From Candidatus Thorarchaeota archaeon (GTDB lineage Archaea; Asgardarchaeota; Thorarchaeia; Thorarchaeales; Thorarchaeaceae): a DNA stretch of 22,426 nucleotides. Location: NCBI GenBank assembly GCA_011364905.1, contig RDNZ01000045.1:1-22426 (forward strand). Direction: 5' to 3'. Made by a program: the position numbers and the translations under genes. This document shows positions 1 through 22,426 of the stretch, in pieces. The number at the start of each line of letters is the position of its first letter. Position 1 is the first letter of the stretch. Below the pieces are notes generated by a model. It was not told the origin of the DNA. It did not search any database and saw nothing but the letters and a program-made list of their open reading frames with translations.

Positions 1-13
1 TGTATATGTCCGG

Positions 14-307
14 ATGAAACATATGCTTGAGTACAAAAATAGTCAATTTCACGAGTGCACTGGGACGCCGACAACTCCCATTACTCTGACAGTTGACGAA
101 TCCACGAAGAAGCTCATTCTCGTTGTTCCCAGCGGTGCGAGCATGATTGAGCGAAGAGCCGCAGAACGTAATGCTCGCGGTATTGAGAAAGTAGGTTTTC
201 AAACCGCGTCAAAAGGCCGAATAGGCAGAGGCTATGAGCTTGTCATAGAAGGTCACGGTGGAGGACTTCCTGATCGCCTCAGGCACTCTCCACGAGAGGT
301 ATACTAG
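14..307 (+). CDS. Small single-domain gelsolin/cofilin-superfamily protein (Asgard ProGel-like), putative actin-binding protein
   Basis: 97 aa. The pattern strand-strand (TLTVDESTKKLILVV), then SGASMIERRAAERNARGI (long helix), then strand (YELVIE) matches a gelsolin repeat. The C-terminus GGLPDRLRHSPREV resembles the gelsolin G1-G2 linker GGVASGFKHVVPNEV. Confidence 0.6.
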   Translation: MKHMLEYKNSQFHECTGTPTTPITLTVDESTKKLILVVPSGASMIERRAAERNARGIEKVGFQTASKGRIGRGYELVIEGHGGGLPDRLRHSPREVY

Positions 308-410
308 GGATTCATCATGACTGCAGGGCTCATGGGTACCGAGATTTGCTTCTCACTGAAAGAGCGTTGGCACCCGAATGTCCACAGTGCTAGTAGGAGA
401 GAGGTTCAAG

Positions 411-2081
411 ATGTCTGAAGAACGAGCGAAGAGATGGATTGAGGAGTCACAGAGGGATGTCATTAGACAGTCAGCTGGAAGTCAGCACCTTAAGAGAGCT
501 GCAGAGGCCGAAAGGTCGGGCAATATAGCCTCTGCTGAACAGGAATATGCTTTAGCTGCGGAAGCTTTTCTGAAGTCCGCAGGCGAATACCGTGGCGGAA
601 AGAGCTACAAAAAGGCCGCAATCAATATGTGTGCAGCTGGCGATGTTTACTCAGATTTAGGTGATTCGACCAAAGCGGTAGAGAGCTACACTGGAGCAGC
701 AGATGATCTTCTTAATGCCTCTACAGAACATCTCATGTGGGGCGAAGATGCTGAAACAAGCAAAGGCACAGCGCTTGCTATGACTGCATGCATGATGTAC
801 ATCATGGTTGGAAGAGAAGCTGACGGATTTTACAAGGCTCGTGGGTTTGTAGCTGAAAATGCTTCAAAGATACGCCTGCCTGCAACAGTTCGACTGAGTC
901 AGATTCCTCAGATGCTAGAGAGTTCAATTCAATCTGTAAATCTGGAGTCCTTTGCTTCAGCAGAAAACGCTGCAGTGACTGAGTTAAAAGCTGCGCTGGC
1001 AAGTGCCAATAGTCCGGAATTCTCCAAATATGTAGACAAGGGTCTCGATATGGTCCGAGAGCTACTTCGTGGAAAGCTCAAAGTACCAAAGCTATCATCA
1101 CAACTAATACTCCCAAATGATCTCACCTTCACAGAAGAGTTCCCTGTTCGGGTAATGATAAAGAACGCTGGCTCTGGGGAGGCCCTAGATCTCACGATTG
1201 AATGGCACATCCCAGAGGGCTTGAATCTAACATCTGGAGAGCGTAAAAAAGCAGTCAGCCTCTTACCACCAGGAGAAACACTGGATATTTCGGTTGTTTT
1301 GAAATCTGCACAGCCAATGGTTGGTGAGAAAGAATACTCCATCCTTGTTCGTGGTTCCTACAGTGACAAGCTAAAGACATCATATAGTTTGCAAGCTGGA
1401 CCCGGTTCACTGCTTCTACGTGACTATAAGGTCAGTCAGCAGCTTTCACGTGACGCAGATCTCACTGACGGTCGAGTAGGCCTACTAAAAGAGGCCATCG
1501 AAGCATCAGAACTCGAAGCTGAACCTTTGATACGTATTGTCAACAGTATGATTTCCACCATTAAGCAGAGTCGTATAGACATTAATGAGGGTGATTTGGA
1601 TCTTGCTAAGGCAAGAATTCGAGTCGTCAATGAAATGACTGACACAATCGACTCACTCCTTGGCGATGATGAGCTGTTGAGGAATCTCTCTGAGAAGAGA
1701 GAGGCAGAGAAAAAGGAATATGCGATGAAGACACTCACTCCTGCTTTTGATGAGGTTATTTCTTTCCTTGCCAGTCAGGAGAAGAAGATCGAAATGGAGT
1801 CACAAAATGCTCTTGCTGAATGGGATACTGAAGCCGCGAAAAAACAGAACCTGAAGGCAACATTGACTCGTATCAAAGACGTCGCTGGAACTCTCGCTAC
1901 CTCCGGCGCCGATACCTCGGTCCTTGAGGATGAAACCAACAAAGCTCTCAGTAATTCCCTTCTCGTTATTGGAGAACGTCCTTCCTCTCCGGAGAAAGTG
2001 GAGATAGCATTAGTTATGGCGCGTTCAATACGAAATGAAATCACCCAAATGCTTGAATCAAGAAAGAATGAACTAACATAG
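411..2081 (+). CDS. Multidomain protein: N-terminal SNAP/TPR-like solenoid, central Ig-like (CARDB/DUF11-like) domain, C-terminal helical/coiled-coil region
   Basis: ORF track gives 378..2081. ATG at 411 is preferred because AGGAGAGAGG lies just upstream. Ala-rich helical repeats (AEQEYALAAEAFLKSA, KKAAINMCAAGDVY, AVESYTGAADDL) are followed by the Ig-like signature FPVRVMIKNAGSGEALDLTIEWHIPEGL...LLPPGETLDISVVL. No signal peptide. Confidence 0.65.
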   Translation: MSEERAKRWIEESQRDVIRQSAGSQHLKRAAEAERSGNIASAEQEYALAAEAFLKSAGEYRGGKSYKKAAINMCAAGDVYSDLGDSTKAVESYTGAADDLLNASTEHLMWGEDAETSKGTALAMTACMMYIMVGREADGFYKARGFVAENASKIRLPATVRLSQIPQMLESSIQSVNLESFASAENAAVTELKAALASANSPEFSKYVDKGLDMVRELLRGKLKVPKLSSQLILPNDLTFTEEFPVRVMIKNAGSGEALDLTIEWHIPEGLNLTSGERKKAVSLLPPGETLDISVVLKSAQPMVGEKEYSILVRGSYSDKLKTSYSLQAGPGSLLLRDYKVSQQLSRDADLTDGRVGLLKEAIEASELEAEPLIRIVNSMISTIKQSRIDINEGDLDLAKARIRVVNEMTDTIDSLLGDDELLRNLSEKREAEKKEYAMKTLTPAFDEVISFLASQEKKIEMESQNALAEWDTEAAKKQNLKATLTRIKDVAGTLATSGADTSVLEDETNKALSNSLLVIGERPSSPEKVEIALVMARSIRNEITQMLESRKNELT

Positions 2082-2115
2082 TTCAAGATTGTTTAGGAAA
2101 TGAAACATGCCCTGA

Positions 2116-3315
2116 CTACTGTCTTGCCATGTAATCCTCCAAACGATTCATTGCATCCTCAATCATTTCTGGTGGTGGGAGAAATACGCTCCGAAAATGG
2201 CCTGAACCGTATTCTGGTCCAAATCCTGAACCCGGTACAAAAACGACTCCTGTATTATCAAGTACATTAAGAACATACTCGGTGTCATCTCTCCATCTGC
2301 CGCGTAAGTCAATCTTCGGCATAATGTAAAATGCAGCCTCAGGTAGCATCGTAGATACGGAATCCACATCATTGAGGCGTTTGTAAATCAAATCCCGTCG
2401 TTCTCTCATCTTTCTCATTGTTTCTTTGAGATAATCTCCATTACTTCGGAGAGCTGTGGCTGCTGCTATCTGAGCTGTTGCATTCAGGCATATTCTCACC
2501 CTGGCTTGTCTGATCATTGCATCGTAGAGTGGATCAAGCTCTCCATTATTGTCATGGAAATATGCATACCCCACTCTCCAACCGGGCGCGAGGTAGACTT
2601 TACTCACACCGTTGAATCCAATGACGGGGACATCACTTGCAATCCGGACCATTGGAGTCTGTTGTTCATCATAGGTCAACTGGTCATATATCTCGTCTGA
2701 GATTAGGGGTAGACCATATTCTCCGGCAATTGCGACAATCTCTTTTAGAGTCTTTTCGTTCCAGACAGCACCTGTAGGATTGTTTGGATTGATGACGAGT
2801 ATTCCAATTGTCTTGTCAGTTATCTTCTTTCGAAGGTCTTCAGTATCAGGATTCCAATCATCTTCTTCTATCGTTCTATAGGCTACCGGTCTTCCACCGA
2901 AAAACCTCACATAGCTTAAGTAAGGCGGATATGAGGGTCCCGGCACCAATAGTTCAGAGCCACTCTCCACCAATGCTCCGGTAAGAAACTGGATTGCTTC
3001 AGAAACCCCTGAGGTGACAATCATGCGATTAGGGTCGACATCAATCCCATTCACACGTTTCTCCTTCTCTGCTGCAGCAAGTCGAAGTTTCTCTTCCCCT
3101 TCTGATGGTGAGTAGCCATTCCAACCTTCATTTGCAGCCTTACAGATAGCATCCACCATGTACTGCGGGGTTTTCCAATCATACTTTATTGGGTCTCCAA
3201 TGTTGAGATAGAGCGGTTTCTCTCCGGTTCTCTTTTCATATTGTTTAGCTGCAACTACTATATCTCGAATTGCATACTGGAGGTTTGCTGCTCGTGGAGT
3301 TATGTTTAATCTCAT
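2116..3315 (-). CDS. PLP-dependent aminotransferase class I/II (alanine aminotransferase-like)
   Basis: Motifs LNIGDP, INPNNPTG, SDEIY, PLP-lysine motif GVSKVYLAPGWRVG and VPGSGFG..HFR. The N-terminal YAIRD is typical of the AlaA/archaeal AlaAT group. Confidence 0.92.
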   Translation of the reverse strand: MRLNITPRAANLQYAIRDIVVAAKQYEKRTGEKPLYLNIGDPIKYDWKTPQYMVDAICKAANEGWNGYSPSEGEEKLRLAAAEKEKRVNGIDVDPNRMIVTSGVSEAIQFLTGALVESGSELLVPGPSYPPYLSYVRFFGGRPVAYRTIEEDDWNPDTEDLRKKITDKTIGILVINPNNPTGAVWNEKTLKEIVAIAGEYGLPLISDEIYDQLTYDEQQTPMVRIASDVPVIGFNGVSKVYLAPGWRVGYAYFHDNNGELDPLYDAMIRQARVRICLNATAQIAAATALRSNGDYLKETMRKMRERRDLIYKRLNDVDSVSTMLPEAAFYIMPKIDLRGRWRDDTEYVLNVLDNTGVVFVPGSGFGPEYGSGHFRSVFLPPPEMIEDAMNRLEDYMARQ

Positions 3316-3409
3316 TCTTACCCCTGCGTGCGTTGCAGTCTATCCATCGTATATTGTTTTCCTTCTTGCACCTGCAAGCTTCGTTTCAATTATTGTGGCT
3401 ATGAAATGA

Positions 3410-4159
3410 CTAAAGTGGAATCTCAAGTAATGGGATCCCTGCTAAGCCCAGAATCAAAATTGTAAGACCTATTTCCAACCACTTTGATTTTGTTTCAAGA
3501 GAAAACCAGCTGCCTATCCGAGATCCGATTGTTGATCCAATTAAGACGATAGCTCCCGGGATCAACAACAAATGGCCATGACCCCAGTAAAGAAGGACAC
3601 CAACAATTGAAGTGAAAATTGCTGCAAAAAGAGCTGTTGCTATTGCTTTGTGCATCTCAATATTAAGCAGTCTTTGCAGAGGAACAAAAAGTGATCCTTC
3701 ACTTCCTCCCCGCATGCCTGTGAGTGTATTGAAAACAAGTGTTCCTGAAACCAGGTTGTTGAATGATGGCGAAAACTCTTCTGACACCTTTGGAGCGAGG
3801 TTGTGCAGATTCATGGCAACAACAGAAACAATGGAAACAAGAAGGAAAATGAGCGCTAGAAGAAGTGCCGATGTTGCAAAGTCGAAAGCTATCAATGTAC
3901 CAATGACTGTGCCCAAAATTCCTCCCAGAATCATGTATCCCCCAAGGTGCATATCGATGTTTTTCTTCTGAGACATAGCCCCAATGAAACTTGAAACTGG
4001 TAGCGCGATGAGATTCATTCCATAAGCCGCAATAAGAGTGAATCCTAGCAAATTCAGAAGTGGTATTCTGATGGCTCCTCCACCTATTCCGAAGAACCCA
4101 CTTGCCAAGCCGGAAACCAATCCAACAATTCCAGCTAATATCAGTAGAGTAGTATCCAA
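3410..4159 (-). CDS. Sulfite exporter TauE/SafE family membrane protein
   Basis: Duplicated motifs GLASGFFGIGGGAIRIP and GMRGGSEGSLFVP, plus KAIATAL and GSTIGSRIG. About 8 hydrophobic segments. TTG start. Confidence 0.88.
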   Translation of the reverse strand: MDTTLLILAGIVGLVSGLASGFFGIGGGAIRIPLLNLLGFTLIAAYGMNLIALPVSSFIGAMSQKKNIDMHLGGYMILGGILGTVIGTLIAFDFATSALLLALIFLLVSIVSVVAMNLHNLAPKVSEEFSPSFNNLVSGTLVFNTLTGMRGGSEGSLFVPLQRLLNIEMHKAIATALFAAIFTSIVGVLLYWGHGHLLLIPGAIVLIGSTIGSRIGSWFSLETKSKWLEIGLTILILGLAGIPLLEIPL

Positions 4160-4318
4160 GTTTCTAATCCTTCTATTTTCTTATATCAACCGCGAAATTA
4201 CATTCTATAAGGATTAGGATGTAGGATGCGAGAGTCTATTCTAATCAGCCATCAGTTGTTGATTAAAAACGCAATTGTTTTCCAATCTTTAGCTCAGGCA
4301 AACTATAGGACATTGAAG

Positions 4319-4603
4319 TTATCTTCGATACGGACTGTATTTCAATTCCATTCCGCCATCAATGAGTCGCATGTTATAGGGGAACAATCCGATACGATCT
4401 CCATTTTTTACGATATCTGAGTGATGGGCCAATCTCCCATTGATGAAACAGTCGCCAATATTCGAGATCTCAAGTCCGAGTCTTTCAACAAGCTCCTGAA
4501 AACTTTCTCCCTCTTCAAATTCAATCAAGAGAATTGTGTCTTCATTGGCTTTGCTATCTGGGACCATCTTTCTCAAATGTCCATAGAGATGAACATCAAT
4601 CAT
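4319..4603 (-). CDS. MoaD/ThiS-like (beta-grasp, ubiquitin-like) protein with an internal GG followed by a 10-aa extension
   Basis: IDVHLYGHLRK...ELVERLGL...FING...VKNGDRIGLFP is a typical MoaD/ThiS/SAMP pattern. The protein ends ...LIDGG-MELKYSPYRR. Confidence 0.8.
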   Translation of the reverse strand: MIDVHLYGHLRKMVPDSKANEDTILLIEFEEGESFQELVERLGLEISNIGDCFINGRLAHHSDIVKNGDRIGLFPYNMRLIDGGMELKYSPYRR

Positions 4604-4738
4604 GTGTGTCCTCTCTATAACATATCAAATAAATCTAAAGAAGTGACGACTTGTTTCAAGGAACAGACGACGACTTCATAATCCTGCGTTTTTACGTAGT
4701 AGCGAATCCAAAAAAGAGGATTCAAGTAACAATAGTGT

Positions 4739-5191
4739 ATGGCTGCTTTCAAATTTGTTACACATGTCTGCACAGATGAGCATGAATGGGCAGTTGCTCA
4801 AAGAGAGCTGGCAATTATCGATCCTGAGATGGGTGCCAACATCACCGAAAAGACCGGTATAACGAAGTTTGGTCCACCTATAAGAGTCATCATCAAGAGC
4901 GATACAGATGAAACCGTTGGTGGTGTTTTTGGAGAGCTATTTGGGGGTTGGTTATACATCTCCGTTCTTTGGGTAGCGAAACCGTTGAGAAACCAAGGTC
5001 TTGGCACAAAACTGATGAATAGAATAGAAGTAGAGGCCTCAAAACGTGGTTGTACAAATGCTCATTTGGAAACTTTCAGCTTCGAAGCTCCTTACTTCTA
5101 CAAGCGTCTGGGCTATGAAGTGTTTGCTACTCTTGATGATTATCCCAAGGGCCATTCAAAATGCTTTTTGAAGAAGTGTCTAAAAACCTAG
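4739..5191 (+). CDS. GNAT family N-acetyltransferase
   Basis: WLYISVLWV, acetyl-CoA-binding motif RNQGLGTKLM, and LETFSFEAPYFYKRLGY. Confidence 0.9.
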   Translation: MAAFKFVTHVCTDEHEWAVAQRELAIIDPEMGANITEKTGITKFGPPIRVIIKSDTDETVGGVFGELFGGWLYISVLWVAKPLRNQGLGTKLMNRIEVEASKRGCTNAHLETFSFEAPYFYKRLGYEVFATLDDYPKGHSKCFLKKCLKT

Positions 5192-5220
5192 CATTTCTTA
5201 ATCTGGATTCAGACCGAGTT

Positions 5221-6888
5221 TTATTTCGCCAACTCCAATCCGCACTTCTGACAGAATTGCGAGCCTGCCTCGACCACTGCTCCACACTTGGGACATTTTC
5301 CTGAATATCTACTCCAAAGAACAAGTAGTCTCTCTATATCATCTCGTTGCAGAAGTCTTCTCCGTAGCAGTTCTTCCAATCCCTCAACCAATAGCTGCTC
5401 CGCTTCAGGAGCTAGGAGCATATTCCCATTGACGCACGCCTTGTCAAATGCATCTTTGAATGACTTATCATTCTTCAACCAGTCGTCTATAGTAGCATTA
5501 ATCGCAACATCGAACTCATTGCTTAGGGAGCTCCCCTTTCCCATTGTCAGAAGATTATCATCAGGTAAGAAACAAGGAGTGAGTATTCTCTGGGTCTGAT
5601 CGTCATATTTGGCTACAAAAGTGTGCACATCGATGAGTGTCAACGGGGCTAGATCACCGATTGAATTGTTATCTAGTGTCCAATTCATCAAATTCAGAAA
5701 CTCTTGCTGAAGAGTCATGACCCTGTTTTCGATAGACTGGTCGGCTTTGGCAATTGCGCTGTTCACTTGCGTCTTGAGATCATCCAACTCGGCCGACTTC
5801 TGCTGCATTTCGTTTCTTGCTTCATCGATCCTTTTCTGACGTTCTTGGATTTCTGCTTGCAATAGCGACTCTGCTTTCATCTTGTTTGATTCGTAGTTTG
5901 ATTGGGCCTCGGCGATACGTTTCTGTAAGTCCGCTTTCTTCGTGTCCATCATATCAATGGGCTGCTGGCTATTCGCTACAGTCGATTTCAAAGAGTCTAT
6001 GAGACTGCTGTAAACCGAGATTGCACCTTCGGTGTCTGCTTCTTTCATACCAATCTGAGTTCTGGCTTTTCTTATTTCATCCACAATGCCACCAAAGAAC
6101 TGCTCAAGATCATTTACAGCTCTTGAAAAATCTGCAGTCATTGCACGCAGGTTCATTTTGTGTTTCTCACGCAACTCATAGAGCTTGTTATCTTTGTCCT
6201 CTGTGAGCTTGGCAATCTCCTGTTTTGTTCGCTCCTCCATCATTCTAACTCTTTCGTTCCCTCTTTCTTTTTCTAAGTTGGTGACATTATCAAGAATTGT
6301 GGTTTGAGCTCCAAAGTTTTCTCTGATTAATTTCTGCAGAGTTTCAGCTGACTCAATTCTCATCTTTGCTGAATCAGATACCTTCCTGAATTCCTCAGAT
6401 CTATTGAGCGCAGCGGCTGAGTCTGAAGCAATATCAATTCTATTTGGCCTTGCATTGGGATCGGAAACTGTAACATACCTTCCGACTACATTAAGAAGTG
6501 AAGGCTCAACTAAGTTGGCCACATCTGCCGTATGTGTGTCAACGTTCTCAATAAGCGGATGTATCTTTGAAACTACCTTTGGGATATCAGCCGCTTGGGA
6601 TAAGTCTGAGCTTACGATTCTCTTTACTTCACTTGCACCCTTCATCTCAGTGAAATGAAATTCCTTTCTCCTGCTGCTCGTTGCAGTCAAAACGATTGAT
6701 TTAGTGGGCGATGTCTGAACAATCCAAAACGGAAAAGATACACTACTCAGACTAACGATCCTCGAGCTTTTCCCCTTCTGTGATTCAGCAGATGCAAGTG
6801 CTGCAGCAATGCAAATGCTCTCAGGTTCTGCTTGAATTCTTGTGCCATCTTTCTTGAACAAGTAGTTTAGATTTAAGTTTCTTACCAC
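5221..6888 (-). CDS. Coiled-coil protein with N- and C-terminal globular parts and a C-terminal zinc ribbon
   Basis: 555 aa with a GTG start and upstream GGTGG. Heptad-rich E/K/Q/L/M stretch at about aa 160-400. C-terminal CPKCGAVVEAGSQFCQKCG. No Walker A motif. Confidence 0.75.
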   Translation of the reverse strand: MVRNLNLNYLFKKDGTRIQAEPESICIAAALASAESQKGKSSRIVSLSSVSFPFWIVQTSPTKSIVLTATSSRRKEFHFTEMKGASEVKRIVSSDLSQAADIPKVVSKIHPLIENVDTHTADVANLVEPSLLNVVGRYVTVSDPNARPNRIDIASDSAAALNRSEEFRKVSDSAKMRIESAETLQKLIRENFGAQTTILDNVTNLEKERGNERVRMMEERTKQEIAKLTEDKDNKLYELREKHKMNLRAMTADFSRAVNDLEQFFGGIVDEIRKARTQIGMKEADTEGAISVYSSLIDSLKSTVANSQQPIDMMDTKKADLQKRIAEAQSNYESNKMKAESLLQAEIQERQKRIDEARNEMQQKSAELDDLKTQVNSAIAKADQSIENRVMTLQQEFLNLMNWTLDNNSIGDLAPLTLIDVHTFVAKYDDQTQRILTPCFLPDDNLLTMGKGSSLSNEFDVAINATIDDWLKNDKSFKDAFDKACVNGNMLLAPEAEQLLVEGLEELLRRRLLQRDDIERLLVLWSRYSGKCPKCGAVVEAGSQFCQKCGLELAK

Positions 6889-7074
6889 GGCGAAGCCACC
6901 TTGAAAGAAGTTGACGACTCAGTACCAGTTATGCCTTTTTAGCACTCGTTATGTTTCTCTCATATTGCCATTTAGAGTTTCATTGTATTAAACCCACTAA
7001 CACTCAATGGCTCCAGAGCTATCCAACTGAAGAATTTGAATCTCATAACGAGCTGTTTTGAAAAACCATCACAC

Positions 7075-7482
7075 TCATGTGCTATCGCGTCTAATCAACG
7101 TAAAAGTAGTTGCCTCATCGATTGATAGCTTCTCTTCTGTTAGAAGTTCTCTGAGAATCTCTAGGTATTGATTGTTCAGTCTGAATCCGTCTCCCTCTAC
7201 GACCCTTAATGTTGCTCTATGATTCCACTCAGCATCTGGATCATCTACGGAATGGAGGGTCACAACATAATTCTCTCCTGCTCTCCCCATCATCAGTCTT
7301 ATAGTACTATAAGTGAGACCTTTCATCTCACTGCCAATAGAACGCTGAGCATAGATTTGAATTGCAGACATGAATGAACCAAACAGCTCTTGATTGACCT
7401 TTATGTTTTCAAGGCCAACTGACGCTTGCCGAATACCTGCTTCATCAAATACAATTATGCCCTTCAAGATGGCAACAACCAC
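7075..7482 (-). CDS. Longin-like / roadblock-related (profilin-like fold) small protein
   Basis: The order beta-beta (ILKGIIVFDEAGIRQAS), helix (QELFGSFMSAIQIYAQR), beta-beta-beta (MKGLTY, IRLMMG, YVVTL), helix is the longin topology. The LxGxFxSAI motif is common in Asgard longin-like proteins. Confidence 0.65.
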   Translation of the reverse strand: MVVAILKGIIVFDEAGIRQASVGLENIKVNQELFGSFMSAIQIYAQRSIGSEMKGLTYSTIRLMMGRAGENYVVTLHSVDDPDAEWNHRATLRVVEGDGFRLNNQYLEILRELLTEEKLSIDEATTFTLIRRDST

Positions 7483-7569
7483 ATTGTACTCTCGTACATT
7501 CTTTTATGAAAATCTGTATTATGGATAGCTCGTATAGACAGATGTGACCCAGGTTGACCATAAGACAGG

Positions 7570-7959
7570 TCACTGACCAAGAAGATCTCCGACTTCCTTT
7601 GCATATTTTCTCATTTGAGTAACTGCAAGACCCATGGATGTCAGATCCTTTGCCGCTCCCATCAGCAGAAACTCACCTGCATGAGAAAGAACCACAAACC
7701 CATCCTGTCCACGAACCACAACTTCGTAGAGTTCGCTCAGATCAAGTTTACTTGCTGCCATCTCTCCAGTCATTAAGAGAGCAGCACTCACCGCAGCCAT
7801 GAGGTCTGGGTCTGCTTCAGAGTCTTCCGTAGCAAAATAGGCGAGCTTGACTCCCTGTTTGCTTACCACAGCTATTGCATCAAGGTCCGCATAGTTAGTC
7901 AGACCCATCAATAGTTCAACAAGTTCCTTTTCCTTTGCAGGATCAAGATGAGATGACAT
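7570..7959 (-). CDS. Roadblock/LC7 (MglB/LAMTOR-like) domain protein
   Basis: AIAVVSKQGVKLA, DLMAAVSAALLMTGEMAASKL, EVVVRGQDGFVVL and MGLAVTQMRKYAKEV. GAGGT ribosome-binding site upstream. Confidence 0.9.
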   Translation of the reverse strand: MSSHLDPAKEKELVELLMGLTNYADLDAIAVVSKQGVKLAYFATEDSEADPDLMAAVSAALLMTGEMAASKLDLSELYEVVVRGQDGFVVLSHAGEFLLMGAAKDLTSMGLAVTQMRKYAKEVGDLLGQ

Positions 7960-7988
7960 TTCGTTTACCTCTTTTCATGCGAAATTGA

Positions 7989-8915
7989 TTATTTAGCTAC
8001 TAGCTTCTTGCCTTTTGTTTTGCCCTTCTTCTTTGCATCTGCGTCTGGTTCTTCTTCCAGCTCAGATCTGAAGAAGCTGATGAGGTCATCCAAGCGTTCC
8101 TTCATCTCAGCTTTGATTGGGCTTAAGATTGCATCCGGAGTTCCTTTGAGTAGCTCTATTCCTAGAACCCTGCCGTCTTTTACAATGACACGCGGAATGA
8201 ATCCCTCAGCCATGAATGTTCCCTCTGGTGGATCCTTCACTTTCTCAAATTTCCGCTCGACCTTCTCCTGGCCAAACACTGCTATCTTGTGCTCTGCAAC
8301 AGTGAAAAGCTCATTATAGACAATCAATAACTCCCTCTCATATCCCTCTGGCGGCTCAACGGTTTCAAGGTCTTTGATCATTGCTTGGATTTCCGCAGAG
8401 AGAGCTTGAGAGGATGAAGATGCGGATTGCGGTCTTGGAGAGGGTGCAGTCGTGGTTGACCTAGATGTAGGTTGTGTTGGTGGCCTAGGCGATGGAGCTG
8501 CAGATGTTGCTGTTTCAGGAGTAGAATCCACAGGTCTAGGCTTCGGTGGAGGCGATGAAGATGTTTCTGCTTTTGCTGTTGGTGGTTTCGGAGGCGGAGC
8601 TTTTTCACCTGGTTTTAGAATTCTCTCTGCCGCAGTTGAACCATCCAAAGCAGTGAAGAATGTGGGTGGCTCCTCGCCTTCGTCGAGGGGGCGTACCTTG
8701 AAGTGAAAACCGTACTCAGTTCTCAGATTAGTTGCAACTCGTGCTCCAATAAACTTCCTTCTGATACCTGCTTGTGTGCCCTTCCATAGGTAGATGCTCT
8801 TTGTTTCATCATCAACGACACAAACTACCATTGTAGATTCAAGGTCATCTTTGCCTATCTCGACCTCATTCAAGGTTCCATCTTCCAAAACCTCGTAGCC
8901 TAGGACCATGATCAA
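7989..8915 (-). CDS. Gelsolin/villin-repeat domain protein with Pro/Ser/Thr-rich linker, uncharacterised C-terminal domain and Lys-rich tail
   Basis: aa 1-91 form a canonical gelsolin repeat: LESTMVVCVVDDETKSIYLWKG...RKFIGARVATNL...LDEGEEPPTFFTAL. The linker APPPKPPT...SSSPPPKPRP follows, and the tail is KKKGKTKGKKLVAK. The start may be 8909. Confidence 0.85.
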   Translation of the reverse strand: MIMVLGYEVLEDGTLNEVEIGKDDLESTMVVCVVDDETKSIYLWKGTQAGIRRKFIGARVATNLRTEYGFHFKVRPLDEGEEPPTFFTALDGSTAAERILKPGEKAPPPKPPTAKAETSSSPPPKPRPVDSTPETATSAAPSPRPPTQPTSRSTTTAPSPRPQSASSSSQALSAEIQAMIKDLETVEPPEGYERELLIVYNELFTVAEHKIAVFGQEKVERKFEKVKDPPEGTFMAEGFIPRVIVKDGRVLGIELLKGTPDAILSPIKAEMKERLDDLISFFRSELEEEPDADAKKKGKTKGKKLVAK

Positions 8916-9093
8916 TCACAACGCTGCTCATTAGATTTGCACTGCTAGGAATATCGGATATCTAGCCAGCGTGGTTATTGCCTTTTTGTGGTATATGATT
9001 GTTATTGTGTTAAATATGCCGCCAGATTCCTGCCTCAACGGGTGTCAAGAAGGCTTATGAGTGAGGCAACCATAGGATTTGTGGTCGTTTGAG

Positions 9094-10218
9094 ATGGAAG
9101 AAACACAGAAGTATGTAAGCCCATACAAAAAGTTGTTTGATGAAACCAAGGACCTTAGTTTTGCAAAACTCCTTCTGGGTCTTGCTGTGTCAACATTGAT
9201 AATGCTCGGCTCAACTTGGGGCCTTCTTTCTTTATTGAATTTTTCAGGCGTTTTCAGCTTTGAGCCCTCAAAGTTTGTTTCATATACAACCTATATGCTG
9301 GAGGCTTCAGTTGGCTCTATTATTTTGGCACTTATTTTGTGCGGGATTCTGATCAAATGGCCACGAACCGTCAGCTTCTCACTACGATTACATAGAAGAG
9401 TGAAACACCATGCAGGAGATTATTTCATGTCTCCAGAGCCGGAGGATGAGAAACTTGGAGATGCCATTCGGAGATCCCTTTATGGATCAATACTCATTGT
9501 AGGCATAGCTTTGACAATCCTAGGACTGGACATGATACACAATACAACTGGCGGCGAGTTAATCTTTCTTGGCACAGTCCTGATGATAGTGAGCATTGTC
9601 ATTCTTCCAATTACTGTTATGTTATTCTATTTTGGTCCGTGGTTAATGAAGGAAGCCGGCTTGTTTCATCTTGATACAAAAGACAGGTCTCTAAGCAATG
9701 TTGGAGATGATGTTGAAGACATTCTAGAATTCTTTGCTGGAGTGGACATCGTTCTTGTATGGTTTGAGCTAACGTTAAATGTTGGTCAAGATGCGCTTTG
9801 GATTCCCATATTCATTATTTTAGTGGCACTTGGACCACTTTTCTCAATCATTCTAAACTTCACAATAATTTTCGTCTTTGTCAAGAAGAGAGCAACTCTC
9901 GCAATGATGCGTTATCTATCCGAGCGATATAACATACCCGATATGTTGACCTCACCTGGCTACATCAGAAGCCAAGTCATGACACTTGTTGAAAGAGAGG
10001 TATTCATGGTGGGTCCGGCGACGCCTCCTGAATCAATGGCACCTGTGGAGGAGGAGGTTTCAAAGGAAGCATCCAATGAGGAATCTCTACCCGAATCAGA
10101 ACCAGTGATGGAGCCACCTCCGGAACCCAAACGCGATCACATTCCTCCTCCACCAGGTGATCATGTTCCACCACCTCCTGGAGACAATAGTGAGTCAATC
10201 GCTGAGGATGATGGTTGA
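9094..10218 (+). CDS. Polytopic membrane protein (about 6 TM) with acidic, proline-rich C-terminal tail; function unknown
   Basis: ORF track starts at TTG 9079, and ATG 9094 is plausible. Several hydrophobic segments of about 20 aa. The tail is EPPPEPKRDHIPPPPGDHVPPPPGDNSESIAEDDG. Confidence 0.7.
   Translation: MEETQKYVSPYKKLFDETKDLSFAKLLLGLAVSTLIMLGSTWGLLSLLNFSGVFSFEPSKFVSYTTYMLEASVGSIILALILCGILIKWPRTVSFSLRLHRRVKHHAGDYFMSPEPEDEKLGDAIRRSLYGSILIVGIALTILGLDMIHNTTGGELIFLGTVLMIVSIVILPITVMLFYFGPWLMKEAGLFHLDTKDRSLSNVGDDVEDILEFFAGVDIVLVWFELTLNVGQDALWIPIFIILVALGPLFSIILNFTIIFVFVKKRATLAMMRYLSERYNIPDMLTSPGYIRSQVMTLVEREVFMVGPATPPESMAPVEEEVSKEASNEESLPESEPVMEPPPEPKRDHIPPPPGDHVPPPPGDNSESIAEDDG
10135..10185 (+). 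repeat. Two tandem 24-nt units encoding DH(I/V)PPPPG
   Basis: gatcacattcctcctccaccaggt / gatcatgttccaccacctcctgga, then gac. Codons have diverged while the peptide is conserved. Confidence 0.85.
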
Positions 10219-11259
10219 ATCCTTCCTGAAAGAAAATGTAACAAGCTTGTTTCCATTTGATCTTAGGCGTTTCACAAGGTCCTCATCATAGGTGAGTGCA
10301 ATTATTGGAATACCATTCAAGTCTAGGATTACCTTGAATGAACCAACTTGAGGTATGATCGACACAACATTTGCTACAATCTCACCTTCCGAATACGAAT
10401 CGGAAATCACGACATCCTCAGGCTTTACACTAAATGTTAATTTCGAGCCCATGTTTCCTGAGGTAGGTATAAGGAATAGGTTATCATTTACCGAAACAGT
10501 CACATGCTCTCCTGAAACTTCAACAATTCGTCCAGAGAAGATGTTTCCACTCCCAAGAAAAGTTGCTACAAAATCATTTGCCGGGAAATCATAGAGTTCC
10601 TCGGGAGTTCCGACCTGTTCAACAAGTCCATCGTTCAGAATTGCCACTCTATCAGATATGGCAAATGCTTCATCTTGGCTGTGTGTGACGTAGATTGTCG
10701 TAACACTGAGTTTTCTCTGAATCCGTCTTATCTCTTTCTGAAGCCGCTCTCTCAATTGCAGATCCAACGCAGACAATGGTTCATCAAGTAGGAGTAGATT
10801 TGGATTGGTCGCTAGAGCTCTTGCAAGTGCAACCCTTTGAGCTTCGCCGCCACTGATTTCAGATGTTTTTCTCAGCAACAAATGTTGGATGTCCAGAAGC
10901 TCTGCGAGCTCTTTCACTCGATTTACGGTGTCTTCTCTCGACCACCCAGCCATATCAGGTCCAAATGAGATGTTGCCGAAAACAGTCATATTAGGAAATA
11001 GCGCGATTGATTGAAAGACCATTCCAATGTTTCGTTCACGAGGCGCGACAGTAATCATGTCTTTCCCATCGAAAAGCAAGCCTCCATGAACATTTTCGAT
11101 AAAGCCAGCTACCATCCGTAGAGTTGTAGTCTTACCAGATCCACTGGGACCAAGAAGAGTAAGAAGTTCACCATCTCGCACTAGAAGGTCAATTGGCCCG
11201 ACTGTCGTTCCGTCGTCAAATTCCCGCAGCAATCCTCTTAGTTCAACTTCCACCATCAT
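10195..11259 (-). CDS. thiQ: ABC transporter ATP-binding subunit (thiamine/Fe3+/polyamine family) with C-terminal TOBE-like region
   Basis: Walker A GPSGSGKT, Q-loop VFQ, signature ISGGEAQR, Walker B LLLLDEP and H-loop VTH. The true start is ATG 11259 or 11256, after GGAGGTG and overlapping the thiP stop, not 11319. The symbol is assigned from context. Confidence 0.85.
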   Translation of the reverse strand: MMVEVELRGLLREFDDGTTVGPIDLLVRDGELLTLLGPSGSGKTTTLRMVAGFIENVHGGLLFDGKDMITVAPRERNIGMVFQSIALFPNMTVFGNISFGPDMAGWSREDTVNRVKELAELLDIQHLLLRKTSEISGGEAQRVALARALATNPNLLLLDEPLSALDLQLRERLQKEIRRIQRKLSVTTIYVTHSQDEAFAISDRVAILNDGLVEQVGTPEELYDFPANDFVATFLGSGNIFSGRIVEVSGEHVTVSVNDNLFLIPTSGNMGSKLTFSVKPEDVVISDSYSEGEIVANVVSIIPQVGSFKVILDLNGIPIIALTYDEDLVKRLRSNGNKLVTFSFRKDSTIILSD

Positions 11260-12893
11260 AAAGCACCTCCCGTACTGCCCTCTGAGATTCGTTCTATAGT
11301 CAGAAACGCGATGACACATACAATAACAAGAAAGAATGCAGATGCTCCAGCCTCAACATACGCTCGCACACCAAGATATTCATAGATTGCAACCGCAAGT
11401 GTGTAGTTCTGTGGCAATGCAATGAATAGGGTCGCTGACATCTCACCTATTGCCATGGCAAAAGCAAAAACAGCTCCAACCAGAATGCCCGGCGCAAGCA
11501 ATGGGAGTTCCACAAAGAGGAATCGCTGAATTCGTGATGCGCCGAGAGAGTCTGCCTGTTCTAAAAGAGCTGGATCTATCTTACTCATAGCTAACTCAAT
11601 TGCTCTTGCACTAAAAGGCAGTCCAATTATGGTCTGTGCTATGATTATTATTGGCCAAGGGTTTGTAATGAGTCCCGTAGGAACTGCTATTGCCAGGACA
11701 AGTCCATACGCTACCGTAATCGATGAAATTCCCAAAGGGAGTAGGATCATCGAGGATGCAAAAGTTGGTACGAATCTATGGTGGGACCTCATATCTAGGG
11801 CAAGAAGAATCCCAAGGATTACTGCAAAAACTGTGGCGAGTCCAGCATAGAACAGTGAATTAACAAGATAACGGAATGCTCCTTGGCCACCCAGCCTAAA
11901 TAGATTAGTAAAGCCCTCCAAGGTATAAACCTTCGCAACCGGGTCATAGACGGAAGCTCGAGCAATCGTGGCAATAGGACCTAAAACTAGCACCACAATC
12001 AAAGAGAGATATGCGGCAATGGCTACTCTCTCTCTCAAAGGATATCTATTGAAAGAGGTGGTTTTCATCGAGGCTGTTTTGCCGGTTTCGTTTTCCCGTT
12101 TTGTGAGTCTTACGTATGTGAAAGCTAGACTCAAGGTGATTACAATTTGCATGAGGGTGAGAGAGCTAGCCTCTCCGTAATCGAAAAGCCTGAAGGCATT
12201 CCAAATCTGAGCCTCAATAGTAATGAATCTCCCTTGACCGAACGCTAGTACGATTGGGAACGACATAAAACAGAACATAAATGTTAGAACTGCTGATGCT
12301 AGCAGTGAAGGCATCACATGGGGGAGGGTTATGTACCGAAGCCTCTGACGTGAACTCGCACCGAGTATCTCTGCGCTCTCCTCTATCTCTGGATTGAGAC
12401 GCTCCAGGGAAGCAGAAACCATTAGGATTACCAACGGAATATTGTAGAAGGTATGTGCCAGAATGATGCCGGGAATTCCTGTTGCTAAATTGAACACAGA
12501 TGTGCTCGAGCCTTGAATCCACATGAGAATCGAGTCGATGACTCCATAAGATCCAAACATTTCAAGAAATCCAACCACAACAACAATGGGTGGAAGGACA
12601 AAAGGAACTATCATCATTGCTCTAACCAATGATTTTCCTCTGAATCTCAGACGTGCAATCAAAAAAGCTCCGGGCAGACCGATCAAGACGGCCATGAGTG
12701 TGCTCAGAATCGCTTGACCGATAGTGAATTGAAGTATGAACCGGATGGATGGTGACATTATGGTTTCGAAAAATGAGGGTCCAGTAAAGAGATACAACGC
12801 GTTGACGAAGAAGACTGGAAAAACTAGGAACACGATAAGTAGCAGGAAAGGAAATGAGAGTATTGCATAGTTCAGGATTGTTCGTGCGTTCAA
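11256..12893 (-). CDS. thiP: Thiamine ABC transporter permease (two fused permease halves)
   Basis: Two EAA loops (EESAEILGAS, EQADSLGAS), VPFVLPPIVV, AHTFYNIPLV and AIGEMSAT. Directly downstream of thiB. Confidence 0.85.
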   Translation of the reverse strand: MNARTILNYAILSFPFLLLIVFLVFPVFFVNALYLFTGPSFFETIMSPSIRFILQFTIGQAILSTLMAVLIGLPGAFLIARLRFRGKSLVRAMMIVPFVLPPIVVVVGFLEMFGSYGVIDSILMWIQGSSTSVFNLATGIPGIILAHTFYNIPLVILMVSASLERLNPEIEESAEILGASSRQRLRYITLPHVMPSLLASAVLTFMFCFMSFPIVLAFGQGRFITIEAQIWNAFRLFDYGEASSLTLMQIVITLSLAFTYVRLTKRENETGKTASMKTTSFNRYPLRERVAIAAYLSLIVVLVLGPIATIARASVYDPVAKVYTLEGFTNLFRLGGQGAFRYLVNSLFYAGLATVFAVILGILLALDMRSHHRFVPTFASSMILLPLGISSITVAYGLVLAIAVPTGLITNPWPIIIIAQTIIGLPFSARAIELAMSKIDPALLEQADSLGASRIQRFLFVELPLLAPGILVGAVFAFAMAIGEMSATLFIALPQNYTLAVAIYEYLGVRAYVEAGASAFFLVIVCVIAFLTIERISEGSTGGAL

Positions 12894-12903
12894 CCTACTC
12901 CCT

Positions 12904-14046
12904 CTACGGAATCCTTGTGGCAGTCCATGAATCTAGCCAATTGTTTAGGTTTGTGGAGATTTCTGTTCGGTTGAGAAGAAGATTAAGCAAACTCACCTCA
13001 TTGGGATTGACAGCATATTGGTATACACTTGGCAGACTCAGGTCAGTCCGTATTGGATAGACCCATTGGTTGAGAGCAATTTCACTCTGAACAGTTGCAT
13101 TGAGGCAATAGTCAATGAATGCTTTTCCCAACTCAGGATTAGGGCCGTTTTTCACAAGCCCAACTCCTTCCACCTGCATCCATGCCCAGTGCTGATTATC
13201 ATAAAAGAACGGAGCCGCTGCTGTATCAGGAGGGCTTCCATAATAATAAGCCGAATAAGCTGGGTCTGTTCCATAACTGACAAGCAGATTTCTGCTCGGG
13301 TCCCCCGACCAAACCTCCCAAGCTTGATCCCAACCTTCTTGTACATTTATCTGATCCCTGACATCATCCCACCATGTGGTCCAATCTTGATGCAACAGCT
13401 TCTCATAGACTGCAATCTGCGAGAGCAAAAAGGACAAACCGGGACTACTATAGCTAGGATTCTCTGTAACCAGAGAAGAGGCAAACTCAGCATCTGCAAG
13501 GTCTGCGAAAGTTAGATTCCCAAGCTGTGGATGAGTTGTCGTGTTGATTGAGCTTGTTGAATAAATCAAGGTGATCAGACCAAAATCAAAAGGCGTTAGG
13601 TAATGCTCTGGATCCAGCAAATCTACAAAGGTTTCATTAACTAAACTTAGCATTGGCGATGTGTAAGGTTCAAGCACACTCTTTGCTGCATCTTGCAGAA
13701 TGAGGATATTGTCTATTCCAATCACAACATCTGCAAGGGGCCTAGACTTTTCAGCAACAAGCTTCGAGATTATGCCATTTGCATCAACATCGAGAAGTAC
13801 AATATCCACATCGACTCCATATTGCCTTTCAAAAGGTGCAAACACGCGTCCTAGAACAGTTTCAGCCCCCTCATCTCCATAGTCAAAGAAGCTACCATAT
13901 GTGTAGACTACAAACCTGGGTCTCCACCAAGTCACAGCGGCATAAACTGCAATAATGATGATTATACTGACTGAAGCCACAGCTATCATCTTTCTAGGGT
14001 CTCTTCTGACTGGGTACTGAGTCAAGCTCTGCCTCACCGAACTCAT
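12904..14046 (-). CDS. thiB: Thiamine ABC transporter substrate-binding protein (TbpA/ThiB), N-terminally anchored
   Basis: VYTYGSF, ADVVIGIDN, PFDFG, ENPSYSSPGLSFL, GWDQAW, VSYGTDPAY, QVEGVG and QWVYP are all TbpA-family motifs. Confidence 0.9.
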   Translation of the reverse strand: MSSVRQSLTQYPVRRDPRKMIAVASVSIIIIIAVYAAVTWWRPRFVVYTYGSFFDYGDEGAETVLGRVFAPFERQYGVDVDIVLLDVDANGIISKLVAEKSRPLADVVIGIDNILILQDAAKSVLEPYTSPMLSLVNETFVDLLDPEHYLTPFDFGLITLIYSTSSINTTTHPQLGNLTFADLADAEFASSLVTENPSYSSPGLSFLLSQIAVYEKLLHQDWTTWWDDVRDQINVQEGWDQAWEVWSGDPSRNLLVSYGTDPAYSAYYYGSPPDTAAAPFFYDNQHWAWMQVEGVGLVKNGPNPELGKAFIDYCLNATVQSEIALNQWVYPIRTDLSLPSVYQYAVNPNEVSLLNLLLNRTEISTNLNNWLDSWTATRIP

Positions 14047-14055
14047 TCAATGCAA

Positions 14056-14095
14056 GCATTCTTATAACGCTTCTTATAACAGTGTTATAGAATGC
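14056..14095. promoter_or_regulatory. Palindromic operator in the thiB/thiR divergent spacer (candidate ThiR site) with an additional half-site
   Basis: Perfect palindrome TATAACA-G-TGTTATA at 14075-14089. Direct repeat GCATTCTTATAAC (14056-14068) / GCTTCTTATAAC (14069-14080). Confidence 0.8.
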
Positions 14096-14110
14096 GCGAG
14101 GTGTATACCA

Positions 14111-15043
14111 GTGAGACCGCCATGTGAAATTGTACAGAGGGACTTTCTACCTGTCGTCAGAACACTAGTGGCTAGAGGCTTAAGGAATGCAGGATTTTCA
14201 CAGACTGAAATCGCTTTGAAGATGGATCTGACACAAGCTGCTGTAAGTAAATATCTGAATACACGGCTATCAAAAACACGAATGAACAGTGAATGCGAAT
14301 CTCTTGCTCAGAGATTAACAGAGATGATTAGGACCGGGGAGGTTGAGAGCGACCAGATTGTACATGAGGTTTGTTCAGTGTGCATGCGATCCCGCATTGG
14401 CTCTACTCTTTGCGAGATGCATAAAGACAAGGTGCATTCACTACAAGTGGCTAATTGTCAAATATGCTCTCAGCTTCTAGGAGGCCAAGATGAGGCTCTT
14501 TCTGAGAGAGCATCGGTCATAGGTGACATTCTTGAAGCTCTAAAGATCATTGAGGCTTCTGATTCTTTCGAAGTCATTGTGCCTCAGGTTCGAGCTAATT
14601 TTGTTGTATGTAATGACTTGGCTAAAACGTACAAGGAGGTTGTGGGAGTGCCAGGTCGAATCACTATTGTCGAGGGTCGAGCCCGTGCACTTGTTAGTCC
14701 TCAATTTGGCGCGTCACAACATACTGCTCGACTTCTGTTGCAAGCCAAGCAGACTTGGCCAGGAGTTCGAGCCTGCCTTTGTGTGAGCGGCAGAGAAAGC
14801 GTTGTAGAAAGTGCAGGTAAGTCTGGTTTCAAGATTCTCTCCATGGAGAATCCTGAAAGCGATGCATCAAAGATTGCAGAATCTCTATCTAGGACAAATC
14901 ACCTTCCTGGTCCAAAAACCACGTTTCCATCAATCCACATACCAGGCGGTTATGGTGTAGAACCAATTCTCTATCTTTTTGGTCCCAGTGCGGTTGAACT
15001 TGCACAAAGGAGTATCAAGCTTAGCGATATCGTGACACTGTGA
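14111..15043 (+). CDS. thiR: ThiR-type transcriptional regulator (XRE-like HTH + Cys/His-rich linker + ThiN-like thiamine-phosphate-sensing domain)
   Basis: MRPPCEIV...LPVVRTLVA, HTH SQTEIALKMDLTQAAVSKY, and ThiN motifs VPQVRAN, VVGVPGRI, PQFGASQHTA and GGYGVEPILYLFG. GAGGTG ribosome-binding site. Divergent from thiBPQ. Confidence 0.88.
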   Translation: MRPPCEIVQRDFLPVVRTLVARGLRNAGFSQTEIALKMDLTQAAVSKYLNTRLSKTRMNSECESLAQRLTEMIRTGEVESDQIVHEVCSVCMRSRIGSTLCEMHKDKVHSLQVANCQICSQLLGGQDEALSERASVIGDILEALKIIEASDSFEVIVPQVRANFVVCNDLAKTYKEVVGVPGRITIVEGRARALVSPQFGASQHTARLLLQAKQTWPGVRACLCVSGRESVVESAGKSGFKILSMENPESDASKIAESLSRTNHLPGPKTTFPSIHIPGGYGVEPILYLFGPSAVELAQRSIKLSDIVTL

Positions 15044-15123
15044 CTCTGCTAAGCCTTGTCTTACATCAGTTTATTTTACTCCAACCAGTGACTAGACCTG
15101 CAGCATGCTAGGGGTGTCCAGCG

Positions 15124-15987
15124 ATGGTAACCATTCGAAATGGAATGATGAAGGATTGTACTGACCTTCTGGAGGTCTATCAGGGAACACGCTGGTTTTA
15201 TCGCACCAAACAGGGTGGATACACAACTGTTGAGCAAGTCAAAGATGAGCATAGAGGAGCTGCGTTTGAAAGGTGGGGTTGGCTCGTTGCAGAAGAGAAA
15301 GGAAAAGTTGTTGGCGAGATTGTTATCAGGGCTGAGAAGAATCCAGTATCAGGCAAAGTTGGGATAATCCGTAATCTCGATATCGATGTTCGGAACCAGA
15401 AAAGCAAGATTGGAACGAATCTCACGAGAGCTGCAGAGAACGTTCTCAGGAAAAAACGAGCTGTTCGCGTTGTAGCAACGACACCTCCAGCTGCATACAA
15501 CTACTGGATGAAAGTCAACTATTTTGCAAGGGGTTCAATCATGAACATCAGCCTTTCGACAGCAAAGGTGCCAGTGATCAAGTCCACTAAGATAAAGATA
15601 GTTCAGTTGAAGGGACAGGAAAAACTACCAAAATCCATGCGTTTCTCAAATATCGCATACCCAGGCTCTTTGGCAGAGCTCACTGCCCGAGTGATTAATG
15701 GCGAACTCAGAGGTAATCTAATTGAATATTACTCTGATGGACGACTAATGGGAGTGGGAGCTATTGCTAAGAGTAATTCCAAAAATGCTGAATTTGTCGC
15801 TGATGTGACAAAACGTGGCACGCCTTTTGCAGATTTCATCCTATCTAGAACTGCTGGGATGGCTCGTAAATGGAAGGTGCGGAAGGTAAAGTCAACAATC
15901 CCAAAGGACTACCTCGGTGTTTACACTGCTTTTGCTAGGTGGTCCTCTGAGGTGTCGACTGACATTCCTGTAACGCGACTTTTGTAA
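15124..15987 (+). CDS. GNAT-domain protein with a probable second degenerate GNAT-like domain
   Basis: IRNGMMKD, WLVAEEKGKVVGEI, IRNLDIDVRNQKSKIGTNL and AAYNYWMKVNY. The C-terminal half has YSDGRLMGVGAI. Confidence 0.7.
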   Translation: MVTIRNGMMKDCTDLLEVYQGTRWFYRTKQGGYTTVEQVKDEHRGAAFERWGWLVAEEKGKVVGEIVIRAEKNPVSGKVGIIRNLDIDVRNQKSKIGTNLTRAAENVLRKKRAVRVVATTPPAAYNYWMKVNYFARGSIMNISLSTAKVPVIKSTKIKIVQLKGQEKLPKSMRFSNIAYPGSLAELTARVINGELRGNLIEYYSDGRLMGVGAIAKSNSKNAEFVADVTKRGTPFADFILSRTAGMARKWKVRKVKSTIPKDYLGVYTAFARWSSEVSTDIPVTRLL

Positions 15988-18156
15988 CTACTGCTCTTCG
16001 TCAGTCATAAGGAATGGGAGGACCCAATTAGCAAATACAAGCGAGCTTCCGATTGCCCAAACGCTAGCTAAGTTCACATGCCACAGCAAGAAAGCCATGG
16101 AGTTAACACCCAGAATGAAGAAGGTGCCAGCTACAACCGCGAAGAATACAATATCAAGTATAATTACTGGTCGAATTGGATGTCCTTGTCTTTTCCTGTA
16201 AATAGGAATAAGCAAAGCCACCCCGAGTAGCAACAAACCACTCGCTATCTCTTCAACTCGCAGAGAAGCAAATCCAAACACCCTTTCAACCTCTGAACTT
16301 TCACCCTCAGGTGTAAACATAACGACCTTGACTGTATGTTCAGCTTTTGTGTAGTTGCCCACATCAATATAGAATGTGAAGGTTGCATCTGTGATATTTA
16401 TTGTGCGATTCTGATAATTCTCTAAAAGAACATTATCGACATAGATGGAGGCTTGAAGAGACGACCAGGTTGTGTCAACATCAACTACGAATTTTGCATT
16501 GCCAATAACCACGTCTGCAGTCGTTGCGAACCTTAAAACAGGCGGACCGTGGTTGTTGACAACCAAGACCATTGTGAAGGAATATGAGTGACCGAAGTGG
16601 TCGTAGGCTTTGAAAGTCACATTATGCTCGCCTTCGTCAAACGGAGTTGTGTTGAAGTGAATTGTATTCGTCCCTTCAAACACAGTCACATTGTCTACAT
16701 CAGGCACAAGAATCCCATCGACATAAAGGCAAAGAGTACCATCATTGTATGGAGAAGCGATTCTAACTTCTATATTCGCATCGCCTGAAATCTCATTGTA
16801 GTTTGCTAGACCTATTACATAAAGGCGTATGTTATCCAAGAATATCAATGCAATATCAACTGAAAATGACACTCCTTCTTCGGTAAACACAGTGATGTTG
16901 ACAAGATGATTTCCGTTTTCATATCGACTAGTGTTTAGGGAGTAGTTACCGGCTCCCACAGGCTCCATCTTTGCAATCCAATCAGGATCTAACTGGCCAT
17001 CCACTGATATATTCAGGTAGACATAGCTATAGGTCGATGTTATGTTAAGCCACAGGTCTGTGACTCCACTGACGGTGTCTAGCTCTTTAGGGAGAATGAT
17101 TTCCAGTCCCGGCAAACCATGATTGTTTACAAAAAACTCAACATAGTATGTACCGCGAGCATATGTGCCAGACACATTGTACTCGCACACAAGCGTGAAG
17201 TTCAGCATTCCCTCAGGAAGGCCTGTAGTATTTATCTGAATTGTCTGCTCTCTTATCCCAATCGATGTTTTGTTGAAATCCGGATCGACAATCCCGTTAA
17301 CATATAATGTTAGGTTCAATGGTTCATAGTTCGAACCTATCAAGAGGGTGAGGTTGAACACACCTGATACCGTAGAACCATAAGCTGGCGCTTGATGATC
17401 TATTGTAATGGGTTTTCCATCGTTGTCAATGAGATATTCAAGGTACATCTCTGAGTAAAAGCTCGTTGCCAGAACATGGTACTCGAAGATGAATGTGAAG
17501 TTGTTCCAACCCTCCCATAATCCACTCGTGTCCACTATGACACCTATGTCACCCGAGCCTATGAGTAATGGTGTGTACGGCGCTTGTGGAACACCATCTA
17601 CAAGTAATGTCAGATTCAAGTTGCCATAGTCGTGAGTAACATTGAGATTAATGGTCTCAGTGCCACTGAGTGTGCTTCCATTTACAGGCGTATAGAGCGT
17701 TGCTTGAAAATTGAAACCGTTGTTATCAACAAAATAGAGGAGATAGTATGTTTCCTTCTCCGCGAGATATTCAAAGAAGAGTGTGAAATTCAACATCCCT
17801 TCCGGTTGCCCAATGGAATCAACAGTAATGGCTTGGGCGCCTGTTGTCAGATTTGCATGGTCATATCCACTATAGACTGAACCCTCAATTAGGAGAGTGA
17901 GATTCACACTTGAGAAATCAGATGTGATAACGATGTTAATATCAAAGGTTCCTGACACCGTACTCCCATTTGCAGGGCTTGTCAGCGCCACAGTAATGTT
18001 GGGTGAGTTGTATCCTGAAACAGTAAGGGGATCGGTAGGTTTGATCAGATTATGGTCATTTTGTGTGGCAAATTGCGCTTGCATCTGAGTGTGTGCGGCT
18101 CCCACAAACATTATTGTTACTATAAAGAGTGCAAGCAATCTACTCGTTGTTCTCAT
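15988..18156 (-). CDS. Cell-surface glycoprotein with about six Ig-like repeats, signal peptide and multi-pass C-terminal membrane anchor
   Basis: Signal peptide MRTTSRLLALFIVTIMFVGAA. Repeats start PANGSTVSG, PVNGSTLSG, PAYGSTVSG, PKELDTVSG, LANYNEISG and TTADVVIG, and share nltl.vdG and EG..NFT/HxV. Many N-x-S/T sequons and about three C-terminal hydrophobic helices. Confidence 0.8.
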   Translation of the reverse strand: MRTTSRLLALFIVTIMFVGAAHTQMQAQFATQNDHNLIKPTDPLTVSGYNSPNITVALTSPANGSTVSGTFDINIVITSDFSSVNLTLLIEGSVYSGYDHANLTTGAQAITVDSIGQPEGMLNFTLFFEYLAEKETYYLLYFVDNNGFNFQATLYTPVNGSTLSGTETINLNVTHDYGNLNLTLLVDGVPQAPYTPLLIGSGDIGVIVDTSGLWEGWNNFTFIFEYHVLATSFYSEMYLEYLIDNDGKPITIDHQAPAYGSTVSGVFNLTLLIGSNYEPLNLTLYVNGIVDPDFNKTSIGIREQTIQINTTGLPEGMLNFTLVCEYNVSGTYARGTYYVEFFVNNHGLPGLEIILPKELDTVSGVTDLWLNITSTYSYVYLNISVDGQLDPDWIAKMEPVGAGNYSLNTSRYENGNHLVNITVFTEEGVSFSVDIALIFLDNIRLYVIGLANYNEISGDANIEVRIASPYNDGTLCLYVDGILVPDVDNVTVFEGTNTIHFNTTPFDEGEHNVTFKAYDHFGHSYSFTMVLVVNNHGPPVLRFATTADVVIGNAKFVVDVDTTWSSLQASIYVDNVLLENYQNRTINITDATFTFYIDVGNYTKAEHTVKVVMFTPEGESSEVERVFGFASLRVEEIASGLLLLGVALLIPIYRKRQGHPIRPVIILDIVFFAVVAGTFFILGVNSMAFLLWHVNLASVWAIGSSLVFANWVLPFLMTDEEQ

Positions 18157-18266
18157 TCTATAGCCTTCCTGATACCCAGTACTCTGTTTTCGGGCGATTA
18201 AGGCCCCGAGAAGTTGTACTGCTTAAAAGGCTAGCGCAAGTCACACGGATGTACTCAAAAAATATC

Positions 18267-18524
18267 CTAACTCAGCTGGGAATTCTCCTTTTCTTCTCTT
18301 CCTCGAAGGGCAATGATAAATCCGTAACTAACCAAATATCCTCCGAGGGGTGTAAAAACTGCAACAAAAAAAGCTCCCGCTGTAAACGCAGAAGTTAGAT
18401 CAGTATAGGGCTGCGGTGTGATTAACAAACTTGTCCCTAGGAAAATCGTGCTTCCTAGCGCGACCATCAGTAATAATATCCCAAAAGCGCAAATTATCGC
18501 AATATTTTCTGGATGTTTGTTCAT
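18267..18524 (-). CDS. Small two-helix membrane protein, unknown function
   Basis: 85 aa with two long hydrophobic segments and a charged tail. GGTGGAG lies just upstream of the ATG. Confidence 0.6.
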   Translation of the reverse strand: MNKHPENIAIICAFGILLLMVALGSTIFLGTSLLITPQPYTDLTSAFTAGAFFVAVFTPLGGYLVSYGFIIALRGREEKENSQLS

Positions 18525-18562
18525 GAAACTCCACCGATAATAAAATGATATGAACGCTTTTG

Positions 18563-18590
18563 AAGTTGCGTAGAAATTTTTCTACAACTT
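18563..18590. promoter_or_regulatory. Inverted repeat in the divergent spacer upstream of the glycyl radical operon (candidate operator)
   Basis: AAGTT-gc-GTAGAAA-tt-TTTCTAC-AACTT: a perfect 7-bp core plus 5-bp outer arms. Confidence 0.5.
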
Positions 18591-18614
18591 ATCGGAATAT
18601 GTAGAGTTATTAGA

Positions 18615-21056
18615 GTGAATCGACAGGTCAAGGTACTAGTTTGGCGGTGTCAATTATTGACCGTTGATGAAAACAATGCTCCATTGGTCAAGATATGGTC
18701 TCCTTCTGAAACACTCTCTAAACGTGTTCAGAAACTCCGAGATCATTTCTATTCATTCAATGACCGTGATGAAACAAATGAACCATACGCATTTACAACT
18801 GGCACTGAGTGGGATGAGGTTTACTCAGTTCATGACTGGGCGAATGAACCCGCAATCTATCGATTTATGCCTTCAATTGACCAGACCCTCAAGGCCATGT
18901 CAGTGAAAGTTGATCTACCTGAAGATTATTGGGATCATAGCTTGGTTCTTCGACGTGCGATTTTCTTTCATGAGGTCATGACCAAATACATGCCTGTTAT
19001 TATATTAGATGGAGAGCTCATTGTTGGCTTCAACTTCAACACTGCTTTGTCCCGGTCTCTCAACAAATCAGAAACCAAGTCCAGAAACAAGGAAATGAAC
19101 AGATGGTTCAAAGAAGCCTCCAGACTTAATGCAAATGGAGTTGGGACTGCCTCATCCGTTCCTGGACATATCATTCCAAACTATGCCAAAGTCATGAAGA
19201 TTGGAATGAGAGGATTGGCAGAGGAATACACGCAGCTTTTGGAAGATGATATCACCAAAGTGCACAAGGAGTTCATTGAAGCATTGATACTTAGCTGTGA
19301 AACAGCTAGAGATGTTGGGCTTCGCTACTCGAAGAAAGCCCATGAGCTTGCCAAATCCGAAGCGAATCCTGTTCGAAGGGAGGAACTGGAAAAGATAGGA
19401 GAACTTTTGAAACGAGTGCCTTGGGAGCCCCCTAGAACATTCTGGGAAGCGCTTCAATCCTTTTGGATCGTTCACATACTTGTCATGGCGGCTGAATCCT
19501 ATCCGGGTGCTGGATTGTCACATGGACGATGGGACCAGTACATGTATCCGTTCTACAGGAAAGACCTTGATGAGGGTAGACTGACGCGGGATGAGGCAAA
19601 GGAACTGCTACATTGCTATTGGATTAAGCACAACTACGTCTATGACTATCAAGGCCGCCTGGGGATAAATCAGGGAATAAATTCCAGCTTTGGTCAGCTC
19701 ATGACTTTAAGTGGTTGCGGCGCCAATGGGGAGGACCTCTCCAACGATCTCACTTGGCTGGCTCTGGAAGTCATTGAGGAGATGAATCTGTTTGAGCCGA
19801 AACCGAATATCCGATTACACAAGAACACACCGCAAGATTTCCTACTAAGAGTAGCACAGATGGTGTCAAGAGCTCAAGGGTCTCCCTTCTTGATGAACTT
19901 CGATGAGCACAGTATCGATGGATTGGTCTGGCAAGGCGTTCCGAGAGATCGAGCTTGGGATTATGGTATAGTTGGTTGTCTTGAGAACACAATGCAGGGA
20001 AATGATCGCTCAGATACGGTTGATGTTAACATCAATCTAGCAAAGGCAGTTGAGCTTGCTCTGAGTGATGGAAAAGACACTGCTTCAGGTATTCAGTTTG
20101 GCCCAAGAACAGGAGATCCATTGACCTTCACAACTTTTGATGACTTCATGAATGCAGTGAAGGCGCAACTCAAAGCGCTTGTTACTCTTCTCGTCAATGC
20201 TGGAAATATGGCAGATACTTTACGCGCTAAGTATCAGCCTGTCCCGTACCTCAGTGCGCTCATGGATGACTGTGCTGTGAACGGGAAGGATGTAAATGAA
20301 GGAGGGACCACTTGGAACTTCAACACATTAGAGGGCATGGGGATTGCCACTCTTGCAGATTCGGTCGCAGCAGTCAAGAAGATGGTCTTTGATGAGAAGC
20401 GTATTAGTATGAAAGACTTACTTACCGCTATCGAAACAAACTATGAGGGCTACGAGGAAATAAGACTGTTATTGAGGTCAAAAGCTCCCAAGTTTGGTAA
20501 TGATGATGAGTATGTCGATGAAATTGCTAGGGAGTTATCGGTTTACTGGGCTGAGGAAGCAGCGAAGCATGAAAATCCTTTGACAGGCCGCAAATATCGC
20601 GCAGGATACCTATCTTGGAATTACTATGTTCCACTTGCGCCATTGACTGGAGCGACCCCTGATGGACGACGTCGTGGTGACTTTCTCTCCGGAGGTGTAG
20701 GCGCAGTCCAAGGTATGGACTCCAATGGGCCGACTGCATCGATCCGTTCTGTTGGAAAACTGAATCTTCAAACCGTACCCAACGGAGCTTCTCACACAAT
20801 TACAATCAGTCCATCAATGGTTCAGACTCCTGAGCATATTGAGAAACTTGCGGCACTACTTCGTGCTTGTAATGAGGTTGGGGGAACAGCTCTTCAGATT
20901 AATGTCATTGATGCAGAGACTCTCCGCGACGCTCAACGAAATCCTGACGCATATTCAAACCTCATGGTGCGTGTGACCGGATACAATGCATTCTTTACCC
21001 AAGTCGGGAGAGAACTACAAGAAGAAATCATCACCCGAACGGAGCACTCAATCTGA
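18615..21056 (+). CDS. Glycyl radical enzyme (PFL superfamily, single-Cys non-PFL type), substrate unknown
   Basis: Gly-radical loop LMVRVTGY, Cys loop IVGCLE, and GELIVG, GRWDQY, APKFGNDD, ATPDGR and LQINV. The start may be TTG 18657, after GGCGGTG. Confidence 0.93.
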   Translation: MNRQVKVLVWRCQLLTVDENNAPLVKIWSPSETLSKRVQKLRDHFYSFNDRDETNEPYAFTTGTEWDEVYSVHDWANEPAIYRFMPSIDQTLKAMSVKVDLPEDYWDHSLVLRRAIFFHEVMTKYMPVIILDGELIVGFNFNTALSRSLNKSETKSRNKEMNRWFKEASRLNANGVGTASSVPGHIIPNYAKVMKIGMRGLAEEYTQLLEDDITKVHKEFIEALILSCETARDVGLRYSKKAHELAKSEANPVRREELEKIGELLKRVPWEPPRTFWEALQSFWIVHILVMAAESYPGAGLSHGRWDQYMYPFYRKDLDEGRLTRDEAKELLHCYWIKHNYVYDYQGRLGINQGINSSFGQLMTLSGCGANGEDLSNDLTWLALEVIEEMNLFEPKPNIRLHKNTPQDFLLRVAQMVSRAQGSPFLMNFDEHSIDGLVWQGVPRDRAWDYGIVGCLENTMQGNDRSDTVDVNINLAKAVELALSDGKDTASGIQFGPRTGDPLTFTTFDDFMNAVKAQLKALVTLLVNAGNMADTLRAKYQPVPYLSALMDDCAVNGKDVNEGGTTWNFNTLEGMGIATLADSVAAVKKMVFDEKRISMKDLLTAIETNYEGYEEIRLLLRSKAPKFGNDDEYVDEIARELSVYWAEEAAKHENPLTGRKYRAGYLSWNYYVPLAPLTGATPDGRRRGDFLSGGVGAVQGMDSNGPTASIRSVGKLNLQTVPNGASHTITISPSMVQTPEHIEKLAALLRACNEVGGTALQINVIDAETLRDAQRNPDAYSNLMVRVTGYNAFFTQVGRELQEEIITRTEHSI

Positions 21057-22030
21057 TGCCTACATCTGGAATCGTTACTAATATTCAGCGGTGTTCAACG
21101 GAGGACGGACCGGGTATCAGGACCACAGTCTTCCTGAAAGGTTGTCCAATGAAGTGCCTTTGGTGCCATAATATCGAAGCAATTGATCCTGAGTCTACAC
21201 TTGTTTGGTACGCGGTGAAGTGTATAGGCGCCCAATCATGTGTGCGAGCGTGCCCAGAAGGTGCTCTTGAGCTGACACCCGACGGACTTCAGATAGACAG
21301 AGAAAAGTGTGCGGTCTGTGGGGACTGCGAGGACGCATGTCCTACAGGCGCAGTCAAAGTGATGGGAAAAGTCTGGTCTTCAGAAGACCTTGTGCAAGAA
21401 CTACTACGCGATAAAGTGTTCTTTGAAACCTCAAATGGTGGAATCACACTATCGGGTGGTGAAGCAACCTATCAAGCAGAGTTTGCCATAGAGGTTGCTG
21501 AAAGGCTCCAGAGTCAGGGTGTTCATGTGGCTCTTGATACGTGTGGTTATTGCAGCGAGAAAACAATGAGGGACTTTCTACCGCATGTAGATATGGTTCT
21601 TTACGACATGAAGACAATGGATCCCGTTAAGCACAGAGAGTATACGGGTGTCCCTATTGATAGGGTGCTATCGAATGCTCTGATTGTCGCTGAAAGCAGG
21701 AAACCAGTATGGATTCGAACCCCCGTTATTCCTGAGCATACTGATGATGACAAAAACATCAGAGCAATAGCGCGTTTTATTCTTGATAATATGCCAACAG
21801 TAGAGCGGTACGATCTGCTTGCTTTCAATCGGATGTGCATTGACAAGTATGCATTGTTTGATCTGGAGTATCCTCTAAAAGACTATGACCTCATGACGAG
21901 AGACCGCATGGAGAGATTGGCTCACATTGCACGAGAGGAAGGACTTGAGAATGTGTTTTGGTCGGGGATGACGAAGGATTCGAGAACAAAGGACTATTCG
22001 GATGACCAGGAGGTTAAGACCTGTGGGTAA
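21056..22030 (+). CDS. Glycyl-radical enzyme activating enzyme (radical SAM with ferredoxin insertion)
   Basis: DGPGIRTTVFLKGCPMKCLWCHN (CxxxCxxC), ferredoxin motifs, GGITLSGGE and DTCG. TGATG overlap with the GRE stop. Confidence 0.95.
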   Translation: MPTSGIVTNIQRCSTEDGPGIRTTVFLKGCPMKCLWCHNIEAIDPESTLVWYAVKCIGAQSCVRACPEGALELTPDGLQIDREKCAVCGDCEDACPTGAVKVMGKVWSSEDLVQELLRDKVFFETSNGGITLSGGEATYQAEFAIEVAERLQSQGVHVALDTCGYCSEKTMRDFLPHVDMVLYDMKTMDPVKHREYTGVPIDRVLSNALIVAESRKPVWIRTPVIPEHTDDDKNIRAIARFILDNMPTVERYDLLAFNRMCIDKYALFDLEYPLKDYDLMTRDRMERLAHIAREEGLENVFWSGMTKDSRTKDYSDDQEVKTCG

Positions 22031-22426
22031 TATTGTTTTAGATCAAGAACTCGTTAATGTAATGAAAGAATTCGAGGTGCCAAAATTCATGGCCACTAAG
22101 GATGTGGAGGGTGAGCCCAATGTTGTCCCAGTCTTATCGTGGACTGTTTATGATAACAACACCCTTGTTTATGGCGACTTCATGACATACAAATCAAGAA
22201 AAAATGTCAACAATGGTAATAGACAAATCTCAATTCTTGTTGTTTCATCAAACCTAGATAGCTGGTTGATTAAGGCTGATTTTGAGTCATATCACCACAA
22301 TGATGAAATCTACGAATTCATCGCACAGACACCACTATTTCGCTATAATCAATACACAAATGCTCGCGGCGCTGGTGTCGCAGAGGCTCTTTGGGCGAGC
22401 CAGAAATATGGCATATCCAAGATAAA
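22023..22426 (+). CDS. Pyridoxamine 5'-phosphate oxidase-like (split-barrel flavin-binding) protein, truncated by the window end
   Basis: Not in the ORF track. GTG 22023 follows GGAGG (22009-22013) and overlaps the activase stop. The frame stays open to the window end: MGNIVLDQELVNVMKEFEVPKFMATKDVEGEPNVVPVLSWTVYDNNTLVYGDFMTYKSRKNVNNGNRQISILVV... The ATxDxxGxPNVVP and KSxxN motifs are PNPOx-like. Confidence 0.75.
   Translation, partial: MGNIVLDQELVNVMKEFEVPKFMATKDVEGEPNVVPVLSWTVYDNNTLVYGDFMTYKSRKNVNNGNRQISILVVSSNLDSWLIKADFESYHHNDEIYEFIAQTPLFRYNQYTNARGAGVAEALWASQKYGISKI

Follow-up and report, generated by a model that had tools for sequence, protein, structure and literature searches.

The window, by which we mean the whole 22,426-nt stretch of a Candidatus Thorarchaeota archaeon (contig RDNZ01000045.1), holds five genes between positions 5221 and 10218 that an earlier note had grouped as a single module. 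Re-reading of the open reading frames placed all five where that note had them, four co-oriented and a membrane protein gene divergent from these, and its domain calls (gelsolin, roadblock, longin, coiled coil with Zn ribbon, PPPPG membrane protein) agree with Pfam, AF2 modeling and fold search. The features of the locus, in window coordinates, are:

5221..6888 (-): 555-aa protein, coiled coil with a zinc ribbon at its C-terminus; Pfam Zn_Ribbon_1 at residues 531-550
7061..7065 (-): T5 run, a putative archaeal terminator-like signal 10 nt past the longin stop codon
7075..7482 (-): stand-alone longin-fold gene, 135 aa, called from an AF2 model and fold search; likely start TTG 7467 (MKGIIV...)
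7570..7959 (-): 129-aa roadblock/LC7 gene, conserved beside the 1DGelX gene; Pfam PF03259
7960..7988 (-): gelsolin-roadblock spacer, 29 nt, sequence read directly
7989..8915 (-): 1DGelX-type gelsolin gene, 308 aa; listed start TTG 8915, likely true start ATG 8909 (MVLGYE...)
7992..8051 (-): gelsolin C-terminal tail, acidic and then polybasic, ending KKLVAK
8052..8411 (-): domain X of the gelsolin protein, residues 169-288, predicted by the model as helix, five strands, helix
8412..8636 (-): Pro/Ser/Thr-rich disordered linker, residues 94-168, pLDDT 43-68
8643..8909 (-): gelsolin-homology domain, residues 3-91
9079..10218 (+): 379-aa polytopic membrane protein, encoded divergently to the four genes above

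The roadblock gene starts exactly 29 nt past the gelsolin stop codon, the spacing that the earlier note had given. This spacer carries a Shine-Dalgarno-like GAGGT motif at 7967-7971, 7 nt ahead of the roadblock ATG, and no oligo-T run on direct reading. A short spacer with a ribosome-binding motif and without a terminator signal suggests that the gelsolin and roadblock genes in this window are probably co-transcribed. Over Asgard lineages the length of the spacer ranges from 2 to 200 nt.

The roadblock protein matches Pfam Robl_LC7 over residues 15-100 at 41.4 bits (cut-off, 23). A profile of its orthologues is matched in 366/400 Asgard genomes, and the orthologue stands apart from its paralogues (for example, 165 vs 101 bits in genome G221). 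Identity to the window protein is 78-95% across the Thorarchaeota genera of its own family (78-91% over the other 15 genera) and 56% in the second family. Across the family, the roadblock protein (78-91%) and domain X of the gelsolin protein (73-87%) are better conserved than the neighboring aminotransferase (68-83%) and ABC genes. No Ras-like GTPase gene adjoins the gelsolin-roadblock pair at the loci examined in any lineage, or the detached roadblock orthologues examined, which sit among SRP54, aIF5A, PAC2, Nob1-like and other housekeeping genes. At these loci the roadblock gene is not encoded, in the manner of MglB-type genes, beside an MglA/Ras-like GTPase. The window had been noted to lack actin and GTPase genes, and this extends to its entire contig, where we found no actin or Ras-family GTPase gene; the genome has 27 Ras-family matches, all of them on other contigs, and counts 17 strong Ras-like GTPases.

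Adjacency of gelsolin and roadblock reaches well outside this genome. The two genes are adjacent and co-directional in 31/31 fetched Thorarchaeota loci, representing all 17 genera, and adjacent on the same strand in 66/66 named Thor-type records. Six Asgard families outside the Thorarchaeota contribute a further 25 genomes with same-strand pairs, Odinarchaeota-titled records among them, and overall a same-strand pair with a short spacer is present in at least eight families. Among the fetched loci from outside the Thorarchaeota, 7/20 had the genes adjacent and co-directional and one had them convergent. Every one of the 20 genomes common to the top lists of the gelsolin and roadblock searches had them adjacent. 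Adjacency was also seen in two single-contig genomes of family f21 (4.4 and 6.0 Mb), in one f14 genome and in two Odinarchaeota-titled records. Each genome offers many roadblock-family candidates, and in dozens of genomes the one that scores best as the orthologue is the gene immediately downstream of gelsolin. Only the roadblock gene, of the roughly eight genes that flank gelsolin in Thorarchaeota, still adjoins it in other classes; at the 20 fetched non-Thor loci, no ABC-transporter, aminotransferase or TPR/Ig gene was found in its Thor position. The adjacency is far beyond chance, and the gelsolin-roadblock unit is older than the split of several Asgard classes. We found no published description of this gene pair in the literature. 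The linkage across Asgard genomes that the earlier note raised holds for gelsolin and roadblock, in six further families, and not for the longin, coiled-coil and membrane genes.

Of 400 Asgard genomes, roughly 90% have each gene of the pair. Their absences coincide: neither gene is present in families f24-f27, and 14 incomplete Thorarchaeota assemblies lack both. In six lineages (Jord-, Frey-, f3, f4, f17 and f30) the two genes have separated, with both retained. Upstream of gelsolin, 8/20 non-Thor loci encode Nnr, an NAD(P)HX repair enzyme and unrelated housekeeping gene. Since Nnr is also conserved beside gelsolin, a long-lived adjacency in Asgard genomes need not mean shared function.

Orthologues of the gelsolin protein were identified in 362/400 Asgard genomes. 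The structure model and orthologue alignment confirmed the 1DGelX architecture of a single gelsolin-homology (GH) domain, then a linker, then domain X. The window protein has the gelsolin/cofilin core fold, and structure searches of the PDB and the atlas with the whole model returned match lists filled by gelsolin and ADF-H proteins. The linker differs in sequence and length between orthologues; the KLVAK end of the protein is maintained across Thorarchaeota. For domain X, pLDDT is 75-95 per 10-residue block and mostly above 87, and the domain carries the conserved motifs PPEGYxRE, PPEGxF, PR and G..E.LK, with E195, G232, R242 and E254 invariant in the orthologue alignment. As modeled, it is a confidently folded alpha-beta5-alpha domain without an assigned family: 31 members had nothing consistent in Pfam, and a profile search of PDB sequences gave no match. 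Domain X has 240 cluster representatives in 1.84 billion proteins and was found only in Asgard genomes in our searches. Among its best 150 representatives an N-terminal GH domain is nearly always present, and none has domain X or gelsolin fused to a roadblock or longin domain. We also considered whether domain X is a cryptic roadblock/longin domain, and hhalign against both profiles was negative. Elsewhere in the window, a 97-aa gene at 14-307 was considered as a gelsolin and had no support from Pfam or PDB sequences.

The remaining three genes have a much narrower distribution. The product of 7075-7482, which the earlier note took for a longin-like protein, has longin topology in its AF2 model (b-b-a-b-b-b-a-a), and all of its top structural matches are longin or roadblock proteins. 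On this point, where failure to adopt a longin/roadblock fold would have counted against the earlier note, the fold bears it out. Pfam has no match for the window protein itself. Among its relatives, 5/22 weakly match MAPKK1_Int (best 9e-4), Fuz_longin_1 is present in 22% of the members of a neighboring Atlas cluster, and comparison of the longin-fold protein with the roadblock profile gave an E-value of 8e-5 (hhalign). Adjacency of the longin and roadblock genes is restricted to the genus of the window, which has 27 species and shows it at all testable loci; the longin gene is a genus-specific insertion. Outside the genus its relatives occupy other loci, the closest of them beside cysS or unknown genes. 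Other Thorarchaeota genera have paralogues of the window longin grouped with a Ras-like GTPase and a gene of ~470 aa as triads, and the present genome has two such triads (C14:46861-48794 and C42:19070-21348). The 87-nt spacer between the roadblock and longin genes carries a TATA-like box, suggestive of a separate transcript for the longin gene.

The coiled-coil protein has long Pro/Gly-free stretches, charged and hydrophobic, over residues about 150-410, and no informative match in PDB or NCBIfam. Its gene is adjacent in 4/11 loci of the window's genus, and in other genera the family maps to other genomic positions. The membrane protein has about six hydrophobic segments and the C-terminus HIPPPPGDHVPPPPGD; its acidic tail includes two IPPPPG/VPPPPG units. 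This PPPPG tail is confined to the five closest species, and the membrane gene is absent at this position in 8/17 Thorarchaeota genera and all other classes. Such distributions bear directly on the proposal of the earlier note that the five genes together make up a single conserved, pre-eukaryotic module leading from small-GTPase signaling to actin remodeling at the membrane, which we regard as highly unlikely. Its five domain assignments are all correct and the four co-oriented genes are closely spaced, but the five-gene order is limited to part of one genus and breaks down in synteny across Asgard genomes. With the coiled-coil family located elsewhere in most genomes, the membrane gene so often missing, the PPPPG tail in only five species and no GTPase gene beside the pair in the lineages examined, the arrangement does not have the distribution of a conserved module. 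A coupling of the pair to small GTPases and the membrane is purely conjectural.

Ragulator and Mon1-Ccz1 contain roadblock and longin dimers. In the window's genus, roadblock and longin could likewise form a mixed platform, an elaboration of the core pair serving a GTPase encoded elsewhere that controls 1DGelX. This would fit the fixed position of longin beside roadblock throughout the testable loci, the resemblance of its fold to longins that are part of GTPase exchange factors and adaptor complexes, the association of its paralogues with Ras-like GTPases and the many Ras-family matches in the genome. Within the genus, however, unrelated genes (ABC-transporter and aminotransferase) are just as syntenic, the spacer and its TATA-like box argue for separate transcription, and the closest longin relatives in other genera have neighbors such as cysS or unknown genes. 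We consider such a platform rather improbable.

The reading that we favor, with a probability of roughly 0.5, is that 1DGelX and this particular roadblock orthologue form a conserved two-gene unit as partners, and that the remaining three genes joined the locus later. The roadblock protein, probably a dimer, would partner 1DGelX as an adaptor or regulator that sets where or when 1DGelX cuts actin, and its docking site would most likely be the conserved charged face of domain X. The longin gene may have strayed from the GTPase triads, as a paralogue of their longin subunit, and inserted downstream of the pair in this genus, where it probably has a promoter of its own, and the coiled-coil zinc-ribbon and membrane genes would be variable neighbors. 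The main competitor, less probable and in our view doubtful, is adjacency by descent only, wherein two old and near-universal Asgard genes, neighbors already in an ancestor, remain side by side because of shared transcription or inertia, without any cooperation between their products. The upstream retention of Nnr is consistent with this, as are the six families in which the pair is split with both genes retained, the housekeeping surroundings of roadblock orthologues when detached and the lack of fused forms among the best 150 domain-X proteins; the same four observations count against a functional partnership. Descent alone is harder to reconcile with roadblock being the one Thorarchaeota flanking gene that stays beside gelsolin in other classes, with the maintenance of one strand and short spacers in at least eight families and with the matching presence and absence of both genes. 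A stronger form of the partnership, in which 1DGelX and roadblock make up an ancestral Asgard actin-regulating complex, is unlikely on present grounds. Here, a roadblock dimer on domain X would tie severing or nucleation of actin to a GTPase encoded in trans, and the complex would be a forerunner of eukaryotic GTPase-actin control.

In Myxococcus, the Ras-like GTPase MglA and its roadblock-fold GAP MglB act on motility and MreB. The pair described here likewise has a genomic link between a roadblock-fold protein and a regulator of an actin-family cytoskeleton, and MglB is among the structural neighbors of the roadblock/longin fold found here. It differs in that MglB is encoded with its GTPase, whereas no Ras-like GTPase lies beside the pair in the loci examined. 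An Asgard operon of LAMTOR1-like/longin, Rab-like GTPase and DENN-like genes has been described (Liu et al., bioRxiv 10.1101/2020.10.19.343400). The triads that contain paralogues of the window longin resemble this operon, although their ~470-aa protein has no Pfam match and the window longin itself has neither an adjoining GTPase nor a ~470-aa gene. Several Asgard roadblock structures have been solved (7f8m from Thorarchaeota SMTZ1-45; 9jue, 9jq8 and 7yh1 from MK-D1; Tran et al. 2024, PMC10933270), and these share the Pfam family and fold class of the window protein. They are distant paralogues of it, at 36-42 bits; SMTZ1-45 also has the true orthologue, with 95% identity to the window protein. 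Unlike 7f8m, 9jue, 9jq8 and 7yh1, the gelsolin-linked orthologue is without a solved structure.

On the gelsolin side, Thorarchaeota 1DGelX, a protein of SMTZ1-83, binds and severs actin filaments, and its severing and nucleation of actin do not require calcium (Akil 2020, PMC7444086). The window gelsolin is 77% identical to the orthologue from SMTZ1-45, a member of the same genus, whereas the published severing protein is that of SMTZ1-83. The same GH-linker-domain X architecture is found in 1DGelX/Thor_GelX (PMC7444086) and in B35_GelX of Ca. Lokiarchaeum ossiferum (bioRxiv 10.1101/2025.11.30.690169). As for the downstream roadblock gene, 'roadblock' and 'operon' occur 0 times in PMC7444086 and bioRxiv 10.1101/2025.11.30.690169. 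Domain X is treated as a coiled coil or as disordered in the GelX papers, in contrast to the alpha-beta5-alpha fold predicted by our model.

An actin cytoskeleton enables Asgard archaea to crawl and change shape, and the proteins co-purified with Asgard actin include gelsolins (PMC13716822). In this window, the five-gene picture of GTPase, actin and membrane is a local accident of gene order. The maintenance of a roadblock gene beside GelX in many Asgard lineages instead provides one concrete candidate partner for gelsolin regulation, and it draws attention to domain X as a conserved and, by its model, folded part of the protein.

The real finding in the window is a 1DGelX-type gelsolin gene with a roadblock gene directly downstream, a gene pair that is widely conserved. 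The earlier note had placed and described five genes as observed, four on the minus strand and one, divergent from them, on the plus strand, and its account is confirmed by open reading frames, Pfam, phmmer and a structure model:

7989-8915, minus strand, gelsolin gene, 308 aa
7570-7959, minus strand, roadblock gene, 129 aa, Pfam Robl_LC7 at 41.4 bits
7075-7482, minus strand, longin-like gene, 135 aa, longin order of elements in the model
5221-6888, minus strand, coiled-coil gene, 555 aa, zinc ribbon at residues 531-550
9079-10218, plus strand, membrane gene, 379 aa, about six hydrophobic segments and two (I/V)PPPPG units in the tail

The class of the window, Candidatus Thorarchaeota, comprises 87 genomes in 17 genera, and we mapped 13 window genes onto each of 31 Thor loci drawn from all 17. 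Gelsolin is followed by roadblock in 31/31 of these loci and in 66/66 named Thor-type records, within a class-wide order of three ABC transporter genes, sometimes the membrane gene, gelsolin, roadblock, aminotransferase and TPR/Ig-like genes. Across Asgard genomes, the folded domain X of the gelsolin protein is present in 362/400 (80/85 genera) and the roadblock orthologue profile matches 366/400 at E 1e-15 or better. Both genes are missing from four families, f24-f27 (14 genomes), and a shared set of 14 incomplete Thor assemblies also lacks both. At 20 fetched loci outside the Thor class, the roadblock orthologue comes next on the same strand in seven and is convergent in one. Two of the loci have a weaker roadblock-domain protein of 300 aa within 1 kb, and the other Thor flanking genes occupy the Thor position in none. 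By coordinates, gelsolin and roadblock matches are side by side in all 20 of the non-Thor genomes listed in both searches. The pair is also adjacent in two single-contig genomes of family f21 (4.4 and 6.0 Mb), one f14 genome and two Odinarchaeota-titled records, and is truly split in records with Jordarchaeia and Freyarchaeota titles and in families f3, f4, f17 and f30. The GelX family was already known in Thor- and Lokiarchaeia; a full-text search of Asgard papers on gelsolin with roadblock returned no description of the pair.

In the window, 29 nt separate the gelsolin stop codon from the roadblock start, with GAGGT 7 nt before the roadblock ATG and no oligo-T run. Judged by profile scores, the partner is one distinct orthologue and not just any roadblock gene; in genome G221, the orthologue scores 165 bits and the next paralogue 101. 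Asgard roadblock proteins with solved structures are no closer to it than distant paralogues.

The gelsolin protein has the architecture that Akil et al. 2020 (PMC7444086) termed "1DGelX", and SMTZ1-45, a thorarchaeote of the window's genus, has an orthologue with 77% identity to it. Its N-terminal gelsolin-homology domain matches Thorarchaeota ProGel (7c2f; phmmer, E 3e-12) and is followed by a linker of ~75 residues, rich in Pro/Ser/Thr and predicted to be disordered, then by domain X (residues 169-288) and a C-terminal tail that is acidic, then polybasic, ending in KKLVAK. Domain X is modeled as a confident fold (block pLDDT mostly >87) in which five strands lie between one helix and a second, long one, and its invariant residues in the alignment, E195, G232, R242 and E254, lie inside two PPEG-containing hairpin units. 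Earlier work described this region as a coiled coil by modelling (PMC7444086) or as disordered (bioRxiv 10.1101/2025.11.30.690169), and our predicted fold disagrees with both. Profile searches found no family for domain X in Pfam, no relative among PDB sequences and no similarity to the roadblock and longin alignments. No fold class could be assigned to it, because structural searches with the two-domain model listed gelsolin matches throughout. An exhaustive profile search over 1.84 billion representatives matched just 240 proteins, nearly all with the N-terminal gelsolin domain. In some GelX relatives of ~435-442 aa (P0048, P0101), the gelsolin domain is followed by domain X twice in tandem, and P0099 has a coiled coil C-terminal to domain X.

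The earlier note had read the five genes as one module. In the gene-order test set in advance, that order is not kept beyond close relatives and the conserved five-gene module fails; what stands is the gelsolin-roadblock pair, with longin, coiled-coil and membrane genes as its local neighbors. The membrane gene lies beside gelsolin in nine of the 17 Thor genera, and its IPPPPG motif is confined to the five closest species. The coiled-coil gene, whose product has long charged stretches without Pro/Gly from residue ~150 to 410, is adjacent in 4/11 loci of the window's genus; the family occurs in 16/17 genera, elsewhere on different contigs or far off. Copies from genus g12 (including G059:C38, G058:C1:1201408 and G057:C128) are 70-74% identical to the window's copy versus 46-54% for many copies from its own genus, and a second paralogue group stands at ~32% identity, a pattern that points to paralogy or gene transfer. 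Synteny is equally strong for unrelated transporter and aminotransferase genes within the window's genus, so conservation at genus level is uninformative about function. The transporter region (10195-15043) encodes the binding protein, permease and ATPase of an ABC transporter and then, divergently, a ThiN-domain protein that weakly matches a helix-turn-helix. It is likely a thiamine uptake and regulation locus, syntenic with the pair class-wide although functionally unrelated. Near the start of the window, a 97-aa gene (14-307, plus strand) immediately precedes the 567-aa TPR/Ig-like gene (378-2081, plus strand), and the two occur together in 15 fetched Thor loci at 65-92% identity. A minimal gelsolin fold for the 97-aa protein found no support in Pfam or PDB sequence searches.

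The proposed longin fold of the 7075-7482 product is borne out by its modeled element order; the protein has no match in Pfam or PDB sequences, and its alignment compares with that of roadblock at E 8e-5. The gene sits between roadblock and aminotransferase only in the window's genus (11/11 fetched loci), and the family profile finds 22/66 named Thor records. A transcript of its own is suggested by the TATA-like CATAAAAG box in its 87-nt upstream spacer and by a T5 run that follows the stop codon. Its nearest relatives in other genera (37-50% identity) lie at other loci, beside cysS or within GTPase triads. Remoter relatives are the longin members of triads whose other two genes encode a Ras-family GTPase (E ~1e-41 to Pfam Ras) and a ~470-aa protein that carries no annotation; such triads occur in three other Thor genera (L047-L050) and twice in the window's own genome (G000:C14:46861-48794, L171; G000:C42:19070-21348, L172). 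The triads resemble the roadblock-superfamily/Rab-like GTPase/DENN operon predicted by Liu et al. (bioRxiv 10.1101/2020.10.19.343400), the ~470-aa protein being no more than a candidate for the DENN member. The longin-like gene of the window is a paralogue that stands alone.

Nnr, a bifunctional (YjeF_N plus Carb_kinase) housekeeping enzyme of NAD(P)HX repair, is encoded directly upstream of GelX in 8/20 non-Thor loci (L072, L073, L083, L086-L090). Old adjacency in Asgard genomes alone is thus no proof of a shared job. The data suggest an ancestral order Nnr-GelX-roadblock, lost in Thorarchaeota. Five non-Thor loci have a VWA-protein family near GelX, after the pair in four (L083:1896-4193, L085:5820-8255, L086:6784-9060, L089:6080-8242, L075:8408-9865); its members are mostly 720-810 aa (486 aa in L075), with a C-terminal VWA domain in all three scanned and a weak CDC48_N match in one. 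Detached roadblock orthologues neighbor SRP54, aIF5A, PAC2 and Nob1-like genes, and at the loci examined none has a Ras-like GTPase gene beside it. In f3 and f4, the orthologue is divergent from SRP54 and near Nob1-like genes (L175:3999-5986, L177:2533-4454); the neighborhood includes aIF5A in f4 and f17, and PAC2 in f3 and f17. Fusion of a roadblock or longin domain to domain X was seen in 0 of the 150 best domain-X proteins. Small-GTPase control of the pair would follow only from what roadblock folds commonly do, and coupling of the pair to a small GTPase and the membrane is speculative. From its conserved adjacency, it is plausible, at about even odds, that the two proteins of the pair work together.

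Follow-up and report, generated by a model that had tools for sequence, protein, structure and literature searches.

The Thorarchaeota contig analysed here, a stretch of 22,426 nucleotides that constitutes the whole contig and is referred to below as the window, terminates in a three-gene unit on the forward strand comprising an oxygen-sensitive glycyl radical enzyme (GRE), its activase, and the first half of a third gene, P3, which is broken off at position 22426. Comparison across genomes confirms GRE-activase-P3 as a genuine, self-contained operon. In Asgard archaea and many anaerobic bacteria the GRE and P3 share one pattern of inheritance and loss, and P3 belongs functionally to the GRE rather than to the activase. 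We give a probability of roughly 55% to a scheme in which the GRE catalyses an elimination, the activase installs its radical, and P3 binds FMN and acts in a redox-linked step.

The GRE gene (18657..21056) was delimited using Pfam, NCBIfam and orthologue lengths. The longest open reading frame starts at GTG 18615 and encodes 813 aa; because orthologues are mostly 799 aa and the first 14 residues of the longer frame show no conservation, the start is most likely TTG 18657 instead, giving a predicted protein of 799 aa. The GRE stop overlaps the start of the activase gene (21056..22030, 324 aa) in the sequence TGATG (21054-21058), and P3 (22023..22426), recognised from same-genus orthologues and a structural model of an orthologue, starts at GTG 22023, 8 bases before the activase stop TAA (22028-22030). 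The neighbours of the trio are mixed and include creatininase-family, MFS, B12-radical SAM and penicillin amidase genes, among others; no further gene family conserved across phyla was found beside the trio among 130 loci. No Rfam riboswitch was detected in the window or in ten bacterial loci. The lone Rfam match is a sub-threshold, snoRNA-like hit inside the start of the GRE gene. Neither the neighbours nor the riboswitch search pointed to a substrate.

Membership of the GRE superfamily is evident from matches of the 813-aa frame to the PFL-like barrel (PF02901, 497 bits) and the C-terminal glycyl radical domain (Gly_radical PF01228, 96 bits), from the glycyl radical loop R786-V-T-G789-Y (20970..20984), and from the Cys loop G454-C455-L456-E457 (19974..19985), where GGTTGTCTTGAG encodes GCLE with a single catalytic Cys and a Glu two residues on. 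Alignment to 1r8w and 5i2a further identifies Gly184-His185 (19164..19169), present in 84 of 84 subfamily sequences, whose His is the counterpart of glycerol dehydratase His164. The residues C455, E457 and H185 thus align with C433, E435 and H164 of 1r8w, as expected of a 1,2-eliminase or dehydratase; in eliminases of this type the His protonates the leaving group. Alignments and conservation across the 84 sequences also define a pocket segment, E294-S-Y-P-G-A-G-L-S-H-G-R305 (19494..19529), whose E, S, Y, P, G, G, S, G and R vary little or not at all. In its place glycerol dehydratase has the segment with His281/Ser282, and HypD the one with Asp278.

Judged from its sequence, the GRE represents a sharply defined, orphan and uncharacterised subfamily with its own pocket residues. 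Conservation across the 84 members reaches at least 97% at 133 positions, including G-H185, E-S-Y-P-G-x-G-x-S-x-G-R, Q-G-I-N-S-x-F-G-Q-L, V-G-C-L-E-N-T (invariant in 84/84), D-R-S-x-T-V and Y-L-S-W-N-Y. The coordinates and motifs reported in the first-pass annotation (TGATG, GCLE, RVTGY and GTG 22023) were all correct on re-reading, and the segments it had singled out as distinctive, AESYPGAGLSHG at residue 293, GINSSFGQL at 354 and YLSWNYY at 665, are present in the GRE and belong to a conserved signature of the entire subfamily. GREs adjacent to P3 share 42-85% identity with the window GRE, compared with 28-38% for other GRE paralogues. Placement among characterised enzymes was based on HMM and PDB scores and, in support of the earlier view, the GRE matches no characterised GRE equivalog: in the NCBIfam scan it fell under every cut-off, scoring about 534 bits against TIGR01774 (cut-off 678), which a GRE paralogue in the same genome passes with 736. 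The equivalogs for HypD, CutC, HpsG/HpfG and the indoleacetate and HPA decarboxylases were similarly missed (485/1100, 418/1050, 459/1000, 400/1000, 329/1100 and 277/1150). Among solved structures eliminases score highest (350-417 bits), and the best relative is B12-independent glycerol dehydratase 1r8w (417 bits). The GRE nevertheless departs from B12-independent glycerol/propanediol dehydratases not only in its TIGR01774 score but at the positions we take to be diol-binding, His281, Ser282 and Asp447 (1r8w numbering), where it has Ala, Gly and approximately Val.

The second gene encodes a radical SAM GRE activating enzyme, as evidenced by a TIGR02494 score of 317 bits against a cut-off of 174, Radical_SAM, Fer4_12 and Fer4_7 matches, the CxxxCxxC motif C30-x3-C34-x2-C37 and a two-cluster ferredoxin insert. 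It gave a single match in its own genome, with no other activase found there.

Only 134 of the approximately 276 residues of P3, corresponding to the N-terminal barrel, are encoded in the window. This part shares 63-79% identity with the gene following the activase in six same-genus loci, and a full-length orthologue (L022) has 276 aa. Its AF2 model (pLDDT 85) contains two barrels, and P3 is accordingly modelled as a tandem split beta-barrel protein forming a pseudo-dimer. The N-terminal half superimposes on FMN-binding 3in6 (Z 15.3), HupZ (14.6) and FMN-bp 1axj (13.2), with an rmsd of 2.1-3.0 Å over 113-127 residues for small FMN/haem barrels, and a Foldseek search with the orthologue model returned split-barrel matches (E about 5e-6). 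Profile searches gave haem-binding HupZ as the best sequence match (E 1e-7), followed by 3in6 (E 3e-4). Together, the orthologue model and the profile match place P3 in the split-barrel superfamily; the P3 frame scores 15.1 bits against the Pfam PNPOx_N threshold of 28.1, and one full-length relative reaches 25.5. ESM Atlas returned unnamed or PNPOx-like clusters only. The partner had initially been described as a PNPOx-like protein binding flavin or F420. It is no simple protein of this kind but a tandem double barrel of 276 aa, half of which lies in the window, and flavin or F420 binding is no more than putative, since the fold serves for haem as well. The N-terminal barrel would most likely bind one FMN; it shares a K-T-x-x-N stretch with FMN-binding 3in6 in the profile alignment. 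Alternatively, P3 may bind F420 or haem, or have no cofactor. The C-terminal barrel is degenerate and lacks this stretch. The most conserved motif of P3, R107-Y-N-x-Y111, falls in a low-confidence loop of the model, and there is no conserved Cys.

Two sets of candidates were rejected in the course of the P3 analysis. Long 'activase-P3' and 'P3-glycosidase' frames (L146, L121, L115) are artefacts, as they run in a different frame from the activase or P3 matches; a search for longer, fused forms of P3 found none, which is weak evidence. The c-di-GMP receptors YcgR, MrkH and PlzA (rmsd 14-19 Å) resemble P3 only through a two-barrel coincidence.

The association of the three genes extends well beyond the Thorarchaeota genus, so that the adjacency of a split-barrel gene to homologous GREs, on which the first-pass proposal depended, is upheld. 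Across 130 loci from Asgard archaea and about ten bacterial phyla, the three genes in most cases lie side by side: P3 comes after GRE-activase in the majority of the 50 Asgard loci, and 48 of the other 80, which represent about ten bacterial phyla and Bathyarchaeia, have the complete trio. A survey of 400 Asgard genomes found both GRE and P3 in 160, neither in 203 and one alone in 37 (20 P3, 17 GRE). Activase-P3 pairs apart from the GRE occur in about a dozen loci, and of 10 genomes in which P3 stands apart, 8 have one GRE of this subfamily at another place. P3 directly follows the GRE, with no activase between, in 13 loci. In a few genomes the GRE is present but P3 is absent; one such genome is 100% complete and its GRE is intact.

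Evidence for the allegiance of P3 comes from three same-genus genomes in which the syntenic locus is preserved and the activase (76-80% identity), the only one in each genome, is still present, but GRE and P3 are both missing. What is left of the GRE in these genomes is a relic of its last ~30 codons (E 1e-11 to 1e-13), and one also carries a relic of the first 36 P3 codons. The three genomes do not group together in the activase tree, which indicates at least two independent joint losses of GRE and P3. As GRE and P3 were deleted jointly while the sole activase stayed, P3 serves the GRE and not the activase.

We posit that the GRE would operate by the standard relay from a Gly789 radical to a Cys455 thiyl, with the glycyl radical installed by the activase, and that the single activase in genomes of this genus would also serve the other GRE paralogue(s). 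The reaction would most likely be a radical 1,2-elimination of the dehydration type on a polar substrate, because the GRE keeps Glu457 and His185. P3 is best regarded as a putative cofactor-binding partner, most likely with one FMN in its N-terminal barrel, that would cooperate with the GRE in a redox-linked step, either as one of its subunits or as a close partner in the pathway; in this step electrons may be supplied or removed, or substrate or product converted. The original proposal of an elimination followed by a flavin redox step thus holds in part: the retained Cys-x-Glu and His favour elimination, but the data order no activities and show no catalysis by P3. Because the active site of a GRE lies inside the protein, it is not obvious that a flavoprotein could deliver electrons to it directly. 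More tentatively, it is possible that this is the first PFL-type GRE whose reaction depends on a partner subunit of its own carrying flavin (or haem), which would imply a net-reductive or redox-coupled radical transformation; to our knowledge, such chemistry is so far confined in the wider superfamily to class III ribonucleotide reductase. Were this true, the module is so widespread that metabolic maps for Asgard archaea and sediment Chloroflexota would have to show it where they currently have a 'formate-lyase' or 'alkane-activating' step.

P3 could instead be a small subunit of the GRE or a regulator of it, non-catalytic and with a structural or gating function, having no redox role or one of sensing only, after the model of the benzylsuccinate synthase beta/gamma subunits, the 4-hydroxyphenylacetate decarboxylase gamma subunit, or the tandem split-barrel GluTR-binding protein. 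Strict co-inheritance and co-loss with the GRE, the translational coupling of the operon and the lack of any other conserved pathway gene nearby all accord with such a role, as do an exposed, low-confidence loop as the site of the top-conserved motif, expected of an interaction surface, and structural matches that include protein- or haem-binding split barrels of ~230-250 residues (e.g., 4n7r_C, 6m09). We consider it unlikely, given that the N-terminal barrel retains the stretch common to FMN-binding barrels and that single-barrel versions exist, which would form ordinary cofactor-binding homodimers. It is improbable that P3 acts as a flavodoxin stand-in donating electrons to the activase [4Fe-4S] cluster for SAM cleavage. 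Small split-barrel FMN proteins can be electron carriers, P3 usually lies directly after the activase with its start overlapping that gene, and activase-P3 pairs without an adjacent GRE are known from the dozen or so loci mentioned above; however, genomes with such pairs always had this GRE subfamily elsewhere, and P3 can directly follow the GRE with no activase between them. Moreover, in this genus P3 disappeared whenever this GRE did, at least twice independently, while the sole activase was kept and the remaining GRE paralogues in those genomes still need activation.

The identity of the GRE itself has a competing reading, since published metabolic reconstructions interpret Asgard GREs as formate-lyase or as alkane/aromatic-activating succinate synthase, and database names for these proteins include 'pyruvate formate lyase family protein' and 'formate C-acetyltransferase'. 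Formate-lyase has been applied to Asgard GREs (Imachi 2020, PMC7015854; PMC11291895), and fumarate addition has been proposed for GREs of Asgard, Chloroflexi and Bathyarchaeota (PMC8163825, PMC6472368), although the GREs in question may not belong to this subfamily and activity was tested in none of these papers. That the window GRE is a pyruvate/2-oxoacid formate-lyase (PflD) or an alkyl-/benzylsuccinate synthase is very improbable. Formate-lyase chemistry needs an adjacent Cys-Cys pair, whereas the single-Cys G-C-L-E is invariant in the 84 relatives, which, combined with a TIGR01255 score of 128 bits against a cut-off of 994 and 107 bits against PFL structures, bears out the first-pass distinction from PFL. 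Scores against benzylsuccinate synthase alpha (4pkc, 202 bits) and MasD (9o8u, 260 bits) likewise lie below the eliminase range, and the dehydratase-type Glu and His are invariant. No conserved small-subunit gene of the X-succinate synthase beta/gamma type was found in the 130 loci.

The GRE subfamily occurs in about 40% of the sampled Asgard genomes, including cultured Candidatus Lokiarchaeum ossiferum, and in Dehalococcoidia, Planctomycetota, Myxococcota, Nitrospirota, Hydrogenedentota and Bathyarchaeia. GREs form a small superfamily, where every new subfamily assignment has brought novel anaerobic chemistry to light, and a GRE-specific split-barrel partner offers a concrete handle for biochemistry. 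We know of no precedent for one, in line with the first-pass annotation, and a literature search for GREs with a split-barrel or FMN-binding partner returned nothing relevant.

The closest solved systems are glycerol dehydratase DhaB1 with its activase DhaB2 from Clostridium butyricum (1r8w) and propanediol dehydratase 5i2a (408 bits). Both enzymes share with the window GRE the ten-stranded fold family, the Gly loop, the Cys-x-Glu loop and the equivalent of His164/His166, and a two-cluster ferredoxin insert is a shared feature of the activase. The alignments span residues 181-812 only, the N-terminal 180 having diverged, and the window GRE differs from DhaB1 in the three diol-site substitutions and in its own invariant pocket segments; DhaB1/B2 also lack the conserved third gene. 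The trans-4-hydroxy-L-proline dehydratase HypD, the choline TMA-lyase CutC, the isethionate sulfite-lyase IslA and the sulfopropanediol dehydratases HpsG/HpfG are Cys-x-Glu radical eliminases with a dedicated activase, a description that probably fits the window GRE too, and their structures score in a similar range (350-397 bits), but the window GRE is far under the cut-offs for HypD, HpsG and CutC, has Ala at the position of HypD Asp278 and, unlike all of them, has a split-barrel partner. Accessory GRE subunits are known from benzylsuccinate synthase (beta/gamma) and from 4-hydroxyphenylacetate decarboxylase, whose gamma subunit carries Fe-S clusters; P3 resembles these as an extra co-transcribed, GRE-specific and possibly cofactor-bearing protein, and differs in its unrelated fold and absence of a conserved Cys. 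The fold of its N-terminal barrel is instead that of FMN-bp 1axj from Desulfovibrio vulgaris, Swol_0183 (3in6) and HupZ/HutZ, from which P3 is set apart by its fused two-barrel tandem with a degenerate second barrel, its R-Y-N-x-Y loop and its genetic tie to a GRE.

The 22,426-base contig lies complete within the window and belongs to a metagenome-assembled genome of 3.08 Mb (95 contigs, 81% complete) whose best protein matches place it in the Thorarchaeota (Asgard). The gene for the glycyl radical enzyme (GRE) spans 18615-21056 as its longest open reading frame, with translation most likely beginning at the putative TTG start at 18657, because most orthologues are 799 aa long and the first 14 residues of the longer frame are unconserved. 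It is joined via TGATG (21054-21058) to the gene for a radical-SAM activating enzyme (activase; 21056-22030), and the third gene, encoding a split-beta-barrel protein (hereafter P3), starts at GTG 22023, 8 bases ahead of the activase stop. The third gene runs past the contig end; its orthologues encode about 276 aa, and the window has just the first domain of two, at 134 residues. The GRE carries the motifs GCLE (19974-19985) and RVTGY (20970-20984). All coordinates in the first-pass annotation agreed with the sequence when checked, and the overlaps stand as quoted there, but its gene limits required amendment at the GRE start and for the incomplete third gene.

A profile search recovered 312 clusters of P3 relatives distributed among Asgard archaea, Nezhaarchaeota and bacteria. 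For Asgard archaea, 50 loci were retrieved, 10 centred on GRE matches and 40 on P3 matches; a further 80 loci from a species-representative genome collection cover Dehalococcoidia, Anaerolineae, Deltaproteobacteria, Myxococcota, Planctomycetota, Nitrospirota, Hydrogenedentota, Acidobacteriota, Actinomycetota, Bacillota and Bathyarchaeia. The pairing proposed from this single locus is retained beside homologous GREs in both archaea and bacteria, with the full GRE-activase-P3 arrangement in 48 of the 80 loci. The remainder comprise activase-P3 (9), GRE-P3 (6), P3 alone (15, many at contig ends) and two others, one with a GRE fragment only and one without a match over the reporting threshold; the 50 Asgard loci follow the same pattern. 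A GRE beside P3 is always from the subfamily of the window's GRE, at 42-85% identity in Asgard loci and mostly 50-60% elsewhere. Where P3 is remote from a GRE, exactly one subfamily GRE was found elsewhere in the genome in 5/5 activase-P3 and 3/5 P3-only cases. In a set of 400 Asgard genomes, 180 have P3 and 177 a GRE of the subfamily; 160 have the two together, 203 have neither, 20 have P3 alone and 17 the GRE alone. Contig breaks explain several of the discordant genomes. One exception is a 100%-complete Loki-type genome (G299, contig C33, locus L160), which has an intact subfamily GRE with no adjacent activase and no P3 detectable anywhere. No gene family beyond the trio itself was conserved across phyla next to it in the fetched loci, and in many bacteria the three genes form an operon without further members. 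The trio is a real, conserved and uncharacterised GRE system whose accessory protein is of a new kind; our literature search for a GRE with a split-barrel partner found no paper.

Some bacterial loci hold additional genes. Several Dehalococcoidia (loci L075-L083 and L087) have a creatininase-family gene (312 aa, PF02633) between GRE and activase, and in L087 and L091 P3 is followed by a second, distant GRE of 932-943 aa (36-37% identical). In at least two bacterial loci (L104:9220-10653 and L143:7844-9259) P3 is followed, at a distance of one to two genes, by a gene for a B12-binding radical SAM protein, and a similar family of about 477 aa recurs in six.

Three genomes of the window's genus (G004, G016 and G011) retain the syntenic neighbourhood whole, in the order ThiN, GNAT, 722-aa protein, activase, GNAT, ACT-domain protein, MFS and Memo, with GRE and P3 both missing. 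In the gap 5' of the retained activase the last 31-36 GRE codons remain (61-81% identity, E 1e-11 to 1e-13), and one of the three genomes also keeps the first 36 P3 codons (E 2.5e-7); the persistence of these relics indicates deletions rather than insertions in other genomes. The gaps of 507, 316 and 283 bases lie at L156:8215-8721, L157:7922-8237 and L158:3146-3428, each with the last ~30 GRE codons, a stretch that may carry the translation signals of the activase. The activase tree does not unite the three genomes: G016 falls with two trio-bearing genomes (support 100/99), and GRE and P3 were therefore lost together at least twice independently.

The activase is single-copy in these three genomes and in the window's own genome (G000), and a search of the latter found no second activase. 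At least two GRE paralogues occur in G000, G004 and G016, and one was matched in G011. With a sole activase per genome and at least two GREs in all but G011, the activase is evidently common to several GREs, and that of the window is probably shared with the second GRE of its genome, on contig C78. The repeated joint deletion of the two genes that flank a kept activase is strong evidence that P3 serves this GRE rather than the activase. P3 as electron donor to the activase, an arrangement in keeping with the overlap of their two genes, is accordingly disfavoured. It follows from the same comparison that the GNAT-ACT-MFS genes downstream do not belong with the trio but make up a unit of their own.

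The window's P3 fragment matched PNPOx_N below threshold. A full-length orthologue modelled from a 29-sequence alignment is confidently predicted (pLDDT 85, pTM 0.84) as two split beta-barrels linked by a helix. In this model the N-terminal barrel resembles both small FMN-binding barrels and haem-binding HupZ (3in6, Z 15.3; HupZ, Z 14.6; FMN-bp 1axj, Z 13.2), while the C-terminal barrel is degenerate. The family profile matches HupZ (E 1e-7), 3in6 (E 3e-4) and HutZ (E 3e-3), and shares a K-T-x-x-N stretch with FMN-binding 3in6. The most conserved family motif, R107-Y-N-x-Y111, falls in a low-confidence loop of the model. A few Asgard lineages have single-barrel forms about 150 aa long, consistent with descent from an ordinary homodimer. 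Such forms, about 120-150 aa long, were seen in three Asgard genomes of two families (L070 in G149 of one family, L071 in G041 and L154 in G036 of the other), following GRE-activase in one and lying about 20-24 kb from a GRE in the others. On sequence, the cofactor may be FMN, haem, a deazaflavin or none. We favour P3 as a cofactor-bearing partner, probably with FMN, that would take part in a redox-linked step either as a GRE subunit or as an immediate partner in the pathway; the rival reading, a non-catalytic subunit or regulator of the GRE, would share the same GRE-specific association.

Elsewhere on the contig, minus-strand genes encode an ABC importer of thiamine type, with an ATPase (10195-11319), a double-domain permease (11256-12893) and a solute-binding protein (12904-14046), and adjoin a plus-strand ThiN-domain gene (14111-15043). 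The region looks like a thiamine salvage cluster; it is syntenic within this genus and has no connection with the GRE. A Roadblock/LC7 gene (7570-7959, minus), flanked by minus-strand ORFs without a family match (7075-7482 and 7989-8915), may belong with them to one Asgard small-GTPase/Roadblock module. The 722-aa protein (15988-18156, minus; faint CBM35/Ig-like matches only) lies directly upstream of GRE or activase at 13 loci in the genus and is retained despite GRE deletion.

Databases name proteins of this GRE type 'pyruvate formate lyase family protein', and the trio activase of Lokiarchaeum ossiferum is labelled 'choline trimethylamine-lyase activating enzyme'. 2-Oxoacid/pyruvate formate-lyases have been drawn in Asgard metabolism (Imachi et al. 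2020, PMC7015854; PMC11291895), and fumarate-adding enzymes proposed for Hermod-, Thor- and Lokiarchaeota, Chloroflexi and Bathyarchaeota (PMC8163825, PMC6472368); none of the four reports contains activity assays, and their GREs may or may not be of the P3-linked subfamily. For the window's GRE, the scores, the single Cys and the Glu/His pair contradict a formate-lyase identity and make a succinate synthase unlikely. Pfam assigns PFL-like and Gly_radical domains, and the protein falls under every curated NCBIfam cut-off, including TIGR01774 (PFL2/glycerol dehydratase subfamily; 534 bits, cut-off 678), HypD (485, 1100), HpsG (459, 1000), CutC (418, 1050) and the PFL model TIGR01255 (128, 994). 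The second GRE of the genome (L163, C78:29342-31648; 34% identity) passes TIGR01774 with 736 bits, and the low score is therefore a trait of the window's GRE rather than of the lineage.

We aligned it with 83 full-length GREs adjoining P3 or from the same similarity cluster, with pairwise identities to it as low as 42%. Segments that the first-pass annotation could not assign to a characterised enzyme proved near-invariant across these 84 sequences: G-H185, E294-S-Y-P-G-x-G-x-S-x-G-R, Q-G-I-N-S-x-F-G-Q-L, V-G-C-L-E-N-T-x-Q-G-x-D-R-S-x-T-V, R-x-G-Y-L-S-W-N-Y and R-V-T-G-Y-N. Because the further GREs of these genomes are just 28-38% identical, these proteins form a single isofunctional-looking subfamily. 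The window's GRE is an eliminase-type Gly/Cys radical enzyme whose conserved pocket is unique, and it is served by a shared radical-SAM activase and a GRE-specific tandem split-barrel partner. It would catalyse 1,2-elimination on a polar substrate, as the eliminase-type apparatus suggests. Elimination followed by an FMN/F420-dependent redox step, the order originally proposed, is one possibility only.

The nearest solved structures are eliminases, namely B12-independent glycerol dehydratase (1r8w, 417 bits), propanediol dehydratase (5i2a, 408), CutC (397) and HypD (391), with far lower scores for MasD (260), BSS alpha (202) and PFL (107). Cys433, Glu435 and His164 of glycerol dehydratase align with Cys455, Glu457 and His185. 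In contrast, His281, Ser282 and Asp447, which we take to be its diol-binding positions, are replaced by Ala, Gly and approximately Val, and Asp278 of HypD stands opposite Ala. The subfamily combines the catalytic apparatus of the radical 1,2-eliminases with a polar pocket of its own.
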